DNA from: Eubacteriales bacterium | Lineage (GTDB): Bacteria; Bacillota; Clostridia; Oscillospirales; CAG-272 | Reading direction: 5' to 3' | NCBI GenBank assembly: GCA_045596505.1 | Contig: JAZOCO010000045.1 | Location: 6,443 to 70,442, forward strand | DNA length: 64,000 nt | Shown here: positions 1-64,000 of the stretch, in pieces | How the letters are laid out: each line of letters starts with the position of its first letter | How positions within the stretch are numbered: position 1 is the stretch's first letter | Made by a program: the position numbers and the translations under genes | The notes under the pieces: generated by a model | What the model saw: the letters and a program-made list of their open reading frames with translations, nothing else | Database searches by the model: none | Told to the model about the DNA's origin: nothing

Positions 1-781
1 GACTGCGCTCCTCCTGACATTCAACCACTATGCCCGTAGGCTTGTGTGTCAGGCGCACCGCGGACTCTGTTTTATTGATATGCTGACCGCCCGCACCGCT
101 GCTTTTACAGGATTCCATTATGATATCGGCAGGATTGATCTCCAAGTCAATTTCCTCGGCCTCGGGGAGCACGGCAACCGTCACGGTCGAGGTCTGGATA
201 CGCCCCTGAGATTCGGTCGTGGGTACACGCTGCACCCGATGCACGCCCGACTCAAATTTAAAGCGGGAATAGGCGCCGTCGCCCTCTACCATAAACACGA
301 TCTCCCGAAAGCCACCAAGCTCGGTTTCGTTTTGGCTAAGCCTTGTGGTGTGAAATCCGACGCTTTCGGCATACATAGTATACATACGGTAAAGGACGGC
401 TGCAAAAAGCGCCGCCTCCTCACCGCCCGCTCCCGCACGGATCTCCACGATCACGTTGCGATCATCGTTTTCATCGCGGGGAAGGAGCAAAACCTTTAGC
501 TCCTCTTGAAGCTCCGAAAGGCGCACGGTAAGCGCCTCAAGCTCCGTCGCCGCCAATGCCTTCAGGTCCTTGTCATTTGCCGTTTGCAGCAGCTCCTTTG
601 TATCGTCAAGCTCCTGCTTGACGGCATTGTAGCCTTGAAACGCGACCACAACAGGCTCAAGACGGCGATATTCCTTCATTAAGGCGGCGTAAGCACCGGC
701 GTCGGCATAAGCCGAGGGATCGGCGCTTCGCTTTTCTAATTCTCGAAAACGCGCCTCAGCGCTCTTTAGCTTGTCAAGCAT
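1..781 (-). CDS. prfA: peptide chain release factor 1 (N-terminal ~260 aa; C-terminus lies beyond window start)
   Basis: Own reverse translation from ATG 781-779 gives [16 protein letters not shown].... Class-I RF motifs '[14 protein letters not shown]' (PxT, RF1 type) and '[13 protein letters not shown]' (GGQ) are present. Not in the ORF track because it is open at the window edge. Its start overlaps the upstream stop (TGATG). Confidence 0.9.
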
Positions 782-2169
782 CAGGCACGGGAAAATGCCA
801 AAAAGGCAAGATAGGCTTGGTAAAGATCCACCTTTGAGATCACCTCGTAGGGCGCGTGCATCGAGATCACGGGAACACCGAGATCAACGGTTTCAATGTT
901 GAGCCCTGCCACGTATTTGGCAACCGTTCCGCCACCGCCCTCATCTACCTTGCCAAGCTCACCGGTTTGCCAGATCACCCCTGCGTTTTCCATAACACCG
1001 CGCAGCCACCCCACGTATTCGGCACTGGCATCGTTGGTGGAGGACTTGCCGCGAGAGCCTGTATATTTGGTCAAAATGACGCCACAGGAGAGTAGCGGCG
1101 TGTTTCGCTTCTCAAAAACGTTTGCAAAATTGGGATCAAAGGCTGCGGAAACGTCGGCAGACAGGCACTTTGAATTGGCACGAACCACTGCGGGATTACC
1201 GCCCAGCGCGCGCGCGATTTCGGTGATAAGATCGGGGAGAATGGCACTTTTAATACCCGTGTCACCCTCGCTACCCGTTTCTTCCTTATCCGCAAGAACG
1301 CACAGCTGTGTGTTTTGGGGCTCGTCCTGCGAAAGAATGGCGGTCAGGGCGGGGTACGCGCAAACACGGTCATCGTGTCCGTACGCGCCGATCATAGAAC
1401 GGTCAAAGCCGATATCCCGCGCCTTAAAGGCAGGCACTACGCAAAGCTCTGCCGAGAGAAAATCGTCCTCGGTAATGCCGTATTTTTCGTGCAAAAGATA
1501 CAGTGTATTCAGTTTGATATTGTCGCTTTCATCACTTGCGTCAAAGGGGCGGCTGCCAACCAAAATGTTCAGCTTCTCACCGGGAATCGCCTCGCCAAGC
1601 GGCTTTTTGTTGGTTTCTTGCCCGAGGTGCGGTAAGAGATCGTTGATATAGAAAACGGGATCGTCCTCACACTCGCCGATCGACACCGTGACTCTCTCAC
1701 CACTCTTTTTTACAACTACGCCGTGCAGGGCAAGAGGGGTTGCTACCCATTGATATTTACGAATTCCGCCGTAATAGTGGGTCTTGAAAAAGCTCATGCC
1801 GCCTTCCTCGTAGAGGGGACATTGCTTCAGATCAATGCGCGGTGCGTCAATGTGCGCCGCATTGATGCGAATGCCTTCTTCAATGGGACGCTTGCCGATC
1901 ACAAAAAGGTAAAGGCTCTTGTCCTTGTTATTGTAATAGTATTTGCCGCCCGATACGATGGGATCTCCGATCTTGTAGGGTACAAAGCCCTTTTCGGTTG
2001 CCATCTCAATGGACACGGCAACTGCCTCGCGCTCGGTCTTGGCATTGTCAAGAAATGCGGCGTAGCCCTTCGCGTAATCGTATGCCACCGAAACGGTATC
2101 GTCGTTGACTTTTTGGTAAACGCTCTTTTTGCTGTACGTCAGCTTTTCACGAAGCTCCTTTGTGTTCAT
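781..2169 (-). CDS. M18-family aminopeptidase
   Basis: 462-aa ORF. Recalled resemblance to clostridial 'aminopeptidase 1' (M18): '[14 protein letters not shown]', '[11 protein letters not shown]', C-terminal 'VISMHAPYE'. Confidence 0.75.
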
Positions 2170-2171
2170 AG

Positions 2172-2750
2172 TTACTCCTTAAGGTTATATTTTTCAAGAT
2201 AGTAACGGTAAGCTTCAAGAGTTGCCGTTACGTAATTTTCCGTTTCCTCAAAGGGAATACGGAAAAGCGTGTTTCCATCTGATAACAGGGGATCTGCCAG
2301 CCAATCCGCTACGCGCCCCTCGCCTGCGTTATAGGCGGCAAGCGCGGTGTGCCAGGTGCCGAATCTGTCAAAAAGGTAGGATAGATAGTACGTACCGTAC
2401 CGAATGTTTACCTCCCTTTGCCATACGGCATCATCGGGGATATCCTCCTTTAGCCTTTCATCGCGCAAAAAAGCAAAGGTCTCGGGCATCAACTGCATCA
2501 GACCGATTGCACCCACAGGGGAGAGGGCATCGGGCTTGAAATCACTTTCCGTGCTGATCACGGCAAAGATCATAGCAGGAGAAACGTCAAACGAAGCGGC
2601 GGCGGTGAGCACCGCACCATATACGGCACGCTCTCTCTCCTCACGCATATACTTATCCACAAGATCGGCAATAACCAAAGAAACAATGGCAATCGAAACA
2701 AAAATTGCCGCAACTGTCAGCATATGCTTCTTGGTAGCCGATGACCTCAC
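2172..2750 (-). CDS. lytic transglycosylase (SLT domain) with N-terminal membrane anchor
   Basis: SLT motifs 'ISTESDF', 'GLMQLMPETF' and 'AYNAGEGRV'. One N-terminal TM helix. Confidence 0.85.
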   Translation of the reverse strand: MRSSATKKHMLTVAAIFVSIAIVSLVIADLVDKYMREERERAVYGAVLTAAASFDVSPAMIFAVISTESDFKPDALSPVGAIGLMQLMPETFAFLRDERLKEDIPDDAVWQREVNIRYGTYYLSYLFDRFGTWHTALAAYNAGEGRVADWLADPLLSDGNTLFRIPFEETENYVTATLEAYRYYLEKYNLKE

Positions 2751-3358
2751 TAAAGCTTCACTCCTATCTTTTCAAGCAGTGCAAAAATATTTTCTTCAAG
2801 CGTAGCTTGATCGGAATTGTTTTCCAAGATATGATCACAGCGAAGTCTATAAAATTCATCGCCTTTCTGCGACCTCAGGCGCTTTTGTGCCTCCTCATCG
2901 GAAATGCCGTCACGGCAAACGATGCGCGCCTCCCGTGTCTCCTTTGGAGCTACCACACCGATCACAAGATCGCAAAGCAGATCGGCATTTGCCTCAAAAA
3001 GCAAAGGGGCATCAAGCACGGCAATGCGCGTGCCGCCCGTTTGCAGGGTATGCAACGTTTTTTCGATCTCTCTCATAACATATTTATGGGTGATACCGTT
3101 TAAAGTATGCAGCAATGTTTTTGTTTGCGGCTTGCCGAACACGGCACCGGCAAGAGCGTGACGATTCACAAGCCCTCGAGAATCTAAGATCTCTTTTCCA
3201 AATGCATTGACTAATTCATCGGTGCACGCGCCGCCATTAGCAAGAATCTCATGGTAGATAGCATCCGCATCGATCACGGGGAGTCCCTTTTTCGCCAAGA
3301 TCGAAGCAACCAGGCTTTTGCCGGCGCCACTGCTGCCCGTAAGACCAATGACTGTCAT
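2750..3358 (-). CDS. coaE: dephospho-CoA kinase
   Basis: P-loop 'VIGLTGSSGAGKS' right after the start. Start chosen at ATG 3358 (MTVIGLTG), which overlaps the upstream stop as ATGA. The longer track ORF (to 3406) would overlap the upstream gene. Confidence 0.9.
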   Translation of the reverse strand: MTVIGLTGSSGAGKSLVASILAKKGLPVIDADAIYHEILANGGACTDELVNAFGKEILDSRGLVNRHALAGAVFGKPQTKTLLHTLNGITHKYVMREIEKTLHTLQTGGTRIAVLDAPLLFEANADLLCDLVIGVVAPKETREARIVCRDGISDEEAQKRLRSQKGDEFYRLRCDHILENNSDQATLEENIFALLEKIGVKL

Positions 3359-4500
3359 AAACGCACCTCCACGGCTTTGCCAAGCTTGTCTGAGAGAAGT
3401 GCGCATTCCATTAGGTGCTGTATATACGCGCCGTCGCGGAAGGTGGGGTGAGGTGTTTTTCCGGCATGAACGCCCTCAAGGAAACGGTACATACTCATCA
3501 CATGTCCAAAAAGCCAACCAACAGGTGCCTTAGGAGAGGGGAAAATACCGGCGGGAGCAGGTGCACGACCCACACATTCTATTTTAGTATAGCCGGATAC
3601 TCCGCCCTGTGGCTTGCTGGGGGCAGTGGCGTCGTAAAATTCAAGGTAATTGGGCTGCATCAGGGAAAAGCGCAAAGCACCGCGCTCACCGTAGATAGAA
3701 AAGGAGAGATCGTCGTTTGCACCTGTCGTCAGCTTGCTGAAGGTGAGCATGCCGTGCGCCCCCTCAAGCGTTTGTGCCATCAAATAAAACGCTTCCGGGG
3801 CGTTGGTAATGAACTTTTTGTCACACTCTTTTTTGTGCTCGCGGTATGCGATATGTGCCTTTCCGCTGACGGTTTTAAATTTGCCGCAGAGGAAAACGGC
3901 AAGGTCTAAGACGTGCGAGCCAAGATCAAACAGCACACCACCGGGGCCGCAAATATCAGCATCCTGCTTCCAGCCGGCTGTGCGGCTTTGATCTATACAG
4001 GAATTGTGTAAATATTGCATATCAAAGTGTAGGATCCGACCGATCCTCCCCTCGTCGATCAGCTGTTTTGCGCGAATAACGGCGGTCAAATGGCGGTTGT
4101 TAAACACCGTCATAGCAACAAGCCCCTGCTTTTCGGCAAGTGCCGCAAGGGAAAGCGCCTTTTCCTCAGTGTCGCAAAGCGGCTTTTCGCAGTAAACGTG
4201 CTTCCCGGCAAGCAAAGCCTTTTTTGCAGTTTCAAAATGATAGATATTCGGCGTACAAATATCGATCACGTCAACGTCAGGATCGTTGATCAGAATGTCC
4301 TCGTTGGTGGCAGCGATGGGAAAGCCGTAAGCGCTTGCGACCCGTTGGGATTTTTCGGCAGTGCGAGTGACCACACCCTTGATGCTTGCCGAAAAGGGGA
4401 GATCCTCAAAGTAGAAGGGGAGGTTGTTTATCGCATAGGTGTGCGTTTTTCCCATAGCACCAAAGCCGATGATGCCGATCTTGATCTTGCCTCGTTTCAT
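3355..4500 (-). CDS. Gfo/Idh/MocA family oxidoreductase
   Basis: N-terminal Rossmann 'IGIIGFGAMGKTH' and the 'EKP' motif ('VYCEKPL') typical of the family. Confidence 0.85.
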   Translation of the reverse strand: MKRGKIKIGIIGFGAMGKTHTYAINNLPFYFEDLPFSASIKGVVTRTAEKSQRVASAYGFPIAATNEDILINDPDVDVIDICTPNIYHFETAKKALLAGKHVYCEKPLCDTEEKALSLAALAEKQGLVAMTVFNNRHLTAVIRAKQLIDEGRIGRILHFDMQYLHNSCIDQSRTAGWKQDADICGPGGVLFDLGSHVLDLAVFLCGKFKTVSGKAHIAYREHKKECDKKFITNAPEAFYLMAQTLEGAHGMLTFSKLTTGANDDLSFSIYGERGALRFSLMQPNYLEFYDATAPSKPQGGVSGYTKIECVGRAPAPAGIFPSPKAPVGWLFGHVMSMYRFLEGVHAGKTPHPTFRDGAYIQHLMECALLSDKLGKAVEVRL

Positions 4501-4662
4501 AAATGCCCCCCTACCTTAGTAATATTATTTTATATTATACTACATCTATGACGAAATTTCAAGTGAAAAACAGAATATATTGCAGTTGATGGCTTGAATT
4601 CTTTCAAAATTTCAGGTATAATGGTATCACGAATATAAGATGAGATGGGCAGGTGATGGGAT

Positions 4663-5352
4663 ATGCCGCGATATCATACCGTGCTTTTTGATGCAGATAA
4701 CACGCTCTTTGATTTTACGAGCGCGGAAAGGGAAGCAATCAGCGATACGCTTCGTCTGCTTGGCGTCGCACCAAGCGAGGAAAAAATTTCGCTTTACAGC
4801 AGGATCAATGACGAGCATTGGAAAATGCTGGAGCGCGGGGAAATTACAAAGGAAGCGCTGAAAATAATGCGGTTTTCCCGTTACTTTACAGCTATGGGCA
4901 TCACGCTTGATGCCACCGATGCGGCGAGGACCTATGAGGAATTTTTATCAAAAAGGGCAGATCTTATACCGGGCGCTTTTGATGTCTGCCGTGCGCTTTC
5001 TAAAGCCCTAAGGCTTTATATCATAACCAACGGCATCAAGTGCGTGCAAAGAAATCGGCTTTCATCTTCTCACATTAAACCCTATTTTACCGATATTTTT
5101 ATCTCGGAGGAGATCGGCTTTGAAAAGCCGCACAAAGGCTTTTTCGATGCGGTTGCCAACAAAATAGAGGGATTTTCTCAAAAGGATACCATTGTCGTGG
5201 GGGATTCACTTACCTCGGACATTAAAGGTGGTATCGCCGCGGGGATCGATACCTGCTGGTTTGATCCAAAGGGGAAAGAAATCAGTGAAGCTATTCCTTA
5301 CACCTACCGCATTGAAGCATTAGAGGAACTCGTACCTCTTTTGCTTTCCTGA
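4663..5352 (+). CDS. HAD-superfamily hydrolase, YjjG-like nucleotidase subfamily
   Basis: HAD motif I 'VLFDADNTLFDF' and motif IV 'VGDSLTSDIKGG'. Confidence 0.8.
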   Translation: MPRYHTVLFDADNTLFDFTSAEREAISDTLRLLGVAPSEEKISLYSRINDEHWKMLERGEITKEALKIMRFSRYFTAMGITLDATDAARTYEEFLSKRADLIPGAFDVCRALSKALRLYIITNGIKCVQRNRLSSSHIKPYFTDIFISEEIGFEKPHKGFFDAVANKIEGFSQKDTIVVGDSLTSDIKGGIAAGIDTCWFDPKGKEISEAIPYTYRIEALEELVPLLLS

Positions 5353-6269
5353 TGTCGTTTCTTTTCGAGGAAGTATTAAAGCAAGGAAATATTCCGTATC
5401 AAAAAAATGTTGAAGCGAAAAATCTCTGCACCTTTCGCATAGGAGGCAGCTGCCGCTATCTCCTCGAGCCTTCCTGCCTTGGTGACTTAGTGGAATACGT
5501 GCGGCTGTGCCGTTTTTTCGGCGTGCCGTATCACGTGATCGGCAGGGGAAGCAATATTTTGTTCTCCGATAAGCCGCAGCCCTGTGCGCTGATCCGTACG
5601 GTGGCACTGAACGCTTGCCGAATGAGGGGGAACTGCTTGATCGGTGATTGCGGTGTCACACTGCCGCAGCTTGCAAGGCGCGCGGCATCACGTGGCTTTG
5701 GTGATCTTGTGTTTGCCGCCGGGATCCCCGGGACACTTGGCGGCGGCGTGTTGATGAACGCCGGTGCGCACGAAAAATCCATCGGAGATCTTGTTGAATG
5801 GGTTAAGGTGTTCGATCCCGAAAGCGAAAAAATAAAGACTTTATTTAACAAACAGTTGAACTTTTCTTATCGAAATAGCATTTTTAAAACCAACAACTGT
5901 ATTATTTTGCAGGTTTGTCTTGGGCTAAAAAGGTGTGGCGACCCCACTTTGTTTGCCGCCGAGATCACAGGTGCATTGCGACAACGCGCCGCAACGCAGC
6001 CGCTCGATCTGCCCAGTGCCGGCAGTGTGTTTTTGCGCACCGACGAAGGTGTTTCTATGGGTAAAATTATTGATGAGCTTGGGCTTAAGGGGACGCGATG
6101 CAGGGGCGCGGAGATCTCCCTAAAGCACGGCGGTTTTATTGTAAATCTCGGCGACGCCAAGGCAGTTGATGTTTGCCGATTGATCAATATTGTAAAAGCC
6201 ACTGTCAAACGTGAAAGAGGCTTTGTGCCAAAAACGGAAATTTGTATGATCGGAATTGAGGACGTATGA
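5352..6269 (+). CDS. murB: UDP-N-acetylenolpyruvoylglucosamine reductase
   Basis: 305 aa. FAD-binding 'GRGSNILF', 'YRNSIF' and 'SAGSVF' motifs. Start overlaps the previous stop (TGATG). Confidence 0.9.
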   Translation: MSFLFEEVLKQGNIPYQKNVEAKNLCTFRIGGSCRYLLEPSCLGDLVEYVRLCRFFGVPYHVIGRGSNILFSDKPQPCALIRTVALNACRMRGNCLIGDCGVTLPQLARRAASRGFGDLVFAAGIPGTLGGGVLMNAGAHEKSIGDLVEWVKVFDPESEKIKTLFNKQLNFSYRNSIFKTNNCIILQVCLGLKRCGDPTLFAAEITGALRQRAATQPLDLPSAGSVFLRTDEGVSMGKIIDELGLKGTRCRGAEISLKHGGFIVNLGDAKAVDVCRLINIVKATVKRERGFVPKTEICMIGIEDV

Positions 6270-7111
6270 ATTATTCACTATGCTTAAAAGAAGAGTTGAT
6301 CGCGGGAGCGCCGCATAGATCCTGCTGCAAGGCAGCATATTTGCAGGGGCTTTTTGTCAATGCCGCCAGAACCAAGGGGGGGCATATTGTGCTGACTATG
6401 TCGTCCCTTGCGGCAAGAAGGGAAGCGGCAAGGGTGTATCGCGAGCTGTATAAAAAGGAAGCACTGGTAAACGACAGAACGCTCTTGTTCTCGTCAGACC
6501 AACTGCTTCGGGATCTGACGGAGCCACCTGTTTTTTCTTGTCCCGCCTGTGCCAATGCATTTTTGCGGGGTGCGCTGATCTCGGCGGGCACGGTAACTGA
6601 TCCCGAAAAGGGATATCATCTGGAGTTTCGCCTGTATGAGGAAGAAAAGCACACGCTTCTCGTGAAGCTCCTATCACAAAACGCCTGGTTTCCCAAGGAG
6701 CGCACCCTAAAGGAAGGCTTTGGGCTTTATTTCAAGAATAGCGAAGCCATTGAGGAGATCCTCACCTCGCTTGGTGCAAACAATGCGCTTTTTGCGCTGA
6801 TGAACGAAAGGATCAAGCGCAGCATCCGTAACGAGGAGAACCGCGCGACAAACTGTGTGGCAAAAAATATAGGAAAATCCGTTAGTGCCTCGCGCCGCAC
6901 GCTTGACGCCATTGCCGCACTTCGCGCCGCAATGCGCCTTGAGGTAATGCCCCCCGAGCTGCGCCAAACCGCTTCACTGCGTGAAGCATATCCCGATGCC
7001 TCACTGGTGGAGCTGGCAAAGCTTCACAATCCACCACTCACCAAATCGGGGCTTAATCATCGCTTGCAAAAGATCATCACCTTTGCCGATATGCACAAGG
7101 AGCAAAAATAA
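6266..7111 (+). CDS. whiA: DNA-binding protein WhiA
   Basis: N-terminal 'KEELI...CCKAAYLQGLF', LAGLIDADG-like middle region and C-terminal HTH 'LTKSGLNHRLQKI'. ATGA overlap with murB. Confidence 0.85.
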   Translation: MNYSLCLKEELIAGAPHRSCCKAAYLQGLFVNAARTKGGHIVLTMSSLAARREAARVYRELYKKEALVNDRTLLFSSDQLLRDLTEPPVFSCPACANAFLRGALISAGTVTDPEKGYHLEFRLYEEEKHTLLVKLLSQNAWFPKERTLKEGFGLYFKNSEAIEEILTSLGANNALFALMNERIKRSIRNEENRATNCVAKNIGKSVSASRRTLDAIAALRAAMRLEVMPPELRQTASLREAYPDASLVELAKLHNPPLTKSGLNHRLQKIITFADMHKEQK

Positions 7112-7130
7112 AAGATTAAGGAGAAGTGCA

Positions 7131-10100
7131 GTGTCCTCATTTGTACATTTACATTTACACAGTGAATACAGTCTGCTCGACGGCGCGTGTCGCATCCGCG
7201 ATATTGCAAAACGCGCCAAGGAATGCGGACACAGCGCCGTAGCACTGACCGATCACGGCGTAATGTATGGCGCGGTCGCCTTTTATCGTGCGTGTGTAGC
7301 AGAGGGTGTGAAGCCCATTATCGGCTGTGAGATATATGTGGCACCCGGCTCGCGCTTTGGCAAAACTGCCGCCGAGGCACGCTCCAATCATATGGTGTTG
7401 TTATGTGAAAATGAGGTAGGATACCAAAATCTTATCAAGCTGGTATCTCTTGCCTATACCGAAGGCTTTTACGGCAAGCCGCGCGTCGATATCGAGCTTT
7501 TAAAGCAGCACAGCAAAGGGCTGATCGCGCTTTCCGGGTGCTTGGCAGGGCGCATTCCTCAGCTTTTGGCGGCTGGAGATTTTGAGGGTGCGTGCCGCGT
7601 GGCACGTGAGTATGCCGAAATCTTTGGCAAGGATCGCTTTTATATCGAGCTGCAGGACCACGGCTTACCCGAGCAAAAGCAGATTTTGCCAATGCTTGTA
7701 AGGCTCGCCGAAGCCTGTCGGCTACCCGTCGTTGCCACAAACGACTGTCATTATCTTTATAAACAGGATGCAGAAAAGCAGGCTGTGCTGATGTGTATTC
7801 AAACCAACAGCCGCCTTGAAGACGGGCGCCCTATCGGCTTTGAAACGGACGAGTTTTATTATAAAGATACCTCTGAAATGGAGCAGCTGTTCGGCGCTTA
7901 TGAGGGAGCTGTTGAAAACTCCCTGAAGATTGCCGATCGGTGTAATTTCTCCTTTGATTTTACCAAAAATCACTTGCCAAAGTTCCCATGCCCCACGGGG
8001 AAAGGTGCACCGCTTTATTTGCGTACACTGGCAGAAAAGGGGCTTAAAAAGCGGCAAGCTGCGGGTGGGTTTTCGCTCGACCGCTTTGATGAAGCCGCCT
8101 ATCGCTCCCGTATGGAATACGAGCTTTCGGTTATAGAAAATATGGGATATGCTGATTATTTCCTTATTGTGCAGGATTATGTTAATTTTGCAAAATCAAG
8201 GCAAATTCCAGTAGGTCCCGGACGTGGCTCGGGCGCGGGGAGTGTTGTCGCATATTTTCTGGGGATCACCGATGTAGACCCCCTTGCCTTTGATCTGCTT
8301 TTTGAGAGATTTTTAAATCCGGAGCGCGTCAGCATGCCCGATATCGACGTTGATTTTTGCTATAATCGGCGCGATGAGGTGATCACATACGTCACCGAGC
8401 GATATGGACGCGATCACGTTTCGCAGATCATTACCTTTGGAACACTTGCCGCGCGCGCGGCAGTGCGTGACGTGGGAAGAGTACTGGGCATCTCGTATCA
8501 AGAGGTGGATGCTGTGGCAAAGGCGATTCCGCGCGAGCTTGGCATCACCTTAAAGGATGCCCTTGATCGCCCGGAGCTGAAGCGTCTTTACCACCAAAAG
8601 CCCAATGTGAAAAGAGTGCTTGATCTTGCTGTGGCACTGGAGGGAATGCCGCGTAATATATCGATCCATGCAGCTGGAATCGTCATCACCGAAGCGCCGC
8701 TTTCCACGTACCTTCCCTTAGCAACAAGCAACGGCGCTGTGGTCACGCAATACGATATGGATACCGTGGCGGCTCTCGGGCTTTTGAAATTTGATTTTCT
8801 CGGGCTTCGGTATCTGACCATTATCGACGATGCCGTAAAGGAGATCAAGAAAAAGGACGCGGGCTTCGATATCGAAAAGATCCCACTTGACGATGAGGCA
8901 ACCTATCGCCTCATTGCAAGAGGTGCCACCTCGGGTGTCTTTCAGCTGGAATCCGGCGGCATGCGTCAGATGCTGCAAAGCCTTGTGCCAAACTGCTTTG
9001 AGGATATCGTGGCAGCTATCGCACTGTATCGCCCGGGACCGATGGATTCGATCCCCACCTTTATTAAAAATCATCAAAGCAGGGAAAAGGTGACCTATAA
9101 GACACCGCTGTTAAAGCCCATCCTTTCCTCAACGTATGGCTGTGTGGTGTATCAAGAGCAGGTCATGCAGATATTCCGTGAGCTTGCGGGTTACACCTTC
9201 GGACATGCCGATATCGTACGCCGTGCCATGGCAAAGAAAAAGGCAGCAGTGATGGAGGCTGAGCGTGGAGCGTTTCTTGAAGGCTGTGCCAAAAGCGGCA
9301 TTGAAGAGAACGTGGCGGGCGAGTTGTTTGATGAGCTTTCAAGCTTTGCCAACTATGCCTTTAATAAAAGCCACGCTGCTGCATACGCTATGATATCATA
9401 CCGAACCGCCTATCTTAAGGAGCATGCGCCCGGAGCGTATTTTGCGGCGCTTTTGACCTCAGAGCTTGGGAATATTCCCAAGATAGCGGCATATATTGCC
9501 GAGGTAGGCAAGCGCGGTGTGCGTGTGCTGCCGCCGGATATCAACGAATCGGACATCAATTTCAGTGTGTCGGGCGAGCACATTCGCTTCGGCCTGTTGG
9601 CGCTTAAAAACGTGGGCAGGCAGTTCCTTGAGGCTGTGGTCAAGGAGCGCCGTATCGGCGGCAAATACCGTTCCTTTGATGATTTCCTTGAGCGTATGGC
9701 ATCGCACGACCTCAACAAGCGTCAGGTAGAGGCGCTTATCAAAGCGGGCGCTTTCGATACGCTTGGTATCTATCGCAGTCAATTAATGGCTGTTTACGAG
9801 GAAATGATCGATACACAGCAGAGCAAAAACCGCACCAATCTCACCGGGCAGCTTGATATGTTTTCCTTTGTCGAGGAAGCATCCCCGAAGGTGAAATACC
9901 CCCCGCTTCCCGAATTTGATCTGCGCATGCTGCTTGCCGCGGAGAAGGAGGCGACGGGAATGTACTTTTCAGGACATGTGCTTGACGGCTTCGCAAAAGC
10001 GCTTTCCACGCCCGATATCACGCAGATCCGCGCACTTACGGACCCTGATGGCAGCGAGGCGTTAAGGGATAGACAAGACGTGGTTGTAGCGGGCATTGTA

Positions 10101-10610
10101 ACCGCACTTACCGTAAAGTCTACGAAAAACAATGAGCAAATGGTGTTTTTTACCGTAGAAGATCGTATGGGCGAGATCGAGTGTATCGCCTTTCCGAAAA
10201 TACGCGAAAAATACCGTGAGCTTATCGTTTCCGACGCTGTGATACGCATCAAGGGGCAGATATCCCTAAGAGAGGATGAACCGCCAAAGATCGTCGTTTC
10301 GCATATAGGCGAGCTTTCTCCCGATAATACGCCGTGCGATAAAAATGAAAGTAAAAAGGTCGCACCGTCTGTCAGCGAGGAAGCGATACGCAATGCGCGC
10401 ATTCTTTATTTGCGCGTGCCGTCGATTTCCAACGCGCTTTGTAAGAAGGTGCTTGCTATACTTTCAAGGCAAGCAGGCACGCTACCCGTGTCTATCTTTG
10501 ATGCGTCAACCTTAACGTATCACCGACAAAGGGACGGAATCACGCTGACTCCTGAGCTTTTCGCAGCTCTTGTGGAAATGTTAGGCGGGGAAAACGTGGT
10601 ATTAAAATAA
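7131..10610 (+). CDS. dnaE: DNA polymerase III alpha subunit (DnaE type)
   Basis: PHP domain start 'FVHLHLHSEYSLLDG', 'GPGRGSGAGS' and 'PDIDVDF'. Start moved to GTG 7131 behind AAGGAGA (7119-7125). The track ORF start at 6981 lies inside whiA. Confidence 0.9.
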   Translation: MSSFVHLHLHSEYSLLDGACRIRDIAKRAKECGHSAVALTDHGVMYGAVAFYRACVAEGVKPIIGCEIYVAPGSRFGKTAAEARSNHMVLLCENEVGYQNLIKLVSLAYTEGFYGKPRVDIELLKQHSKGLIALSGCLAGRIPQLLAAGDFEGACRVAREYAEIFGKDRFYIELQDHGLPEQKQILPMLVRLAEACRLPVVATNDCHYLYKQDAEKQAVLMCIQTNSRLEDGRPIGFETDEFYYKDTSEMEQLFGAYEGAVENSLKIADRCNFSFDFTKNHLPKFPCPTGKGAPLYLRTLAEKGLKKRQAAGGFSLDRFDEAAYRSRMEYELSVIENMGYADYFLIVQDYVNFAKSRQIPVGPGRGSGAGSVVAYFLGITDVDPLAFDLLFERFLNPERVSMPDIDVDFCYNRRDEVITYVTERYGRDHVSQIITFGTLAARAAVRDVGRVLGISYQEVDAVAKAIPRELGITLKDALDRPELKRLYHQKPNVKRVLDLAVALEGMPRNISIHAAGIVITEAPLSTYLPLATSNGAVVTQYDMDTVAALGLLKFDFLGLRYLTIIDDAVKEIKKKDAGFDIEKIPLDDEATYRLIARGATSGVFQLESGGMRQMLQSLVPNCFEDIVAAIALYRPGPMDSIPTFIKNHQSREKVTYKTPLLKPILSSTYGCVVYQEQVMQIFRELAGYTFGHADIVRRAMAKKKAAVMEAERGAFLEGCAKSGIEENVAGELFDELSSFANYAFNKSHAAAYAMISYRTAYLKEHAPGAYFAALLTSELGNIPKIAAYIAEVGKRGVRVLPPDINESDINFSVSGEHIRFGLLALKNVGRQFLEAVVKERRIGGKYRSFDDFLERMASHDLNKRQVEALIKAGAFDTLGIYRSQLMAVYEEMIDTQQSKNRTNLTGQLDMFSFVEEASPKVKYPPLPEFDLRMLLAAEKEATGMYFSGHVLDGFAKALSTPDITQIRALTDPDGSEALRDRQDVVVAGIVTALTVKSTKNNEQMVFFTVEDRMGEIECIAFPKIREKYRELIVSDAVIRIKGQISLREDEPPKIVVSHIGELSPDNTPCDKNESKKVAPSVSEEAIRNARILYLRVPSISNALCKKVLAILSRQAGTLPVSIFDASTLTYHRQRDGITLTPELFAALVEMLGGENVVLK

Positions 10611-10680
10611 CAAAATCCGTGTATCTTCCCATATACAAGCAGGTATTCTTCACCTCCACTCTACTCAAGACTAAAAGAGA

Positions 10681-13080
10681 GTGGGGGTGATCTTTTTGAA
10701 TGAAAAACAAACAAAAGGGCGCGTGGCAAGGGCGTTTTTGTTAGTCACGCTTTGCCTGCTGATATTTTCCTGCGTTGCAGTGATAGTGGGGGCGATCTGG
10801 GCACGTACCGTGCCCGAAAGTGAGCTTAACGAGGATCTTTTTTCGATCGGCATCAGCGACAGGACCACACGGCTTTATTGTTATGACAGTAACGGTGAGA
10901 TCAAGGAGCTGACAAACGACCGCATCAGCGGCTATGAAAATGCGCTTTACTGTGCGCTTGGCGATATGCCAGAGGATCTCAAAAATGCATTTATTGCCAT
11001 AGAGGACAAGCGCTTTTATGAGCACGGTGGTATTGACTGGATCCGTACCATCCTTGCAGTAGGCAGCTATGTGCGTGGAGATACCGATGCTAAATTCGGT
11101 GGCTCAACCATCACACAGCAGTTGGTGAAAAACCTGACGGGTGACAGTGAGAAAAGCATCAAGCGTAAGGTGGGGGAGCTGATGCGTGCGGCAAAGGTAG
11201 AGGAAAAGCTTTCCAAGGATGCCATATTAGAGCAGTATCTGAACGTAGTGAATTTGGCGCAAAACTGCTATGGAGTGAAAACGGCTGCCAATGCTTATTT
11301 TTCAAAGGAGCCGATAGAGTTAACCTTGGCAGAATGTGCCACCATAGCGGCAATTACCAACAATCCGTCAAAATACGATCCCATAAGACATCCGCAAAAC
11401 AATCGCGCACGGCGTGACCTGATCCTTTTTGAAATGAAGGAGCAGAGCATGATCGATGATGCTTCTTATCGCGCGGCGATTGCCGAGGATATCGTATTAA
11501 AGATCAATCCTGATGCCATGACGGGACGTGTTAATTCCTGGTACGCGGATCTTGCCATCTCCGATGTAATAGATGCATTGATAAGGGAAAAGGGTTATAC
11601 ACAAGCCGAAGCAAGCCGACTTGTGTATTGTGGAGGTCTGAAGATCTATGTGTCAATGAATGAGGAGCTGCAACGAGCAGTGGAGGAGTATTACCGTAAC
11701 AGCGATAATTTCCCAACTCACAAGGGTGGTGAAAAGGCACAGAGTGCCGTGATGATCTTAGATCCCGCAAGCGGTGATATTTTAGCAGTGGCGGGTGCAG
11801 TGGGAGAAAAGCGCTCCAATCGCATTCAAAATTACGCCACCAATACAAAACGCCCCTCAGGCTCTGTAATAAAGCCCTTGTCGGTATATGCCCCCGCACT
11901 TGAAAACGGGCTTATCACCTACGGAAGTGTTTTTGACGATGTGCCCCTTTCCTTTCGCCAAAACGGTGCACCGTGGCCAAAGAATTCCCCCGATATCTAC
12001 CGTGGTCTTACAACAGTAAACGCAGCGCTCACACATTCCGTCAATACTGTGTCTATCTCGGTGCTCAACAGGCTTGGCGCAAGATCCTCTTATCGTTTTT
12101 TAACGGATAAGCTGCATTTTCATTCTCTCGACGGAGAAAAGGATCTTGGCGCTGCGTCCCTTGCACTGGGGCAGCAATATCAGGGTGTTACACTGCGGGA
12201 GCTCCTCGGTGGTTATACAGTGCTTGCAAACAACGGCGTGTTTGAAAGCCCACGCAGCTATTATAAGGTGCTTGATGGGAGAGGCGAGCTACTGCTCAGC
12301 AACGAGCGTCGAGAAGCACGCGTGTTAAGTACGGATACCGCATCTATTATGACAATGATGCTGCGAAAGGTTGTTAAAGAGGGAACGGGAAAAGCATTAA
12401 CACTGAAAAACAAGATCGACGTTGCAGGCAAAACGGGAACCAGCAGCAATAACTGCGACAAATGGTTCATCGGCTACACGCCGGAGCTTTTATGCGGCGT
12501 GTGGTATGGATATGAGTACCCTAAGTCTGTTGCAGACGTTAGCGGTAATCACGCTCTTGCTATTTTTGATGATGTAATGCACAGCGCCATTGAGATCGCA
12601 GGTATAAGGGAAAGACAGTTTAAAAACGATGATTCGGTCGTGGCAGTAAGATATTGTAAGGATTCGGGAATGCTGTTGTCCGAAGCGTGCCACCTCGATC
12701 CGCGCGGCGACCGAAGCGAGATCGGATATTTTAAAAAGGGAACGGAGCCGAAGCATGAGTGTCGGTGTCATGTGCTTATCGACTACTGCGAGGGAGGCGG
12801 TATTGCGACAAACGATTGTCCCGAGGAGCACCGCCACAAAACCGCACTGCTGAATGTTACAAGAAGCTTTCCGCGCCCGATAAGGGTGTTGGATGCGCCC
12901 TATTCTTACGGTGGATATTATATCGAAAACGGACGGGAATTATCTGAAAATGAGCCATATTATGCTGGAAAATACAAAACAAGGCAAAATTTTGGCATTG
13001 GTATGGATGTGATCCCTTACAATCACGTGTGTCCCGCACACACAGGAGATTCGTTTTGGAGTAGGCGCTTTCATTTTTAA
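10681..13080 (+). CDS. class A penicillin-binding protein (PBP1A family) with Cys/His-rich C-terminal extension
   Basis: GT51 motifs 'EDKRFYEHGGID' and 'GGSTITQQLVKN'. Transpeptidase 'SGSVIKP', 'SVN' and 'KTGTS'. N-terminal TM anchor. Start codon (GTG 10681, GTG 10687 or TTG 10696) is uncertain. Confidence 0.9.
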   Translation: MGVIFLNEKQTKGRVARAFLLVTLCLLIFSCVAVIVGAIWARTVPESELNEDLFSIGISDRTTRLYCYDSNGEIKELTNDRISGYENALYCALGDMPEDLKNAFIAIEDKRFYEHGGIDWIRTILAVGSYVRGDTDAKFGGSTITQQLVKNLTGDSEKSIKRKVGELMRAAKVEEKLSKDAILEQYLNVVNLAQNCYGVKTAANAYFSKEPIELTLAECATIAAITNNPSKYDPIRHPQNNRARRDLILFEMKEQSMIDDASYRAAIAEDIVLKINPDAMTGRVNSWYADLAISDVIDALIREKGYTQAEASRLVYCGGLKIYVSMNEELQRAVEEYYRNSDNFPTHKGGEKAQSAVMILDPASGDILAVAGAVGEKRSNRIQNYATNTKRPSGSVIKPLSVYAPALENGLITYGSVFDDVPLSFRQNGAPWPKNSPDIYRGLTTVNAALTHSVNTVSISVLNRLGARSSYRFLTDKLHFHSLDGEKDLGAASLALGQQYQGVTLRELLGGYTVLANNGVFESPRSYYKVLDGRGELLLSNERREARVLSTDTASIMTMMLRKVVKEGTGKALTLKNKIDVAGKTGTSSNNCDKWFIGYTPELLCGVWYGYEYPKSVADVSGNHALAIFDDVMHSAIEIAGIRERQFKNDDSVVAVRYCKDSGMLLSEACHLDPRGDRSEIGYFKKGTEPKHECRCHVLIDYCEGGGIATNDCPEEHRHKTALLNVTRSFPRPIRVLDAPYSYGGYYIENGRELSENEPYYAGKYKTRQNFGIGMDVIPYNHVCPAHTGDSFWSRRFHF

Positions 13081-13099
13081 AAGGTGTGCTTAAAACAGA

Positions 13100-13143
13100 A
13101 ATGGCTGACCGTGTATTCTGCATCGGTCAGCCATTATTTTTAT
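13100..13143. terminator. bidirectional rho-independent terminator between PBP1A and mnmA
   Basis: 12-bp perfect stem AATGGCTGACCG (13100-13111) / CGGTCAGCCATT (13124-13135), followed by ATTTTTAT. An A-run lies upstream. Confidence 0.8.
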
Positions 13144-13153
13144 CGCATCTAAC

Positions 13154-14218
13154 TCATTGAATGATGCCACCGCCAACCACGTAGTCCCCGTCGTAAAGGA
13201 CAAGCGACTGCCCGGGGGAGATAGCGCGTTGGGGTGTTTTAAATTCAACCGTCAGCTCCGTTTCTCCTGTTTGCTCAACGCGTGCGGGTGCTGCATCCTG
13301 ACGGTATCTTGCCTTGGCAAGAAGGGTCAGGGGTGCATCGAGCCTTTCAAAGGGAATAAGGTTTATATCGCGCACGGTAAGGCGCGTGGTAAAAAGATCA
13401 CTGTTGTCGCCAAGAGTCACAGTGTTTTCAGCGGGGGATTTTGAGATCACAAACATAGGCTTGCCAAGGGAAATGCCAAGCCCCTTGCGCTGTCCCACGG
13501 TGTAATGCACGATCCCGCGGTGCTTGCCAAGCACGGTGCCGTCAAGTGCGAGAAAATCTCCCTGCTTTGGAGGGCACCCTGCGTTCCTTTCGATAAATGC
13601 GCCGTAATCACCGTCCGGCACAAAGCAAATATCCTGGCTTTCCTTTTTTTGCACTGCCGAAAAGCCGTTTTCCCCTGCAATTTCACGCACCTGTGCCTTG
13701 GTCAGGTCACCGAGCGGAAACAGCACACGCGACAGCACGTCCTGCGAGAGTGTGTAGAGCACGTAGGATTGATCCTTTGTGGGGTCAGCGGCGCGGCGCA
13801 AAAGATGCCTGCCGTTTTGATCCTTTTCTATCCGTGCATAGTGTCCCGTGGCAAGCTTGCCGTAGCCCCTGTCATTTGCATAGCGCATCAGTGCACCGAA
13901 TTTAATGCTTTTATTGCATACAACACAGGGATTTGGCGTTTTTCCCGCCTCGTAAGCGCCAATAAAGGGACCTATCACGTGTTGCCGAAATTCGGTGGTA
14001 AGATCGGCTACAAAATGGGGAATACCAAGCAGTCGGCAAAGCCTTGCCGCATCCTCAATATCGCGTGCCAACGCTTTTCCTTGCTCGCTGCCTGCCGGTG
14101 CAAGCTGCATTGTAACGCCGGCAGCAGTTTTATCCTTTGAAGCCAGATACGCAGCAACTGCGCTGTCAACGCCACCACTCATCGCGATCATCACGGTATT
14201 ATCCATATACATTTTCAT
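13154..14218 (-). CDS. mnmA: tRNA 2-thiouridine(34) synthase
   Basis: PP-loop 'AMSGGVDSAVAAY', 'NPCVVCN' and 'ATGHYAR'. Confidence 0.9.
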   Translation of the reverse strand: MKMYMDNTVMIAMSGGVDSAVAAYLASKDKTAAGVTMQLAPAGSEQGKALARDIEDAARLCRLLGIPHFVADLTTEFRQHVIGPFIGAYEAGKTPNPCVVCNKSIKFGALMRYANDRGYGKLATGHYARIEKDQNGRHLLRRAADPTKDQSYVLYTLSQDVLSRVLFPLGDLTKAQVREIAGENGFSAVQKKESQDICFVPDGDYGAFIERNAGCPPKQGDFLALDGTVLGKHRGIVHYTVGQRKGLGISLGKPMFVISKSPAENTVTLGDNSDLFTTRLTVRDINLIPFERLDAPLTLLAKARYRQDAAPARVEQTGETELTVEFKTPQRAISPGQSLVLYDGDYVVGGGIIQ

Positions 14219-14240
14219 TCCAATCGTGTTTTTTCTGAAA

Positions 14241-14753
14241 TCAGATCTTATCTTTGCACCAATCGTATTTTGTCAAAGCGCCCTTTTGAAGTAGTCCCCC
14301 AAACGATTTCTGCCGCAGCACCTCATATACGGCAATCGCTACGGAATTAGAGAGGTTAAGGCTGCGAAGTCCCTCACGCATAGGTATGCGCACGGCGGTA
14401 TCAGGATGGGAGAGCAAAAGCTCCTCGGGTAGCCCCGCGCTTTCCTTGCCAAACATCAAAAACACCTCGTCGGGGTATTCTACATCTGCATATGTATGGG
14501 TTGCCTTCGTAGTAAAAAAATAGATCGGCTTGGCACCGTGTCTTTCTAAAAAATCGGCAAGTCCATCATAGTAGGTAATATCAAGCTTGTCCCAGTAATC
14601 AAGCCCCGCGCGCTTCAGCTTTTTATCGTCAATGGTAAAGCCAAGGGGGCGAATGAGATGTAGCGACGCGCCCGTCGCAGCACAGGTTCTGGCAATATTG
14701 CCGGTATTTTGCGGAATCTCCGGCTCAAGCAGCACGATATGTATTTTTGACAT
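14241..14753 (-). CDS. trmL: tRNA (cytidine/uridine-2'-O)-methyltransferase, SpoU/TrmL type
   Basis: 'IVLLEPEIPQNTGNIARTCAA' and 'LNLSNSVAIAVYE'. Start set at ATG 14753 behind GGGGG (14763-14767). The track ORF is N-terminally extended. Confidence 0.85.
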   Translation of the reverse strand: MSKIHIVLLEPEIPQNTGNIARTCAATGASLHLIRPLGFTIDDKKLKRAGLDYWDKLDITYYDGLADFLERHGAKPIYFFTTKATHTYADVEYPDEVFLMFGKESAGLPEELLLSHPDTAVRIPMREGLRSLNLSNSVAIAVYEVLRQKSFGGLLQKGALTKYDWCKDKI

Positions 14754-14912
14754 CAAATCCATCCCCCGAATAGTCGTTTTCTTTATTATAGAACATTTTT
14801 GCGACGCTTGCAAGTCGGGAGAAAATATTTTGCAAATTTTTTGCGTTTTATATAGCAATTTCTTTTATAGTGTAGTATAATAAATATAATTTGTATTAAT
14901 GCGGAGGAAACG

Positions 14913-17654
14913 ATGGGACTCTTTAGAAAAATTTTCGGCTCTTACAGTGACCGACAGATCAAAAAGCTGCGTCGCGTGGCTGATGAGATAGAGGCGCTTG
15001 CGCCTAAATATGCCGCGATGACGAATGAAGCGCTGGCAAATACCACAGGTGAGCTGAAGGCGCGTCTTGCCGGCGGGGAAACACTTGACGATATACTGCC
15101 GGATGCCTTTGCCGCCGTGCGAGAAGCAGATGACCGTGTGCTCGGCAAGCGCCCCTTTTACGTGCAGCTGCTGGGCGGTATTATTTTGCACCAGGGGCGC
15201 ATTGCCGAAATGAAGACCGGCGAGGGTAAAACCCTTGTCGCAACCATGCCCGCTTATCTTAACGCCTTGGCAGGCAAGGGCGTGCACGTGGTGACGGTCA
15301 ACGATTATCTTGCGCGCCGTGATAGCGAGGAGATGGGTAGAGTTTATGCCTTTATGGGTCTTTCCACGGGCCTTGTTGTGCACGGTATCACCCCCGCTGA
15401 AAAAAAGGCGGCGTACGAGGCGGATATCACTTATGGCACGAATAACGAATTTGGCTTTGACTATCTGCGTGATAACATGGTGGTCTATAAATCGGAGATG
15501 GTGCAACGCGGACACGCGTTTGCTATCGTTGACGAGGTCGACTCTATCCTGATCGACGAGGCGCGCACACCGCTTATCATTTCCGGCGCGGGAGAAAAAT
15601 CTACGGATCTTTACGACCGTGCCAATTCGCTTGTAAGGACGATGACAAAGCAGGTGCGTAAGGAGATCGACAGCAAGGAAGAAACTGACCATATCGAAGC
15701 TGATTATCTCGTGGATGAAAAGGCTCGCAACGCCATTCTCACGCCAAAGGGCGCACGGCGCGTTGAAGAATTTTTTGAGATCGAAAACTACGGTGACCCC
15801 GCCAACTCCGAGATCGCGCATCATATCACACAAGCCATTCACGCCTGGGGCGTTATGCGCCGCGACGTGGATTACGTGGTGAATGAGAACGGCGTTATGA
15901 TCGTAGATGCCTTTACCGGACGCATTATGCCAGGCCGCCGTTATTCAAACGGTCTACACCAAGCGATCGAAGCCAAGGAAGGCGTTGAAGTGCAAAAGGA
16001 AAACCGCACACTTGCCACCATCACGTTCCAAAATTATTTCCGCATGTACGGGAAGCTTTCGGGTATGACGGGAACTGCGCTCACCGAGGAGATGGAATTC
16101 CGCGAGATCTACTCTCTTGACGTGGTCGAAGTACCTACCAATAAGCCTATGATCCGTATTGATCGCAATGACGTGGTTTACAAAAACACCAAAGGCAAGA
16201 TCGATGCGATCGTAGCGCAGATCAAGGAATGTCACGCTAAAGGTCAACCCGTACTGGTTGGTACAGTGAGCGTGGATAAATCCGAGGAGCTTTCGGCTAA
16301 GCTGAAGCGGGAGGGCATTCGCCATAACGTCTTAAATGCAAAGCACCACGAAAGAGAAGCGGAGATCATTGCACAGGCAGGCAAGCTCGGCGCGGTTACC
16401 ATTTCCACAAACATGGCAGGGCGCGGCACGGATATTATGCTTGGCGGCAATCCCGAATTCCTTGCAAAAAATGAAATGCGCAAACAAGGCTTTTCGGAGG
16501 ATATGATCGTAATGGCAACCGGCACGACGGACATCGAGGACGATGATGTGCGTGCCGCACGCGAAACCTTCCACAAACTTAACGATCATTTCAAGCGCGA
16601 GATCGCCCCGGAGGCAGATCAGGTGCGTGAGGCTGGTGGACTTTATATTCTTGGCACAGAGCGCCACGAGAGCCGCCGTATTGATAACCAGCTGCGTGGA
16701 CGATCCGGCAGACAGGGTGATCCCGGCGAGTCAAGATTTTTCCTCTCACTTGAGGATGATCTTATGCGCCTGTTTGGTGCAGACCGCATTGCCGGTATGG
16801 TTGACCGTTTAGGTCTCCCTGAGGATCAACCTATCAACGCGCGTATTTTGTCAAGTTCAATCGAAAACGCCCAAAAGCGTATCGAGGATAACAACTTTAA
16901 GCGCCGTAAAAATGTACTCACTTACGACGATGTGATGAACCAGCAGCGCAACCTCATTTATACACAAAGACTTGAGGTCTTAAATGGTGAGAACATCTCA
17001 AGCACTATTCTTGATATGATTAGATCCACCATTGAGGAGAATGTTGCACACTTTATCGGCGACGGTGATGACGATACCTGCAACATTGAAGGGCTTGAGG
17101 CGGTCTATAAGTCTTATCTCCTGAAGGACGGCGACGATCTTGCCGAAATTATGAAGGAGAAAAAGAGAGACGAGGCACTCGTCACGTTTTTATGGGAGCG
17201 CGCAGAAGCGCTTTATGCCGAAAAGGAAAAACTTTTTGGCAACGAGGTGTTCCGCGAGGTTGAGCGCTCGATCCTGTTGCAATCTGTTGATCGGCATTGG
17301 ATGGAGCATATTGATGCAATGGACGATCTGAAGGGAAGTATCGGTCTGCAAGCATATGCACAGCGCGATCCTGTAAACGAATACCGTTTGCAGGGCTCGG
17401 ATATGTTTGAGGCGATGATTGCCGAAATCCGTGACGAAACGGTGCGGCGTGTGCTTACCGTGATCCCGAGACCTCAACCGATGCGCCGCGTACAGCTTGC
17501 AAAGCCATTACAGGAAAATTTTGCGGGAGAGGGAAAAGCGCAGAAGAAAAAGGTGGTCGTGGTCCGCAAGGCGGAAAAGATCGGAAGAAACGATCTGTGC
17601 CCATGCGGTAGTGGAAAGAAATATAAAAAATGCTGCGGAGCAAACAACCAATAA
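14913..17654 (+). CDS. secA: preprotein translocase ATPase SecA
   Basis: 913 aa. 'MKTGEGKTLVA' Walker A, 'DEVDSILIDEARTPLIISG' and C-terminal zinc finger 'CPCGSGKKYKKCCG'. Confidence 0.95.
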   Translation: MGLFRKIFGSYSDRQIKKLRRVADEIEALAPKYAAMTNEALANTTGELKARLAGGETLDDILPDAFAAVREADDRVLGKRPFYVQLLGGIILHQGRIAEMKTGEGKTLVATMPAYLNALAGKGVHVVTVNDYLARRDSEEMGRVYAFMGLSTGLVVHGITPAEKKAAYEADITYGTNNEFGFDYLRDNMVVYKSEMVQRGHAFAIVDEVDSILIDEARTPLIISGAGEKSTDLYDRANSLVRTMTKQVRKEIDSKEETDHIEADYLVDEKARNAILTPKGARRVEEFFEIENYGDPANSEIAHHITQAIHAWGVMRRDVDYVVNENGVMIVDAFTGRIMPGRRYSNGLHQAIEAKEGVEVQKENRTLATITFQNYFRMYGKLSGMTGTALTEEMEFREIYSLDVVEVPTNKPMIRIDRNDVVYKNTKGKIDAIVAQIKECHAKGQPVLVGTVSVDKSEELSAKLKREGIRHNVLNAKHHEREAEIIAQAGKLGAVTISTNMAGRGTDIMLGGNPEFLAKNEMRKQGFSEDMIVMATGTTDIEDDDVRAARETFHKLNDHFKREIAPEADQVREAGGLYILGTERHESRRIDNQLRGRSGRQGDPGESRFFLSLEDDLMRLFGADRIAGMVDRLGLPEDQPINARILSSSIENAQKRIEDNNFKRRKNVLTYDDVMNQQRNLIYTQRLEVLNGENISSTILDMIRSTIEENVAHFIGDGDDDTCNIEGLEAVYKSYLLKDGDDLAEIMKEKKRDEALVTFLWERAEALYAEKEKLFGNEVFREVERSILLQSVDRHWMEHIDAMDDLKGSIGLQAYAQRDPVNEYRLQGSDMFEAMIAEIRDETVRRVLTVIPRPQPMRRVQLAKPLQENFAGEGKAQKKKVVVVRKAEKIGRNDLCPCGSGKKYKKCCGANNQ

Positions 17655-17681
17655 TTGATCAATTGCAAAGGAGGAATGTAA

Positions 17682-18278
17682 ATGGGATTTGGAATGTTGC
17701 TTATTGGCTACTTTTTGGCAAATATCTTACCTGTCATCTCTGCATTTTCCTTTGCAATGCTATTAGGATATCCGCTTGTAATCGCCGGACTTTACCGTTT
17801 AGCACCTTACGACAAGAGATTTTACCATTCTATGTGGGTAGCCTTGCCGTCCCCCCTCTTTGCCATATATTATACAGTTTTCGGGTTTGCAACAGTGGGG
17901 CTCTTACCGAGCTTTACTTTCCTTGGTGGAACGGTCTATTTTGTTGTTGAATGGCTCTATTTTTCCTATACACTACTGCTTAATTTTTTGATTTTGCGAA
18001 GCATAGCTTCTTTCACGGGAGATATGGGTCTTTACAGCACGCAAAGCGCGGCTTGGCGAAATTTAACCTTTACACTCATTTATCACGCTGTGTATTTGAT
18101 CATCAAATTGCCCATTCCGTTAATGCATGCCCACGGCGGGGCGTTTGCGTTGCCCGTTACTTTACTGCGCTATCTTTGCGTGTTTTTGAACCTGTGGCTC
18201 TTCTTCCTTTGCTATCGTAATATTCTACCCGAGGGAAGCGAAGCAACTGTCACACAAAACAAACGAAAGGAAAAGTAA
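17682..18278 (+). CDS. polytopic membrane protein, function unknown
   Basis: 198 aa, about 6 hydrophobic helices, directly downstream of secA. Shares an N-terminal module with the next gene. Confidence 0.65.
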   Translation: MGFGMLLIGYFLANILPVISAFSFAMLLGYPLVIAGLYRLAPYDKRFYHSMWVALPSPLFAIYYTVFGFATVGLLPSFTFLGGTVYFVVEWLYFSYTLLLNFLILRSIASFTGDMGLYSTQSAAWRNLTFTLIYHAVYLIIKLPIPLMHAHGGAFALPVTLLRYLCVFLNLWLFFLCYRNILPEGSEATVTQNKRKEK

Positions 18279-19673
18279 ATGAACAAGCAAAAATCCCTTC
18301 ATTTTGTTCCGGTTCTGATCGGTCTTTGTTTCTTTTTCAATCCCTATTTTGCCGTTATTGATTTTTTGCCCGATTTTATCGGGTGCCTGCTAATCGCTTT
18401 GGGTCTTTTCCATGTTTCTCGTATTTACGCACCGATGCGTGAGGCAAGACGTTCTTTTTTCATATTAGCCATCATTGATCTTGTTAAGAATTTGATGCTA
18501 CTGTTTGTTTTTGGAAATTCTGCATTGGGCGAACAGGAGGTGCTGGTGCTGATCGTTGCTTTTTTAAGTGCAACACTTGGCACTACCTTTACCGTTGTTG
18601 CAATGCGAAAGCTGTTTGACGGATTTGATTGGATCGCTTGGAGCTATGACTGTACGCCGCTGTATATGCCTGTGCTTGGGCGCAGGTCGCGCACTGAACT
18701 ATTTAGGCATTTCACGATCTTCTTCTTGATATTTAAAGAAACTGTGCTATTATTGCCCGAGTTTGCTTCGCTTCTCAATAGCTCGTATGTGAATTCGGAT
18801 ATGATCCGTATTTACGACTATATCGGCGTTATGCGTGTCCTCGCCATCATTCCCGCACTTATTTTGGGTATTCTTTGGCTTTGCGCCCTGATCTCCTATT
18901 TTGTACACCTACATAAGCAAAAGGAGCTTTTTGAACATTTAACTCTGCAATATCGCAGTTATATGTCCGAGCATCCCGGCATTCGCGTTTTGACAAGATA
19001 TACAGTCTCTTTTTTGCTGATCGGCACAGGCATGCTGTTGCTTGCTGATTTTTATCTTGATTTTCGCGATATTTTACCAGATCCTCTTGGCGGTGTCTTG
19101 ATCGTGATCGGCATTGCACTTTTGGGATTGCCAAAAAACAAGCTTCTTCCGGCACTGCTTTCTGCCTGTGCTTACACAGCTGCTTCGGCTTTCTCTTCCG
19201 GTAAAAGTTATGCATTCGTTTCTCATTATTCCGGCAGCGATATTGCACGTAGCGAAGAGGCGGCAGGTGCTTATGAAGCTATGTGGTTGTCTTCCCTTGG
19301 CGAGTTTGCCCTTTTTCTTATCTTACTCCTTTTCCTGCTTCTCGCTCTCCGCGCGGTACTCCTTAAATGGGGTGGATACGTTCCCCAGCACACCGACAGG
19401 GAATTTGAAAAAAGACACGCAAAAAAAATACACGATGAGTTTGATTGGCAATTTATAAAATGCTATATTTTCGGCTTTTTCAGCGCACTTTTATCTTTTT
19501 TCTTTGATTATTTTAAAACTTGGACAAATACGGAAAAACTTCGCTATTTTTCGAGATTTATGGAAGGACTTTGGATCCCGGATCTTTTGCTGGCACTCTT
19601 TTTCTCTATTTATTTATTTTATACCCTTGCTGGGGTGATGGAGAAAATTAAAGAGCGCTTCCAATTTGAATGA
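18279..19673 (+). CDS. polytopic membrane protein, function unknown (internally repeated module)
   Basis: 464 aa and about 10 or more helices. ATG immediately follows the previous stop. The module 'DFLPDFIGCLLIALGL' recurs as 'DILPDPLGGVLIVIGIALLGL'. Confidence 0.65.
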   Translation: MNKQKSLHFVPVLIGLCFFFNPYFAVIDFLPDFIGCLLIALGLFHVSRIYAPMREARRSFFILAIIDLVKNLMLLFVFGNSALGEQEVLVLIVAFLSATLGTTFTVVAMRKLFDGFDWIAWSYDCTPLYMPVLGRRSRTELFRHFTIFFLIFKETVLLLPEFASLLNSSYVNSDMIRIYDYIGVMRVLAIIPALILGILWLCALISYFVHLHKQKELFEHLTLQYRSYMSEHPGIRVLTRYTVSFLLIGTGMLLLADFYLDFRDILPDPLGGVLIVIGIALLGLPKNKLLPALLSACAYTAASAFSSGKSYAFVSHYSGSDIARSEEAAGAYEAMWLSSLGEFALFLILLLFLLLALRAVLLKWGGYVPQHTDREFEKRHAKKIHDEFDWQFIKCYIFGFFSALLSFFFDYFKTWTNTEKLRYFSRFMEGLWIPDLLLALFFSIYLFYTLAGVMEKIKERFQFE

Positions 19674-19684
19674 ACAACCTTTTA

Positions 19685-19715
19685 TGAATAACAACCTTTT
19701 GCCCATCACATACTA
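19685..19715 (+). promoter_or_regulatory. forespore-type (sigma-G/sigma-F-like) promoter candidate
   Basis: TGAATA (19685-19690), an 18-nt spacer, then CATACTA (19709-19715). This matches the Bacillus sigma-G consensus GnATR-18-CAtnnTA. It lies ~40 nt upstream of the microprotein start. Confidence 0.45.
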
Positions 19716-19754
19716 TTTCTGTCCCCGTGAATGATATAAAAGGAGATTTATGTG

Positions 19755-19892
19755 ATGCAGCAAAATCAGAACAACCAAAACAACCAGAATAGCCAAAACA
19801 ATCAGAATCAAAACAGAAATCAAAACAACCAAAACCAGAATAGGAACAATCAGAATAACCAAAACCAGAACAAGAACAACCAAAGCCGATAA
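19755..19892 (+). CDS. 45-aa Asn/Gln-rich microprotein (candidate small spore protein)
   Basis: Own translation: MQQNQNNQNNQNSQNNQNQNRNQNNQNQNRNNQNNQNQNKNNQSR*. RBS AAAGGAG (19739-19745) lies 9 nt before the ATG. It has a dedicated terminator and a sigma-G-like promoter. It is below the 60-aa ORF-track cutoff. Confidence 0.6.
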   Translation: MQQNQNNQNNQNSQNNQNQNRNQNNQNQNRNNQNNQNQNKNNQSR

Positions 19893-19905
19893 ATTGGCAA
19901 GGGGC

Positions 19906-19931
19906 GGGGCGGACTTGTTCGCCCCGTTTTT
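19906..19931 (+). terminator. rho-independent terminator of the microprotein gene
   Basis: GGGGCG (19906-19911) / CGCCCC (19920-19925), an 8-nt loop, then GTTTTT. Confidence 0.75.
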
Positions 19932-19953
19932 GATTACCAAAGAGAGGTTACAT

Positions 19954-22341
19954 ATGCCAGAACTAAACGAGCGCTATCTTGCCGTTAAGCGCGCGCTTTT
20001 TGACCGTTATTACAGTGATCTTAACGAAAAACAACGCGAGGCCGTTTATCACATCAACACACCGTTGCTGATCCTTGCAGGAGCAGGCAGCGGAAAAACG
20101 ACTGTCTTGGTACGGCGCATTGCCTATATGATACGATTTGGCAACGCTTATTTGAGCGATTATGTGCCATTTGACCTTGATCCTTTGCACGTTTCATCTC
20201 TTGAAGCGCAACTGCAAGCAGATATCACCAAAGAGGAGCTTGAGGCGATCCTGTCTGAATTCACCAACAATCCTTGCCCTCCTTGGCGTGTGCTTGCCAT
20301 TACCTTTACAAATAAGGCAGCAGGGGAGATCAAAGCACGCCTTAGTGCTGCTTTTCCTGAGGATCCACAGCTCACAGGTAGCATTTGGGCGGGCACGTTT
20401 CACTCAATTTGCATGCGTATCTTACGTCGATATACAGAGGCTGCCGGACTTCGCGAGGGTTTTTCCGTATACGATGCAGACGACAGTAAAAAGGCGATGC
20501 AAGCAGTACTGAAGGAACTCAATATTGATGATAAGATTCTTTCTCACAAGAAGGTTCTATCCACTATCAGTCGCGCTAAAGATAGGATGATCACTCCCGA
20601 AAGCTTTTTGCTTGAGATGGGGAATGATCACCCCATGCCACTGATCGCAAAAGCATATGAGGCGTATCAAAAGCGACTTGCCGCTTCCAATGCACTTGAC
20701 TTTGATGATATTATTTGCCGTACAGTACAGTTGCTTGAGAACAATAGGGAAATCAGAGAAAGCTACCAAAATCAGTTTCGGTACGTATCGGTGGACGAGT
20801 ATCAAGATACCAACGAGGCACAATTTAGGCTTTCAGCTTTATTATCCGGCGGCTGGCGCAATCTTATGGTGGTGGGTGATGACGATCAAAGTATTTACAA
20901 ATTCCGCGGCGCAACAATTACCAATATTTTAAATTTTGATCGCGTATTTCGCGATGCAAAAATCATCAAGCTTGAGCAAAATTACCGTTCCACACAATCC
21001 ATTTTAGATGCCGCCAATGCCGTCATCTCTCACAATGAGGGAAGAAAAGGAAACACGCTTTGGACAGATCGTGCTAAGGGAAATAAAATTCATTTACTCA
21101 ATCCCGATGACCAAAAAACAGAAGCACGTACCATTATTGATATTATTACTAAAAAGGTAGCAAATGAAGGTCTGCAATACCGAGATTTTGCTGTTTTATA
21201 CCGCACCAATGCACAATCGAACGCACTCGAAATGGCATTTGCCAGAAGTGCCGTGCCATATCGTATGCTGGGTGGCGTGCGATTTTCGGACCGTAAAGAG
21301 ATCCGTGACCTGGTAGCATATTTACAGCTTATTAACAATCATAGCGATCAGGATAGGCTTTTACGCATTATCAATGAGCCACGCCGCAAAATTGGTGAAA
21401 AAACGCTGTCTGCCATCGGAGAAATTGCCGTGCTTGAGGGATGCAGTATGTTTGATGTGTTAGAGCGCGCCGATCAATATCTTTCACTTTCGCGCTCCGC
21501 AGCCACACTGAAGGACTTTGCAGAGCTGATATGTGAGCTTACCGCACTTAGCCATACGCTCTCCCTTGATGACTTTGTAAGAGAAGTACTTTTACGTACA
21601 GGCTACCGTAAAATGATCGAAGAAATGGGTGCCGAGGAGGCTGATCGCCTTGATAACCTTGATGAATTCATTTCAAATGTGGTGGAATATCAAAACAATA
21701 CTGACACCCCCACGCTGACAGAGTTTCTTGAGGAAACGGCTTTGGTTGCCGATGTGGATCGATATGATGATACCGCAAATGCCGTTGTGCTGATGACTAT
21801 ACACAGCTCTAAAGGACTTGAATTTCCGCAGGTATTTTTACCGGGATTTGAGGAAGGCATATTTCCGGGTCTGCAAAGTGTTCTGGCAGGTCCTGATGAG
21901 ATCGAGGAAGAAAGACGCCTTGCTTACGTAGCGATCACACGTGCAAAAAACGAATTGTATATTTTACATACAAGATCGCGTATGCTATACGGACGCACGG
22001 GCGTAAATCCACCCTCGCGTTTTTTAGCGGAGATCCCCGAGCATTTATTAGAGCTTCCAAAAAGCAACGCGCCCGCTGCCGTAACGCGCTTTGCCCACAC
22101 ACCTTATCAAAGTGGTATGCAAGTAGCTTATTCGGATCATATTACAGTGGCAAAAATCATGCCCAAAGCAACGCTTGCTGATGCTTTTGAGGCAGGTGAT
22201 CGCGTGCGTCACGCACTTTTTGGAGAAGGTGAGATTCTGTCCGTGCAACGCATGGGCAGCGATTGGCTTTACGAAATTGCCTTTGATACCAAGGGCACAA
22301 AAAAACTGATGGCTACCTATGCGAAATTGCAAAAAATATAA
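19954..22341 (+). CDS. pcrA: ATP-dependent DNA helicase PcrA (UvrD family)
   Basis: 'AGAGSGKTTVLV', 'DEYQDTN', 'YRS(T)Q' and 'TIHSSKGLEF'. Start at ATG 19954 after AGAGAGG. The track start at 19894 lies inside the terminator. Confidence 0.9.
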   Translation: MPELNERYLAVKRALFDRYYSDLNEKQREAVYHINTPLLILAGAGSGKTTVLVRRIAYMIRFGNAYLSDYVPFDLDPLHVSSLEAQLQADITKEELEAILSEFTNNPCPPWRVLAITFTNKAAGEIKARLSAAFPEDPQLTGSIWAGTFHSICMRILRRYTEAAGLREGFSVYDADDSKKAMQAVLKELNIDDKILSHKKVLSTISRAKDRMITPESFLLEMGNDHPMPLIAKAYEAYQKRLAASNALDFDDIICRTVQLLENNREIRESYQNQFRYVSVDEYQDTNEAQFRLSALLSGGWRNLMVVGDDDQSIYKFRGATITNILNFDRVFRDAKIIKLEQNYRSTQSILDAANAVISHNEGRKGNTLWTDRAKGNKIHLLNPDDQKTEARTIIDIITKKVANEGLQYRDFAVLYRTNAQSNALEMAFARSAVPYRMLGGVRFSDRKEIRDLVAYLQLINNHSDQDRLLRIINEPRRKIGEKTLSAIGEIAVLEGCSMFDVLERADQYLSLSRSAATLKDFAELICELTALSHTLSLDDFVREVLLRTGYRKMIEEMGAEEADRLDNLDEFISNVVEYQNNTDTPTLTEFLEETALVADVDRYDDTANAVVLMTIHSSKGLEFPQVFLPGFEEGIFPGLQSVLAGPDEIEEERRLAYVAITRAKNELYILHTRSRMLYGRTGVNPPSRFLAEIPEHLLELPKSNAPAAVTRFAHTPYQSGMQVAYSDHITVAKIMPKATLADAFEAGDRVRHALFGEGEILSVQRMGSDWLYEIAFDTKGTKKLMATYAKLQKI

Positions 22342-22355
22342 AACGAGGTCCCATT

Positions 22356-23024
22356 ATGAAAGAAAGAAAGATTTTATTTAAGGATGCAAAGCATCTGCCG
22401 TTTCTATTGTCCCTTGTAGGATTTTTATTCTTTGTTTTGGCATGCATCACAAAAACAAAAGGGCTTTCCATATTTTTTGGAGTTATGGCGGGGCTTTTCA
22501 TTATTTGCGGATGTATTTGTCTGTATCTTTGGCATCGCGCAACCGCCTCCCAACAAAATGATTTTTTATTTGATCGACGCAGGCGTGTAAGAATTTCTCC
22601 AAGCGACATCACATTTGAGTTTCTCAATGATAATCTTACATACTTTCTGTCCCGATACGTTGAAAATACGCTTGATCTATGGAAAGGAATCCCAAAAAAT
22701 CTTGAAATTGCTTTACAGGCTGATCCTGCTTATCGCGCGCCTGTTGCTTTTAAAATGCTCTATGATATGTCTTTGCTTAATGAAGTGGAGATCTTGGCAC
22801 TTTTCGAGGCATCTGAAAAACAAACTGTTGCTTTTGCATGCCGCGCTATAAAACAAGGTGGCGATAAGGAGATGGCGGATGTTATTTTTGAACTAAAATG
22901 CGATTTTCAGCGACTTAATAATCGCATTGTGCCGTTTTTTCAAAAAAACAAACGTTGCTTTGAGGCAAGGATCTATCATTACATAAAAAATCACTTGTCT
23001 GAATTTGACAAGGAGAAAAAATAA
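22356..23024 (+). CDS. hypothetical protein with two N-terminal TM helices
   Basis: 222 aa, starting 15 nt after pcrA. No recognisable motif. Strong terminator downstream. Confidence 0.55.
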   Translation: MKERKILFKDAKHLPFLLSLVGFLFFVLACITKTKGLSIFFGVMAGLFIICGCICLYLWHRATASQQNDFLFDRRRRVRISPSDITFEFLNDNLTYFLSRYVENTLDLWKGIPKNLEIALQADPAYRAPVAFKMLYDMSLLNEVEILALFEASEKQTVAFACRAIKQGGDKEMADVIFELKCDFQRLNNRIVPFFQKNKRCFEARIYHYIKNHLSEFDKEKK

Positions 23025-23031
23025 CGCATTT

Positions 23032-23069
23032 AAAGCCTCGCATCAAATCGATGCGAGGCTTTATTTTTT
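23032..23069 (+). terminator. rho-independent terminator
   Basis: 13-bp stem AAAGCCTCGCATC (23032-23044) / GATGCGAGGCTTT (23050-23062), followed by ATTTTTT. Confidence 0.85.
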
Positions 23070-23143
23070 CGCCAAAAATTGCGTTGTGTAGTTGCGAGGA
23101 AGAAGCACAGAATATAAAAAGAAAGAAAAAGGAGCAGCAACCG

Positions 23144-23929
23144 ATGAAAAAAATTTTGAATATTATTTTATCTTTTGTACTGATTTTGACCGCTTTTGTC
23201 TGTCCTGTAAACGCCTCAAAGAGAAACGTGATAAACTGGTACACCACACGAAACAAGGAACACAAGCAAGCGCTTGTTCCTTCAGATCTTGCACAGGTTG
23301 AAAATTACGGCGGTGTATATATTGATCATCGATTTAATGATACAAACGGGGAAAAGGTCGTGTATCTTACGTTTGACGTGGGGTATGAGAATGGAAATGT
23401 TGAAAGGATCGTAAAGACACTTGAAGAAACCGAGACGACAGGTGCTTTTTTTGTGTTGAAGCATTTTGTGACCGAAAACAGCGATCTTTTGCGCCGCATT
23501 GCAGAAAATGGCAATCTGATCTGCAATCACACAGCGCATCATAAAAATCTCAGTACCGCCAACAAGGAAGAGATCATCAAAGAAATTAAAGAGCTTGAAG
23601 ATGCGGTTTCGGCGGTTACAGGAAGCGGTACAAAGCCTTATTTTAGACCGCCGGAGGGGTGCTTTTCCTTAGAAATGCTTGATATTGTACGCTCTATTGG
23701 TTATAAAACCGTGTTTTGGAGTCTTGCGTATGCCGATTGGGATAACGAACATCAGCCAAGTCCTGATGCGGCACTTGAAAAGCTACTGCTTCATATGCAC
23801 AACGGCGCCGTAATTTTACTGCACCCAACCTCATCTACCAATGCTGAAATATTGCCCCTACTGATCCGCACGCTTAAAAGCGAGGGATATCGCTTTGGTT
23901 CACTTGATGAATTATGCTTCGCGCGTTAA
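23144..23929 (+). CDS. pdaA: delta-lactam-biosynthetic de-N-acetylase (polysaccharide deacetylase, PdaA-like)
   Basis: Close by-eye match to B. subtilis PdaA along its length: 'NWY..RNK.H', 'VYLTFD.GYENG', 'FRPP.G.FS' and 'FWSLA..DW'. Start at ATG 23144 after AAGGAG. Signal peptide present. Confidence 0.8.
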   Translation: MKKILNIILSFVLILTAFVCPVNASKRNVINWYTTRNKEHKQALVPSDLAQVENYGGVYIDHRFNDTNGEKVVYLTFDVGYENGNVERIVKTLEETETTGAFFVLKHFVTENSDLLRRIAENGNLICNHTAHHKNLSTANKEEIIKEIKELEDAVSAVTGSGTKPYFRPPEGCFSLEMLDIVRSIGYKTVFWSLAYADWDNEHQPSPDAALEKLLLHMHNGAVILLHPTSSTNAEILPLLIRTLKSEGYRFGSLDELCFAR

Positions 23930-24612
23930 AATCAAGCCGTACGCTCTCTTTTGTTCTTGCTTTGCTTATTCTCATTTTAACACCATTTTCTGTCAATGCA
24001 ACGCCACAGATCATTTACAGACACACAAGCGGTAATGGAAAAAAGCGCGTTGCACTTACCTTTGATGACGGCCCCCATCCACGCTATACCCCACAGATAC
24101 TTGATATCTTATCGGAGTTTGGGGTGGAGGCAACGTTTTTTGTGGTTGGAAGCAATGCGGAATATTATCCTGATATTGTGAAAAGAGAGCTTGCGCTGGG
24201 ACACGAGGTCGGTAATCACACCTATCATCATTTTCACACGGTAAACGTAAGTGGTGAAAGGCTGCAAAAGGATATCATTGCTTGTCACAAGAGTATTAAA
24301 AAAATTTCCGGTAAGGATGTGCACCTGTTTCGTCCTCCCGAGGGCGTATTTAATGAGGAAATTAAATGGCTGTGTTCAAGGCAGGGATATACCATCGTTA
24401 TGTGGAGCATCGATACCAGAGATTGGGCGCACACACCCATACCGGATATTTGTAAAAATGTGATGGACAACGTAAAGGACGGATCAATTATCCTTATGCA
24501 CGATTTTATTGGTAAAAACAGTCCGACCCCCGCAGCGCTTCGGCGTATTATACCGATGTTACAGGAGTCGGGATATGAATTTGTAACAGTTAGCCGTCTA
24601 CTTGAAGGATAG
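23914..24612 (+). CDS. polysaccharide deacetylase (NodB domain), secreted
   Basis: 'VALTFDDGPH', 'GNHTYHH' and 'FRPPEG'. Signal peptide present. Overlaps the pdaA end by 16 nt. Confidence 0.85.
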   Translation: MLRALKSSRTLSFVLALLILILTPFSVNATPQIIYRHTSGNGKKRVALTFDDGPHPRYTPQILDILSEFGVEATFFVVGSNAEYYPDIVKRELALGHEVGNHTYHHFHTVNVSGERLQKDIIACHKSIKKISGKDVHLFRPPEGVFNEEIKWLCSRQGYTIVMWSIDTRDWAHTPIPDICKNVMDNVKDGSIILMHDFIGKNSPTPAALRRIIPMLQESGYEFVTVSRLLEG

Positions 24613-24615
24613 AGA

Positions 24616-25566
24616 TCAGCCACCTATTTCTTCGCCTTGTGCGTCGCTTATTTCATACGGATCGATCATATATCGTTTGATGATGGGATAAGCGGCATAC
24701 ATAGATATAAAGCCAAGAAGTGCGGCAAGATAGAAAAAGGGAAGAATGATGGGAACGGAAAAACCAACGGATAGTCCGGCTACGATAGCGATCACGTTTA
24801 ATATAAGCACCAAAACGATGCCAAGCATGGCAAGTAGATTTCGTTTAAAGCCTAAAAGCGCAAAAATCATTGCGTTTTTAAGCAGCTTATATACAGAAAG
24901 ATCAAACGTGATCATCATTGGATAGATATAAAAGCGCATGGTGAGATATATTAACAGGAGCGAAAACACAAGTCCATACATCATTCCATATCCAAAGGAA
25001 GTGGAAAGCGGATAAAAGAAAATAATATCAAACACCAAAACAAAGATCAAGCCAAGATCAAGAATGCCAAAAAAGAAAGCCTGTTTTAAATTGCGTCGTA
25101 TTGCATAAAAATAATCCGACCACAAAAACACGGAATCTCCACGCACCAGGCTACGTAGATTATAGGAAGCACCAACGGTCTGCCATCCCCAAGTCAGCAC
25201 CGTGATCGCCGCCATAATACCAATGATCACAATACGCCCGGTGGTCATAGAAGGGATGTTTAGTTGCTCGCCAAACATGCCCAGCAAAGTGCCGGCACCT
25301 GCCGAGCCGCCGGCTATGTACGTACCAAGCAGGGGGGCGTATGCTGCGTGCTCAACAGTTGGTGTGGTAGATCCGAAAAAGTATACCAAAAGCGCCACGA
25401 GCAGGGGAATAAATCGCACCACCATCATTAAATTGAGGCGCAAAAGAGCCGCAGCCTTTCGCCAAAGCAGCTTAAAGAAGTACTTTAACGTGGGTGTAGT
25501 ATCTTCCTTTTCGGCATCGGGACGATCTTTGTCCCAAAACGACCGAAGCTTTTTGTTTTGTTCCAT
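24616..25566 (-). CDS. polytopic membrane protein, tentatively YesL/DUF624-like
   Basis: About 317 aa from ATG 25566 (RBS AAAGGAA). The N-terminal 'KYFFKLLWRKAAALLRLNLMMVV' resembles the YesL family start. The family assignment is tentative. Confidence 0.55.
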   Translation of the reverse strand: MEQNKKLRSFWDKDRPDAEKEDTTPTLKYFFKLLWRKAAALLRLNLMMVVRFIPLLVALLVYFFGSTTPTVEHAAYAPLLGTYIAGGSAGAGTLLGMFGEQLNIPSMTTGRIVIIGIMAAITVLTWGWQTVGASYNLRSLVRGDSVFLWSDYFYAIRRNLKQAFFFGILDLGLIFVLVFDIIFFYPLSTSFGYGMMYGLVFSLLLIYLTMRFYIYPMMITFDLSVYKLLKNAMIFALLGFKRNLLAMLGIVLVLILNVIAIVAGLSVGFSVPIILPFFYLAALLGFISMYAAYPIIKRYMIDPYEISDAQGEEIGG

Positions 25567-25583
25567 AGTTTTTCCTTTCCTTA

Positions 25584-26111
25584 TCAAAAAGATGGAATTT
25601 CCGTAAGCAAGCGAAGCCAAAGTAAATAGAGCAAAAGCGCAATCATAATCAAGAAAAAGGCTTCTAGTAGAAATTTCCCAAACGCCTTTGAAAATATAAG
25701 CCTGAGATCTCGCGCTGTGGTTTCAAAAGCAAATTTACCCGCATTGGCTGCACAGAGAATAAAAAGTATCAAAGAAAATGCAATTAAAAAAAAGCACGCA
25801 TTCCAATGAAAAATTCCAATCTGATCACATTTTACGAGTAAAGTTGCTTGCGAAAGCAATTGTGCATCATAAAGCCCCTTAAAAGCCGTTAGTAAGACCA
25901 AATAGCTATTGCTGACTGTGCAAACCGCCGCAAGAGACGCAAGCAAAACCGGCAAAAAAGATCCAAGTGGGGCAGTACCAAGTGTAAAAAGGAAAGTACC
26001 TTTTGCCGGTGCGGTTGAACCGATCAAAATGGCGCACAGATAAAACAAAAAATAGCGAATAAATAATCGATTACAGAGATTTTCCTCATTTGTTGGCACA
26101 AAAAGCCGCAT
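25584..26111 (-). CDS. polytopic membrane protein, function unknown
   Basis: About 175 aa from ATG 26111 behind GGAGGTGA. Four to five hydrophobic helices. Confidence 0.55.
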   Translation of the reverse strand: MRLFVPTNEENLCNRLFIRYFLFYLCAILIGSTAPAKGTFLFTLGTAPLGSFLPVLLASLAAVCTVSNSYLVLLTAFKGLYDAQLLSQATLLVKCDQIGIFHWNACFFLIAFSLILFILCAANAGKFAFETTARDLRLIFSKAFGKFLLEAFFLIMIALLLYLLWLRLLTEIPSF

Positions 26112-26242
26112 AGCCTCACCTCCCATATATCACTATATGGAAAGAAAAGCTTTTCCTATGTCAGCAGAATACAATAAATATTGTATCACAATTGCAAAGA
26201 AAAATCAACACCCAAAAGGGTAGGCAAGAGTGAAGATCGAAT

Positions 26243-26293
26243 ATTAAAATACCCGTGTAGCAAATTCGCTTCGGAATTAAGCTGCACGGGTAT
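26243..26293 (-). terminator. rho-independent terminator after clpX
   Basis: 13-bp outer stem 26249-26261 / 26281-26293 with an inner AATTC/GAATT tier. A U-run follows on the minus strand. Confidence 0.8.
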
Positions 26294-26297
26294 TGGT

Positions 26298-27617
26298 TTA
26301 TTCTGCCACAGGAAGAGTATCGCGTAAGAGAATATATTGCGGCTTTTCCTTGCCTTTTACAGATTTAGCTGTAATACGCACCTCCCCCACGTCCTTGCGT
26401 GCGGGGATCTCATACATAGTCGAGAGCATCAGGCTTTCCATGATAGCGCGAAGACCGCGCGCGCCTGTATTGCGCTCGAGCGCAAGCTCTGCAATCGCCT
26501 CCAGCGATCCTTTTGCAAAAGTAAGCTTTACACCATCCATCTCAAACAGCTTTTCATATTGACGAACGAGGGAGTTTTTAGGCTCGCTGATGATACGCAC
26601 CAAGGCATCACGGTCCAGTTCATCGAGTGAAACGGTAATGGGCACACGTCCAACAAGCTCGGGGATAAGACCGTATTTTACGATATCCTGTGGGAGCACG
26701 TCACGATAAATACCAGCCTTTTTCCTTTCCGCCTTTTTAAGGATCTCGCCGCCAAAGCCAACCGTTTGATTGCCTTTGCGCTTTTCAATGATCTCCTCAA
26801 GACCGTCAAAAGCTCCGCCACAAATGAACAAAATATTCTTTGTGTTGATCTGGATAAACTCCTGATTGGGGTGCTTTCTGCCGCCCTGTGGTGGCACGTT
26901 TGCTACGGTGCCCTCAAGGATCTTTAAGAGTGCTTGCTGCACGCCTTCACCCGACACATCACGCGTAATGGAGCGATTCTCGCTCTTGCGTGCGATCTTG
27001 TCGATCTCATCGATATAAATAATGCCGCGCTCGGCAAGGGAAATGTCAAAATCTGCTGCCTGTATCAAGCGAAGCAGAATGTTCTCTACATCCTCACCGA
27101 CGTATCCCGCTTCCGTGAGAGTCGTAGCATCCGCTATGGCAAAGGGAACTTTTAGTGTTTTTGCCAGCGTTTGTGCAAGATAGGTTTTACCGACACCGGT
27201 AGGGCCAAGTAATAGCACATTGCTTTTTTGAAGCTCAACCTCGTTGCTTTCAACATCTGCGTTGTCGCGCACCTTTTTTTTACCTTGAGTATGCTTTTCG
27301 GCGTGTAAAATTCGCTTATAGTGATTATAGACGGCTACGGAAAGAGCGACCTTTGCAAAATCCTGCCCGATGACATATTGATCGAGTGCATTTTTGATCT
27401 GCATCGGACGCGGAAGCGTATCTGCCGTAAAACCTACATCGCCAGTCTCGGGTGTTGCGATCTCATCAAGCAGATCGGAACACGCATCAACGCAGTAATT
27501 ACAGATAAAAAGCCCCGTAGTAGAGGGAATTAAAATAGCCTGGTTTTCGTTTCTACCACAAAAGGAGCAGTATCGACTACCTTGTCCGTTACTTTTTCCC
27601 GAATTTGCATTTGCCAT
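26298..27617 (-). CDS. clpX: ATP-dependent Clp protease ATP-binding subunit ClpX
   Basis: N-terminal zinc finger 'CSFCGR...CNYC', Walker A '[11 protein letters not shown]' and '[10 protein letters not shown]'. Confidence 0.95.
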
Positions 27618-27709
27618 AAATACCTCACAGTAGCACAGCTGATGCGCTCTTATTTAAGCTTTTGCCGTGCATTGTTAAAATACTCGCCAACTCTCATGTT
27701 TGGCTGTTC

Positions 27710-28315
27710 TTAATTTCGCTTTGCTAAAACCTTATCAACAAGCCCGTATGCAAGCGCTTGATCTGCCGTCATGAAATTGTCACGATCCGTATCGCGTGCG
27801 ATCTCCTCAATGCTCTTGCCGGTGTTTTCAGCCAAGATACGGTTGAGAGTGTCTCTCGTACGCAAAATAAGATCTGCTTGAATTTTGATGTCCGACGCTT
27901 GACCCTTTGCGCCTCCAAGAGGTTGATGGATCATAATTTCACTGTTTGGTAGCGCAAGGCGCTTACCCTTCGTGCCGGAAGACAAGAGAAAAGCACCCAT
28001 GGAAGCTGCCATGCCGATGCAGATGGTGGAAACGACACACTTGATGTAATCCATCGTGTCGTAGATCGCCATACCGGCTGTAACAGAGCCGCCAGGACTA
28101 TTGATATAAAAGCTGATATCCTTATCGGGATCCTGTGCTTCCAGAAACAGCATTTGTGCGACAACCAGGGAAGCAGTAGTATCGTTTACCTCATCAGAAA
28201 GAAACACGATGCGGTCGTTTAACAATCGCGAAAAAATGTCGTAAGAGCGCTCACCGCGCCCTGTTTGCTCCACGACCACGGGAACAAGCGCACTGTTACG
28301 AAAAAAATCCGTCAT
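27710..28315 (-). CDS. clpP: ATP-dependent Clp protease proteolytic subunit
   Basis: '[11 protein letters not shown]' (catalytic Ser), 'IMIHQPLGG' (His) and 'RDNFM' (Asp). Confidence 0.95.
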
Positions 28316-28355
28316 AATTCCTTAAAAACCTCCGTTTTTTGATATTTGGCGATAG

Positions 28356-28393
28356 AATTACATAGCCGCGACAACCGCCGCGGCTATGTAATT
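28356..28393 (-). terminator. 15-bp hairpin between tig and clpP (terminator/attenuator)
   Basis: AATTACATAGCCGCG (28356-28370) / CGCGGCTATGTAATT (28379-28393). No clean U-run, so partial termination is plausible. Confidence 0.5.
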
Positions 28394-28406
28394 TCATAAT
28401 AGAGGA

Positions 28407-29783
28407 TTATTCCTCAGTTTTCTCTTCAGCTGTTTTCTCAACCGTTTTAGTGGCAGTCTTTTTTGCGGCGGTGTTTTTCTTGGGCTTTGCAGTAGCAGGT
28501 GCTTCGTCGGTAATAACCGCTTTCTCACGCACAAGATCGAGTGTCTTTTTTACCTTCAGGTCATCGGAAATGGCATCGGTAGGAAGGCTTGCCTTGATCT
28601 GATCTACGGGCATATTATATGCCGCTGCAAAGCGGTCGTATTCTGCGTTGATCTCCTCCTCGGTAACCTCAACCTTTTCAAGCTCAGCAATCTTTTCAAG
28701 AGCAAGGCGTGCCTTTACCTGACGCTCCGCCTGAGGACGGAACTCTTCACGCATTTTTTCAAGAGTCATACCCGTGTACTTGATATAAGTGTTAAGATCA
28801 AGCCCCGACATACGCAGGCGGCTGTCATAGTCGCGCAGGAAGTTTTCAGTCTCAGCCTCAAACATCGGTGCGGGAATATCTGCCTCCATATTTTCGATCA
28901 GCATATCGATAAGCTTTTCGCTTGCTGCGGAATCCGCAGAGTCGATGTGTCTTCTTTCAATTTTAGCCTTAATATCAGCTTTGTATTCGGCAAACGTGTC
29001 AAATTCCGAAACGTCTTTTGCAAAATCGTCATCAAGCTCGGGAAGCTCAACACGGGTCAGTGCGTGAATCTTGCACTTGAAGGTAGCTTCCTTGCCCGCA
29101 AGCTCAGCTGAGTGATATTCGGTGGGGAAGGTAACGTTTACATCAAACTCATCATCCACCTTGTGGCCAACGATCTGCTCCTCAAAACCGGGAATAAAGC
29201 TACCGGAGCCAAGCTTTAGAGCATAGTCCTCGCCCTTACCACCGTCAAAAGCCTTACCGTCAGAAAAGCCTTCGTAATCAATTACAGCTGTGTCGCCCAT
29301 CTCGGCCGCACGACCCATTACCTCAGATTCACGGGAGTTGCGCTCGCGCACGGTATTGATCTCAGCATCAACCTCTTCATCCGTTACAGGAGCAACGGTA
29401 CGAGTAGCAACAAGACCAAAATAATCCTTGACGGTTACCTCGGGTTTTACAAATACTTTAGCGGAAAGCACCAAACCGTTATCATCAAGAGAAACAACGT
29501 CAAAATCAGGCTGTGCAACGGGTGTAATGCCTGCCTCGGCTACGGCATCGCCATAAACACCGGGGATGATATCATTGATAGCGGTTTCATAAAACACGCC
29601 TTTGCCGTACATTTTCTCAATTACGGCACGGGGTGCCTTGCCCTTACGGAATCCGGGCACGGTAATTTTTTTGTTTTCTTTTTGGAAGGCTTTGTTAACA
29701 GCCTCCTCAAAAGTCGCCTTATCAACCGAGATCTGAAGCTCAAATTTGCTATTCTCGATCTTTTCAGCTTTTACCAGTTTCAT
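28407..29783 (-). CDS. tig: trigger factor
   Basis: Typical trigger factor start 'MKLVKAEKIENSKFELQISV', 'GFRKGKAPR' ribosome-binding loop and FKBP-like middle domain. Start at ATG 29783 after GGAGGAAG. Confidence 0.95.
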   Translation of the reverse strand: MKLVKAEKIENSKFELQISVDKATFEEAVNKAFQKENKKITVPGFRKGKAPRAVIEKMYGKGVFYETAINDIIPGVYGDAVAEAGITPVAQPDFDVVSLDDNGLVLSAKVFVKPEVTVKDYFGLVATRTVAPVTDEEVDAEINTVRERNSRESEVMGRAAEMGDTAVIDYEGFSDGKAFDGGKGEDYALKLGSGSFIPGFEEQIVGHKVDDEFDVNVTFPTEYHSAELAGKEATFKCKIHALTRVELPELDDDFAKDVSEFDTFAEYKADIKAKIERRHIDSADSAASEKLIDMLIENMEADIPAPMFEAETENFLRDYDSRLRMSGLDLNTYIKYTGMTLEKMREEFRPQAERQVKARLALEKIAELEKVEVTEEEINAEYDRFAAAYNMPVDQIKASLPTDAISDDLKVKKTLDLVREKAVITDEAPATAKPKKNTAAKKTATKTVEKTAEEKTEE

Positions 29784-29896
29784 TTTTACTTCCTCCAAAG
29801 TTTGAAATTCACACAAGGTATATTGTAACTATTTTACAGAGATTTGTCAAGTATTTTCCATAAAATAATAAACAAAATAATAAACACAAAAAACGC

Positions 29897-30625
29897 TTAG
29901 ATCGGCAAAATTTTATGAGGCAGAAAATTTAGATAATCCGAGGATATCAAAAAGAGCGAGAGATTTTCATGCTTTTGACACGGTGGAACTTGATACGTGC
30001 CGTGAATGTGACCAAAGTAACAGCGGCGCACTCCGTATGACTCTAAAACATCAAGTATCTCTCGGGAAATGAAGTCTCCCCAAAGTGGCGGAAAGTGTAA
30101 AAACACTAATATTTCCTTATCACTATTCTCGCCTTGTTGCAGTTTTTTTGCTTGGTCAAGGCTTGATTTCAATCGTAACAGCTCACGGTTAAAGATTTTT
30201 TCAAAGTCAACGACACCAACTGTGTTTTGTTGATTTTTATCAAAAAACCAACCGCGCGTGCCGCAAACGATAAAATCCTCGACCACATATGCATTATTAT
30301 AAAGCATGGAAAGCGTTTTAAAGCCGCAGTCTTTAAAAAAATTATCACACTTTGTTACAGTATCCCACCAAAAATCATGATTTCCTTTGCCAAGCAATTT
30401 TTTGCCGGGGAGGGAATCGATGAGCGAAAAATCCTCGCGTGCTCCCTCTAAATTCATTGCCCAGGAAATATCACCCGGCAACACAACCGTATCGTTTTCT
30501 CCTACAACATTGCGCCAATTTTTTATAATTTTATTCGTATAGTCTTTCCATCTCGAGCCAAAAACGTCCATTTGATGATCGGAAAGCGAGGATAGGTGCA
30601 GATCCGCTATTGTAAAGAGTGACAT
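29897..30625 (-). CDS. metallophosphoesterase
   Basis: Calcineurin-like motifs 'IADLHL', 'LPGDISW', 'GKGNHDFWW' and 'GHIHG'. Confidence 0.8.
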   Translation of the reverse strand: MSLFTIADLHLSSLSDHQMDVFGSRWKDYTNKIIKNWRNVVGENDTVVLPGDISWAMNLEGAREDFSLIDSLPGKKLLGKGNHDFWWDTVTKCDNFFKDCGFKTLSMLYNNAYVVEDFIVCGTRGWFFDKNQQNTVGVVDFEKIFNRELLRLKSSLDQAKKLQQGENSDKEILVFLHFPPLWGDFISREILDVLESYGVRRCYFGHIHGTYQVPPCQKHENLSLFLISSDYLNFLPHKILPI

Positions 30626-30704
30626 ATTTCAACTCCTTTCTATAAGAATAAAGGGTGCGCCAAATGCATATACTGATACTATCCCTTGAAAGGAGAGAAT
30701 CAAA

Positions 30705-30884
30705 ATGGAAAGAAAAGATAATTGCTGTAATCAGATCAATGAGGGGATCTCTTGTGACGTAAAGAACTGCCAATATCACGAGGGAGATTGCCATTGCACC
30801 GCAAGCAAGATTGCGGTTGGCCCCAGCTTTGCAATGTCGAGCACTGACACCGTTTGTGCCACATTTAAGCCAAAAAAAGACTAA
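30705..30884 (+). CDS. DUF1540-type cysteine-rich small protein (59 aa)
   Basis: Own translation: MERKDNCCNQINEGISCDVKNCQYHEGDCHCTASKIAVGPSFAMSSTDTVCATFKPKKD*. The pattern C.V..C.YH....C.A..I.V......T.C.TF fits DUF1540. RBS AAAGGAGAG upstream. One residue below the ORF-track cutoff. Confidence 0.75.
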   Translation: MERKDNCCNQINEGISCDVKNCQYHEGDCHCTASKIAVGPSFAMSSTDTVCATFKPKKD

Positions 30885-30901
30885 TTTTATCTAAATTTGA
30901 A

Positions 30902-30928
30902 AAGCTGCAGGGTTTTCTCCTGCAGCTT
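30902..30928. terminator. bidirectional terminator (DUF1540 gene / thrC)
   Basis: 10-bp perfect stem AAGCTGCAGG / CCTGCAGCTT. T-rich on the plus side (ATTTGCTTTT). The minus strand reads ...CTTTTCAAATTT. Confidence 0.75.
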
Positions 30929-30944
30929 ATTTGCTTTTAGAGAT

Positions 30945-32429
30945 TTAACACTTTAGATATGTAAACATAGCATCTTGCATTTCACAGGCATCTACTACGT
31001 CGGTAAAACGCACGGTCCTTTCGGCAATACCACGAAGCGGATAGGTGATCTCAACGCCGGTTTTTGCCGATAGTTCATCAAGCGCTACAAGCGGCGAAGT
31101 AGGTTTGCTTTCATAAAGCGAGGCATATACGTCTGCCGCAAATTTATAAGGACTTGCTGTCGAAGCAATGACCATAGGCTTATCGTCGCCCGTGTCTTTT
31201 ACATACTGCTTGGCGGCGCTTACCGCAACTGCGGTATGGGTATCGATCAAATAGCCGTGCTTTTGCATTGTTTCCTTGATGGTAGCCGCCGTCACAGCTT
31301 CATCTGCAAAATATCCGCTAAAGCTTTGCGAAATGCTATTCTTTGTTGCTGCATCTACAGTATATGCGCCTTCCTCGGAAAGTCGCTTCATATATTCTGC
31401 TGTTTTCTCGGGTCCTGCAACAAAATAAAGAAGTCGCTCGAGATTGCTGGAGATCAAAATATCCATAGAGGGGGACATAGTCAGGTAAAAATCGCGATTG
31501 CGATCATAAGTACCTGTCTTCAAGAAATCCGTAAGGATGTTATTTTTGTTAGATGCACATACAAGGCGATCGATCGGCAGCCCCATCAGCTTAGCAAGAT
31601 AGGCGGCAAAAATGTTACCAAAATTACCCGTAGGTACAGTAACATTTATCTTATCGCCATACTTGATCTCGCCCGCTGTGAGAAGATCGCAGTAGGCAGA
31701 CACATAATAAACGATCTGCGGCGCAAGACGTCCCCAGTTAATGGAATTGGCAGATGAAAGAAAATATCCCTTTGCGTTTAACTGTTCTGCGACGGATGTA
31801 TCTGAAAAAATGCGTTTTACACCTGTTTGCGCATCATCAAAATTTCCTTTAATAGCAGTTACATTGACATTGTTACCTGTTTGCGTTTGCATTTGCAGCT
31901 TTTGTACAGTGCTAACACCATCTACGGGATAGAACACCATCATTTTAATTCGATCAATATCCTTGTAGCCTTCAAGTGCTGCTTTTCCTGTGTCACCCGA
32001 GGTTGCAACTAAAATTAGCGCCGTGCGCTCCTCGCCTGTTTTGACAAGTGCGCGAGACAAAAGTCGCGGCATGATCTGCAACGCCATATCCTTAAAGGCC
32101 GCAGTCGGGCCATGCCAAAGCTCCAGTACGTGTGCCGTGTCATTTAACTTATGTAGAGGTGCGGCCCCGCCAACAAAGGACTGAGGGGCATAAGCGGCCT
32201 TACAGTCGGCTAATAGCTCATCAGCAGTATAATCGGTCAAAAATTTTCCAAGTACGGTTGCAGCGCGTGCGGGATAATCCATCTTGCACAGTGCTTTGAT
32301 ATCCGCTTGTGTCAGAGCGGGAATGCTCTCGGGTACAAACAAGCCACCGTCTGCGGCAAGACCTTGTTTAATTACTTGGGCAGCCGTATATTTTGCGGCG
32401 TTAAGATCGCGTGTGCTTTGAAATTTCAT
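30945..32429 (-). CDS. thrC: threonine synthase (long form)
   Basis: 494 aa. PLP-lysine region 'GPTAAFKDMALQ' and 'TSGDTGKAA'. Confidence 0.9.
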   Translation of the reverse strand: MKFQSTRDLNAAKYTAAQVIKQGLAADGGLFVPESIPALTQADIKALCKMDYPARAATVLGKFLTDYTADELLADCKAAYAPQSFVGGAAPLHKLNDTAHVLELWHGPTAAFKDMALQIMPRLLSRALVKTGEERTALILVATSGDTGKAALEGYKDIDRIKMMVFYPVDGVSTVQKLQMQTQTGNNVNVTAIKGNFDDAQTGVKRIFSDTSVAEQLNAKGYFLSSANSINWGRLAPQIVYYVSAYCDLLTAGEIKYGDKINVTVPTGNFGNIFAAYLAKLMGLPIDRLVCASNKNNILTDFLKTGTYDRNRDFYLTMSPSMDILISSNLERLLYFVAGPEKTAEYMKRLSEEGAYTVDAATKNSISQSFSGYFADEAVTAATIKETMQKHGYLIDTHTAVAVSAAKQYVKDTGDDKPMVIASTASPYKFAADVYASLYESKPTSPLVALDELSAKTGVEITYPLRGIAERTVRFTDVVDACEMQDAMFTYLKC

Positions 32430-32459
32430 AGAGAACTCCTTTTTAAAAATGCTTTTTGT

Positions 32460-32864
32460 TTAATGTCTTACAGCGCCGCTTGCGGAAAAGGCGTCTGTAA
32501 TATGATTGATCCTTAAAATTTTGTTGCGTGCCGTGCGATCAAGATACACCTCTATCACGTCAAATCGAGGGCAAAGCGGAATGGGGCTTTCTTTTAGATA
32601 TGAAATCGCAGCGCGAACCGTTCGTTTTCGTTTTTCACGGTCAACCGCATCTGAGGGACGCATAAAAAACTCATCTAAATTGTTTGCCGTTCTTGTTTTG
32701 ACTTCTACAAACACAATATATTTCTTGTTCTTTGCAATCAGATCCAGTTCATTCTTGCCAAAACGGCGATTTTTACCTACAATTCGATAGCCTGCACGGC
32801 GTAAAAAGCGAGCTGCGATGCGCTCACCCTTCCTTCCGATCTCAGTTGTTGTTTTCATTCTCAT
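32460..32864 (-). CDS. YraN-family (UPF0102) endonuclease-like protein
   Basis: 'GRKGERIAARFLRRAGYRIVGKN...ELDLIA...VFVEVKTR'. Confidence 0.85.
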   Translation of the reverse strand: MRMKTTTEIGRKGERIAARFLRRAGYRIVGKNRRFGKNELDLIAKNKKYIVFVEVKTRTANNLDEFFMRPSDAVDREKRKRTVRAAISYLKESPIPLCPRFDVIEVYLDRTARNKILRINHITDAFSASGAVRH

Positions 32865-33463
32865 GCTTCGTCAAGAAATCGGATGAATTTGGTTCGATAG
32901 ATCTCACAAGGACCGTATTTTCGCAGAGCATCCATATGTTCCTTTGTGCCGTATCCTTTATGCTTGGCAATGCCGTATTCCGGATGTAGAGCATCAAGCT
33001 CCAGGCACAAGCGATCTCTTGTAACCTTTGCCAAAATAGAGGCAGCAGCTATGCTGGGGGAAATGGCATCACCGTGTACCACCGCGCGGCAGGGGATGGT
33101 AAAGCCGCGAGTTTGATTACCGTCGATCAGAGCAAAATCTGCCTTGACGGGCAACGCCTCAATCGCACGGCGCATCGCGTGGAGCGTGGTTGATAATATA
33201 TCGGTTTGATTGATCTCTTCAACACTGCCAAGCACTACGGCATAAGCGATTGCCTTTTCACATATTTCATCATAAAGCGCCTCACGCTTTTTATGGGAGA
33301 GCTTCTTGGAATCGTTTAGCCCCTCGATCACCAGACCCGTGGGCAAAATGCAGGCAGCTGCAGCAACAGGACCGCAAAGCGGACCGCGTCCAGCCTCGTC
33401 AACACCGCAAACTGCAGTATAACCCTCTTTTTCAAGGGCGGACTCCAGCTCATAAACCAGCAT
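32861..33463 (-). CDS. rnhB: ribonuclease HII
   Basis: 'CGVDEAGRGPLCGPV', 'DSKKLS' and 'ASILAKV'. Confidence 0.9.
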   Translation of the reverse strand: MLVYELESALEKEGYTAVCGVDEAGRGPLCGPVAAAACILPTGLVIEGLNDSKKLSHKKREALYDEICEKAIAYAVVLGSVEEINQTDILSTTLHAMRRAIEALPVKADFALIDGNQTRGFTIPCRAVVHGDAISPSIAAASILAKVTRDRLCLELDALHPEYGIAKHKGYGTKEHMDALRKYGPCEIYRTKFIRFLDEA

Positions 33464-34340
33464 TTAATTCCTCCTTTATCAAATGGTCAAGGGTAATACG
33501 CCCTAATTTTGCACCACGAAATTCGTCAAGCAGCATATTTGCCGTACGCTCAACGTTGATCTCGCCGCCGCTGACAAGAAAGCCTCTTTTTTTGCCAATG
33601 GTAAGAAAAAGCTCATAATCTGAAAGCTCGTCTTTGAGTGTCATTTCATCTATTTTATATCGCGCGCAGAGTAGTGCGGGGTAGTGATCGCGCAGCTTTT
33701 GGCACAGTGCAACGGCAAGCGCCTCCAGTTCTACTACCTCGTCCTTGATGGCGCCGGTGATAGCAAGATTCTCGCCCGTTTCACGATCATCAAAGCGGGG
33801 CCACAAAACACCCGGCATATCCATAAGATCAAGCCCCTCTTTGGTCGTGACCCATTGCGGTGCGAGTGTAACACCCGGGCGATTTTCTACTTTTGCTTTC
33901 TTGGCACCGCCAAGTAGATTGATAAGAGAGGATTTTCCAACGTTTGGTATGCCAACCACCATAGCACGAAGCCTTCTCCCGGACATACCTTTTTGCTCAT
34001 ATTTTGCAAGCTTTTCCGAAAGCATCTCGCGTACCGCAGCAAGCAAGCGATCCGTGCCCTTTTTGGCTACACAATCAAAGGGAATACAAATATGCCCTTC
34101 GCCTGTATAGCATCTTGCCCATTTGTCCGTTTCCACGGGATCGGCAAGCATGGATTTGTTGAGTAGAGTAATCAGCGGCTTATCTCCCACAAGGCGCGTG
34201 ATCTCGGGGTTTCTTGAGCTTTTGGGAATACGTGCATCAAGCAGCTCAATCACAATATCAACGTTTTTGAGATTTTCACCGATCAAACGCCGTGTTTTCG
34301 CCATATGACCGGGAAACCATTGAATAATACTCGTTGGCAT
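33450..34340 (-). CDS. rbgA: ribosome biogenesis GTPase YlqF/RbgA
   Basis: Circularly permuted GTPase: 'QWFPGHMAK', 'LLNKSML' (NKxD-like) and 'GIPNVGKSSLIN'. Confidence 0.9.
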   Translation of the reverse strand: MPTSIIQWFPGHMAKTRRLIGENLKNVDIVIELLDARIPKSSRNPEITRLVGDKPLITLLNKSMLADPVETDKWARCYTGEGHICIPFDCVAKKGTDRLLAAVREMLSEKLAKYEQKGMSGRRLRAMVVGIPNVGKSSLINLLGGAKKAKVENRPGVTLAPQWVTTKEGLDLMDMPGVLWPRFDDRETGENLAITGAIKDEVVELEALAVALCQKLRDHYPALLCARYKIDEMTLKDELSDYELFLTIGKKRGFLVSGGEINVERTANMLLDEFRGAKLGRITLDHLIKEELNAGL

Positions 34341-34348
34341 ATACTACC

Positions 34349-34951
34349 TCATTTAAAGACAGTAAAAGGGGAAAGACGGAGCAATGCACGCCCTAAAACA
34401 CAGCTTTCGCTGATCATGCCTATATGTGCATCTCGACTGTCCGCAGAATTGTTGCGATTATCTCCCATAACAAATAAGCGCCCCTCCGGCACAGAAAAGA
34501 CCGTTGACTCAACACCAAGCATTGCTTCATCAAATACACCCTTGTCGTAATAGGCATAGACAGACTCATCAAGAAGCTCATCTTGGCTAAAGGAATTGTC
34601 GTCCGAAACAAACACCTGTTTTTTTACATAATCTATTTTTACATACTGCCCACCAATCGCAATTACGCGCTTTACGATTGGCTTATTGTAATAAGAAACA
34701 TCGGACTCAGTCGAATGGAAAACGATGATATCGCCCGTTTTCGGTTGATAAAAAAGATCCGATATCAATAGCTTTTCGCCATGCTGCAATGTTTGGTTCA
34801 TAGAAGGTCCATCAACCTCGCAAAGCCGCACGCAAAACGTCATGATCACGATGACAAGAATGACCGCAAACACAAACATTTCCACGTATTCGACAAGGTT
34901 TGCCGAAAAGCTGTTATTGGGTTCTTTCTTGGAGTTCAATTTATTCTTCAC
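34349..34951 (-). CDS. lepB: signal peptidase I
   Basis: 'GPSMNQTL' (catalytic Ser), 'VKRVIA' (Lys) and 'GDNRNNSADSR'. Confidence 0.9.
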   Translation of the reverse strand: MKNKLNSKKEPNNSFSANLVEYVEMFVFAVILVIVIMTFCVRLCEVDGPSMNQTLQHGEKLLISDLFYQPKTGDIIVFHSTESDVSYYNKPIVKRVIAIGGQYVKIDYVKKQVFVSDDNSFSQDELLDESVYAYYDKGVFDEAMLGVESTVFSVPEGRLFVMGDNRNNSADSRDAHIGMISESCVLGRALLRLSPFTVFK

Positions 34952-34974
34952 GTTGATCTCCTTGTAAAATAAAA

Positions 34975-36189
34975 TTATTTTTCAGTCAAGATCTCCATCA
35001 AACGGTATCCGTTTGCAAGATAGTTGTTCTTGGAGGCGGCGGTTGCTTCGTTAAAGCTATCAACGCCTTCTAAAACAGCGTCGGAGGAATAGATGAAAAA
35101 GGGAACAGGATCAATCGTATGTGTGCGTGCGCGAATGGGCGTCGGATGGTCGGGCAGGATCATGATCTTAAAATCCTCATTCGTGCCGCGCAAGTATTGA
35201 AGCACGGGTGCAAGAATTTCAGCGTCAATGCGCTCCACTGCAATCACCTTATTTTCAAGCTCGGCACGGTGACCGCACTCATCAGGGGCTTCCACGTGAA
35301 CGTACACAAGCTCATACCCGTTCTCAAACGCCTCTATTGCTGCATCCGCCTTGCCCTTGTAATTGGTGTGAACGTTGCCTGTTGCGCCATCCACGTCAAT
35401 AGAGCGCATGCCTGCACAAATGCCAATACCCTTGATCAGATCAACAGCAGAGATCACCGCACCGCGAACCCCCCATTTTTCAGTAAAAGAGGGAAGCTGC
35501 GGTCGTTTACCGGGACTCCAAAACCACAAAGAATTTGCGGGCTTGAGTCCCCTGGCGCGGCGCGCCTCGTTTATCGGATGATGGTTAAGCAGATCAAAGC
35601 TTTCCTTCATCATCGCGTAAAATTCCGCGCCGTCATCATCCACGCAGGGAAGATATTCACCAATGCGACGGCCAAGAATATCGTGCGGACGCATAAAATT
35701 ATACTTGTCGTTTCCGTTCTTGCGAATCAAGCAATGACGATAGCTCACGCCCGTGTAAAAACGTCGTTCGCTATTGCCAAAATGCGCCTGTACCGCTTTT
35801 ATAAGCTCATCCGCTTCAGCCGTGGTGATCTCATCGGCGCTGTGGTCGAGAATGATTTTATCTTCATAAGGCTCACCTTCATCAGATAGCGTAACAACAT
35901 TGCAACGATACGCCGTTTCGTCAGATTGCATATCAATGCCCATACTAACCGCCTCAAGAGGTGAGCGTCCTTTTGAATAGATCTTGGGATCATAAGAAAG
36001 GATGGCAAGATTGGCAGTGTCGCTTTCCGGCACCATATCCACAGGCACGTTTGAAACAGTGCCAACAAGAGATACCTTAGCAAGTGAGTCCATGCAAGGT
36101 TTCTTTGCCTTCGCCATTGGAGTGATACCGCCAAGCGCTTCAATCGGTTCATCGGCCATACCGTCGGGGATCAGAACAAGATATTTCAT
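34975..36189 (-). CDS. cofactor-independent phosphoglycerate mutase family protein (ApgM-like; family also proposed as alternative homoserine kinase)
   Basis: 'LVLIPDGMADEP', 'HVEAPDECGH' and 'ILPDHPTP' metalloenzyme-superfamily motifs. 404 aa. Confidence 0.8.
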   Translation of the reverse strand: MKYLVLIPDGMADEPIEALGGITPMAKAKKPCMDSLAKVSLVGTVSNVPVDMVPESDTANLAILSYDPKIYSKGRSPLEAVSMGIDMQSDETAYRCNVVTLSDEGEPYEDKIILDHSADEITTAEADELIKAVQAHFGNSERRFYTGVSYRHCLIRKNGNDKYNFMRPHDILGRRIGEYLPCVDDDGAEFYAMMKESFDLLNHHPINEARRARGLKPANSLWFWSPGKRPQLPSFTEKWGVRGAVISAVDLIKGIGICAGMRSIDVDGATGNVHTNYKGKADAAIEAFENGYELVYVHVEAPDECGHRAELENKVIAVERIDAEILAPVLQYLRGTNEDFKIMILPDHPTPIRARTHTIDPVPFFIYSSDAVLEGVDSFNEATAASKNNYLANGYRLMEILTEK

Positions 36190-36295
36190 GTAAAACTCCT
36201 ATTTATGCAATAATGAATTTATAATACATTATTATACCATAAAAAACGCGCGAGAGCAACAATAAAAATAAGTTTTCACAAAAAAATCACCTAAA

Positions 36296-36330
36296 GGAGA
36301 AAAAAGCGCCATCGCTTTGTGCGATAGCGC
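36296..36330 (-). terminator. rho-independent terminator
   Basis: GCGCCATCGC / GCGATAGCGC stem (one mismatch), followed on the minus strand by TTTTTCTCC. Confidence 0.7.
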
Positions 36331-36339
36331 CTTGATTTT

Positions 36340-36765
36340 TTATTGCAAATTGTCAACAATTCGGTGAATGTAGGCAAGCAGTGCTTCCTTTTCCTCGGGC
36401 TTGACCTTGTCAAGGAAGGGAAGGAAACCGCATTTTACGTAATGCACCTCATCCGCTACGTTTGTGCCGGCTTCGGAAAGAATCGCCTTCATTCTGTTGG
36501 CAGCCGCCTCGTTGCCGTCAATGATAAGCGCCACATTCTGCGCACGTGCTTTAGTAAGCTCACGGCAAAACAGGCGAAGCTGATCCTCAGGCTCGCCCTT
36601 TAGTGAAAGAAGCAAAATTACGATACGCTCGTTGTTGCAGGAATAGGCGGGCGGAATTTTATCCACCGCGTTAATTGCAAGATCATACTCTTGCTTGATC
36701 AGATCTGCCATAGCAGCAATTTTGTTTTTTCCGGACGCGTATAGAACACGCATTTTGATTGCCAT
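36340..36765 (-). CDS. hypothetical protein (flavodoxin-like fold suspected)
   Basis: 141 aa from ATG 36765 (RBS GGAGAG). An extended -10 promoter TGTTATACT lies upstream on the minus strand (36817-36825). No diagnostic motif. Confidence 0.55.
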   Translation of the reverse strand: MAIKMRVLYASGKNKIAAMADLIKQEYDLAINAVDKIPPAYSCNNERIVILLLSLKGEPEDQLRLFCRELTKARAQNVALIIDGNEAAANRMKAILSEAGTNVADEVHYVKCGFLPFLDKVKPEEKEALLAYIHRIVDNLQ

Positions 36766-37397
36766 AATAACTCTCTCCAAGACATTAAATTTATTTTTAA
36801 CGACATACCAAGTGTTAGTATAACATACAGGGAGAAAAAACGCAAACAAATTTAAGTATTTTTAAAAAAATCGTTTTATTTAAACATTTTTATTGTTTCT
36901 GAATTGTATACTATTCACAAAAAAGTTATACCAATTCAAGATTCAAGTTGCTTAGCTTGTCAAACGATTTTAATTTTACGAGCAGTCGCAAGGTTTAATA
37001 TAATGCGAACTATAGGAAATCTCGTGGATCCACACAGCACAAAACACTCGCAAGCTCAAAAAAGCTGTGAAATATTAGAATGACCTCATCTTCGTACTTT
37101 TTGTTTCCCTTTTTTATACAAAACAGGCATTTTGTATAATTTTGTGTGTTTAAAAACATTTAGAAAAATTTTAATATTATTTCACTCCCTTTCCCTTAAG
37201 GGCTCGCCGCGTTTAAAATTTATTTAAAATTTATAGTACTCCGTTAACATAGAGCCCTAAAGGATGACGTCGTCGCATTACAGCAAATGCCGTCTGGAAA
37301 ATGACGCTACCTGACTCACAACACTCGCCAAGCACCAAAAACTCTTGCTATGACACTCCACTGTCTATATTTTGTTGGTCTGAACTTGTTTTTCTGT

Positions 37398-37673
37398 TCA
37401 ATCCTCTCTTTTTGATGCCTTTTTCTTATACTTTTGGCGTGTTGCTTCCCCACCACGCAAATGGCGTTCCCTTTTATTTTTTTGCAATATCTGATCCACT
37501 TGAAAATAAAGCGCGGCGTTTACGTAACGCAATTCGGTTGTGACGTCCTTATGTACTGTGCTTTTGCTGATACCAAAATGTGCAGCGGCATCCCGCACGG
37601 TGCATGCGTGTTCTACGATATAGCGTGCGAGCAGCTCGGCGCGCGACTGTTGTAAGGAATTAAAATAATGCAT
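37398..37673 (-). CDS. spoIIID: sporulation transcriptional regulator SpoIIID
   Basis: 91 aa. 'ISKSTVHKDV' HTH and 'RHLRGGEATRQKYKKK' match B. subtilis SpoIIID nearly residue for residue. Confidence 0.9.
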   Translation of the reverse strand: MHYFNSLQQSRAELLARYIVEHACTVRDAAAHFGISKSTVHKDVTTELRYVNAALYFQVDQILQKNKRERHLRGGEATRQKYKKKASKRED

Positions 37674-37720
37674 AACCGACTCTCTTTTCTCTTATTGAAA
37701 TTTCAAAAATTTTCTGCTAT

Positions 37721-37748
37721 ACTGTATGTGATGCTGTTTTATACTATG
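37721..37748 (-). promoter_or_regulatory. sigma-E-type promoter candidate for spoIIID
   Basis: Minus strand reads CATAGT, 14 nt, then CATACAGT. The -10 equals the sigma-E consensus CATAcanT. It sits ~50 nt upstream of the spoIIID ATG. Confidence 0.4.
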
Positions 37749-37784
37749 CCATTTCCTGTGACATAAGAACAAGGAGTTATATTA

Positions 37785-38558
37785 ATGATAAAGGAAGAGA
37801 TACGATTTGCAGACTCTACGGTTATGGAGGGTATGACCTCTATTTCCGCACTTCTCGCCGCACGAGAATCGAGTATAAATGACCGAGAGATCCGAGAGAT
37901 CTTATATGATGGCGAGAAAAAGAATAAAAAAGCTCGAGAAATAGGATTTCTTTCCGCAAAATGTGCCGCGCTTAGAATACCCTTGCGAGAAACTACATCT
38001 GAAAGGATCAATGCTATCTCTATTGGCAACACGCACGGCGGCATCATTGCCATATGTGGCAACCGCACGCTCCTTTCCCCCACCTCCGAAAATATTCCGA
38101 AGAAAGGATTTCTTTGCCTGCTTGAAGGCATCGAGGATCCTTATAATTTCGGCTATGCCCTGCGTTCCCTTTACGCTGCCGGTTGTGACGGTGTTTTACT
38201 TGGCGAGCGCAACTGGATGAATGCTGCGGGTGTGGTAGCGCGGGCTTCTGCCGGCGCTTCTGAAGCGCTGCCTGTTTTTAGCGGCAATATCGAGCAAAGC
38301 ATAAAGCTTGTCAAGTCCCTTGGTTACCGTGTTGCTTGTGCAGGTATCAGAAATTCCGTTTCATACGCAAAGGCAGATCTCAAAAAGCCACTACTGCTTG
38401 TTGTGGGCGGTGAGAAACGGGGTATTTCCGCTTCCCTCTTAGAGCTTGCTGATACAACGGTGCGGATCGATTACGGTCGCACGTTTCGCGGCTCGCTCTC
38501 AGCAGCATCTGCTGCAACCGTACTTGGGTTTGAAATTTTGCGTCAAAACACTGATTAA
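37785..38558 (+). CDS. TrmH/SpoU-family RNA 2'-O-methyltransferase
   Basis: 'LEGIEDPYNFGYALRS', 'LLVVGGEKRGIS' and 'LSAASAATVLGFE'. Confidence 0.8.
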   Translation: MIKEEIRFADSTVMEGMTSISALLAARESSINDREIREILYDGEKKNKKAREIGFLSAKCAALRIPLRETTSERINAISIGNTHGGIIAICGNRTLLSPTSENIPKKGFLCLLEGIEDPYNFGYALRSLYAAGCDGVLLGERNWMNAAGVVARASAGASEALPVFSGNIEQSIKLVKSLGYRVACAGIRNSVSYAKADLKKPLLLVVGGEKRGISASLLELADTTVRIDYGRTFRGSLSAASAATVLGFEILRQNTD

Positions 38559-38619
38559 GATGCTTCCCTATCCTGCACTCTTAATTTTCTATTTTTCTGT
38601 AAAAAATTTGGTTTTAGAG

Positions 38620-38648
38620 TTGAAAGTTCGATAAAAATCTGCTATAAT
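38620..38648 (+). promoter_or_regulatory. sigma-A promoter for purA
   Basis: TTGAAA (38620-38625), a 17-nt spacer, then TATAAT (38643-38648). Confidence 0.6.
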
Positions 38649-38679
38649 ATATTTCGGTAAAAAATTAGGAGGTAGCACT

Positions 38680-39954
38680 ATGCTTACATCTATTGTTGGT
38701 ATTAACTGGGGAGACGAAGGAAAGGGCCGTATGGTTGACCTTCTGTCTGAGGAACAGGACATCGTCGTTCGCTATCAGGGTGGCAACAACGCAGGTCACA
38801 CCGTGATCAATGAGCGCGGTAAGTTTATTCTCAATCTTTTGCCCTCAGGCATCCTGCGTCCCGATGTGGTTTGTGTGATGGGCAACGGTATGGCGATCGA
38901 TCTTGCGCACCTTGAAAAGGAGAGCGCGAAGCTGATCGAGGCCGGCATTGAGATCTCGCCGAAGAACCTGAAGATCAGCGATCGCGCCATTTTAACGCTT
39001 CCCTATCACGTGCAGCTTGACTGCCTTGAGGAAGAACGTCTTGCGGGCGAAAAATACGGTTCTACCCGTCGCGGCATTGCACCTGTATACGGCGACAAAT
39101 ATATGAAAAAGGCGATTCGCGCAGGCGATCTGCTTGATCTTGACTACCTTGCGAAGCGCCTGAAAGGTATTGTCGCATACAAGTCCCTGACCATTGAGGG
39201 TGTTTACAAGGCAGAGCCTCTTTGTTACGATGAGCTTTTTGCTTGGCTTAAGAAATATGCCGAAATTTACAAGGATTATATCGTTGATACCGGCATTTAC
39301 CTCACCGAGGCTGTAAAAGCGGGCAAGCGCATCATGTTTGAGGCGCAGCTGGGCGCTCTGCGTGACATTGATTTCGGTATTTACCCCTACACCTCGTCCT
39401 CCTCTACCATTGCTGCTTACGCACCCATTGGTGCAGGCATTCCCGGTGTGAAGCTGGATAAGGTATATGGCGTAATGAAGGCATATTCCACCTGTGTGGG
39501 CGAGGGTCCCTTCACGTGTGAATGGTTTGGTGAGGAAGCTGAAGAGCTGCGCCGCGCAGGCGGTGAATACGGTGCCGCTACGGGTCGTCCCCGTCGCGTA
39601 GGTCCGTTTGACGTGGTTGCCTCCAAATATGGCTGTCGCGTACAGGGTGCTGACGAGATTGCCCTGACAAAGACCGATATTCTTTCCTATATGAAAAAGA
39701 TCCCGATCTGCGTAGCCTACGACGTAAACGGCAAGCGCGTGACCGAATTCCCCACGGGCGAGGCGCTTAACATTGCAAAGCCTATTTACGAGTATGTTGA
39801 CGGCTGGAACTGCGACATCACCGGCTGCCGTACCATCGAGGATATGCCCAAGGAACTGATCGCTTATGTGAAGCGTATTGAGGAACTGGTTGATTGCAAG
39901 ATCAAGTACGTTTCCGTCGGCGCAGAACGTGAGGCTTACGTTCAAATGTTCTAA
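38680..39954 (+). CDS. purA: adenylosuccinate synthase
   Basis: 'GINWGDEGKGRMVD', 'GGNNAGHT' and 'STRRGIAP'. Confidence 0.95.
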   Translation: MLTSIVGINWGDEGKGRMVDLLSEEQDIVVRYQGGNNAGHTVINERGKFILNLLPSGILRPDVVCVMGNGMAIDLAHLEKESAKLIEAGIEISPKNLKISDRAILTLPYHVQLDCLEEERLAGEKYGSTRRGIAPVYGDKYMKKAIRAGDLLDLDYLAKRLKGIVAYKSLTIEGVYKAEPLCYDELFAWLKKYAEIYKDYIVDTGIYLTEAVKAGKRIMFEAQLGALRDIDFGIYPYTSSSSTIAAYAPIGAGIPGVKLDKVYGVMKAYSTCVGEGPFTCEWFGEEAEELRRAGGEYGAATGRPRRVGPFDVVASKYGCRVQGADEIALTKTDILSYMKKIPICVAYDVNGKRVTEFPTGEALNIAKPIYEYVDGWNCDITGCRTIEDMPKELIAYVKRIEELVDCKIKYVSVGAEREAYVQMF

Positions 39955-39964
39955 GGAACCATAA

Positions 39965-40003
39965 AAACGAGCGCGAGAAATCCTCGCGCTCGTTTCCTTT
40001 ATT
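39965..40003 (+). terminator. rho-independent terminator after purA
   Basis: 13-bp stem AAACGAGCGCGAG / CTCGCGCTCGTTT, then TCCTTTATTT. Confidence 0.8.
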
Positions 40004-40110
40004 TGAACTTTTATTTTACAAAAATAGACCTTTTTTTAAGAAAAGGTATTGAAAACGGTGTTTTTCTATGATATACTTACTACAAGGATAGTAAAATAAG
40101 GAGGTTTGCC

Positions 40111-41088
40111 GTGAAGCCTAAAATTCTTTCCCGCTTGATGCAGCTAAACGATGAAGAGCGCCGCATTATCGAGGGCGAACAAAAGATCAATAAGAAGCTG
40201 TACTCTACTTTCATCAAGGAATTTATCCTCAACAATCATCGTAGCATGCATGAAAGCGAGCAGATCGCATTGCGCCGCCATACGCGATTTATGGATTTTC
40301 CCTCACACGGTCATAACTACGTAGAAATGACTTACGTTTGCTCAGGTGAGATCACACATGTGATCAAGCATCGCGAGGTGAAGATGCACGCGGGAGACGT
40401 TTTGCTTCTCAACCGTCACACACAGCACAGTGTGCGCAAAGCCGGCGAGGAAGACATTGCAATCAACATTTTACTGGCAACGGATTGCTTCCATTCCTTT
40501 GCCTCCGTGATCCCTACCTCCTCTCCCCTTTCCTCGTTTATGACGGAAAATATTCGCTCAAACGGCGAGGCTGAGTATATGCTCTTTTCGACCGAAGGTG
40601 TCCCCCCTTTGGAAAACCTTTTTGAAAATCTCTGCTATTCTATGGTTGGGAACGATATTTTAAGCACGAACATTTTAAAAAGCACCGTGTCACTGATCCT
40701 GCGGCATTTTTCCGAGCTGCCCGAATGTATGATCACCGCAGCAAGACATCGTTCCGATGCTGAGTTGCTCCACGCCCGTATTAAGGATTATCTGCGCACG
40801 GATTTCAGAACCGCAACACTCACAGAGCTTGCCGAAAAGCTGGGCCTTAGCGTTCCCTATCTTTCCAAGCGTGTGCGCGAGCTGTTTGGTATGACTTTTA
40901 GTCAGCTGCTGCAGGAGGAACGCTTTACTGAGTCGCTTCGCTTGCTTGAAACCACAGATCTGCCCGTGGGTGATATCATCATTGCCGTGGGATACGAAAA
41001 CACCAGCTTTTTTCACAATCAATTCCGCGCGCGCTATCAATCCTCCCCTTTCAAGTGGCGAAAGGCAGCAAGAAACGAAAAAATTTAA
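40111..41088 (+). CDS. AraC-family transcriptional regulator (cupin + HTH)
   Basis: N-terminal cupin 'FPSHGHNYVEMTYV' and C-terminal AraC HTH 'VGYENTSFFHNQFRARY'. Confidence 0.85.
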   Translation: MKPKILSRLMQLNDEERRIIEGEQKINKKLYSTFIKEFILNNHRSMHESEQIALRRHTRFMDFPSHGHNYVEMTYVCSGEITHVIKHREVKMHAGDVLLLNRHTQHSVRKAGEEDIAINILLATDCFHSFASVIPTSSPLSSFMTENIRSNGEAEYMLFSTEGVPPLENLFENLCYSMVGNDILSTNILKSTVSLILRHFSELPECMITAARHRSDAELLHARIKDYLRTDFRTATLTELAEKLGLSVPYLSKRVRELFGMTFSQLLQEERFTESLRLLETTDLPVGDIIIAVGYENTSFFHNQFRARYQSSPFKWRKAARNEKI

Positions 41089-41097
41089 AAACAAATT

Positions 41098-41137
41098 CGG
41101 GTGTCTTAAATGTCAAGCATTTAAGACACCCGTTTTT
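41098..41137 (+). terminator. rho-independent terminator
   Basis: 15-bp perfect stem CGGGTGTCTTAAATG / CATTTAAGACACCCG, followed by TTTTT. Confidence 0.9.
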
Positions 41138-41208
41138 AATTACAGACTAAAAAGCACTATTCATCCAAATTGAGGCAAAAGCGCCTTAGTCAAAAAGGCG
41201 TTTTGGCG

Positions 41209-42054
41209 TCAAGAGTTACCGCAGCATCTGCCCCTCGCACCGCCTTTTCCGTTTGAAGTCGGCGCTATGGTGTTGGGGCAAAACGCAGATGTTGGGAAAG
41301 GCATTTGACGGAAGGTGCAGCAGGGATCCTCATCAGAGGTAGCGACGCACTCCTTATCGGGCAGACAAAATTCGGTTGCTTCCACTAAGAGTTGCCCCTC
41401 GCGCACAAGACGGATCACAGAGAAAAGCCCCAAGGAAATGACAAGGTGGCGGTTGTCTCCGTTTTCCTCATCGCACAGCACGCCGTTAAGCCCCTCTGTG
41501 ACAGTACCGGGCACGTCACAAGCACAGCAGCAGCAATGACAGTTGCATTCCTCAACCACACGCGCGCCAAGCACGACAAGCGGCACGACCTCAATGACAG
41601 CCTCAGGATCGTTATTTGCACAGCAAACCGGCTCAGGTATAGCACAGAAGTTATCACATGCCTTACTGCGGAAAATGCTGACGTTGCTCTCACCGCCAAA
41701 GAGAACTACACGTTTTTCAAGCACCGCAATTCCCTCAAGGCATTGGGATTGCCCCATCGGCACACAAACCTCAAACTCACATTTCACGTAAAATCTGGCA
41801 AGCACCGTATAAAAGCCACAATTAAACTGTACAGGATCGACCGAAATATTGGTTGCAACGATCTTAGCACATTTCACACGAACATTGCTTGTGCGTGCAA
41901 CAAGCTCTTCTCCGGCAGCAGTCAGGAACACGCGTACATCCTCGAAGCAATCTCTGTCACGGCAGGCGTCGAGAATGCGGGACGCTTCGATACCGAAGCG
42001 CTCTCCGTTGTTCAATGCGCCGTTTCCCGTACAGGAAAATCTGTTATCTCCCAT
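41209..42054 (-). CDS. cysteine-rich protein of unknown function (281 aa)
   Basis: About 31 Cys by my count, including 'ECNCHCCCCACDVPG' and C-terminal 'GRCCGNS'. RBS AGGAGG (42067-42072). Terminator-like hairpins lie on both sides. The opposite-strand ORF 41392..42159 has no RBS and a junk-like composition. Confidence 0.7.
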   Translation of the reverse strand: MGDNRFSCTGNGALNNGERFGIEASRILDACRDRDCFEDVRVFLTAAGEELVARTSNVRVKCAKIVATNISVDPVQFNCGFYTVLARFYVKCEFEVCVPMGQSQCLEGIAVLEKRVVLFGGESNVSIFRSKACDNFCAIPEPVCCANNDPEAVIEVVPLVVLGARVVEECNCHCCCCACDVPGTVTEGLNGVLCDEENGDNRHLVISLGLFSVIRLVREGQLLVEATEFCLPDKECVATSDEDPCCTFRQMPFPTSAFCPNTIAPTSNGKGGARGRCCGNS

Positions 42055-42140
42055 AGGAATTTGGTTCCTCCTAAAAAGAATTCAAGAGCAAATAAGGCTC
42101 TTCTCTACTATCCTATGAGAACACTGTCGAATTTGATAAT

Positions 42141-44408
42141 TTATTGTAAAATGAAGTGATATTGTAAGGGTTCTACCACGTAATAAAGATCCTGACGAAC
42201 CTCTAAACATAAAAGCACCTCATCATTTGGGATCAACACCGTGCTACCCGGTGTGGCACATGGGATCACCGCTTCGTGTGGCAAGGGTCCGTGTGCGCCC
42301 AAAATAAAAAGTTCGGCTCGCGGCGTGGGCACTAAAACCTCTCTCGCACGGCGGTATTCCGATAAGGCGGCGCTTTCATAATAAAGCGCGCTATCCCCAA
42401 AATTAACTGTGAGAGAAAAAGCAGGCTCGACCGACCTCTTCATGAAAATAGGATCACTGATAAGGACGGTTCCGCTTTCAAAAATAACAAGCTCTTCATC
42501 ATACCCATAAACGGTTACGGGAATATCTACCGACCATGCGATCTCGACAAGTGCGAGAAATATTTCACTTTCCTTGTCTGTCTTTGGCGATGGTAGCCAA
42601 AGTGCGCGTACCGTTTCGGATTTTGAAAAACGAGAAAATGACGTTTTGTGCGCATTATGGTAATGTGTAAGCATCAAAACATCGAGTTCTGTAGCGCCCT
42701 CGCTTTTAAGCGCGTGCCAACCGTTTAGAAGCGCGGACGTACTGCCGCTTGAAAGGTCGCACAGCATTGCATTTCCATCAGCAAAAAATCCGATTGCTTC
42801 GTTTCTTCCTTCTTGGCAATACAGCCCCGTGATTTCCTGCGAGCTTTGATTATACACAGTGAGTGTGATCATAAAGGTCAAAAGGAAAAGTGGGATCGGC
42901 AAAAGCGCCACAAGAATGTATTTTTTTAATTCTATCAACAGAAGTGCTATTGCAAGAGCAAGGAATGGCAACAGAATAAAGGGCACAAATTCATACGCAA
43001 GTGACACCATCGTGTCAGGGCGCGATAACAGCTCAGTGAGCATCAGCATAAGCGCGCCCACCAACTTGCCAAAAATGCCAAACAAGGGTGCGGGAAACAA
43101 GAACAGCACAAATATGCCTATAACCAAAAAGACAGTTGACAATGGGATCAGTAAAAGATTGGAAAGCGGTGTGATCACAGAGATCTCCCCAAACGTTAGC
43201 CACTGCACGGGAAGTACAGCAAAGCCTGCGGTAAAGGTTATGAGTAAGGAACTAAGAAGCCAACGCACTCCTTTACGCAAAAGATCGATCTTATGCCGTT
43301 TGCTTGGCAAAAGCTGAAAAAGCAGGCTATTTACCTTGGTATATGCCAAAATGCCGAAGGTGGCAAGAACAGTCATTTGGTAAGAGGCAGTGAAAACGGC
43401 ATAAGGCTGCCATAACAGGATCAATGCGGCTGCAAGAAAAAGCGAGGTAAGCGAATCTCGGCTTTCTTTTAAAAACAGTGATATGTAAAGCAAAAATATC
43501 ATCAAGACTGCCCGCACCGTGGACAATGCACAGCCCGTGATCATCAAATACCCAAAAAGAAACAAAAGAATCAGCGACATTCTAAGCTGCTTAGGTGCGC
43601 TAACGCAAAACAAGATCTTATCAAGGAGCAATGTAAGGATCCCAACGTGTAATCCGCTGAGCGCCAAAAGGTGCGAAACGCCCGCCCGCTTGAAATTCCT
43701 TACCGTGGCATCCGAAAGACCTTCTCTTTTTCCGAGAAGCATCGCATTTAAAAGCACGCCGGGTTCTCCCTCAACGTAAGTTGAAACGGTGGCAATCAGA
43801 TTGAAGCGAAGCGCCTCAAACCAATCAAGCACAGGATGTGGCGCACGTCCCAAAAATTCAAGTTCTTGTACCTCGTCGCTTACTAAGATCGCACGGCAAC
43901 CCTTGCCCATCAACTGAAATTTTTGATTTTCATAATAATTCTCGTAGGTGAGAGGCTGAACGGTGAACGTGCCTTTTGCCATGTCACCTGCACGAATCGG
44001 TGCCGTTTGTGCAAGCTTAAAAACAACTCTTGCGTTGCAGAGCTCGCCGTTAATATCCGTAACACGTGCCACAAGCTCAGAGGAGTAAACGGTAGTATAC
44101 GTGACCTCCTCCACCTCAAAGACAACCGTAACCGTGCTACCGATCTTTGAAAGCTGATCGCTTGTTGACTTTAGATAAAGCGTTGTACGAAGAAGACCCA
44201 AAAATATACCCAAGCAAAGCAGAACGAGATATAGTCTTGCATAAGACGCACCCCGAAAAATGGAGAATATAATAAGATAAAGAAAAATGAGAGCGAGCAA
44301 TGAAAGCAGCAAGCCTATGGTTTTAAGCTCAAGAAAAAATCCCAAAGCCGTGGAAAATAAAAAAGCACAAAGTTCTGCTGCCAAAGGACGCTTTTTAAAT
44401 ATACCCAT
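42141..44408 (-). CDS. comEC: DNA internalization competence protein ComEC/Rec2
   Basis: Multi-TM competence domain ('RNFKRAGVSHLLALSGLHVG') plus a C-terminal metallo-beta-lactamase domain ('LMLTHYHNAH'). Start at ATG 44408 after AGGAGG. Confidence 0.85.
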   Translation of the reverse strand: MGIFKKRPLAAELCAFLFSTALGFFLELKTIGLLLSLLALIFLYLIIFSIFRGASYARLYLVLLCLGIFLGLLRTTLYLKSTSDQLSKIGSTVTVVFEVEEVTYTTVYSSELVARVTDINGELCNARVVFKLAQTAPIRAGDMAKGTFTVQPLTYENYYENQKFQLMGKGCRAILVSDEVQELEFLGRAPHPVLDWFEALRFNLIATVSTYVEGEPGVLLNAMLLGKREGLSDATVRNFKRAGVSHLLALSGLHVGILTLLLDKILFCVSAPKQLRMSLILLFLFGYLMITGCALSTVRAVLMIFLLYISLFLKESRDSLTSLFLAAALILLWQPYAVFTASYQMTVLATFGILAYTKVNSLLFQLLPSKRHKIDLLRKGVRWLLSSLLITFTAGFAVLPVQWLTFGEISVITPLSNLLLIPLSTVFLVIGIFVLFLFPAPLFGIFGKLVGALMLMLTELLSRPDTMVSLAYEFVPFILLPFLALAIALLLIELKKYILVALLPIPLFLLTFMITLTVYNQSSQEITGLYCQEGRNEAIGFFADGNAMLCDLSSGSTSALLNGWHALKSEGATELDVLMLTHYHNAHKTSFSRFSKSETVRALWLPSPKTDKESEIFLALVEIAWSVDIPVTVYGYDEELVIFESGTVLISDPIFMKRSVEPAFSLTVNFGDSALYYESAALSEYRRAREVLVPTPRAELFILGAHGPLPHEAVIPCATPGSTVLIPNDEVLLCLEVRQDLYYVVEPLQYHFILQ

Positions 44409-44573
44409 ACTCTCCTCCTTTCTCATTATTGCATAATCATTATACTTTTTTGTATCATATATGTCAATCATTTTGTCTTTCCTTGTCACATTTCTTCTAA
44501 TTTAGCCAAAAACGTCTTGACAAAACACTCTGTGAAATATATAATTAGTATAACATATTATGGAGGGCTGTTT

Positions 44574-44795
44574 ATGTTTGATAAAGTAAAGCAAATTCTG
44601 ATGGATGAGCTGCAAATTGACGAAAATGAGATCACGCTCGATGCAGAGCTTTCAGGCGATCTTGGAATCAACTCGATCGAGCTTGCAGACCTTGTGATGA
44701 TGTGTGAGGAGCAATTCGGCGTTGAAATTTCCGAGGACGCTGCCAACGAATTTTTGACCGTCGGTGACGTTGTGAAATACCTCGAATCTCTTTGA
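44574..44795 (+). CDS. acyl carrier protein-like protein (73 aa)
   Basis: 'ELSGDLGINSIELADLVM' matches the ACP phosphopantetheine-Ser helix. Start at ATG 44574 after GGAGGG. It is an orphan with no fab genes nearby. Confidence 0.7.
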   Translation: MFDKVKQILMDELQIDENEITLDAELSGDLGINSIELADLVMMCEEQFGVEISEDAANEFLTVGDVVKYLESL

Positions 44796-44809
44796 TAACA
44801 CTAAAAAAT

Positions 44810-44849
44810 GCCGAGTTGGGTGCTTAATAGCATCACTCGGCGTTTTTTT
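44810..44849 (+). terminator. rho-independent terminator
   Basis: GCCGAGT (44810-44816) / ACTCGGC (44835-44841) with an inner TGCT/AGCA tier, followed by GTTTTTTT. Confidence 0.8.
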
Positions 44850-44898
44850 ATTCATAAACGGCATACCGAGGATCTATATTTGAGTGAGGTGAACTGTT

Positions 44899-45630
44899 AT
44901 GATGAAAAAATTACACTTGCTTCCCTTCACGCTCTCTTTCCTCTCTCTTTGCCTGATATTTTCTTCTCTTTCCCTTCATTATTTAGAGCCACGGCGTTCG
45001 GTTTTGAGCAACACCGATATTGCCAACACCCCCGTGATCATCATTGACGCGGGACACGGTGGCATTGACGGTGGGGCAGTTGGCGCTGACGGGACGGCGG
45101 AAAAGGATTTAAATCTTAAGATTTCAAAGAAGCTTGCCGCACTGCTCCGTTTGATGGGGTATGCGGTTGTAGAAACACGCACGGAGGATATTTCACTTGC
45201 AAGTGAAGATGCAAAAAAAGGACATATAAAACAATCTGACTTAGAAAACAGGCTAAGGATCGCCGCGCAATACGATAAAAAGGTTTTTGTAAGCATTCAT
45301 ATGAACACCTATTCGGGCGTTTCTTGCGAGGGGTTGCAGGTCTGGTATTCCGAGGGAGATGCCGCTTCGGCAGAAATCGCAAAGGCTGTCCAACAAGGGG
45401 TAAAAAACACTTTACAACCGCAAAATAACAGAAAAATAAAGCTTGCCACCTCCTCCATATATCTTTTGCGGCAAGCAACTTATCCCGCGATCCTCATTGA
45501 ATGCGGTTTTATTTCCAATTTAGACGAGTGTAAACGCCTTGGTGACGACCTTTATCAAAAGCAACTGGCGCTTGCTATTGCCGCTTCCATTTCTAAAAAT
45601 GTCAAAAACAATGCTTGCCAGAACGGGTAA
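44899..45630 (+). CDS. cwlD: N-acetylmuramoyl-L-alanine amidase, CwlD-like (germination-specific)
   Basis: Amidase_3 motifs 'IIIDAGHGGIDGGA', 'ISIHMN' and 'ECGFISN'. Single N-terminal TM helix and a size typical of CwlD. Confidence 0.75.
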   Translation: MMKKLHLLPFTLSFLSLCLIFSSLSLHYLEPRRSVLSNTDIANTPVIIIDAGHGGIDGGAVGADGTAEKDLNLKISKKLAALLRLMGYAVVETRTEDISLASEDAKKGHIKQSDLENRLRIAAQYDKKVFVSIHMNTYSGVSCEGLQVWYSEGDAASAEIAKAVQQGVKNTLQPQNNRKIKLATSSIYLLRQATYPAILIECGFISNLDECKRLGDDLYQKQLALAIAASISKNVKNNACQNG

Positions 45631-45643
45631 TGCGTGGTATACT
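45615..45643 (+). promoter_or_regulatory. sigma-A promoter driving the intergenic RNA candidate
   Basis: TTGCCA (45615-45620), a 17-nt spacer, then TATACT (45638-45643). It overlaps the last codons of cwlD. Confidence 0.55.
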
Positions 45644-45649
45644 GTTTAT

Positions 45650-45980
45650 ATGTAGTGAGTATTAGCCGCAAGGGAATCGAACACATAAGGTTTTCGCCTG
45701 CAAATATTTGTCTATCCATCAGCAAAAAGCCTTGTAATATCCGCATATTGCTTCGGCTTTTCGCCTCGTCTTGCCTAAATATTTGCAGGATGAAAACTGG
45801 TTTCCACCCTGCGGTGTGAAAATTTTTGATGGATTTTTGTGGGGCGGGGCGAAGGAAAGTGCAGACTTTTCAAGTCACGCCACGCATAAATTGGCGGAAA
45901 TTTACCGCCGCAGGGCTTATTTGTTTGATTCCCTTGCGGCTAAGAAAAGTCGCGAAAGCCCTGTACAAAACGATTTTTTT
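45650..45980 (+). ncRNA. unclassified highly structured RNA candidate (~300 nt)
   Basis: 28-position closing helix 45662-45689 / 45916-45943 with 17 contiguous Watson-Crick pairs. Internal 93-nt hairpin with a perfect 13-bp base (45697-45709 / 45777-45789). Additional small hairpins. A U-run at 45974-45980. Own promoter upstream and a separate promoter for rlmB downstream. No ORF in this region has an RBS. Confidence 0.45.
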
Positions 45981-45990
45981 ATGTTATAAT
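45962..45990 (+). promoter_or_regulatory. extended -10 sigma-A promoter for rlmB
   Basis: TGTACA (45962-45967), a 17-nt spacer, then TATAAT (45985-45990) preceded by TGT (TGnTATAAT). Confidence 0.55.
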
Positions 45991-46041
45991 AAAACTCATA
46001 ATATAATTCTACGCGCCCGAGGGCGCACGCAAGGAGCAGCT

Positions 46042-46896
46042 ATGTATCAAAGAGATCAAGTGGAGGGTAAGCCGCGACGTCAGGGTCAGCACTATCATAA
46101 AAAGGGATATGACTCCCGCGCAAAAGCGAGAGGGGAGCGTGCGCCCTTCGATGAGGAGCGTATCGGAAGCGGTGCTGTCATTGGCAGAAACGCCGTGCGA
46201 GAGCTTTTGCGGTCGGGCAGAGCCGTTGATAAAATATTGGTGCAGGCAGGAGAGCACGAGGGGGCACTTACGCCGATTGTTGGCGAGGCGATCGCGCGCG
46301 GCATTCCCGTGGTCAATACCGAGCGCCGCAAGCTGGATAGCCTTGCAGGGAACGTGCCGCATCAGGGCATTGTTGCCTTGGCGGCAGAAAAGGAATACGT
46401 CACAGTGGAGGAGATCCTTGCCATTGCCGCCGCCCGCGGCGAGAAGCCACTGATCGTGATAGCCGATGGCATTGCCGACCCCTATAATCTCGGTGCGGTT
46501 ATCCGCTGTGCCGAGGGGTGCGGTGCACATGGGCTGATCATTCCCAAAAGGCACGCCGCGGGGCTGACGCCCGTGGTCACCAAGGCATCTGCCGGTGCCA
46601 TCGAGCATCTTGCCATTGCCAAGGTCACCAACATTGCATCGACTGTTGAGCTTTTGAAGGAGTCGGGCGTATGGGTCTTTGCTGCCGAGGCGGGCGGCAC
46701 CAATTTCCGCGAGGTCGATATGAACGTGCCCGCCGCTATCGTGCTGGGAAGTGAGGGGGCAGGAGTGTCGGAGCTTGTGCGGAAGAGAAGCGATTTTATC
46801 ATTTCAATTCCCATGCACGGACAGGTGAATTCTTTTAACGTATCCACTGCCGCAGCCGTTTTGCTGTGCGAGGCGGCTTATCAGCAGCGCAAATAA
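46042..46896 (+). CDS. rlmB: 23S rRNA (guanosine-2'-O)-methyltransferase RlmB with basic N-terminal extension
   Basis: 'GRNAVRELL', 'DGIADPYNLGAVIRCAEG', 'IVLGSEGAGVS' and 'VNSFNVSTAAAVLL'. Start at ATG 46042 after AAGGAG. The track ORF start at 45826 lies in the RNA region. Confidence 0.85.
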   Translation: MYQRDQVEGKPRRQGQHYHKKGYDSRAKARGERAPFDEERIGSGAVIGRNAVRELLRSGRAVDKILVQAGEHEGALTPIVGEAIARGIPVVNTERRKLDSLAGNVPHQGIVALAAEKEYVTVEEILAIAAARGEKPLIVIADGIADPYNLGAVIRCAEGCGAHGLIIPKRHAAGLTPVVTKASAGAIEHLAIAKVTNIASTVELLKESGVWVFAAEAGGTNFREVDMNVPAAIVLGSEGAGVSELVRKRSDFIISIPMHGQVNSFNVSTAAAVLLCEAAYQQRK

Positions 46897-46939
46897 GTAA
46901 TGCGCAAGGCTTTTGATGTTAGTAAAGGAGGGGAATGCG

Positions 46940-49915
46940 ATGCAGGAGCAGGATAAGCGTGATTTAAATGAAACCGAAATGGTCATGCAACAGCTTCGCG
47001 CTATGCTGGAAAAGGAGCAAAATGCTACCGTAGGCGATGAGACCACCAAAGAAAAAAGCGATCGCATTCCGAATCAGGAGTCAGGAGAAGCAGGAGGGGC
47101 TGCAGAGGGCGCTGTTGCCGTAATGGTGCGCCAATCAGACCCTTCAGCGGAAACCGTTCCGCTTAAAAAGGATTTGGAAGCGGGGAGTAAGGCGGCGGAA
47201 GAAAAAACACAAGACGAGCCTTTACAAACGCCCGTTTTGCGGCAGCGCACCGTACCCAAAAAAGCAAGTCCGCGCAAGAAGCGCTACCGTTTGCCAAAGT
47301 TAACGGATGATGAGCCGATCGCTGAGCCGTTGCTTGACGATGCCCTTGCCGAAAAAAAGAAGCGCGCCGAGGCGTTGGCGCGCGAGGATGAAAAGGATCT
47401 TTATTGGAGTGGTATGCGTGCAACGGAAGAGAGAGGGGCACGCCACGCGTCAAAAGTAGCAGATGATCCCGCCAAGGAAACGCGTGCAGCCAAGCCCCCA
47501 AATGAGGAGGATCCCCCCATCGAGCAAACTGCCGCATCCCGCAGAAAGGGGATCAGGTCGTCTGCGGCGAAGCGCAAGGAGGAGCTTGCAAATCTTACCG
47601 TAGAGGGGCTTCTGAGCGATATCTTCGGTGTTGGAGCACGTAATGAGCGTGCTTGGCGGGAGACACAGAAGCCTACCCCGGTGGATGAACCCTCAGAGAA
47701 CCTCTCAATGTCCGAGGCGGGGACTCCGCCAAGAGAGGAGAATGCGACCGTCAAGGCTCCCGAATCGCCCGCCGAGGAGGGGGAAGCCACCCTTGAGCTT
47801 GAAGGTACAAGGATCTTTTTACCAAAAGAAGGAACGCCGATTCGCGAGAGTGCACATAAAAAGAGTGAGGCACTGAAGGAGGCGGGCGAGGTGGCGGAAG
47901 GTGTACCGCTTTTTTCCGCATTCTCCGTCAAGCGTCAAAGGGAGGGCGCGTTGCCGAAGCCCTCTATTGCACGGCGTTCTGCTGAGCAAATGGCATTTAA
48001 GCGTGCGCTCGAGGGGTCTGATGAGGAGTTCGAGCTTTTGGTCGATCTTGATTACGAGGATGAGCTGGGAGAAGCGATCGGCTTTGAAAAGATCCTTGAT
48101 TATCACGAGCGTCGCATCAACGGCAAGACCGATGCAGGCGAGCTTCGCCCGCAGACCGTGCGCGAAAGGACGCGAGAGAAGAAAAAAAGTGAGTATACCA
48201 CGCATGCGCTGGATATTGGGATCAGTAAATTCTATGCTAAACAGCGTCGCCGTCACTTGGGCAATCTTGCCGTGACCGCCGTGTTGCTCTTACTGCTGCT
48301 GATATTTGAGCAGTCAAGTGCGGTGGTGTCGCTTTTTGGCGCGGCGCGTGAGGGAATGAAATACACCTCGCTTTATATTATCGTTGGCTTGGTGCTTCTT
48401 TTGTGCGGTGTGATCCTGCTTCGTCGCCAGCTTCTTAACGGCTTGCTGCAGCTTGCGCGCCTTGCTCCGTCGGATTATTCCTTTGCGGGCGTTGTTGTGC
48501 TGGTCACGATCGTGTATCATGTGTGCTTGCTGTTTGTCCCCGCAAGCAGTTCAATGTCGCTATGCCTTTCTCCTGCAATGGGCAACCTTTGCTTGCTCGC
48601 TGCAGCGGGGATCTTTAACTGGCACCGTGAATTCAGTGCCTTTCGCGTGATCTCCTCAAAGCAGCAAAAATACGCGCTGATGTCCCGCATATCCGTGGGA
48701 AACAGGGAGGGGAATGCAAAGCTTCGCTTGTTTGAGCAGGAGCGAGAGGAGCAACTGCTCTTTGCGCGTCCTGTCGGCTTCGTGCGCAATTATTTTGTCA
48801 ACACGGAAAAAAAGGCTGATCGCCAAAGCGCCTTTGGCGCGGAGCTGCTCATCATCGCCGCTATTTGCTGCGCTTTTGCCCTGTATTCGCTCGCGATGGG
48901 CGGCAGTATCGACAGCGCTTGGCACACCGCGTTTCTTACTTTTTTGTTTGCTGTTCCTACAGTTTCGGTGCTGGGTACGGCTTTGCCAATGTTTTGCGGC
49001 ACGTGCCTTCGTCTTGGACGTCGCGGTGCTATTGTAGGAGAGGGAGCTGTACATACCTCGGGCGGTAGAACGGCGCTTGTTCTGCCCGATGCCGATTGCT
49101 TTAAGAGGATGCCTCACGAGCAGTTTGAGCTGGTAAAGGGGTGTGATGCCCGGCGTGCAACCATTTACATACGCGCATTGCTTGAAAAGATCGAAAGTCC
49201 TCTGGTCGACACCGTGCACGTTCCAAAGGAATCCATGCTTTCGCTTGATGCCATTACGCTGACGGAGATAGATGAGGATGGTGTTGCTGCGGTCATTTCA
49301 GGGGAACGTAAAACGCCCATCTTAATGGGCAGCGTTGCATATCTGCAAAAATACGGCATTCGTGTCAGCCCCAAAAAGGACGGTAGGTACGAGGAGCTTT
49401 GCCGCCATATGATCTGTGTAGCGATCAATAATCGCCTCACGGCGTTGTTCATTGCACGGTATCGATTGCACGATGAGATGTCCCGCCTTGTACAGCTGCT
49501 TGAGAAGGAGGAGCTCACGCTCAAGATTCGTTCAAAGGATCCCGGTGTGCGCGGGGAAATGCTTGCCACCCTTTTTGCCGATGCAGGTATCACTCCCGAG
49601 GTAATAAAGCCCCTGGCGGCGGAACGGGATATTACTGCGGATAGGGTGGATGCAACCATTGTGGCGCTTGGCTCGGCACGTGAGGTGCTGAGGACCTATG
49701 CTACCTGTCGCAGGATCCGCCGTGCTGTGAAGCTTGGCAAGCTTTGGCAGCTTGCGTCCGTTTTGTGCGGTGCGGTGCTGTCGGGTATGCTGGTGTTTTT
49801 TGGTAAGATCACGGCTGTTCCAACCTTTGTGCTTGCACTTAATACCTTTTTCTGGTGCGGTGTACATGCCGCAAGCTCTTATTTTATGCTACGCGATAAA
49901 GAGGATAGTGAATAA
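46940..49915 (+). CDS. P1B-ATPase-like 8-TM protein with degenerate catalytic motifs and ~450-aa disordered N-terminal region
   Basis: Start at ATG 46940 after AAAGGAGGGG. The N-terminal half is E/K/A/P-rich low complexity. The C-terminal half aligns by eye to CopA-type pumps, but CPC reads 'VPT', DKTGT reads 'DADCF', TGDN reads 'SKDP', and no GDGxNDxP or TGES is present. Confidence 0.7.
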   Translation: MQEQDKRDLNETEMVMQQLRAMLEKEQNATVGDETTKEKSDRIPNQESGEAGGAAEGAVAVMVRQSDPSAETVPLKKDLEAGSKAAEEKTQDEPLQTPVLRQRTVPKKASPRKKRYRLPKLTDDEPIAEPLLDDALAEKKKRAEALAREDEKDLYWSGMRATEERGARHASKVADDPAKETRAAKPPNEEDPPIEQTAASRRKGIRSSAAKRKEELANLTVEGLLSDIFGVGARNERAWRETQKPTPVDEPSENLSMSEAGTPPREENATVKAPESPAEEGEATLELEGTRIFLPKEGTPIRESAHKKSEALKEAGEVAEGVPLFSAFSVKRQREGALPKPSIARRSAEQMAFKRALEGSDEEFELLVDLDYEDELGEAIGFEKILDYHERRINGKTDAGELRPQTVRERTREKKKSEYTTHALDIGISKFYAKQRRRHLGNLAVTAVLLLLLLIFEQSSAVVSLFGAAREGMKYTSLYIIVGLVLLLCGVILLRRQLLNGLLQLARLAPSDYSFAGVVVLVTIVYHVCLLFVPASSSMSLCLSPAMGNLCLLAAAGIFNWHREFSAFRVISSKQQKYALMSRISVGNREGNAKLRLFEQEREEQLLFARPVGFVRNYFVNTEKKADRQSAFGAELLIIAAICCAFALYSLAMGGSIDSAWHTAFLTFLFAVPTVSVLGTALPMFCGTCLRLGRRGAIVGEGAVHTSGGRTALVLPDADCFKRMPHEQFELVKGCDARRATIYIRALLEKIESPLVDTVHVPKESMLSLDAITLTEIDEDGVAAVISGERKTPILMGSVAYLQKYGIRVSPKKDGRYEELCRHMICVAINNRLTALFIARYRLHDEMSRLVQLLEKEELTLKIRSKDPGVRGEMLATLFADAGITPEVIKPLAAERDITADRVDATIVALGSAREVLRTYATCRRIRRAVKLGKLWQLASVLCGAVLSGMLVFFGKITAVPTFVLALNTFFWCGVHAASSYFMLRDKEDSE

Positions 49916-49951
49916 CGTTCTCCTTGATCTGCGTGCTCTGAGGAGAAATAT

Positions 49952-51817
49952 ATGAACGAAAAGATCAGTTCTATTTTAAAGACCGTTGAAAAGCCCGGCA
50001 GATATTCGGGCGGAGAATACGGCGCAGTGATAAAAAATAAAAAAGAGGTCAAAGCACGCTTTGCCTTTTGCTTCCCCGATACGTACGAGATCGGTATGTC
50101 TAATCTCGGCATGCGCCTTTTGTACGGATGCCTCAATCAGGAGCCCGATATCTGGTGCGAACGCGTGTTTGCACCGTGGGTGGATATGCAGGAGAGGATG
50201 CGGGAGCACGGCGTGCCGCTCTGGGCGCACGAATCGGGCGACCCTGTGAAGGATTTTGATATCCTAGGCATCACACTGCAATACGAAATGTGCTATACCA
50301 CGGCACTGCGTGTGCTTCAGCTCTCCGGGATCCCACTGCTTGCCGCAGAGCGCGGCGACGATGCTCCCATTGTGATCGGCGGCGGTCCTTGCGCTTATAA
50401 CCCCGAGCCGATCGCGGACTTCTTCGATTGCTTCTCGATCGGAGAGGGTGAGGATAATTTGGTGGAGTTTACCAAGCTGTATATCCGCATGCGAGAGGAG
50501 GGCAGGTATACTAAGTCCTCGTTCTTGCGCGAGGCGGCGGCTACCATAAAGGGCATCTACGTGCCGTCTCTTTATGACGTCACCTATCACGAGGATGGCA
50601 CCATCGCTGCCATCACACCAAAGTTTGAGGACGTGCCTCGGCAAGTGGAAAAATGCATCATTGCCGATCTTGACAGCGCGTATTTTCCCGAAAAGCTGGT
50701 AATGCCGTATATCGAGGCGGTACACGACCGCATCATGCTCGAGGTCTATCGCGGCTGTATCCGCGGCTGTCGCTTCTGTCAGGCGGGCATGATCTATCGT
50801 CCCGTGCGTGAGCGATCGCATGAGGTTCTGAATAAACAGGCACGCTGCCTTTACGATAACACGGGATACGAGGAGATCTCTCTGACGTCGCTCTCCATTA
50901 GTGATTATACCGAGCTTGAGCCGTTGACGCGCGAGCTGCTTGAATGGACGGACCCCAATATGGTCAGTCTTTCTCTGCCTTCACTTCGCGTGGATAGCTT
51001 CAGCCGCGAGCTGATGGATCGCATCGCCTCGGTCCGCACCTCGTCCCTTACGTTCGCTCCGGAGGCGGGCACGCAGCGCCTGCGCGACGTGATCAATAAA
51101 AACGTGTGCGAGTCAGATCTTATGCGCGCCGTCAATATTGCGTTTTCGGGCGGAAAGACCAACGTAAAGCTCTATTTTATGAACGGACTTCCAACGGAAA
51201 CTGCCGAGGATATTGCGGGCATCGCCACACTTGCAAAAAGCGTGGTGCACGAATATTATCAAAATAAGGATCGTCCCAAGGGCAGATCCCCGCAGGTCAC
51301 AATCAGTGTTTCCTGCTTTGTGCCAAAGCCCTTCACACCCTTCCAGTGGGAGGCGCAGGATACCATGGAGATGCTAAAGGAAAAGCAGGCGTATCTTGGC
51401 GAGCAGATAACCGACCGCAAGGTGCGCTATACGCACCACGATGCGCGTGTCAGCCGCATTGAGGCAGTCCTCGCGCGCGGCAACCGTAAGCTTTCAGCGG
51501 CACTGCTGCTTGCCGCAAAGGAGGGCTTTTGCTTTGATGCGTGGGATGAGTTCTTTGATTACGACAAGTGGCTGTCCGTCTTTGAGCGTACAGGGATCGA
51601 TCCCGCATTCTTCGCCAATCGACAAATGGGGCTTGACGAGGTGCTGCCGTGGGACATCATTGACTGTGGCGTCAGCAAGGAATTTTTAAAGCGTGAGCGC
51701 ACCCGCGCCTATGAGGCTGCCACCACGCCCAGCTGCCGCGAAAAATGCTCGGGGTGCGGTGCCAATCGCTTGGGAGGCAAGCGTACCTGTTGCCCCGGGG
51801 GAGGTAACGAGAAGTGA
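49952..51817 (+). CDS. B12-binding-domain radical SAM protein (TIGR03960-like)
   Basis: 621 aa. Radical SAM cluster motif 'CIRGCRFCQAG'. The N-terminal B12-binding-like domain matches my recollection of the family. Confidence 0.8.
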   Translation: MNEKISSILKTVEKPGRYSGGEYGAVIKNKKEVKARFAFCFPDTYEIGMSNLGMRLLYGCLNQEPDIWCERVFAPWVDMQERMREHGVPLWAHESGDPVKDFDILGITLQYEMCYTTALRVLQLSGIPLLAAERGDDAPIVIGGGPCAYNPEPIADFFDCFSIGEGEDNLVEFTKLYIRMREEGRYTKSSFLREAAATIKGIYVPSLYDVTYHEDGTIAAITPKFEDVPRQVEKCIIADLDSAYFPEKLVMPYIEAVHDRIMLEVYRGCIRGCRFCQAGMIYRPVRERSHEVLNKQARCLYDNTGYEEISLTSLSISDYTELEPLTRELLEWTDPNMVSLSLPSLRVDSFSRELMDRIASVRTSSLTFAPEAGTQRLRDVINKNVCESDLMRAVNIAFSGGKTNVKLYFMNGLPTETAEDIAGIATLAKSVVHEYYQNKDRPKGRSPQVTISVSCFVPKPFTPFQWEAQDTMEMLKEKQAYLGEQITDRKVRYTHHDARVSRIEAVLARGNRKLSAALLLAAKEGFCFDAWDEFFDYDKWLSVFERTGIDPAFFANRQMGLDEVLPWDIIDCGVSKEFLKRERTRAYEAATTPSCREKCSGCGANRLGGKRTCCPGGGNEK

Positions 51818-52533
51818 AAAACAACGACGTAAAATTTACCCTGCCGATGCTCCCCGAGCCGCGCACGCTGCGCGTGCGCTTTCGCAAGGTGGGGAATCTC
51901 CAATATATCTCGCACCTTGACCTGCAACGCACCTTTGGGCGTGTGCTGGTGCGTGCGGGACTGCCGCTTTGGTATACCAAGGGCTTTAACCCGCATATCA
52001 AAATGGTGTTCGGTATGCCCTTGCCCGTGGGGGCGGAAAGTGAATGTGAGCTGCTGGATATCCGCATTGAGCGCGAGATGCCCGCCGAGGAGGTCAAGGC
52101 ACGTCTTAGTGCGGAGCTGACCGAGGAGCTTGCCGTTCTTGCAGTCTATCCCGCCACTACCAAATTCAGCGAGATCGCCTTTGCGGAATATGAGTATACC
52201 GTTGTAACCGCTGGGGCTGACGAAGCGCTTGCCGCGCGTGTGCGCGAGGCGCTGGCGTCAGGGGCGATGACTGTTACCAAAAAAACAAAGGCGGGCGAAA
52301 AGGAGATAAAGGTCACCGAATATATCAGGTCCGCTAAGGTCACCCTTGATGGTGAGGTCCTTCGCATCAACGCGGTGCTTTCGGCAGGAGAGGGGAGATA
52401 TATCTCGCCCGAGGCATTGATCATGGCACTCCGTGCCGCCACGGGCATCCTTTCGGGCGATCCTGCCGTGGAGCGTTATCGGATTTTGCGCCGTCGCGCA
52501 CTGCTTGCCGACGGTGTCACCGAATTTATGTAA
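51814..52533 (+). CDS. radical SAM-linked protein (TIGR03936/DUF2344-like)
   Basis: 'RVRFRKVGNLQYISHLDLQRTF...GFNPHIKMVFGMPLPVG'. GTG start overlaps the upstream stop (GTGA), implying translational coupling. Confidence 0.75.
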   Translation: MKNNDVKFTLPMLPEPRTLRVRFRKVGNLQYISHLDLQRTFGRVLVRAGLPLWYTKGFNPHIKMVFGMPLPVGAESECELLDIRIEREMPAEEVKARLSAELTEELAVLAVYPATTKFSEIAFAEYEYTVVTAGADEALAARVREALASGAMTVTKKTKAGEKEIKVTEYIRSAKVTLDGEVLRINAVLSAGEGRYISPEALIMALRAATGILSGDPAVERYRILRRRALLADGVTEFM

Positions 52534-52545
52534 AGGAGAAAAATT

Positions 52546-53286
52546 ATGCAGATCAAGGACGGAGTAAAGCAGGTAGAGGGTGAGATCAGATCCTTTTTGC
52601 TGATCGGACAGTCTAATATGGCGGGCAGAGGCGAATTTGCCGACGTTGTGCCCATTGAAAATAAGCAGTGCTATATGCTTCGCATGGGGCGTTGGCAGAA
52701 AATGAGCGAGCCGATCAACCCCGACCGCGCGATTTTTCAAGGTAAATTTCGCAGTGGTGTGGGACTGGGTGCCAGCTTTGCCGACTCTGTGGCAAACACC
52801 TTCGGGTGGCGTGTGGGGCTGATCCCATGTGCCGACGGTGGCACGAAAATTTTGCAATGGGCACCGGGTGAGCTTTTGTTCGATCACGCTGTGATGATGA
52901 CAAAGCTCGCATGCCGCACGTCGCGCCTTTCGGGCATTTTGTGGCATCAGGGAGAGAGCGACTGCCACAGCGACGAGAGCGTTTCCGCTTATAAGGAGAG
53001 GTTTATCACCATGATCACGGCGCTGCGCCGCGAGCTTGGCGCCGAGGATCTGCCGTTGCTTATCGGCGAGCTTTCCGAACAGATCGGCGCAGAATGGAAG
53101 GTGGGGGATCATCCCAAGCAAATGAACGCCGTTTTCCGTGAGATCGCCGCCACCCTGCCACACACCGCCGTGGTGTCTGCGAAGGGGTTGGGACTAAAGC
53201 CCGACAGCCTTCACTTTAACGCGGTGGCACTGCGCGAGTTTGGTAAGCGTTATTTTGCAGCGTTTTCCTCTTTGATGGAAAAATAA
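52546..53286 (+). CDS. sialate O-acetylesterase-like SGNH hydrolase (DUF303)
   Basis: 'LLIGQSNMAGRG', 'CADGGT', 'ILWHQGESD' and 'LHFN'. Confidence 0.75.
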   Translation: MQIKDGVKQVEGEIRSFLLIGQSNMAGRGEFADVVPIENKQCYMLRMGRWQKMSEPINPDRAIFQGKFRSGVGLGASFADSVANTFGWRVGLIPCADGGTKILQWAPGELLFDHAVMMTKLACRTSRLSGILWHQGESDCHSDESVSAYKERFITMITALRRELGAEDLPLLIGELSEQIGAEWKVGDHPKQMNAVFREIAATLPHTAVVSAKGLGLKPDSLHFNAVALREFGKRYFAAFSSLMEK

Positions 53287-53330
53287 TTTTTTTACATGCG
53301 CCGTCGAAAAATGACGGGAAAGGGACTTTT

Positions 53331-54482
53331 ATGGAAGTGCTGTATGCCGATGATGCCGTTTTGGTGGTGGTAAAGCCCCGCGGCGTTTTGTCGCAGGAGG
53401 CGGGCGATGGCTCGCTTCCTTCGCTTTTAAAGCCCTTGTACGGCACGCTCTATCCTGTGCACCGCCTTGACCGTGCGGTGGGCGGCGTGATGGTGTATGC
53501 ACGCGGGAGGTCTGCTGCGGCGGCACTTTCCCGCGCCGTTGCCGCGCAGGAGCTGAAAAAGGAATATCTCGCGGTGCTTGAGGGCGTGCCCGCTACGCCA
53601 TCGGGCGAGCTGCGCGATCTTTTATTTAAAGATAGTAGACAAAACAAGAGCTTCGTGGTAAAAACACCCCGTCGGGGCGCGCGGGAGGCGGTGCTCAGCT
53701 ATCAAACGGTGAATACCGCAGCCGCTGAAGGAAAACTGTTTACCCTTGTATCCATCCTGCTTAAAACAGGGCGCAGCCACCAGATCCGCGTGCAGTTTTC
53801 GTCGCGGAAAACGCCCCTTGTGGGCGATGGAAAATACGGCTCACGCATGAAGGCACCCGCCCCCGCGCTCTTTGCCAAGGGGCTGACGTTCCCGCACCCG
53901 AAAACGGGCAAGATCTTGCACTTTTCCGCGCCCGCGCCCACCGATTTTCCTTGGTCGCTTTTTACGCCCGAAAAGCACGAGATCGAGCACAAATATCTCA
54001 TCGCGATGCCCGATATAGCCGCACTTTCGAAAATGCCGCATTGTCGAAGGCTGTCGATGGTGCAGACCTATCTTTTGGCTAAAACGGGAGAAACGCATCG
54101 CGTGCGTAAGATCACCGAGGGTGAAACGGTCACCTATACAGAAACGCGCAAGCGGCGGCTAAGCGACCTGCACGCAATGGAAGCTGAGCGGAATATCAGC
54201 GGCGCGGAATACGAGGCAAGGCTCACACTTGCAGATCCCGCCCGCGCGCCCATTGAAAAGGTGCGCTATTGCTTGCCGCATGGCGCACGTACGCTGGAGA
54301 TCGACGTGTATCCCTTCTGGCAGGATCGCGCTATTTTAGAAGTAGAGGTGGCAAGTGAGGGGGAAACGGTCACGCTCCCCCCATTTATCCGCGTGCTTCT
54401 GGAGGTCACGGAGGATAAGCGATACAAGAACGTAAATCTTGCAAAAATCGTGCCAAACGACGATATTTCGCATCTTTTATAA
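53331..54482 (+). CDS. RluA-family pseudouridine synthase fused to a C-terminal CYTH (triphosphate tunnel) domain
   Basis: N-terminal 'VVVKPRGVLSQ', 'HRLDRAVGGVMV' (catalytic Asp) and 'TGRSHQIRVQ'. C-terminal 'EIEHKYLI' (ExExK), 'RVRKI', 'LEIDVYPFW' and 'ILEVEV'. Confidence 0.75.
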   Translation: MEVLYADDAVLVVVKPRGVLSQEAGDGSLPSLLKPLYGTLYPVHRLDRAVGGVMVYARGRSAAAALSRAVAAQELKKEYLAVLEGVPATPSGELRDLLFKDSRQNKSFVVKTPRRGAREAVLSYQTVNTAAAEGKLFTLVSILLKTGRSHQIRVQFSSRKTPLVGDGKYGSRMKAPAPALFAKGLTFPHPKTGKILHFSAPAPTDFPWSLFTPEKHEIEHKYLIAMPDIAALSKMPHCRRLSMVQTYLLAKTGETHRVRKITEGETVTYTETRKRRLSDLHAMEAERNISGAEYEARLTLADPARAPIEKVRYCLPHGARTLEIDVYPFWQDRAILEVEVASEGETVTLPPFIRVLLEVTEDKRYKNVNLAKIVPNDDISHLL

Positions 54483-54490
54483 AAGAGATC

Positions 54491-54517
54491 TTTGTCGGAA
54501 GTACCGCTTCCGACAAA
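54491..54517 (+). terminator. 11-bp hairpin after the RluA-CYTH gene (weak terminator)
   Basis: TTTGTCGGAAG (54491-54501) / CTTCCGACAAA (54507-54517) with no U-run directly after. A second, looser hairpin ending in CCTTTTCCTTTTT at ~54537-54593 may do the terminating. Confidence 0.45.
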
Positions 54518-54605
54518 AGAGGACAATCTGCTAAAAAAGGGTCGAAAACGGTAGGAATTCTTGGTTCCGACCGCTTCCGACCTTTTCCTTTTTAGAAAAA
54601 ATATC

Positions 54606-54664
54606 CAAAAACGGAAAAATATTTTCGGAAAGTACTTTACAAAACGGAAAAAGTGTGCTACAAT
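54606..54664 (+). promoter_or_regulatory. sigma-A promoter with repeated AAAACGGAAAAA boxes (candidate operator) upstream of the S24 repressor gene
   Basis: TTTACA (54636-54641), a 17-nt spacer, then TACAAT (54659-64). Direct repeats CAAAAACGGAAAAA (54606-19) and CAAAACGGAAAAA (54640-52) are present. The second fills the spacer. Confidence 0.45.
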
Positions 54665-54695
54665 GATACCAAAGACGGAAAATCGAGGTGCTTTT

Positions 54696-55490
54696 ATGGA
54701 TTACATAAAAAGAATCAAGCAGCTGAAAAGTGAAAAGAAGATGACCAACGATGAGCTGGCAGAAAAAACAGGCATTGCCGTGGGCACGCTCTCTAAGATC
54801 CTTGCAGGCATCAGCGAGTCCCCGAAGCTTGCCAATTTCGTTGCCATTTGTGAGGCGCTCAATTGCTCGCTTGACTACATTATGTATGGCATTGAGGAGA
54901 ACCGAAACAACTACACGCTTGAGGAAAGTGAGATCAAGCTGATCGAGCAATACCGTACGCTTGACGCGCGTGGGCGTGAAACTGTTGCGGCGCTTGTCGC
55001 CAAGGAGGCGGATTTTGCCCCCGCAAAGAGCGAGGTGAGAAGCCCCGCACGCTTCGTGCGCCCCGAGCCGCTTGCCGCGCGCCTGACGGCTGCTTATGCC
55101 GATAACGTAAACGGCTTTGCACGCAGGACTCTCAAACTTTACGATCTGCCCGTGTCGGCTGGCGTTGGCGTGATGCTTGATGGGGACAGCACGGAGGAGA
55201 TCACCGTTAGCGACAATTCAAGAACAAGGGAGGCGGATTTTGCCCTGCGCATCAGCGGCAACTCTATGGAGCCGCGCTACCGTGACGGTGATATTCTGCT
55301 CGTACAGGAGGCAGATGCCGTGGAGTTTGGCGAGCTTGGCATCTTTATTCTTGACGGCAACGGGTTTTTCAAGGTGTTCGGCGGCGACCGTCTGTATTCT
55401 CTTAATCCCGAATACGGCGACATTTTGCTCAAGGACTTTGCCGACGTGCGTGTGGCTGGCAAAGTGATCGGAAAACTGAAAAAAAGGTAA
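54696..55490 (+). CDS. XRE-family HTH / S24 peptidase (LexA/CI-like) repressor
   Basis: N-terminal HTH 'MTNDELAEKTGIAVGTLSKI' and C-terminal S24 'GNSMEPRYRDGDILLV...GKVIGKL'. Start at ATG 54696 after GAGGTG. Confidence 0.85.
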   Translation: MDYIKRIKQLKSEKKMTNDELAEKTGIAVGTLSKILAGISESPKLANFVAICEALNCSLDYIMYGIEENRNNYTLEESEIKLIEQYRTLDARGRETVAALVAKEADFAPAKSEVRSPARFVRPEPLAARLTAAYADNVNGFARRTLKLYDLPVSAGVGVMLDGDSTEEITVSDNSRTREADFALRISGNSMEPRYRDGDILLVQEADAVEFGELGIFILDGNGFFKVFGGDRLYSLNPEYGDILLKDFADVRVAGKVIGKLKKR

Positions 55491-55523
55491 CAAATTTTAT
55501 GCCCGAAAGGGCACAAAGCAAGG

Positions 55524-55565
55524 AAAGGCACTTATGGAAAACAATTCCCACAAGTGCCTTTTTAT
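55524..55565 (+). terminator. rho-independent terminator
   Basis: AAAGGCACTT (55524-33) / AAGTGCCTTT (55552-61), running into TTTTTATT. A small GC hairpin TGCCCGAAAGGGCA lies just before it (55500-13). Confidence 0.6.
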
Positions 55566-55582
55566 TGGATCGGAGATAGCAT

Positions 55583-55801
55583 ATGTACGTTTATCAGAGG
55601 CTGAAGGATATAAGAGAAGATGCAGACAAAAAGCAAGAGGATATTGCTCTTGTGTTAAATATCACCAGACAGCAATACCAGCTTTATGAAAGCGGAAAGC
55701 GTGAAATGCCAATGCATCATTTTATAACCTTAGCAAAATACTACAATGTTTCACTTGACTATCTTGCGGGGCTTGTTGAAACGCCAAGGAAGCTCAGATA
55801 A
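55583..55801 (+). CDS. small XRE-family HTH transcriptional regulator (72 aa)
   Basis: 'QEDIALVLNITRQQYQLYESGKREMP' is a typical Cro/CI-type HTH. Confidence 0.8.
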   Translation: MYVYQRLKDIREDADKKQEDIALVLNITRQQYQLYESGKREMPMHHFITLAKYYNVSLDYLAGLVETPRKLR

Positions 55802-55825
55802 ATTATGCTTTTGAAGAAAAAGGGG

Positions 55826-55845
55826 GGGGAACGCTTGCGTTCCCC
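55826..55845. terminator. GC-rich hairpin between convergent XRE and AraC genes
   Basis: GGGGAACGC / GCGTTCCCC. The minus strand continues into CCCCTTTTT. Confidence 0.5.
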
Positions 55846-55889
55846 GCCCTTTCTGTCGGTGGTTCAAAACAGGAATGCACTCTTTTTCA

Positions 55890-56648
55890 TCAGCCGTTTT
55901 TGAGGTCGTGCAGCGTGATCTTCTTGTATGCGGTGGGGGTGTAGCCCGTGCGCTTTTTGAAAACGCGGGCAAAATAATTGCTGTCCTCAAACCCCGTCAT
56001 CTGTGCGACCTCGGAAAGGGAAAGTGATCCTTCGATCAGCAGCTTTTTTGCTTCGGCGACGCGCTCACCAAGCAAATAGTCGATAATGGAGGTGCCCATA
56101 TCGCGCTTGAATACCGTGTCGCAGTAAACAGGGGAAAAAAAGGTGATCCTTCCGATCTCCGCAAGCGTGATCTTGCGGGAGAGATTGGTGCTTAAGTACT
56201 TGATGATCTTTGCCGTAAGGGGGCTGATGCGCGCTTCTTGCAGGTCGTTTTCAAAGGACAGGAGAATCGCGCGCAAAAGATGCGCAGTTGCTTCCTCGTG
56301 CCCGAGTGGGTAGCGCTTGACGATCTCGTCGCACGCAGCGATCATCAGCTTTGTTTCGTTTTGCACCGCACCCCGTATCACCTCGGGCAAGGACGGCGGA
56401 GTGGTGGTGTGGAAGTTAAAGCTGATATAATCCACCTTTTCGGTGCTGGCGGCACGCGCGCGGAGTGATCCCTTCTTGATCAGCACCGCATCGCCTGCTG
56501 AAAGTGTCTGGGGGTTGCCGTTGATGATATAGTCAAGTCTGCCCTCCAGCACTACGGTAAGATCGTAAAAATATATGGCCGCTTCCGTGATCTGGGGCGC
56601 GATGCCGCGGCGGTTGTGATTGATATAGAATAAGGATAATCGGCTCAT
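55890..56648 (-). CDS. AraC-family transcriptional regulator
   Basis: Cupin N-terminus and C-terminal 'TGFEDSNYFARVFKKRTGYTP'. Divergent from the sugar operon. Confidence 0.85.
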   Translation of the reverse strand: MSRLSLFYINHNRRGIAPQITEAAIYFYDLTVVLEGRLDYIINGNPQTLSAGDAVLIKKGSLRARAASTEKVDYISFNFHTTTPPSLPEVIRGAVQNETKLMIAACDEIVKRYPLGHEEATAHLLRAILLSFENDLQEARISPLTAKIIKYLSTNLSRKITLAEIGRITFFSPVYCDTVFKRDMGTSIIDYLLGERVAEAKKLLIEGSLSLSEVAQMTGFEDSNYFARVFKKRTGYTPTAYKKITLHDLKNG

Positions 56649-56708
56649 ATTAAAATCGTCCTGTTTTTGTGTTCAAAAATAAAGATTTTACATTGTAATA
56701 ATATAAAA

Positions 56709-56733
56709 TTGTGCTAAAATGAGAATAGCACAA
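56709..56733. promoter_or_regulatory. inverted repeat, candidate operator of the sugar operon
   Basis: TTGTGCTA (56709-16), 9 nt, then TAGCACAA (56726-33), ~30 nt upstream of the first operon gene. Confidence 0.35.
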
Positions 56734-56761
56734 AATTTATTTCTTGTCAAGGGGGTATTCT

Positions 56762-57634
56762 ATGATCAGGCTATGCGCGTTTGCCGACGAGGCAGACGAA
56801 ATGCTGGTGCGCCAGATCGAGGCACTGAAGCGCAACGGGATCTCGCTGATCGAGCTTCGCAGCGTTGACGGAAAAAACGTTTCCGAGCTAACGGATGAGG
56901 AGGCAATGGCAGTTAAGGATATGCTGTGTGAAAACGGCATTTCGGTTTGGTCTGTCGGCTCGCCACTCGGTAAGGTCAATATTAGCGAAGCACAGGTGCA
57001 CATGCAAAAGGTGCGCCGCGTTTGTGAGCTTGCGAAAATTTTAAACGCGGAAAAGATCCGTATGTTCAGCTTCTTTGAGGCGTACGAGAAAAGTGACGAG
57101 GTTAAGAAATATTTGGCGCAGATGTGCGCCATTGCAGCAGAGTATGGCGTTTCGCTTTGCCACGAAAACGAAAAAGAGGTCTATGGCGACACTCTCACGC
57201 GTGTCCTTGAGCTGGTAGATGCTAAGATCGAGGGGCTTGGGTTCGTGTTTGACCCTGCCAACTACGTTCAGTGCGGCATCGACGTGGGGGAAGCGCTTGA
57301 CCGTTTATTTGACAAGACCGCATATTTTCATATTAAGGACGTGATCGCAGAAACCGGTGAGCTCGTTCCCGCAGGTGTGGGAGATGGCAGGATCGACCAA
57401 ATGATCGCGCGCATCAGGGAGTCGGGACGCGACACCGTTTTGACGCTTGAGCCGCATTTGAGGCTTTTTGCCGGCTACGGCGCGATCGACAACACCGTAC
57501 TGCAAACCAAATATCAATTTGCCACCAACGACGAGAGCTTTGATGCGGCGACCACGGCGCTGAGGGGGCTTCTGGTTGCGGGCGGCTACGAAGAAAAAGA
57601 AAATGAAAAAGGAGAAAAAGTATGGCAGGCATGA
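56762..57634 (+). CDS. sugar phosphate isomerase/epimerase (xylose isomerase-like TIM barrel)
   Basis: 290 aa. 'CHENEKE' and 'FDPANY' family-type metal-site motifs. Start at ATG 56762 after AAGGGGG. Confidence 0.75.
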   Translation: MIRLCAFADEADEMLVRQIEALKRNGISLIELRSVDGKNVSELTDEEAMAVKDMLCENGISVWSVGSPLGKVNISEAQVHMQKVRRVCELAKILNAEKIRMFSFFEAYEKSDEVKKYLAQMCAIAAEYGVSLCHENEKEVYGDTLTRVLELVDAKIEGLGFVFDPANYVQCGIDVGEALDRLFDKTAYFHIKDVIAETGELVPAGVGDGRIDQMIARIRESGRDTVLTLEPHLRLFAGYGAIDNTVLQTKYQFATNDESFDAATTALRGLLVAGGYEEKENEKGEKVWQA

Positions 57635-58389
57635 AATTCGGTCTAAACCTCTATTCCTTGCGTAATCAGATTTCCACCAAAGAGGATTTCCTCAAAACGG
57701 CAAGCAAGCTTAAGGAGCTTGGATATGACTTTTTGCAGTATTCGGGCGGCCCTTGGGAGCCGGAATGGATCCGTGAGGTCAGCGAGCAGGTGGGGCTTCC
57801 CGTGGTCCTCACCCATGTCAAGCTCCCTCAGATGCTGGAGGATCCCGTGAAGCTCACCGCTGAGCACAGACACTTTGGCTGCAACAACGTGGGTCTTGGC
57901 GGCTTCAATTCAAGATCCATACCCGAGGAGGAGATCCTGCAGGGTATTCGCGATATTCACCGTGCCGCAAAGGAGCTGACCGCCGCGGGTGCGAAGTTCT
58001 TTTATCACAATCACCACTTTGATTTCCAAAAGCTTTCCGATGGCAGAACCATTTTTGAGGCGATCATTGAGTGTCCCGACGTACACGTGATCCTTGATAC
58101 GTTTTGGCTGCAGGCAGGTGGCGTGGCGATCCTTGAATATATCGATAAGCTGAAGGGCCGTATCGAGTGCGTGCATCTTAAGGATTATCTCCCCACCTTT
58201 GAGGGAAAGGCGTTCACGCCCCAGTTTATGCCTGTAGGCGATGGGCACATCAACTGGCATGCCGTGATCCCCGCGGCAATTAACGCAGGTGCAAAATATT
58301 TCTTCGTTGAGCAGGATAACGCAACCAAGTGCGACGACCCGTTCCTGGAGGTCGGACGCAGCATCAAATACTTAAAGGAGAATTTCTGA
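57622..58389 (+). CDS. sugar phosphate isomerase/epimerase (xylose isomerase-like TIM barrel)
   Basis: 255 aa. 'YHNHHFDF', 'LDTFW', 'VHLKD' and 'FFVEQD'. Confidence 0.75.
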   Translation: MAGMKFGLNLYSLRNQISTKEDFLKTASKLKELGYDFLQYSGGPWEPEWIREVSEQVGLPVVLTHVKLPQMLEDPVKLTAEHRHFGCNNVGLGGFNSRSIPEEEILQGIRDIHRAAKELTAAGAKFFYHNHHFDFQKLSDGRTIFEAIIECPDVHVILDTFWLQAGGVAILEYIDKLKGRIECVHLKDYLPTFEGKAFTPQFMPVGDGHINWHAVIPAAINAGAKYFFVEQDNATKCDDPFLEVGRSIKYLKENF

Positions 58390-58390
58390 G

Positions 58391-59524
58391 ATGAAAAAGG
58401 TAAGATTTGGCATGGTAGGCGTTGGCACGCAGGGCAGAAAATATGTTAAAGATATCTTCAACGCGGGTAAGATAGAGAATGGTGAGCTGGTTGCCATCTG
58501 CGACACGGACCAGAAGGCGATCGAGATCACCACAGGCGAGCTTGGCTTTACGGGCGCTGTCTTTACCGACTATAAGGAAATGATCGACAGTGGCGTCATC
58601 GATGCCGTGATGATCGAGGTGCCCCACTACAGCCACCCCGAAATGAGCATCTATGCGCTGGAGCACGGCGTGCACGTGCTTTGTGAGAAGCCTGCGGGCG
58701 TTTACACCAAGCAGGTAAAGGAGATGAACGAGGTCGCGAGGAAGTCGGATAAGCTCTTTGGTCTTATGTTCAACCAGCGCACCAAGGCGATTTACCGCAA
58801 GATGCGTGAAATGATCCTCGCGGGCGAGATCGGTGAGATCAAGCGTATCAACTGGATCATTACCGACTGGTTCCGTTCCGAATACTACTACAACGCTTGT
58901 GACTGGCGCGCTACCTGGGCAGGCGAGGGCGGCGGCACGCTCCTGAATCAGTGCCCCCACCAGCTTGACCTGATCCAGTGGATCGTTGATATGTCCCCGA
59001 AGAAGGTACACGCCTTCTGTAGCTTCGGCAAATGGCACGACATTGAGGTCGAGGACGAGGTCGTGGCATATATGGAATACGAAAACGGCGCAACCGGCGT
59101 GTTTGTAACCACCACCTCTGAGGCAGGCGGAACCAACCGTCTTGAGGTCGTTGGTAACAACGGTAAGCTGGTAGCAGAGGGCAAGAGCCTTACGCTTACC
59201 AAGCTGGCAATGGGCTCTCGCGAGTTTTCAAAGACCACCGATAAGCAGTTTGGCGAGCCTGAAAAGACTATCACCGAGGTGGAGGTCACCGGTGGCTATC
59301 CCGCACACGCAGGCATTATCAACAACTTTGCAAACGCTGTGCTTGGCATTGAGCCCTTGTACGTTGACGGCACTGAGGGCATCAAGGGCGTTGAGCTGAT
59401 GGACGCAATGCTCCTGTCTACCTTCCTTGACCGCGCCGTGGAGCTTCCTATTGATGATGATCTTTATTATAGCGAGCTGCAAAAGCGCATTGCAACCAGC
59501 AGACCTAAGGGTGCGAAAAAATGA
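58391..59524 (+). CDS. Gfo/Idh/MocA family oxidoreductase
   Basis: 'RFGMVGVGTQGRKY' and 'VLCEKPAG'. 377 aa. Confidence 0.85.
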   Translation: MKKVRFGMVGVGTQGRKYVKDIFNAGKIENGELVAICDTDQKAIEITTGELGFTGAVFTDYKEMIDSGVIDAVMIEVPHYSHPEMSIYALEHGVHVLCEKPAGVYTKQVKEMNEVARKSDKLFGLMFNQRTKAIYRKMREMILAGEIGEIKRINWIITDWFRSEYYYNACDWRATWAGEGGGTLLNQCPHQLDLIQWIVDMSPKKVHAFCSFGKWHDIEVEDEVVAYMEYENGATGVFVTTTSEAGGTNRLEVVGNNGKLVAEGKSLTLTKLAMGSREFSKTTDKQFGEPEKTITEVEVTGGYPAHAGIINNFANAVLGIEPLYVDGTEGIKGVELMDAMLLSTFLDRAVELPIDDDLYYSELQKRIATSRPKGAKK

Positions 59525-60507
59525 AAATAGCACTTGTCGGTGCAGGTGTCATTGCGCGCGTGCATATGAAGGCGTTGCTCTCGCTTGGCATGATGCCTGC
59601 GGCGATCTGTGACATTGACCCCCAAATGGCACAGGCGTTTCTTAAGGAATTCTCGGTTGAGCTTCCCGTCTTTACGGATTACGGGCAGCTCTTGGCAGAA
59701 TTCTCGCCTGACGTCGTGCATATCTGCACTCCGCACTATACACACGCGGATATGGTGGTGTCGGCACTTGATAAAAATATCAAAGTGCTTTGCGAAAAGC
59801 CGCTTTGCATTCATGAAGAGGAGATCGACCGCATTTTGGCGGCAGAAAAGCGGTCAAGCGCCATGCTTGGTGTTTGCCATCAAAACCGTTATAATCCCGC
59901 CCATCGTTTCTTCAAGGAATATATCGCTGATAAGACCGTAACGGCGGCACACGGCGAGGTCGTATGGCACCGCGACAGGGAATATTACCTGTCGGGCGCG
60001 TGGCGCGGCAAGTGGGAGACCGAGGGTGGCGGCGTGCTGATCAACCAAGCGCTCCACACGCTCGATCTTTGCCAGTGGTTCTTTGGTGAGCCAAGCGGCG
60101 TCACCGCTACCATAACAACACTTGGTCTTTCCGATGTCATTGAGGTGGAGGATACCGCCGCTTGCACCTTCCACGGTAAAACGCCATTCACCTTTTTCGC
60201 CACTAACCTGTCCGCGCTCAGTTTGCCCATTTGCATCCGTGCGCTGGTAGACGAGGATGACGTGGTGCTGCAGCCGCGCACTGTAACGATAAATGGGGAA
60301 ACCGTTTTCCACGAGGAGCAGACCGTGGTCCTTGGTAAGCCCACGTACGGCAGCGGTCACCTGCGCCTTCTTGCCGATTTTTATCGGTGTGTAAACGAGG
60401 GCGAGCCCTTTCCGATAGACGGTGCAGAGGCAGCAAAGGTCGTGCGGCTGATACTTGCCGTTTACAAAAGTGGTGGAAAGCAGATTCCGCTACATTCCGA
60501 AAAATAA
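59521..60507 (+). CDS. Gfo/Idh/MocA family oxidoreductase
   Basis: 'KIALVGAGVIARVH' and 'VLCEKPLC'. ATGA overlap with the previous gene. Confidence 0.85.
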   Translation: MKIALVGAGVIARVHMKALLSLGMMPAAICDIDPQMAQAFLKEFSVELPVFTDYGQLLAEFSPDVVHICTPHYTHADMVVSALDKNIKVLCEKPLCIHEEEIDRILAAEKRSSAMLGVCHQNRYNPAHRFFKEYIADKTVTAAHGEVVWHRDREYYLSGAWRGKWETEGGGVLINQALHTLDLCQWFFGEPSGVTATITTLGLSDVIEVEDTAACTFHGKTPFTFFATNLSALSLPICIRALVDEDDVVLQPRTVTINGETVFHEEQTVVLGKPTYGSGHLRLLADFYRCVNEGEPFPIDGAEAAKVVRLILAVYKSGGKQIPLHSEK

Positions 60508-60524
60508 AATAAAGGAGCCATCGA

Positions 60525-61562
60525 ATGATGAAAATGACATTTCGCTGGTATGGCGAAACCGATAGCATTCCCCTTAATTATATCAAGCAGATCCAGGGCA
60601 TGACGGGTGTTGTAACCGCTGTTTACGACGTGCCTGTGGGTGAGGTCTGGCCGATAGAAAAGCTCGAGCGTATGCGCGATCTCGTGCATGGCGCGGGGCT
60701 TGAGATGGAAGTGATCGAGAGCGTGCCTGTGCATGAGGATATCAAGCTTGGTAAGCCCACGCGCGACCGTTATATCGAGGCGTACAAGCAAAATATTCTC
60801 AACTGCGGCAAGGTGGGCGTCAAGTGTATTTGCTATAACTTTATGCCTGTGTTTGACTGGCTGCGCACCGATCTTGGCTTCAAGCATCCCGATGGGGCAA
60901 CCTCGCTTGCTTACTGCCACGATACGCTCATGAGCCTTGACCCCAAAAATCTGCATCTGCCGGGCTGGGACGAGAGCTATAGCCCTGAGGAGCTACAAAA
61001 GCTGCTGGGTGAATACGAGGGTATGACCCACGAGCAGCTCTTTGATAATCTGGTGTATTTCCTCAATGCCGTTATGCCCGCTTGCCGTGAGGCTGACGTC
61101 AATCTTGCCATTCATCCCGACGATCCGCCTTGGGATATGTTCGGGCTTCCCCGCATCATCTGCTGTGAGGAGGATTACGACAGGCTCTTTGCCGCTGTGC
61201 CCGATAAGCACAACGGCATCACCTTCTGCACGGGCAGCCTTGGTGCAGGTCGCTTCAATCACCTCACGCACCTGGTGGAGAAATACGTGGACCGTATCTA
61301 TTTTGCACATTTGCGTCAGCTCACGTACACGAATGAGACCGACTTTTACGAGAACGGTCATATGACGCATCTTGGTGACGTGGATATCTATGGGATCGTA
61401 AAGGCGCTTACCAAGGGTGGCTTCGAGGGGTATGTGCGTCCCGACCACGGCAGAAACGTGTGGGGCGAAACAGGAAAGCCCGGCTACGGACTCTTTGACC
61501 GCGCAATGGGTGCTTGCTATCTTGGTGGCTTGTTTGAGGCCGCAGAAAAGGAGAATAAGTAA
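60525..61562 (+). CDS. uxuA: mannonate dehydratase
   Basis: 'MTFRWYGE.D...L..IKQI.G..GVV' N-terminus, 'HPDDPP' and 'CTGSLG' are typical of UxuA. Confidence 0.85.
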   Translation: MMKMTFRWYGETDSIPLNYIKQIQGMTGVVTAVYDVPVGEVWPIEKLERMRDLVHGAGLEMEVIESVPVHEDIKLGKPTRDRYIEAYKQNILNCGKVGVKCICYNFMPVFDWLRTDLGFKHPDGATSLAYCHDTLMSLDPKNLHLPGWDESYSPEELQKLLGEYEGMTHEQLFDNLVYFLNAVMPACREADVNLAIHPDDPPWDMFGLPRIICCEEDYDRLFAAVPDKHNGITFCTGSLGAGRFNHLTHLVEKYVDRIYFAHLRQLTYTNETDFYENGHMTHLGDVDIYGIVKALTKGGFEGYVRPDHGRNVWGETGKPGYGLFDRAMGACYLGGLFEAAEKENK

Positions 61563-62395
61563 TGAAATTACCCTTTAAAGTAGATCTTTCGGATAAGGTA
61601 GCGGTCGTCACGGGTGCGGGCGGCATCCTGATGAGTGAGTTTTCACGCGCACTTGCCGCTTGCGGCGCACGCGTGGCACTGCTTGATATCAATGCCGAGG
61701 CAGTAAACAAGATCGCTGCCGAGATCGGCGAGAACGCACTTGCCGTTCCCACCAATTGCCTTGATAAGGCAAGCATCGTTGCGGCACGTGAGGCAGTGGC
61801 TGCCAAGTTTGGCAAGGTCAATTTTCTCATCAACGGTGCGGGCGGCAACAATCCGCGCGCGACCACCGATAACGAATATATGACCCCCGATCTTTCGTCA
61901 GATTGCAAGGATTTCTTCGACCTTGAGGAAAGCGGCATTAAGTTCGTGTTTGATCTGAATATCACCACCGCGTTCCTCGTCACGCAGGTGTTTGCTGCCG
62001 ATATGGTAGAGGGTGGCGGCAATATCATCAACATTGCTTCTATGAATGCCTTCAGACCCCTCACGAAGATCCCTGCATATAGTGCAGCTAAGGCGGGCAT
62101 CAGCAATTTTACCGAATGGCTTGCCGTGCACTTTGCACCCGTGGGCATTCGTTGCAATGCCATTGCTCCCGGCTTCTTTGTGACCCATCAAAACAGAGGG
62201 CTACTCTTTGATGCAGAGGGCAACCCCACCGCGCGCACGGGCAAGATCCTCGGTGGCACGCCCCAGAAGCGCTTTGGTGAAGTGGACGACCTCATCGGTA
62301 CGCTTCTTTGGCTCTCCTCTGACGAGGCAAGCGGCTTTGTTACGGGTACCGTTATTCCTGTTGACGGCGGCTTCAACGCTTATTCCGGCGTATAA
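61562..62395 (+). CDS. SDR-family oxidoreductase (UxuB/YjmF-like mannonate/fructuronate oxidoreductase type)
   Basis: 'VTGAGGILMS', 'NGAGGN' and 'YSAAKAG'. Located directly after uxuA. Confidence 0.75.
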   Translation: MKLPFKVDLSDKVAVVTGAGGILMSEFSRALAACGARVALLDINAEAVNKIAAEIGENALAVPTNCLDKASIVAAREAVAAKFGKVNFLINGAGGNNPRATTDNEYMTPDLSSDCKDFFDLEESGIKFVFDLNITTAFLVTQVFAADMVEGGGNIINIASMNAFRPLTKIPAYSAAKAGISNFTEWLAVHFAPVGIRCNAIAPGFFVTHQNRGLLFDAEGNPTARTGKILGGTPQKRFGEVDDLIGTLLWLSSDEASGFVTGTVIPVDGGFNAYSGV

Positions 62396-62402
62396 TGATT
62401 GT

Positions 62403-62436
62403 AAAAAATGCACGGCGATATCGCCGTGCATTTTTT
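62403..62436. terminator. bidirectional rho-independent terminator (sugar operon / rsmA)
   Basis: AAAAAATGCACGGCGA / TCGCCGTGCATTTTTT, a perfect palindromic stem flanked by A- and T-runs. Confidence 0.9.
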
Positions 62437-62455
62437 ACATTTATTCCTTTGGAAA

Positions 62456-63322
62456 TTATTTTTCAATTTCTTTGGTAATCAGATCGGCAAGAGTAAGAAA
62501 CTCTGCTGTGGATAGTCGCTCGCCGCGAATGTCGGGGCGGTGTCCCGCCTTTTCCACAAGCGCTGTCAGCGTATCCTTCCCAAGCTCGGGGAAGCCTGCG
62601 GAAAGCGCGTTTGGCAAGGTCTTGCGCCGCTGCTCAAAGGCTGCCCTCACGGTGCGGAAAAATATCTTTTCGTCCAGCGGGCGATAGGGCTTTTCCTCGT
62701 GGAGCTTGATGCGCACCACCGCGGAATTCACCTTTGGCGGGGGCATAAAATGCCCCGCCGATACGGTAAACAGGCGCTCTGCCTCGCCGTAATAGTTAAG
62801 GACGGCAGTGATCGCACCGTAGGCGCTGCTGCCCGCCTTTGCCACTAAGCGGTCTGCCACCTCGGATTGGATCATAATGGTGATATAACGAAAGGGAAGC
62901 GCGCTTTCCAGCAGCTTCATCAAGATCGGCGTGGTGATATAATAGGGGAGATTGGCGCACACCGAAACCGTGCCCTTCTCAAAGTAGGGCGCTAAAAGCG
63001 CGGCAAGGTCTGTTTTCATCACGTCCTCGTTTATCACGGTGACGTTTTGAAAATCATTCAGGGTATAGCCAAGCGCGGGGATGAGGCTTTTGTCGATCTC
63101 AAGAGCTACCACCTCGCGGTGCCTTTCACAAAGTTCGCGCGTCAGCGTCCCGATCCCGGGGCCAATCTCAAGGATCGTGCCATCATAGGTATCGGTGCAA
63201 TTTTCCGCGATATCCTCAACCACCGTTTTGTTTGTGAGAAAGTTCTGCCCAAACTCTTTTCTGAAATGTAGCCCAAAGGCAGACATAATATTTTTTACGG
63301 TTTTTCCGTCACATAAATTCAT
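62456..63322 (-). CDS. rsmA: 16S rRNA (adenine1518/1519-N6)-dimethyltransferase
   Basis: 'FGQNFL', 'ILEIGPGIGTLT' and 'NLPYYITTPI'. Start at ATG 63322 after GGAGGG. Confidence 0.9.
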   Translation of the reverse strand: MNLCDGKTVKNIMSAFGLHFRKEFGQNFLTNKTVVEDIAENCTDTYDGTILEIGPGIGTLTRELCERHREVVALEIDKSLIPALGYTLNDFQNVTVINEDVMKTDLAALLAPYFEKGTVSVCANLPYYITTPILMKLLESALPFRYITIMIQSEVADRLVAKAGSSAYGAITAVLNYYGEAERLFTVSAGHFMPPPKVNSAVVRIKLHEEKPYRPLDEKIFFRTVRAAFEQRRKTLPNALSAGFPELGKDTLTALVEKAGHRPDIRGERLSTAEFLTLADLITKEIEK

Positions 63323-63343
63323 CGCCAAGCCCTCCGTTTCTTT

Positions 63344-63372
63344 ATTATAGCATATCTTAGTAAATAAATCAA
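63344..63372 (-). promoter_or_regulatory. extended -10 sigma-A promoter for rsmA
   Basis: Minus strand reads TTGATT (63372-67), a 17-nt spacer, then TATAAT (63349-44) preceded by TGC. Confidence 0.55.
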
Positions 63373-63454
63373 GGCAGAAGCTTGTATGTCATCCGCAACA
63401 AGCTGCGGTATATCATCAGCTCCAAAGGAGCCGGATATCATCAAGCCGTGGGAA

Positions 63455-63524
63455 AGATGCACGCTAACGCGTGGTGATATACACCTTCGGTGATGAGATG
63501 CACGCTACGCGTGATGATATACCA
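63455..63524. repeat. two ~30-nt direct repeats, each containing a small CACGC/GCGTG hairpin
   Basis: AGATGCACGCTAACGCGTGGTGATATAC (63455-82) and AGATGCACGCTACGCGTGATGATATAC (63496-63522), spaced 41 nt apart. Confidence 0.7.
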
Positions 63525-63541
63525 AGCCTTGGGCTTGGATA

Positions 63542-63576
63542 AAACAAAAAGAGCGCCATTGACGCTCTTTTTGTTT
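63542..63576. terminator. 14-bp hairpin terminator downstream of the integrase gene
   Basis: AAACAAAAAGAGCG (63542-55) / CGCTCTTTTTGTTT (63563-76). Confidence 0.7.
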
Positions 63577-63735
63577 GGTGGAGACAGTTGGGAACAAGCA
63601 ACTGTATCCACAGACCAGCAAAACTCACAAACCGAATATATAAATATCCGCTTTTGTTGTTGAAAACAAATAAAAATCGGTAGCGCTTTATAAGGAAAAT
63701 GAATGGTTTTTAGATTTTTGTGCCTAATGGCGTGC

Positions 63736-64000
63736 CTAAATTTTGCAGGCGTTTTCGAGAACTCCGAGAAGGTAGGTCTGGTCATCGGGCATCATGTGGG
63801 AATAGGTGTTCAGTGTTTGCTGGGTATTGGTGTGCCCGAGGTAGCGGCTGACCGCGACGATCGACACGCCCTTTGAGATGAGAAGGGATGCACAGCTGTG
63901 CCGCAGGTCGTGGATACGGATCATTGGCACGCCTGTTTCGTTAATGGTACGCTTAAAGAGATGATCGATCGACGATGATGGTAACGGTGCGGCGCCGCCG
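63736..64000 (-). CDS. tyrosine recombinase / phage-type integrase, C-terminal ~87 aa (N-terminus beyond window end)
   Basis: 'IRIHDLRHSCASLLISKGVSIVAVSRYLGHTNTQQTLNTYSH' carries the catalytic H-x-x-R ... H ... Y box. The reading frame stays open upstream to position 64000 (…LFKRTINETGVP…). Confidence 0.85.
   Translation of the reverse strand, partial: GGAAPLPSSSIDHLFKRTINETGVPMIRIHDLRHSCASLLISKGVSIVAVSRYLGHTNTQQTLNTYSHMMPDDQTYLLGVLENACKI

Follow-up and report, generated by a model that had tools for sequence, protein, structure and literature searches.

The 64-kb stretch of DNA analysed here (the window) carries, between a gene for a 464-aa membrane protein and pcrA, a very short open reading frame (microORF) whose product consists mostly of asparagine and glutamine. 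As read from its sequence, the module around this frame is a self-contained small gene, equipped with its own promoter, ribosome-binding site (RBS), 45-codon ORF and terminator. Conservation of these parts among related bacteria makes it very probable that the gene is real. The product appears to represent a kind of small spore protein that has not been described before and stands outside the existing families.

Organization of the locus

The promoter boxes, RBS, ORF and terminator were all located where the first-pass annotation of this DNA had placed them (Table 1). That annotation had also stated that the ORF list contains only the antisense frame at this position. The antisense frame is indeed listed; the sense frame is listed too, as a 46-aa ORF (19752-19892) that starts on a GTG three bases before the ATG.

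Table 1. Features of the microORF locus and of selected neighbouring genes, in window coordinates
Feature	Position	Strand	Basis or remark
secA	14913-17654		
-35 element TGAATA	19685-19690	+	Direct reading
-10 element CATACTA	19709-19715	+	Direct reading; 18-nt spacer after the -35 element
Shine-Dalgarno (SD) site AAAGGAG	19739-19745	+	Direct reading; 9 nt 5' of the ATG at 19755
MicroORF, 45 aa plus stop, MQQNQNNQNNQNSQNNQNQNRNQNNQNQNRNNQNNQNQNKNNQSR	19755-19892	+	TAA at 19890-19892
Intrinsic terminator, GC hairpin then TTTTT (19927-19931)	19901-19931	+	Direct reading and folding
Perfect stem of the terminator, GGGGCG pairing with CGCCCC	19906-19911 and 19920-19925	+	
SD site AAAGAGAGG and ATG (19954) of pcrA	19940-19956	+	Neighbour, outside the module
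pcrA (UvrD/PcrA helicase)	19954-22341	+	Pfam UvrD-helicase, UvrD_C, PcrA_UvrD_tudor
Antisense Leu/Val/Ile mirror ORF, 75 aa	19713-19940	-	ORF list
cwlD-like amidase gene	44899-45630		

The gene order is secA, the genes of a 198-aa and the 464-aa membrane protein, the microORF and pcrA, followed by the gene of a 222-aa protein and then by pdaA-like and pdaB-like deacetylase genes. The two membrane proteins have no Pfam family, and the 222-aa protein has no assigned function. The pdaA-like and pdaB-like genes and the more distal cwlD-like gene match spore-cortex (muramic delta-lactam) families, all of them below the NCBIfam equivalog cut-offs. The other genes of the window have housekeeping functions (dnaE, a class A PBP, clpXP, tig, thrC, rnhB, ylqF, purA, comEC and others). 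The earlier description of the window as rich in sporulation genes was overstated, since only these three were found. Judging from the three below-cut-off matches to cortex-modification families, a spore-forming lifestyle of the host is plausible.

Distribution of the module

Homologues were gathered by synteny, because the composition correction of HMMER blinds searches with the peptide itself. PcrA was used to scan GTDB species genomes and the 464-aa membrane protein to scan metagenomes; further loci were obtained from homologues of the membrane protein, followed by exact-gene look-ups. The complete module, comprising promoter, RBS, ATG, Asn/Gln (N/Q) frame and hairpin, was found between the membrane-protein gene and pcrA in 13 lineages, the window included (Table 2). 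Across these lineages the flanking membrane protein is 37-86% identical to that of the window. The host family is one of uncultured gut Clostridia, represented by Oscillospiraceae/Ruminococcaceae-like metagenome-assembled genomes (MAGs), and the N/Q microprotein is so far confined to this uncultured gut lineage.

Table 2. Module-bearing loci other than the window, with identity of a flanking protein to that of the window
Locus	Flanking-protein identity	MicroORF	Remark
L001	PcrA, 76%	22 aa	MNNQNKNKSQNQGRNQVGNKNQ
L006	PcrA, 72%	56 aa	MQNQNQNQNYNK...QQKKDY
L081		55 aa	Found by metagenome scan with the 464-aa protein
L084		40 aa	Found by metagenome scan with the 464-aa protein
L085/86/87	Membrane protein, 86%	52 aa	
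L088/89	Membrane protein, 65%	45 aa	
L090	Membrane protein, 61%	59 aa	
L091/92	Membrane protein, 53%	48 aa	
L095/96	Membrane protein, 41%	42 aa	
L097	Membrane protein, 43%	42 aa	
L098	Membrane protein, 37%	47 aa	
L100	Membrane protein, 41%	52 aa	

The module is missing from the related lineages L093/94, L003, L004 and L005, in which the membrane-protein gene directly adjoins pcrA, and it is therefore dispensable. It is also missing from more distant PcrA loci and from L099, where the synteny is different.

Promoter and terminator

In Bacillus, sigma-G recognizes the consensus GnATR-17/18-CAtnnTA and drives the genes of small acid-soluble proteins (SASPs) and minor spore proteins. The sequence TGAATA-18-CATACTA of the window fits this forespore consensus. 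The window holds a single copy of a strict form of the motif, GAATA-N17/18-CANACTA, where 0.01 would be expected; in 806,124 bases from 99 loci it occurs 14 times, in every case 5' of the microORF and nowhere else. The relaxed motif G[ACT]AT[AG]-17/18-CA[ACT][AT][ACT]TA gave 3 matches with 1.8 expected, an uninformative yield. A scan of the region with the sigma-70 consensus returned two promoter-like sites, a number at chance level (1.6 expected), both of them within the upstream gene.

The form GAATA-17/18-CA[T/C/A]ACTA is kept in 11 of the 13 lineages, and the deviating promoters read GGATA-17-TATACTA (L001) and GTATA-18-AATACTA (L097). Among the orthologues the -10 box is CATACTA, CACACTA, CAAACTA, TATACTA or AATACTA, with an invariant ACTA ending, and its end lies 31-53 nt from the ATG. 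The 17/18-nt spacer and the 5' untranslated region diverge among the 13 lineages, while the boxes are kept.

The clostridial consensus sequences of sigma-G and sigma-F are alike and both resemble those of B. subtilis; sigma-F is set apart mainly by a G upstream of the -10 box, and sigma-G by an A at the downstream side of that box (PMC3789822; PMC7438776). In our set the terminal A is invariant and a G precedes the -10 box in about half of the lineages, so that sigma-G and sigma-F are not separated. The match to the consensus and its conservation indicate that the promoter is probably of the forespore type (sigma-G/sigma-F). The sigma-G-type motif proposed in the first-pass annotation thus held up, its boxes being conserved in 13 lineages and its strict form occurring once in the window; the sequence does not tell sigma-G from sigma-F.

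Folding of the wider terminator region gives -23 kcal/mol (z = -3.1 relative to shuffled sequences), which supports the hairpin. The hairpin was absent from the list of a simple consensus terminator scanner, which missed it because of the 8-nt loop on the perfect stem and the mere 5 T residues that follow. A GC-rich hairpin of -18 to -32 kcal/mol, 5-25 nt past the stop codon, was present at all 11 further loci for which sequence was available, and a T-run follows it at each of them except L095. Since the stems differ between lineages, it is the structure of the hairpin that is kept, and not its sequence.

Coding evidence and composition

The N/Q frame opens with an ATG in all 13 lineages, preceded at 5-10 nt by a site that contains GGAG. 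The first-pass annotation had proposed conservation of the reading frame as a check on the gene, and the frame, ATG, SD site, promoter and 3' hairpin proved to be kept together in these lineages. Insertions and deletions between orthologues are multiples of 3, and every length difference is in frame.

In DNA-level alignments made without guidance from the protein, four ortholog pairs showed 10, 9 and 55 mismatches at codon positions 1, 2 and 3, respectively, each out of 186 sites. In protein-guided comparisons of the five longer pairs, the ratios of synonymous to nonsynonymous differences were 11:5, 14:6, 18:9, 17:9 and 20:5, and in the short L084/L001 pair 2:3; duplication of repeat units means that substitution events are not all independent and that the substitution statistics may be partly inflated, yet every test pointed in the same direction. 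For an Asn or Gln codon only one of the nine single-base changes is synonymous. The comparison of synonymous with nonsynonymous variation, likewise proposed beforehand, thus revealed that most differences are synonymous and fall on the wobble position.

The third base follows the first as the genetic code would have it. AAY and AAR codons number 276 and 38, and CAY and CAR codons 0 and 179 (Fisher p = 5e-97). His is therefore never made, since AA- codons end mostly in C or T and CA- codons only in A or G. Position 2 is A in 507 of the 541 non-Met codons counted in 12 orthologues, and position 3 takes all four bases. These codons specify N 276 times, Q 179, K 38, S 14, R 14, Y 10, G 4, D 3, V 2 and E once; H, T, I, P, L, A, F, C and W do not occur among them. 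Like K, R, S and Y, the residues H, T, I, P and L and stop are one base change away from Asn and Gln codons, and their complete absence points to selection for a polar, basic product. The L100 peptide, which is outside this count, ends in F.

The first-pass annotation had described an ORF of Asn and Gln, which was borne out, with 39 such residues out of 45, which was not: the number is 38, as the seven exceptions that it named also give. The window peptide thus has 84% N+Q, with four K/R residues, no D or E and a pI of about 12. Across the ortholog set N+Q makes up 59-88%, with a pI of 9.7-12, 3-6 K/R, 0-1 D/E and a GRAVY of about -3.3, and a basic residue recurs every 6-10 positions. In all frames of the window the microORF is the sole N/Q-rich stretch. 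Length (22-59 aa), repeat period and residue order drift between lineages, and the composition is held. The comparison shows purifying selection on composition, in favour of N, Q and some K, R, S and Y, with almost no acidic and no hydrophobic residues.

Within a species the repeats do not differ from one independent sample to another (L085/86/87, L088/89, L091/92 and L095/96), and the length polymorphism typical of microsatellites, which had been named as evidence against a gene, was not seen among them. At the level of the sequence, the predictions of the first-pass annotation, including the tests that it had set for its own refutation, all came out in its favour.

Searches for relatives

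Searches with the peptide gave no relatives. Among 5.8 billion proteins, 36 candidates that share words with it were compared by phmmer, none reaching E <= 10, and phmmer against 1.84 billion representatives gave 0 matches. Exact look-up of four versions of the peptide in the protein collection found none, and hmmscan of five orthologous peptides against Pfam and NCBIfam returned 0 families at E <= 10. Because the composition correction of HMMER removes the signal, such searches are blind here and these negatives are not evidence of absence. The empty Pfam and NCBIfam results, weak on their own for this reason, agree with the earlier statement that such a composition is not recognized among the named Ssp families. 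In Rfam 15 no family reached its gathering score; the best were CrcZ with 13 bits (E = 0.24; threshold 95) and the engA RNA with 17 bits (threshold 46). Gene callers have annotated genes of 42-59 aa at the position of the microORF in several MAG assemblies, as hypothetical proteins. Our literature search found no description of this N/Q microprotein.

Alternative explanations

The position of the module just upstream of pcrA raises the question of whether the microORF is a leader peptide that regulates this gene. Translation of its N/Q codons would decide whether transcription ends at the hairpin before reaching pcrA, either by attenuation that senses the charging of Asn- or Gln-tRNA or by a terminating ribosome that masks the hairpin; the sigma-G-type promoter would then serve the expression of pcrA in the forespore. 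In the window 22 nt separate the T-run from the pcrA ATG, and in the window and eight other lineages the SD site of pcrA begins 8-25 nt past the T-run. This leaves no room for a separate promoter after the terminator, so pcrA is reached there by read-through, and only through the hairpin. In most lineages the module is thus part of an operon-like arrangement. Vegetative transcripts that read through would carry the same SD site and ORF, and expression of the microORF may thus not be spore-specific. With 8-14 nt between stop codon and stem, a terminating ribosome would overlap the hairpin, and the lineages without the module, with pcrA abutting the membrane-protein gene, also suit a leader. However, in L097, L098 and L100 the terminator and pcrA are set apart by a spacer of roughly 100 nt that holds a perfect extended -10 element, TGTATAAT, and the module persists there, uncoupled from a gene that has its own promoter. 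In L097 and L098 the TGTATAAT promoters, which have no -35 element, escape the sigma-70 consensus scan for that reason; they were read directly. The RNA of the ORF is almost purely A and C and unpaired, and on folding of 19722-19935 the terminator hairpin alone forms, with no antiterminator alternative. Moreover, PcrA is a DNA helicase without a link to Asn/Gln supply, known attenuator leaders hold few regulatory codons, and those for their own pathway, and 22-59 N/Q codons under composition-level purifying selection far exceed what a sensor needs. The idea was downgraded on account of the promoters in the three lineages and the lack of an alternative fold. Since pcrA has a separate promoter behind the terminator in these lineages, we take the microORF not to be a pcrA leader, a role that we consider improbable.

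It is still less probable that the element is non-coding and the ORF incidental, that is, a slippage-prone, A/C-rich microsatellite or an array of RNA motifs, such as an (AAN)n-type sponge that binds Hfq/Crc or a C-rich, G-poor site for Rho loading. Tandem Repeats Finder does report degenerate periods of 9, 15, 18 and 30 nt, lineages differ in the length of the ORF, which spans 22-59 codons, and there is the weak likeness to the A-rich sRNA CrcZ noted above; composition alone keeps open the antisense mirror frame and two sense frames out of three. Yet a repeat or RNA motif of this kind accounts poorly for the start codon and SD site that accompany the N/Q frame in every lineage, for length differences that are all in frame and for repeats that are identical within a species. 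The free N of an RNA triplet would not track the first base as the third codon position does. Among the single-step neighbours, K, R, S and Y appear in the 541 codons and H, T, I, P, L and stop never do, and no family reached its Rfam threshold. The antisense ORF, which would encode a short hydrophobic peptide of the membrane such as a type I toxin, is the least likely candidate of all and in our view hardly credible. It is the longer frame in the ORF list and is open in all orthologues, but this openness follows automatically from mirroring AAY and CAR codons. Its TTG or GTG starts fall at differing places, some of them inside the terminator or the pcrA leader, none has an SD site and no N-terminus is conserved; the consensus scan found no promoter motif on the minus strand, and a peptide of L, V and I only, lacking charged flanks, resembles no known toxin. 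As neither start nor SD site is conserved, this frame was rejected as the gene.

Discussion

The sense microORF, read as a small gene of the forespore, can be compared with several known systems. SASPs are driven by sigma-G, and their gamma type is a proposed amino-acid reservoir of which no member has been found in clostridia (PMC8452069). The N/Q peptide resembles the gamma-type SspE of Bacillus in being small, hydrophilic, repetitive and rich in Gln and Asn, the last two in extreme form. Its conserved promoter motif, strong RBS and own terminator suggest that its gene, like that of SspE, may be a monocistronic unit under sigma-G. In contrast, the two proteins share no sequence similarity, Pfam and NCBIfam return no family, the peptide is half as long and basic instead of near-neutral, and it comes from Clostridia, a group reported to have no gamma-type SASPs. 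SspE is rich in Gln and Asn to the extent of roughly a third of its residues, compared with 80-88% N+Q in the present case.

SASPs of the alpha/beta type (SspA/SspB) are likewise small forespore proteins with sigma-G promoters and are abundant in the spore core. Unlike the N/Q peptide, they have a conserved, foldable DNA-binding sequence and sites for the protease GPR. The Pfam SASP profile of the alpha/beta type did not match the peptides, from which nearly all residue types of the SASP core are missing. GPR, whose sites mark both alpha/beta- and gamma-type SASPs, cleaves at a pentapeptide of the type E-[FIY]-[AG]-[SNQ]-E. No such site is possible with a single E and no F, I or A in the 541 codons of the 12 orthologues, and none is present in L100, so degradation at germination would need another protease. 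The closest kind is that of the minor SASPs SspG-SspP and Tlp of Bacillus, which are lineage-restricted, hydrophilic, sigma-G-dependent proteins of 30-60 aa with unknown or dispensable functions. None of the minor SASPs or other named small sporulation proteins was returned among Pfam and NCBIfam families at E <= 10, and to our knowledge no named minor SASP is a polymer of two residues.

Asn-rich, low-complexity sequence has been described for GerG of Clostridioides difficile, whose repeats gel spontaneously in vitro and vary in number (PMC5241399). GerG is spore-associated, as the N/Q peptide would be judging from its promoter. It differs in being much larger and unrelated, with about 30% Asn together with Met, Pro, Ser and Gly (GMPNNMSNNMNSNM repeats), and in being a product of the mother cell under sigma-E that acts in Csp incorporation, for which the repeats are dispensable. 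Attenuators of the trp, his and pyrBI type share with our locus the order of a short ORF with a run of codons, an intrinsic terminator and a gene; the microORF differs in having no antiterminator, a downstream gene unrelated to Asn/Gln metabolism, a dedicated forespore-type promoter and a module that survives where pcrA has its own promoter. The prion-like domains of eukaryotes are similar in their extreme Q/N content and in that function is expected from composition and not from order. The N/Q peptide, in contrast, is free-standing, bacterial and 22-59 aa long, and its spaced basic residues are expected to oppose amyloid formation.

On balance we favour, as rather likely, an explanation in which the gene supplies the spore with a bulk reserve or protectant. 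RNA polymerase of the forespore carrying sigma-G, and possibly also sigma-F, would read the promoter motif. Late in sporulation this would yield a burst of the peptide, which would be packed into the spore core. Because composition alone is conserved, the product is most likely bulk material and not a specific binder. We prefer a soluble, presumably disordered, uncharged-to-basic polymer that would store amide nitrogen and amino acids, Asn and Gln bringing two N atoms each. Proteolysis at germination would release the stored nitrogen and amino acids for outgrowth, and the polymer would be a functional analogue of a gamma-type SASP. The regularly interspersed K and R residues may serve as solubility gatekeepers and so prevent amyloid formation by the N/Q chain. 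This specific mechanism of a nitrogen reserve is put forward tentatively, and a hydrogen-bonding matrix or a role in hydration of the dehydrated core is a close second. An abundant structural poly(Asn/Gln) of the core, forming a reversible hydrogen-bonded gel or glass and perhaps coating nucleic acids through its spaced K and R residues, appears unlikely. Such a material would contribute to immobilisation of the core and to dormancy; at germination, its dissolution or digestion would provide a burst of amide nitrogen. If true, it would establish a new biophysical category of spore protectants and amount to a physiological use of prion-like Q/N sequence in bacteria.

This study also points to a blind spot in protein annotation. 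This family, which synteny alone revealed, goes without a match when billions of proteins are searched with HMMER, and other microproteins of low complexity probably escape detection in the same systematic way. Much of the protein of a spore consists of small forespore proteins, which are poorly understood outside the alpha/beta-type SASPs. The two-letter polymer would be a candidate for the gamma-type reserve role that is said to be missing in Clostridia, and it would provide a simple natural test case of a pure N/Q sequence in a dehydrated cytoplasm.

Results

The membrane-protein pair upstream of the microORF, which encodes the 45-aa Asn/Gln-rich peptide, is conserved; neither protein matched a Pfam family. 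The 85 membrane-protein homologs came mostly from gut and rumen assemblies, and their C-terminus is conserved (...KERF(Q/R/E)FE). The most distant homolog locus, L099, has dnaX as its downstream neighbour and contains neither pcrA nor the microORF. A GC-rich, structured-looking non-coding stretch precedes dnaX at this locus and is possibly the SRP RNA.

Features of the microORF region and of two related loci
Feature	Location	Detail
Polytopic membrane-protein pair (198 aa, 464 aa)	window 17682-19673	after secA
17-nt tandem duplication	window 19667-19700	TGAATGAACAACCTTTTA, TGAATAACAACCTTTTG
NTG-TGA "start-stop" mini-ORF	window 19750-19757	ATGTGATG; overlaps microORF ATG (NTG TGA TG)
MicroORF	window 19755-19892	
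Region with terminator-proximal pcrA SD	window 19932-19956	
Relaxed forespore-like motif	window 22115-22144	GTATG-18-CATATTA; within 3' end of pcrA
Region with dnaX neighbour and GC-rich stretch	L099 3030-3350	
Lost membrane-protein stop	L097 2790-2905	

The -35 element of the microORF promoter, TGAATA, overlaps the TGA stop codon of the 464-aa gene in most orthologs (e.g., L085). In the window, the two are kept apart by the duplication, of which only the second copy retains TGAATA at 18 nt from CATACTA. In the related locus L097, the usual stop of the upstream gene is lost; the membrane protein is approximately 37 codons longer (501 aa versus 464), and the extension crosses the promoter and enters the microORF start in a different frame.

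The mini-ORF occurs at the same position in seven lineages (window, L085, L088, L081, L090, L084, and L091). Downstream, nine lineages (window, L085, L088, L090, L084, L001, L091, L006, and L095) have the pcrA SD 8-25 nt 3' of an intrinsic terminator that is strong, while in L097, L098, and L100 an approximately 100-nt spacer carrying TGTATAAT is found instead. The forespore-like motif inside pcrA lies approximately 210 nt upstream of a 222-aa ORF that precedes pdaA-like and pdaB-like genes; in the motif scan, this relaxed motif was not above chance (3 matches versus 1.8 expected).

Discussion

The retention of correctly spaced TGAATA in only the second duplication copy suggests that the promoter is under selection independent of the upstream coding sequence. 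The mini-ORF may reflect plain conservation among relatives or may be a start-stop element affecting initiation. Given the short distance between terminator and SD, pcrA, an essential helicase gene, appears to depend on terminator read-through in those nine lineages.

HMMER-based searches with the microORF peptide returned zero matches, despite the fact that its orthologs are already called as genes in public assemblies. N/Q microproteins are invisible to standard homology pipelines because of composition correction, and similar low-complexity microproteins are probably missed by them.

Follow-up and report, generated by a model that had tools for sequence, protein, structure and literature searches.

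The cwlD-rlmB spacer

In the 64-kb window (the whole stretch of DNA that was analysed), cwlD (Amidase_3) ends with a stop codon at 45630 and rlmB (SpoU_sub_bind and SpoU_methylase domains) starts with an ATG at 46042, leaving a gap of 411 nt. This spacer contains an element of 282 nt (45662-45943) bounded by inverted repeats. The features of the region are:

45615..45643, + strand: sigma-A-type promoter (TTGCCA-17-TATACT plus TG extension), found by promoter scan and overlapping the end of cwlD
45662..45689, + strand: left inverted repeat, 5' strand of the closing stem P1, pairing with 45916-45943
45690..45797, + strand: hairpin A, 108 nt, with a base of 7 + 14 bp, internal loops and upper tiers of 2 + 7 + 7 bp
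45798..45806, + strand: 3-bp mini-hairpin, or a linker at the junction of hairpins A and B, in the minimum-free-energy fold
45807..45915, + strand: hairpin B, 109 nt, predicted to be long, imperfect, G-U-rich and specific to the + strand
45916..45943, + strand: right inverted repeat, 3' strand of P1, whose last base is the synteny breakpoint
45944..46041, + strand: native rlmB promoter and 5'UTR, outside the element and conserved after eno (- strand) in the element-free L095-L100

The first-pass annotation had described the gap as lacking any ORF with a ribosome-binding site (RBS). The gap size and its non-coding nature hold, but ORFs of 61 and 72 aa do overlap the spacer. A coding reading was rejected, as neither ORF has a Pfam match and neither shows codon-position bias. 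Since the 12 substitutions relative to the sister species (counted on the alignment) lack a third-position bias, the element is held to be non-coding on this sequence evidence. Its G+C content is 43.8%, against 48.7% for the window.

The near-consensus promoter TTGCCA-17-TATACT, already reported in the first-pass annotation, was recovered by the scan. In L102 and L103 (68% and 71% CwlD relatives) it takes the form TTGCCAG or TTGCGAG followed by TGGTATACT and is placed 20-25 nt upstream of the radA RBS. The same promoter is present in L101, L106 and L107, and the -10 box TGGTATACT is conserved within non-coding sequence in these five lineages. Judged by its position in relatives, TTGCCA-17-TATACT is the ancestral, conserved promoter of the repair gene radA, from which transcription would start near 45650.

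To the right of the element, the rlmB promoter TGTACA-17-TATAAT occupies 45962-45990 and includes the T-run at 45974-45980; the 5'UTR beyond it has a small GC hairpin and the RBS. The U-run had been taken for the end of an RNA-producing unit, but no terminator-like site was found there on the + strand, no significant structure was predicted at 45944-45990 (z = -0.4) and the same stretch is kept in element-free relatives. From this conservation the U-run is judged to be part of the native rlmB promoter region. The proposal that rlmB has its own promoter is borne out by conservation, whereas the independent transcription unit deduced from it is not supported: the upstream promoter is that of ancestral radA, no terminator follows and the proposed 3' end lies within the rlmB promoter.

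No known RNA family was recognized, as the first-pass annotation had also concluded by eye. Cmscan of the whole window against Rfam 15 at the gathering score gave no matches. When 45500-46100 was scanned with E up to 10, four sub-threshold matches were obtained, with 16-18 bits against thresholds of 35-229, and these are attributed to chance. The families covered include riboswitch, T-box, SRP, RNase P, tmRNA, OLE, ROOL, GOLLD, raiA, HEARO and YrlA. The element resembles 6S RNA (RF00013) in having a long 5'/3' closing stem and in being a promoter-driven small RNA candidate. However, 6S RNA is a single irregular hairpin with a central bubble, while the element has a three-way branched fold with two long hairpins, is ~100 nt longer and has no defined 3' end. 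No match to the 6S model was obtained even at E up to 10, and the earlier dismissal of 6S RNA was correct. A tRNA-like reading of the arm GTTCGATTCCC was also rejected: the T-stem is unpaired by eye and ARAGORN reported no tRNA or tmRNA, either in the window or in phage loci carrying an arm match.

Predicted fold of the element

The whole element folds at -136 kcal/mol (z = -11.4), a value reached by none of 200 shuffles. The minimum-free-energy fold is a three-way branched structure in which a 27-bp stem encloses two hairpins of ~108 nt. In the closing stem P1, 27 of the 28 positions are paired, as 22 contiguous pairs followed by five, with one C/U mismatch (45684/45921) and one G-U pair, so that the closing helix first proposed for 45662-45689/45916-45943 stands. 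The outermost 17 bases of the terminal inverted repeats are perfect and the repeats can be extended to 44 nt at 80%; the 17-nt arm is present at only these two places in the window. Alignment of the element with its own reverse complement (nhmmer, E = 2e-19) depends on the two arms, with weak alignment of the interior, and a full-length dyad or four-fold unit repeat was dropped for this reason.

Hairpin A (-38.2 kcal/mol, z = -7.6) corresponds to the inner hairpin of the first-pass annotation, including its second tier (45722-31/45755-64) and tip, which is 7 bp long. Its base (45697-45710/45776-45789) measures 14 bp instead of the 13 bp claimed. The small hairpins placed at 45801-45822 and 45892-45910, on the other hand, are weak local alternatives (z about -2) subsumed in hairpin B, which had been missed. 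The mini-hairpin at 45798-45806 is probably just a linker, since L106, from the sister species, has a 2-nt deletion there.

Hairpin B reaches -53.5 kcal/mol (z = -7.0), compared with merely -30.2 kcal/mol for its reverse complement, and contains 8 of the element's 12 G-U pairs. On the + strand these 12 G-U pairs compare with a single A-C opposition, a bias that favours + as the transcribed strand. Folding by strand gave -141.9 kcal/mol for the + strand and -113.9 kcal/mol for the - strand; with DNA parameters the values were -74.4 and -65.6 kcal/mol, respectively.

Strand-specific folding with DNA parameters is a property that might be expected of the remnant of a single-strand-DNA transposon, guide or retron module (IS200/IS605-type, omega-RNA or msr-msd) that has lost its protein gene. 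Retron msr-msd RNA has paired end repeats and long internal hairpins in a total of ~200-300 nt. The element is likewise closed at its ends by inverted repeats around long internal hairpins, resembling the retron a1/a2 stem and msd hairpin, and no target-site duplication is visible. However, there is no reverse transcriptase gene adjacent to it or elsewhere in the 64 kb (no RVT domain among the scanned ORFs of the window's 55, Pfam), nor are TnpA, TnpB or IscB encoded among these ORFs. HEARO and the other Rfam models gave no credible match with E up to 10, no similar DNA was found in phage, plasmid or viral collections, and both neighbours are housekeeping genes. Such a remnant is highly improbable.

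RNase III processing stalks, such as the rRNA operon stems and the phage T7 R sites, are perfect duplexes of at least 22 bp, formed by distant segments, that enclose a structured RNA. The 22-bp perfect duplex of the element also encloses a structured RNA, and cleavage within it is proposed by analogy.

A junction between two ancestral loci

Both radA and eno are missing from the window. In L102 and L103, cwlD is followed by a 40-nt spacer with the same promoter and then by radA, whereas in all RlmB relatives (69-94% identical, including L095-L100) eno on the - strand is followed by ~156 nt and then by rlmB; all of these spacers are free of the element. The first-pass annotation had proposed aligning cwlD-rlmB spacers from related Clostridia. 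Relatives show cwlD-radA and eno-rlmB instead and, from this comparison of gene order, the cwlD-rlmB gap is not a conserved spacer but a derived junction joining these two ancestral loci.

The point of joining can be placed precisely. Aligned by blastn with the eno-rlmB locus of L095, the closest relative (RlmB 94% identical), the window shows homology from 45943 over the next 4 kb rightward. Homology to the eno-rlmB spacer resumes at 45943/45944, and the right inverted repeat has its final base at 45943. The end of this repeat is therefore, as these alignments have it, the exact synteny breakpoint.

The sister species (L106 and L107) carries the element at the same site after cwlD, with an identical left junction. 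Its left inverted repeat has the same sequence except for one C-to-T change at 45682. Over the part available, 139 of 154 positions are identical to those of the window (90%), compared with 65% at third codon positions of cwlD and 83.5% in the acp-cwlD spacer; the two species are ~15% diverged in the flanks of the element. In L106 an equivalent fold of hairpin A is retained at -35.5 kcal/mol. One compensatory change was seen (45730/45756, C-G to U-A), while three pairs are broken in the register of the window. Energy retention of this order is matched by 6.6% of random mutation sets (~p = 0.07). The covariation evidence consists of two sequences.

The junction could be an assembly artefact in which cwlD-element-radA and eno-(element)-rlmB were joined through a repeated copy. 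In its favour, sister-species contigs from three samples terminate within the element or beside it. The window does come from a metagenome-assembled contig (77,349 bp), an enolase gene likely of the same assembly lies on a different contig of 30,316 bp, and the join is exactly at the repeat end. Against this, a misjoin requires a second copy upstream of rlmB, where the 94%-identical relative has none. The blocks to the left and right of the junction are similarly diverged from the sister species (~85% and 82% nucleotide identity), and separate contigs of the sister species differ by the same G+C step as that seen across the junction. The shared step led to rejection of an inter-species chimera, of which there is no sign. 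An assembly product is improbable and, even if it were one, the element itself is real, being also in L106.

The position of the element, between the radA promoter and, ancestrally, radA itself, raises the question of a cis-acting 5' leader that senses a signal or controls how stable the mRNA is. It would have originated ahead of radA in the common ancestor of both species and been moved before rlmB by a later rearrangement. With no terminator it would be co-transcribed with the downstream gene, and its conservation exceeds that of the neutral proxy. However, radA of relatives works with a 25-nt 5'UTR, and the element has stayed intact after the loss of radA. It matches no riboswitch, T-box or leader model and has no expression platform (neither a terminator/anti-terminator nor an RBS-sequestering helix). 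The rlmB RBS is ~90 nt away, behind the gene's own promoter, and the sister-species contigs end inside the element before any downstream gene. There is accordingly little probability of a leader.

A strain contig, L101, is 99.15% identical and diverges directly after 45677, which hints at polymorphism. Its divergent tail of 26 nt keeps the spacing GGTTTT-5 nt-GCAA but has the helix bases replaced. Were this tail to represent a genuine empty site, 16 nt at the outer end of the left arm would belong to the native flank. An inverton (invertible promoter segment) was considered and rejected. In an alternative allele of this kind, the left repeat would be followed by the reverse complement of what precedes the right repeat; the L101 tail (AATCCGAACTCGG...) differs from the expected CAAACAAATAAGCCC..., and no recombinase was found in the window.

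Possible readings: MITE-like insertion or structured RNA

Our tentative preference, held with somewhat less than even confidence, is that the element represents a palindromic insertion of MITE-like type, located at a rearrangement junction and co-transcribed from the radA promoter. MITEs are AT-rich and intergenic, and their transcripts form very stable stem-loops; copy number can drop to one per genome and direct repeats decay over time (PMC10969869; PMC2649163). The element has terminal inverted repeats (45662-45689 and 45916-45943) and, at 282 bp, it is within the usual MITE size of about 50-500 bp, as well as non-coding, AT-rich and intergenic. It occurs in L106 and L107 but not between cwlD and radA in L102 and L103, nor in any eno-rlmB spacer. 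The first-pass annotation had named a MITE as its alternative, and this gains ground because the element is an insertion relative to distant relatives and its right repeat ends at the synteny breakpoint, even though no second copy was found. The left flank (GAGTA) and the right flank (GAAAA) form no direct repeat; a target-site duplication would not be expected to survive, given their origin in separate ancestral loci. The L101 sequence is ambiguous in this respect: a true empty site there would be unexplained by a classical cut-and-paste MITE.

The search for further copies covered the 64-kb window, fetched loci, and phage, plasmid, metagenome and viral collections. A single copy is present in the 64-kb window (arm search with 3 mismatches, repeat finder, blastn-short and nhmmer), and no second copy was found in loci fetched from relatives and other sources. 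Phage and plasmid records gave no match by blastn with 11-base words. Scans of metagenome and viral contigs for the exact 17-mer gave 51 + 8 loci, with one match each and none with both arms; the metagenome collection does not contain even the known locus. Internal words of the element, used in two more viral scans, produced chance matches only. A 22-nt identity to one phage family suggested a phage attachment core, but it falls inside a 716-aa tail-protein ORF and was judged to be chance. As regards a parent IS, no metagenome or viral locus had two arm matches, and no transposase, recombinase or reverse transcriptase was found in the window by Pfam scans among its 55 ORFs.

The closest known systems are co-transcribed MITEs: Correia/CREE in Neisseria, ERIC in enterobacteria, RUP/BOX/SPRITE in pneumococcus and QMITE2 in Coxiella (PMC10969869, PMC2649163, PMC3049150). 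Like the element, these are non-coding (100-400 bp, with terminal inverted repeats of 23-29 bp), intergenic and promoter-adjacent, present or absent at orthologous sites and linked to recombination. Their transcripts are very stable stem-loops with an inverted-repeat duplex of RNase III size, and a fold value of similar size is printed for QMITE2 (-113.09, in a figure; PMC10969869). None of these families is similar in sequence to the element, which, with two internal 108-nt hairpins in 282 bp, is more elaborate than Correia or ERIC. Unlike them, the element is single copy as far as found, shows neither a target-site duplication nor a related IS, and has been kept at a single site in two species with more conservation than neutrality predicts.

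If the MITE-like reading is correct, the 282-bp insertion would have been acquired, in the lineage ancestral to this and the sister species, within the short 5'UTR that follows the radA promoter. RNA starting near 45650 would fold into the 27-bp closing helix and the two ~108-nt hairpins. Because no terminator follows the element, transcription is expected to run on into rlmB, which also retains its own promoter. The main consequence at the transcript level would be a very stable 5' structure. Correia-containing mRNAs are cut by RNase III at their inverted repeats (PMC10969869; PMC2649163), and the 22-bp perfect duplex would be long enough to be a substrate in the same way. A dedicated trans-acting function is less likely. 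MITEs are hotspots of homologous recombination (PMC10969869; PMC2649163). The recombination point at which the cwlD-radA and eno-rlmB neighbourhoods were joined was most likely supplied by the element or by another copy of it.

A lineage-restricted structured non-coding RNA of ~280 nt, expressed from the captured radA promoter and selected in both species, is unlikely but is the alternative with most in its favour. Its long closing stem would release or stabilize the RNA, which would act in trans or as a stable RNA. The promoter is conserved, the fold is significant (z = -11.4) and intact although radA is gone from downstream, and the element is single copy wherever this could be checked. The strong + strand preference (12 G-U against 1 A-C), the sister-species identity (90% against 65% at cwlD third codon positions), the compensatory pair and the energy kept by hairpin A of L106 (6.6% of random mutation sets) point in the same direction. 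In contrast, there is no terminator or defined 3' end, and near-perfect helices of such great length are seen more typically in inverted-repeat DNA than in RNAs shaped by evolution. The breakpoint in the DNA coincides exactly with the repeat end. The element must also be very young, because it is absent from all more distant relatives. The two-sequence covariation gives one compensatory against three broken pairs, with ~p = 0.07 in the random-mutation comparison, and strand-biased C-to-T mutation could partly explain the G-U excess. Even so, the above-neutral conservation and the G-U bias, at a site shared by two species, agree with selection acting on an RNA no less well than with a selfish insertion.

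It is rather unlikely, though conceivable, that the element founds a new and very young class of structured RNA (~280 nt) in uncultured gut Clostridia with Oscillospiraceae as relatives. A palindromic insertion downstream of a housekeeping promoter would have given rise to this RNA, which selection would now maintain. The signs are again the 90% identity against 65% at neutral sites and the 12:1 excess of G-U over A-C. The 27-bp closing stem would then be an RNase III processing stalk, and the 26-nt tail of L101 would be a second allele with swapped helix sequence.

For annotators, the lesson is that a convincing combination of promoter, structured RNA and U-run can bring together parts of three different histories. 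If the MITE-like reading is true, uncultured gut Clostridia provide here an ordinary yet instructive example, in which a captured palindromic insertion marks the exact point where two conserved neighbourhoods were re-joined. If instead the RNA reading is true, the locus would offer a rare view of a structured RNA being born from inserted DNA.

The folded element in the cwlD-rlmB spacer

The 411-nt gap between cwlD and rlmB contains a 282-nt element (45662-45943) with a predicted RNA fold of -136 kcal/mol and a z-score of -11.4 (200 dinucleotide shuffles). The folded element described by the first-pass annotation is real and highly non-random. Two small hairpins in that description exist as weak local alternatives, but are subsumed within hairpin B.

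Features of the spacer and its borders (forward-strand coordinates)
Ending at 45630: cwlD (Amidase_3)
45662-45689 / 45916-45943: P1, the closing stem of left and right inverted repeats; 22 contiguous pairs, a C/U mismatch, 5 further pairs
45690-45797: hairpin A; -38.2 kcal/mol, z = -7.6
Between hairpins A and B: linker hairpin of 3 bp
45807-45915: hairpin B; -53.5 kcal/mol, z = -7.0
Starting at 46042: rlmB (SpoU_sub_bind and SpoU_methylase), with an AAGGAG RBS upstream

The Rfam comparison suggested earlier returned no known family: Rfam 15 gave no match in the entire window, and the spacer yielded just chance-level matches of 16 to 18 bits. No tRNA or tmRNA was found in the window. ORFs overlapping the element had no Pfam match and, in the alignment with the sister-species element, showed no concentration of substitutions at third codon positions. 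The sequence of the element is new and outside every described family.

Compared with Pfam, the 55 ORFs of the window proved to include core housekeeping genes such as dnaE, secA, pcrA, clpXP, tig, spoIIID and comEC; none of those scanned encoded a transposase, an integrase, a recombinase or a reverse transcriptase. It is very improbable that the element is what remains of a single-strand transposon or of a module of retron type. Immediately upstream of pcrA, the spacer carries a 46-aa ORF (19752-19892) encoding almost exclusively N and Q (MMQQNQNNQNNQNS...), which overlies 4.2 copies of a 30-nt tandem repeat (19764-19884).

The fold is strand-biased, at -141.9 kcal/mol on the plus strand versus -113.9 on the minus strand, and hairpin B carries nearly the whole difference (-53.5 versus -30.2). 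On the plus strand 12 of 111 pairs are G-U, and A-C accounts for just one of the seven 1x1 mismatches; symmetric decay of a palindrome should give about equal numbers of each. The one-sided binomial probability of 12 versus 1 is about 0.002 (calculated by hand), a figure that may be exaggerated by the optimisation inherent in folding and by C-to-T mutation biased to one strand. This bias leaves room for a genuine lineage-restricted functional RNA.

A junction of two gene neighbourhoods

RlmB relatives (69 to 94% identity) come from MAGs of uncultured Clostridia, Oscillospiraceae and Eubacteriales, many from animal gut. All have an opposite-strand enolase gene, a spacer of about 156 nt, rlmB and then the same downstream genes, and the element is absent from every one of these loci examined. 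Alignment of the window with the closest (L095) begins at 45943 and extends for 4 kb, which identifies 45944-46041 as the native upstream region of rlmB. It holds TGTACA-17-TATAAT and the T-run (45974-45980) formerly read as a terminator, with neither a significant fold nor a terminator-like site. The T-run thus belongs to the ancestral rlmB promoter region, kept in element-free relatives, and does not end a transcription unit.

Just upstream of the RBS, the rlmB 5'UTR contains a small GC-rich hairpin (46011-46030; GCGCC-CGAG-GGCGC). Relatives have an equivalent with a different loop (GCGCC/GGCGC in L099) or stem (GCGCG/CGCGC in L100), which suggests a conserved leader stem. Directly downstream of rlmB, a 1000-aa ORF without a Pfam domain (46913-49915) keeps its position in all close relatives (35 to 62% identity), followed by a radical-SAM protein.

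On the other side, two loci with CwlD of 68% and 71% identity (L102 and L103) have comEC, acp, cwlD, a 40-nt spacer and then radA. This spacer carries the window's promoter (TTGCGAG/TTGCCAG ... TGGTATACT); therefore the TTGCCA-17-TATACT promoter (45615-45643) earlier assigned to the element is real and conserved, but is the ancestral radA promoter. These two radA loci lack the element. An origin of the element as a radA leader is improbable. In every reading, two of the three landmarks of the first-pass annotation, the promoter taken as the element's own and the U-run taken as its end, come from ancestral promoters of the adjacent genes rather than from the element.

Synteny breaks at 45600-46050: relatives (L095-L100, L102 and L103) have cwlD-radA and, elsewhere, eno(-)-rlmB, where the window has cwlD-element-rlmB and lacks both radA and eno. 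Judged by gene order, the spacer is a derived feature that joins two ancestral neighbourhoods, and the element fills it exactly to the right-hand breakpoint. A real inversion between the cwlD/radA and rlmB/eno spacers would give exactly this arrangement, with all genes kept.

The window is part of a 77,349-bp NCBI contig; an enolase with 93% identity to that of the sister species lies on a different NCBI contig of 30,316 bp. Over 42000-50000, G+C rises abruptly from about 46% on the left side of the element to about 55% on the right. Corresponding separate sister contigs differ likewise, which makes the step a feature of the gene blocks themselves. The two sides have diverged from the sister species to a similar degree, and an inter-species chimera is therefore unlikely. 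An assembly join through a second copy in the same genome is improbable.

The element in a sister species

A sister-species contig (L106, sample ERZ27316664), about 85% identical to the window across the flanking 5.7 kb, has the element immediately behind cwlD, joined on its left at the same point, and a short contig (L107, SRR14556609) agrees. The element-free eno-rlmB contig L095 comes from the same sample as L106. L106 ends within the element; over the equivalent of 45662-45815, identity is 139/154 (90.3%), against 65% for the third positions of cwlD codons, 83.5% for the spacer between acp and cwlD, and 75 to 85% for most 150-nt flank windows.

In hairpin A, 32 of 37 pairs are unchanged, one is altered on one side and still paired, one is altered on both (45730/45756, C-G to U-A) and three no longer pair in the register of the window. 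The L106 hairpin shifts register and retains a predicted -35.5 kcal/mol. When 11 substitutions of matching kinds were drawn at random, the sets gave -26.8 +/- 5.7 and 6.6% of them reached -35.5; this predicted retention of stability is a hint that falls short of significance.

A third contig of this species (L101) matches L106 at 99.15% identity along 5.8 kb, leaves it (6780 onward) right after GGGAAT (= 45677), 16 nt into the left arm, and ends after a further 26 nt (AATCCGAACTCGGTTTTGAGAGGCAA, 5780-5805). This tail may mark an element-free strain or empty site, may belong to a divergent allele, given that it keeps the GGTTTT-5 nt-GCAA spacing, or may be an artefact of the contig tip.

Conservation exceeding neutral proxies and a fixed site in two species, like the G-U bias, keep a functional RNA in play, although a genuine lineage-restricted RNA is unlikely overall.

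Copy number and nature of the element

Copy number is the key sign of a MITE. No second copy was found in the window, in the fetched loci of relatives and other sources, in phage or plasmid records, or by exact-word scans of viral and metagenome contigs, the metagenome collection lacking even the known locus. One phage family (L053-L055, L059, L061, L086-L089, L093 and L094; for example, L087 6758-6779) has a 22-nt exact match, GAGTATTAGCCGCAAGGGAATC, to the left arm together with 5 adjoining nt of its flank. It lies inside a 716-aa tail-protein ORF and was taken as chance (prior about 3-7%, given roughly 35 independent 17-mer matches). Elsewhere in the window, a palindrome with 26-nt arms, 92% complementary and without a spacer (62394-62445), separates convergent short-chain dehydrogenase and ksgA-like genes and looks like a bidirectional terminator.

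The element is tentatively read, at somewhat under even odds, as a co-transcribed MITE-like palindromic insertion. It has 28-nt terminal inverted repeats, is 282 bp long, non-coding and somewhat AT-rich, is absent from slightly more distant relatives, and its right end is the synteny breakpoint to the base. MITE-like elements are co-transcribed and fold as very stable RNA hairpins, RNase III cleaves their transcripts at the inverted repeats, and they are recombination hotspots that can be down to one copy per genome (PMC10969869; PMC2649163). In nature, the element is most likely a known kind of thing.

Follow-up and report, generated by a model that had tools for sequence, protein, structure and literature searches.

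A stand-alone, putatively non-catalytic P1B-type ATPase homolog encoded between rlmB and a radical SAM gene pair

Analysis of a 64,000-nt stretch of DNA (the window) identified a gene for a 991-amino-acid (aa) protein, the last ~570 aa of which are truly, though very distantly, homologous to P1B-type (CopA/ZntA) ATPases. The protein has the hallmarks of a pseudoenzyme, i.e., it is a homolog of an enzyme family that has lost the catalytic residues and is under purifying selection. We moderately favor the interpretation that it derives from a P1B-type (CopA-like) metal ATPase and has stayed intact and under selection without being catalytic (a pseudo-pump), for which a role as a membrane-anchored scaffold is inferred. 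The initial annotation had also proposed a pseudo-enzyme, in agreement with the homology, the degenerate catalytic columns, and the intact and selected open reading frames (ORFs) of relatives described below. Sequence comparisons place the protein in a large, undescribed family of predicted stand-alone pseudo-P-type ATPases in gut Clostridia.

Gene, neighborhood, and family

The mechanical ORF extends from position 46913 to 49915 on the + strand, on which all features given here are located. The start codon is the ATG at 46940, 7 nt past the GGAGG of aaaggagggg (46925–46934), a ribosome-binding site that is seen directly in the sequence and was called strong in the initial annotation. The resulting coding sequence (46940–49915, stop codon counted in) has intact orthologues in 39 loci, and a public collection holds a protein identical to its product (P0001).

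The location between rlmB and a radical SAM pair, also noted initially, was borne out by family models for all three neighbors. The upstream gene rlmB (46042–46896), encoding the 23S rRNA Gm2251 methyltransferase, matched TIGR00186 with 207 bits, which is over the cut-off of this model, and stops 43 nt before the gene. The TIGR03960 B12-binding radical SAM gene (49952–51817) and the TIGR03936 radical-SAM-associated gene (51814–52533) scored 923 and 181 bits, respectively, and this pair (49952–52533) begins 36 nt downstream. No terminator-like site was found in either of the two short intergenic gaps, and a common transcript with rlmB and the two downstream genes is probable. The same gene order was kept in all loci with sufficient contig, including those of members sharing 20–23% identity, and rlmB lay upstream in every locus whose contig extends to it. 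This synteny could also represent positional inheritance without functional coupling.

Intact ORFs of 630–1250 aa were present in 39 of the 39 loci examined, the 630-aa ORF (locus L017) having lost its 5′ end at a contig edge. Neither frameshifts nor pseudogenization were detected in these relatives. The dN/dS values were 0.05–0.13 for the core and 0.19–0.27 for the tail, demonstrating purifying selection. A family search yielded 3227 clusters (50% identity) at E ≤ 1e-3, 2366 at E ≤ 1e-10, and 939 at E ≤ 1e-30, and in all of the best 150 clusters the module was C-terminal behind a variable N-extension. All members come from uncultured MAGs, and none carries a Pfam domain or name. No published description of such a family was found in the literature searched, which is not proof of novelty. 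The protein was 36–73% identical where the flanking radical SAM protein was 80–90% identical; faster divergence of this kind is characteristic of proteins that act by interaction and not as enzymes.

Homology to P1B-type pumps and the membrane core

Single-sequence searches with the protein in Pfam, NCBIfam, and the PDB returned no match, and it is likewise missed by the Pfam models E1-E2_ATPase and Hydrolase. Profile and fold comparisons with P-type ATPases demonstrated real P1B homology. When the AF2 model (pLDDT 86, pTM 0.85) was searched with Foldseek, the best matches were all P1B ATPases aligned over the full length (E = 1.5e-12 to 1e-9), with 4bbj ranking first (E = 1.5e-12), followed by ATP7B, ZntA, CadA, and KdpB. 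A family HMM built from nine trimmed diverse members matched LpCopA with E = 7.1e-11; 15 of the 17 other matches with E < 1 were P1B pumps, and the remaining two, the weakest, were Na,K-ATPase alpha chains (E 0.14 and 0.92). Comparison of 100 family members with E. coli CopA and ZntA by hhalign gave a probability of 97% and E = 1.2e-10, and the 464 aligned columns run from MB to M5. The colinear CopA/ZntA similarity claimed initially from an alignment by eye is thus significant by three methods and is not due to chance.

The best matches by Foldseek, HMMER, and hhalign were P1B-1 Cu(I)-exporting ATPases, namely Legionella CopA (3rfu/4bbj), A. fulgidus CopA, E. coli CopA, and human ATP7A/B. The protein shares with these pumps eight transmembrane (TM) helices (MA, MB, M1–M6), a P/N headpiece placed between M4 and M5, an M4 broken at a proline, the xPL of SEHPL, one Gly of GxG, the Gly of GN, and the T-x-D-P of TGDNP. 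Unlike them, it has no phospho-Asp/DKTGT, TGES, or CPC, YN, and MxxSS metal ligands, its A domain is cut down to a ~50-aa stub, a deletion has removed the GDGxNDxP strand, and a variable disordered tail with its own conserved motifs occupies the place of an HMA/CxxC domain. Its gene is found among rRNA/RNA modification genes and not among cop or czc metal-resistance genes.

Hydropathy analysis indicated eight TM segments (aa 448–466, 476–494, 515–533, 541–559, 636–654, 664–682, 935–953, and 957–975), and the AF2 helices match this layout; the initial annotation had likewise described eight TM segments. The first four helices (48245–48652), located by hydropathy, AF2, and hhalign to CopA from residue 224, correspond to MA, MB, M1, and M2. 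TM helices 5 and 6 (48824–49015) correspond to M3 and M4, and the model shows breaks in the sixth at P673 and P683. According to the alignment, V-P-T (48953–48961) replaces CPC and L-P-M (48983–48991) replaces the A-T-P turn. The reading of CPC as VPT had been given before, and the aligned columns agree with it: P673 is conserved in 99% and P683 in 96% of the family, and the Cys positions flanking the proline are not conserved. The P-domain stalk helix and TM helices 7 and 8 (49676–49891; AF2 helices 913–953 and 962–984) correspond to M5 and M6, with hhalign reaching CopA residue 793. YN and MxxSS have no conserved equivalents in the family, where W972 is the only conserved residue of M5/M6. 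The P1B architecture is present without the TM metal site formed by CPx in M4, YN in M5, and MxxSS in M6.

Degenerate catalytic motifs and the N-terminal tail

A motif scan found no DKTG, TGES/TGE, GDGxND, TGD, or CPC anywhere in the protein. The degenerate P/N headpiece (aa 693–912; 49016–49675) was delimited by HMM alignment to LpCopA residues 340–586 (E = 7e-11), hhalign, and Foldseek. Three independent alignments concur in placing P-D-A-D-C-F (49085–49102) on DKTGTL. Because DKTGT aligns to P-D-A-D-C, the catalytic Asp is replaced by Pro716. This column is Pro in the clade of the protein and is not conserved over the whole family (D52/E19/P13/S5/R4/A3 among 100 members). The adjacent column 717 was D90/E9 in the same 100 members, and column 719 is E46/D35 across the family. 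Neither DKTGT nor GDGxND was found at the homologous site in any of 135 family members.

The nucleotide pocket predicted from P1B pumps (E...HP of SEHPL, GxG, and GN) appears to be lost as well. The SEHPL remnant is E-S-P-L (49193–49204), in which the His is gone; the corresponding columns are G88, G85/S13, P83, and L89 family-wide, so that most members read G-G-P-L. The His is lost in all members and the Glu in most, with Gly781 and Gly797 retained. TGDNP aligns to S-K-D-(gap)-P (S-K-D-P, 49532–49543), of which T/S, D, and P alone survive (columns T75/S25, variable, D92/N8, and P99), and in the hhalign alignment the GDGxNDxP strand of CopA falls in a deletion. Both parts of the Mg2+- and phosphate-coordinating apparatus, TGDN and GDGxNDxP, are absent in intact form. 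The actuator (A) domain is vestigial: AF2 strands and hhalign outline a ~55-aa beta mini-domain without TGES (48653–48823), since the ~110-aa A domain of CopA meets mostly gaps in hhalign and a beta stub of ~45–55 aa is left. On either side of the stub lie the two best-conserved signatures of the family, RExxxFxVVSSKxxKY and FVxNYFxxT, with F568 conserved in 94% and K577 in 91% of members.

Residues of the old active site are kept family-wide as a cluster comprising acidic 717 (D90/E9), T/S 865 (100%), D/N 867 (100%), Pro 868 (99%), and Lys/Arg/His 890 (99%). In terms of HAD motifs, the motif I column is variable (Pro in this protein), motif II is T75/S25, the motif III candidate at aa 890 is K61/R32/H6 with a positional equivalence that is not certain, and the strand of motif IV is missing through a deletion.

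Inspection of the catalytic columns showed that they are degenerate and not mis-aligned, in this protein and in 135 family members. The initial annotation was correct in its motif losses, in SKDP for TGDN, and in the absence of GDGxNDxP and TGES; its DADCF for DKTGT was one residue out of register (PDADC). It was also right that the A domain is reduced, but a beta mini-domain of ~45–55 aa, rather than a bare short linker, is left.

HMA metal-binding domains are common, not universal, in P1B ATPases. The N-terminal 420 aa of the protein consist of 15% E, 12% A, 9% K, 9% R, and 7% P and include no Cys, so no CxxC is present, and the Pfam HMA search was also empty; an E/K/A/P/R-rich N-terminus without CxxC had been described initially. 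The disorder assigned there to ~450 aa holds for about aa 1–342, of which 226 residues have pLDDT < 50, but not for the helices at aa 9–31 and 132–170 and a four-helix unit at aa 343–394 (pLDDT 84–94), which are confidently predicted. The N-terminal helix (aa 9–31, LNETEMVMQQLRAMLEKE...; 46964–47032) has pLDDT 85–88, and its motif, roughly [ST]x[DE]ELLxxL[KR]xxh, recurs in distant members. The mostly disordered E/A/K/R/P-rich tail (aa 32–342; 47033–47965), with pLDDT < 50 over most of its length, contains helical islands at aa 132–170 and 201–228 and the short conserved motifs TVEGLLxDIFG and LFSAFSV. The tails of homologs vary widely in length and sequence, the N-extensions measuring 50–735 aa. 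The folded pre-membrane unit (aa 343–394; 47966–48121) carries the motif [DE]hxLLxxL(G/D)YExELGxxxGFEKI, which is kept in near and distant members.

Candidate roles and significance

The protein retains the eight-helix membrane core with two helix-breaking M4 prolines and a shrunken P/N headpiece. It has lost every Post-Albers element: the phospho-Asp together with the remainder of DKTGT, the GDGxND strand for Mg binding, the TGES phosphatase loop of the A domain, the Glu/His of the P1B nucleotide pocket, and the CPC, YN, and MxxSS metal ligands. Because every Post-Albers element is lost, the protein is predicted to be unable to pump metals by the known mechanism, and "dead" is used here in this sense of a reading of the sequence. 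A non-transport role, as a scaffold, sensor, or channel, is plausible.

In the favored scaffold reading, the membrane core and headpiece would form a rigid membrane-anchored platform; its best-conserved surfaces are the vestigial phosphorylation pocket and the stub in place of the A domain. The tail, which is long, flexible, and cytoplasmic, would carry two conserved elements, the amphipathic helix at the N-terminus and the folded helical unit before the membrane, and these may either catch a partner in the cytoplasm or turn back onto the headpiece and regulate it. That either element docks there is a conjecture from pLDDT alone. Given the probable co-transcription with rlmB and the radical SAM pair, the partner may belong to an RNA-modification or ribosome-related module. 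An extension of this reading, which we regard as rather unlikely, is a membrane hub that recruits or regulates RlmB and the TIGR03960/TIGR03936 proteins via the tail helices and the vestigial pocket and links ribosome/RNA maturation to the membrane, possibly in sporulation.

A modest probability was given to a sensor or passive channel ("transceptor"), in which the core would bind or conduct a ligand or ion, or the P-site would bind phosphate, metal, or nucleotide, and the headpiece and tail would switch without ATP turnover. The M4 prolines P673 and P683 (96–99% conserved), at which the helix is still broken, the P-site cluster conserved at about 99–100%, and the strong purifying selection on the core are in line with such a function, and the conserved cluster could mean ligand-, phosphate-, or metal-binding rather than pure scaffolding. 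However, the membrane has no conserved polar residue equivalent to the CPC, YN, or MxxSS ligands (W972 is the only conserved residue of M5/M6), most members have Gly-Gly and this protein has Glu-Ser in place of the Glu and His of the P1B adenine pocket, and the Mg-binding strand is deleted. A scaffold is favored over a channel or nucleotide sensor because the conserved ion-site residues and the nucleotide-pocket Glu/His are lost.

In M. tuberculosis CtpH/CtpI, AlphaFold models are reported to join a degenerate P-type-like N-terminal region to a canonical, functional C-terminal P2-type pump (PMC13460109). By analogy, the protein might be a non-catalytic partner subunit that regulates a genuine P-type pump encoded elsewhere, and its full membrane core could pack against another pump. 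Both are bacterial P-type ATPase-like modules without canonical features, but the CtpH/CtpI modules lie in one polypeptide with the pump, whereas the present protein is stand-alone, of P1B ancestry, and has no pump gene nearby. This role appears improbable, as no P-type ATPase gene adjoins the gene in any of about 40 loci and its invariable neighbors are RNA-modification-type genes. The P4-ATPase-like domains fused to cyclase domains in alveolate guanylate cyclases likewise place a P-type scaffold in a role other than classical pumping, with motifs partly divergent in some cyclase paralogs, and ATPase activity has been reported as required in PfGCalpha (PMC13466520; 10.1101/2020.09.07.285734). 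In contrast to the present protein, these domains are eukaryotic, cyclase-fused, and of P4 (flippase) origin.

Even less probable is an enzyme with a shifted or non-canonical site, such as a phosphatase or atypical ATPase using Asp717 as the nucleophile in a D-x-[DE] HAD-like motif. The P domain shares its Rossmann-like core with HAD-superfamily phosphotransferases, columns 717 and 719 resemble the DxD of HAD motif I, the Thr/Ser of motif II is retained, and so is a basic residue in the place of motif III. Nevertheless, the nucleophile column of motif I varies among members, three alignment methods put Asp717 on the Lys of DKTGT and not on the nucleophile, the model strand stops at Pro716, and one member (P0036) has Ala at 717; moreover, motif IV, the Mg2+-holding GDGxND strand, is deleted, and the A domain required for dephosphorylation is gone. 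A decaying pseudogene or a chance P-type resemblance, to which the empty Pfam, NCBIfam, and PDB searches might point, is scarcely credible and was ruled out by the 39 intact ORFs, dN/dS well below 1, thousands of clusters, and profile/fold statistics of 1e-10 to 1e-12.

Few membrane enzymes are as well understood as the P-type ATPases, a group usually defined by the invariant DKTGT aspartate. A family with the P1B fold and without the phospho-Asp challenges this definition and would stand as a clear case of a "pseudo-pump" in bacteria. Because neither Pfam nor NCBIfam recognizes it, thousands of gut-microbiome proteins are left "hypothetical." The short conserved motifs on the disordered tail are testable candidate interaction sites, and the invariable position between rlmB and TIGR03960/TIGR03936 offers a handle on two uncharacterized families together.

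Gene X and Its Genomic Setting

The longest mechanical ORF spans window positions 46913–49915 (+). The start of the gene analyzed here (X) was placed at the ATG at 46940, 7 nt 3′ of the GGAGG inside aaaggagggg, giving a 991-aa protein (46940–49915, +) and agreeing with the strong ribosome-binding site reported in the initial annotation. An identical protein (P0001) is present in the public protein collection. The 5′ neighbor of X is rlmB (likely start 46042, end 46896, +; TIGR00186, 207 bits). On the 3′ side, within 49952–52533, lie a B12-binding radical SAM gene (TIGR03960, 923 bits; hereafter rSAM) and a radical-SAM-associated gene (TIGR03936, 181 bits; DUF2344), with an RluA-family pseudouridine synthase gene farther 3′; the three profile matches bear out the proposed placement of X between rlmB and the radical SAM pair. 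The intergenic distances are 43 nt (rlmB–X) and 36 nt (X–rSAM). A consensus-match scan found no terminator-like sites in either gap and found promoter-like sites 5′ of rlmB. This pattern is compatible with a single rlmB–X–rSAM operon, consensus matches being weak evidence.

Several features of the surrounding genes were also recorded. The mechanical rlmB ORF (45826–46896, +) extends ~70 codons 5′ of the likely start, and RlmB counted from 46042 has a ~44-aa basic N-terminal extension ahead of its profile match. The gene at 44899–45630 (+) encodes a CwlD-like N-acetylmuramoyl-L-alanine amidase (193 bits, under the TIGR02883 equivalog cut-off of 221.55), and the 92-aa ORF at 44517–44795 (+) has a putative acyl-carrier-protein-like C-terminal sequence (DLGINSIELADLV...), as judged by eye. 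A 246-aa ORF without an NCBIfam match (52546–53286, +) is located between the TIGR03936 and RluA-family genes. Because RluA follows DUF2344 at only ~100–250 nt in most related loci, this ORF looks like a lineage-specific operon insertion; one related locus (L005) has a DUF2344–RluA gap similar to that of the window.

The order rlmB–X–TIGR03960–TIGR03936 was kept in every related locus with sufficient contig, including those whose family members are merely 20–23% identical to X (L001, L035–L037, and L040–L043). In L042, rSAM and DUF2344 form a single fused gene, and in L034 a ~3-kb insertion separates X from rSAM. Insertions of ~1 kb between rSAM and DUF2344 were observed in L018, L024, and L029. 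The wider neighborhood of several distant loci contained spoIIP, gpr, and a sigma factor; given the presence of spoIIP and gpr, these organisms are probably spore-formers. A mobile or defense element was rejected based on the fixed housekeeping-operon position in ~40 loci. The TIGR03960/TIGR03936 pair itself (49952–52533 and related loci) is very highly conserved, with 80–90% identity. No description of its function was found in the searchable literature under DUF2344, TIGR03936, or TIGR03960, and the constant association of the pair with rlmB, X, and the RluA-type gene hints at a role in RNA modification.

Uninterrupted ORFs of 630–1250 aa occupied the rlmB–rSAM gap in all 39 loci, one of which (L017) is truncated 5′ by a contig edge. 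Nei–Gojobori dN/dS values for six pairs were 0.05–0.13 in the core, the membrane and P/N headpiece part formed by the last ~570 aa, and 0.19–0.27 in the N-terminal extension (tail). X evolves much faster than its neighbors, with identities of 36–73% versus 80–90% for rSAM and 70–90% for RlmB. Relatives of X were thus free of the frameshifts that would mark a pseudogene, and that explanation was rejected on the intact ORFs and the dN/dS range of 0.05–0.27. X is kept by purifying selection, as a large family in a fixed genomic position.

Homology to P1B-ATPases and Family Distribution

Single-sequence searches of Pfam, NCBIfam, and PDB with the whole of X returned only noise, and no Pfam matches were found in nine distant family members. 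A near-clade full-length profile (A1) gave a marginal match to CopA in PDB (E = 0.006), together with FAP114, a low-complexity artefact from the tail. Because of this marginal result and the artefact, the alignments were cut to the core (A3 and the diverse A5). An HMM built from nine trimmed family members, ~20% identical to one another, then matched Legionella CopA (LpCopA) in PDB with E = 7.1e-11; 15 of its 17 matches at E ≤ 1 were P1B pumps, and the remaining two, with the weakest scores (E = 0.14 and 0.92), were alpha chains of Na,K-ATPase. In hhalign, a 100-member alignment matched E. coli CopA and ZntA with 97% probability (E = 1.2e-10; 464 aligned columns), spanning from MB (CopA 224) to M5 (CopA 793), and the near-clade profile alone gave 89.5% (E = 2e-6).

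An AF2 model covering the C-terminal 571 aa of X (pLDDT 86.3, pTM 0.85) matched P-type ATPases exclusively in a Foldseek search of PDB, with full-length alignments. LpCopA (4bbj) ranked first (E = 1.5e-12), followed by ATP7B, AfCopA, HMA4, ZntA, and CadA, and afterwards by KdpB, Pma1, and MgtA. Hydropathy analysis showed eight TM segments, which fits the P1B-specific layout of MA, MB, and M1–M6, and in the AF2 models P673 and P683 interrupt the sixth TM helix, comparable to the M4 break at the CPC proline. The eight-helix layout and colinear CopA/ZntA similarity that the initial annotation had drawn by eye are supported by these trimmed-profile, fold, and hydropathy analyses. Three independent profile and fold tests agree that X is a P1B-ATPase homolog, descended from such an enzyme; the Foldseek, profile-versus-PDB, and hhalign statistics reject a chance resemblance.

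A word-index search yielded 47 relatives of X (23–100% identity), all without Pfam domains and all belonging to MAGs classified as Oscillospiraceae, Clostridia, or Eubacteriales. When 1.84 billion cluster representatives were searched exhaustively with an HMM, 3227 clusters were detected at E ≤ 1e-3, 2366 at E ≤ 1e-10, and 939 at E ≤ 1e-30. In the best 150 clusters, the ~560-aa module was always C-terminal, after an N-extension of ~50–735 aa. A homolog search with A5 again returned the near clade only, and a third, with the core of a distant member, added 115 unnamed MAG proteins. A genome scan with near-clade patterns found 34 species-level MAGs, a figure that underestimates the range of the family. 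No member was named other than “hypothetical protein,” and none was found in a cultured, named organism. One 236-member cluster (P0229) includes a 162-aa fragment labelled “Candidatus Colimorpha enterica,” which NCBI taxonomy places in Bacteroidales; the remaining members have Clostridia labels, and the Bacteroidales label probably reflects an error of taxonomy or binning.

Degeneration of the Catalytic Motifs and Architecture of the Tail

The strings DKTG, TGE(S), TGD, GDGxND, and CPC are absent from the entire X sequence, and HMMER and hhalign agreed on the aligned columns. The M4 metal ligand CPC reads V-P-T, with the proline retained and both cysteines gone. The phosphorylation site D-K-T-G-T corresponds to P716-D-A-D-C; an AF2 beta strand stops at Pro716, in agreement with the predicted location of this residue in the nucleophile position. 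SEHPL of the nucleotide pocket reads E-S-P-L, without the histidine, TGDNP of the P domain reads S-K-D-(gap)-P, and the strand bearing the Mg2+ ligands GDGxNDxP falls inside a deletion. The ~110-aa A domain with the TGES phosphatase loop is mostly gaps, leaving a ~45–55-aa beta stub. The loss of every catalytic signature, including the VPT and SKDP readings, was therefore as initially described. The earlier DADCF reading of DKTGT was one residue out of register, which leaves the conclusion unaffected, and the actuator is indeed reduced, to this stub rather than to a short linker. X lacks any residue class needed for the E1–E2 phosphoenzyme cycle or for metal coordination.

Column counts were made in 100 diverse family members. 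The phospho-Asp column (aa 716) is unconserved (D52/E19/P13/S5/R4/A3), so the phospho-Asp is unneeded in the family. Conserved columns include aa 717, the Lys of DKTGT (D90/E9); aa 865 and 867, the Thr and Asp of TGD (T75/S25 and D92/N8); aa 868, the Pro of TGDNP (P99); aa 841, the Asp of the DPLR hinge (Y100); aa 890, possibly HAD motif III (K61/R32/H6); and the M4 prolines at aa 673 and 683 (P99 and P96). DKTGT or GDGxND was found at the homologous site in none of 135 family members, and TGD was retained in one. Taken together, the counts and motif losses indicate that the old phosphorylation pocket is without its chemistry, yet still a conserved surface. In a distant member, P0110 (L043, 8001–10382), the TGDN site is an intact L-T-G-D-S-N and the DKTGT site reads F-D-D-A-D; this protein may represent a more basal form with less degeneration, helpful for tracing motif decay.

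The tail is rich in E (15%), A (12%), K (9%), R (9%), and P (7%) over aa 1–420, as first described, and contains no Cys in this region and therefore no CxxC. In the full-length AF2 model (pLDDT 78), 226 residues had pLDDT < 50, almost all in aa 1–334. Confident helices were predicted at aa 9–31 (pLDDT 85–88) and aa 132–170, and a confident four-helix unit at aa 343–394 (pLDDT 84–94). Two family-wide motifs coincide with confidently predicted parts: an N-terminal helix, [ST]x[DE]ELLxxL[KR]xxh, and a pre-membrane motif, [DE]hxLLxxLGYExELG. Between them the tail varies freely in length and sequence, being mixed-charge in the X clade and extremely acidic in others. The proposed ~450-aa disordered region is thus more accurately a largely disordered tether of ~340 aa with short conserved motifs on it, after which comes a small folded helical unit.

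Possible Role of the X Family

The P1B homology, motif loss, and purifying selection together make it very probable that X is a functional pseudo-enzyme derived from a P1B-ATPase, as the initial annotation proposed. Judged from its residues, X would not act as a pump, and a metal-resistance pump in particular was rejected because the ligands are absent and the genomic context is wrong. As to mechanism, a scaffold or tether is the most economical option, which we put forward tentatively. The rigid core and headpiece of a membrane-anchored scaffold would supply conserved surfaces, namely the vestigial P-pocket and, flanking the A-stub, the motifs RExxxFxVVSSKxxKY and FVxNYFxxT. The flexible tail would offer a pair of binding elements, which would either engage a partner or fold back onto the headpiece. 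Candidates for such a partner are the co-encoded RlmB and rSAM proteins, synteny alone being no proof.

Rival readings are that X is a sensor or a channel, or that it could be the partner of a genuine pump, by analogy with Mtb CtpH and CtpI, whose N-terminal halves are degenerate P-type modules joined to active enzymes (PMC13460109). Alveolate guanylate cyclases likewise have P4-ATPase-like domains, degenerate P-type modules attached to active enzymes (PMC13466520; 10.1101/2020.09.07.285734). In both systems the degenerate module is appended to an active enzyme, whereas X is stand-alone, and no P-type pump or metal-resistance gene was found adjacent to it in any locus. In a further rival reading, X would be a cryptic enzyme acting through Asp717, the acidic residue at the former Lys position.

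Inactive stand-alone members go unmentioned in a recent review of open questions on P-type ATPases (PMC10654040), and no description of the X family was found in the searchable literature on pseudo-, degenerate, or inactive P-type ATPases. X is unlike any characterized P-type ATPase in its working. It falls outside the P-type ATPases on five motif-based criteria, whereas its fold and homology place it with them; we therefore file X as a “P1B-ATPase-derived pseudoenzyme family” and not as a P-type ATPase.
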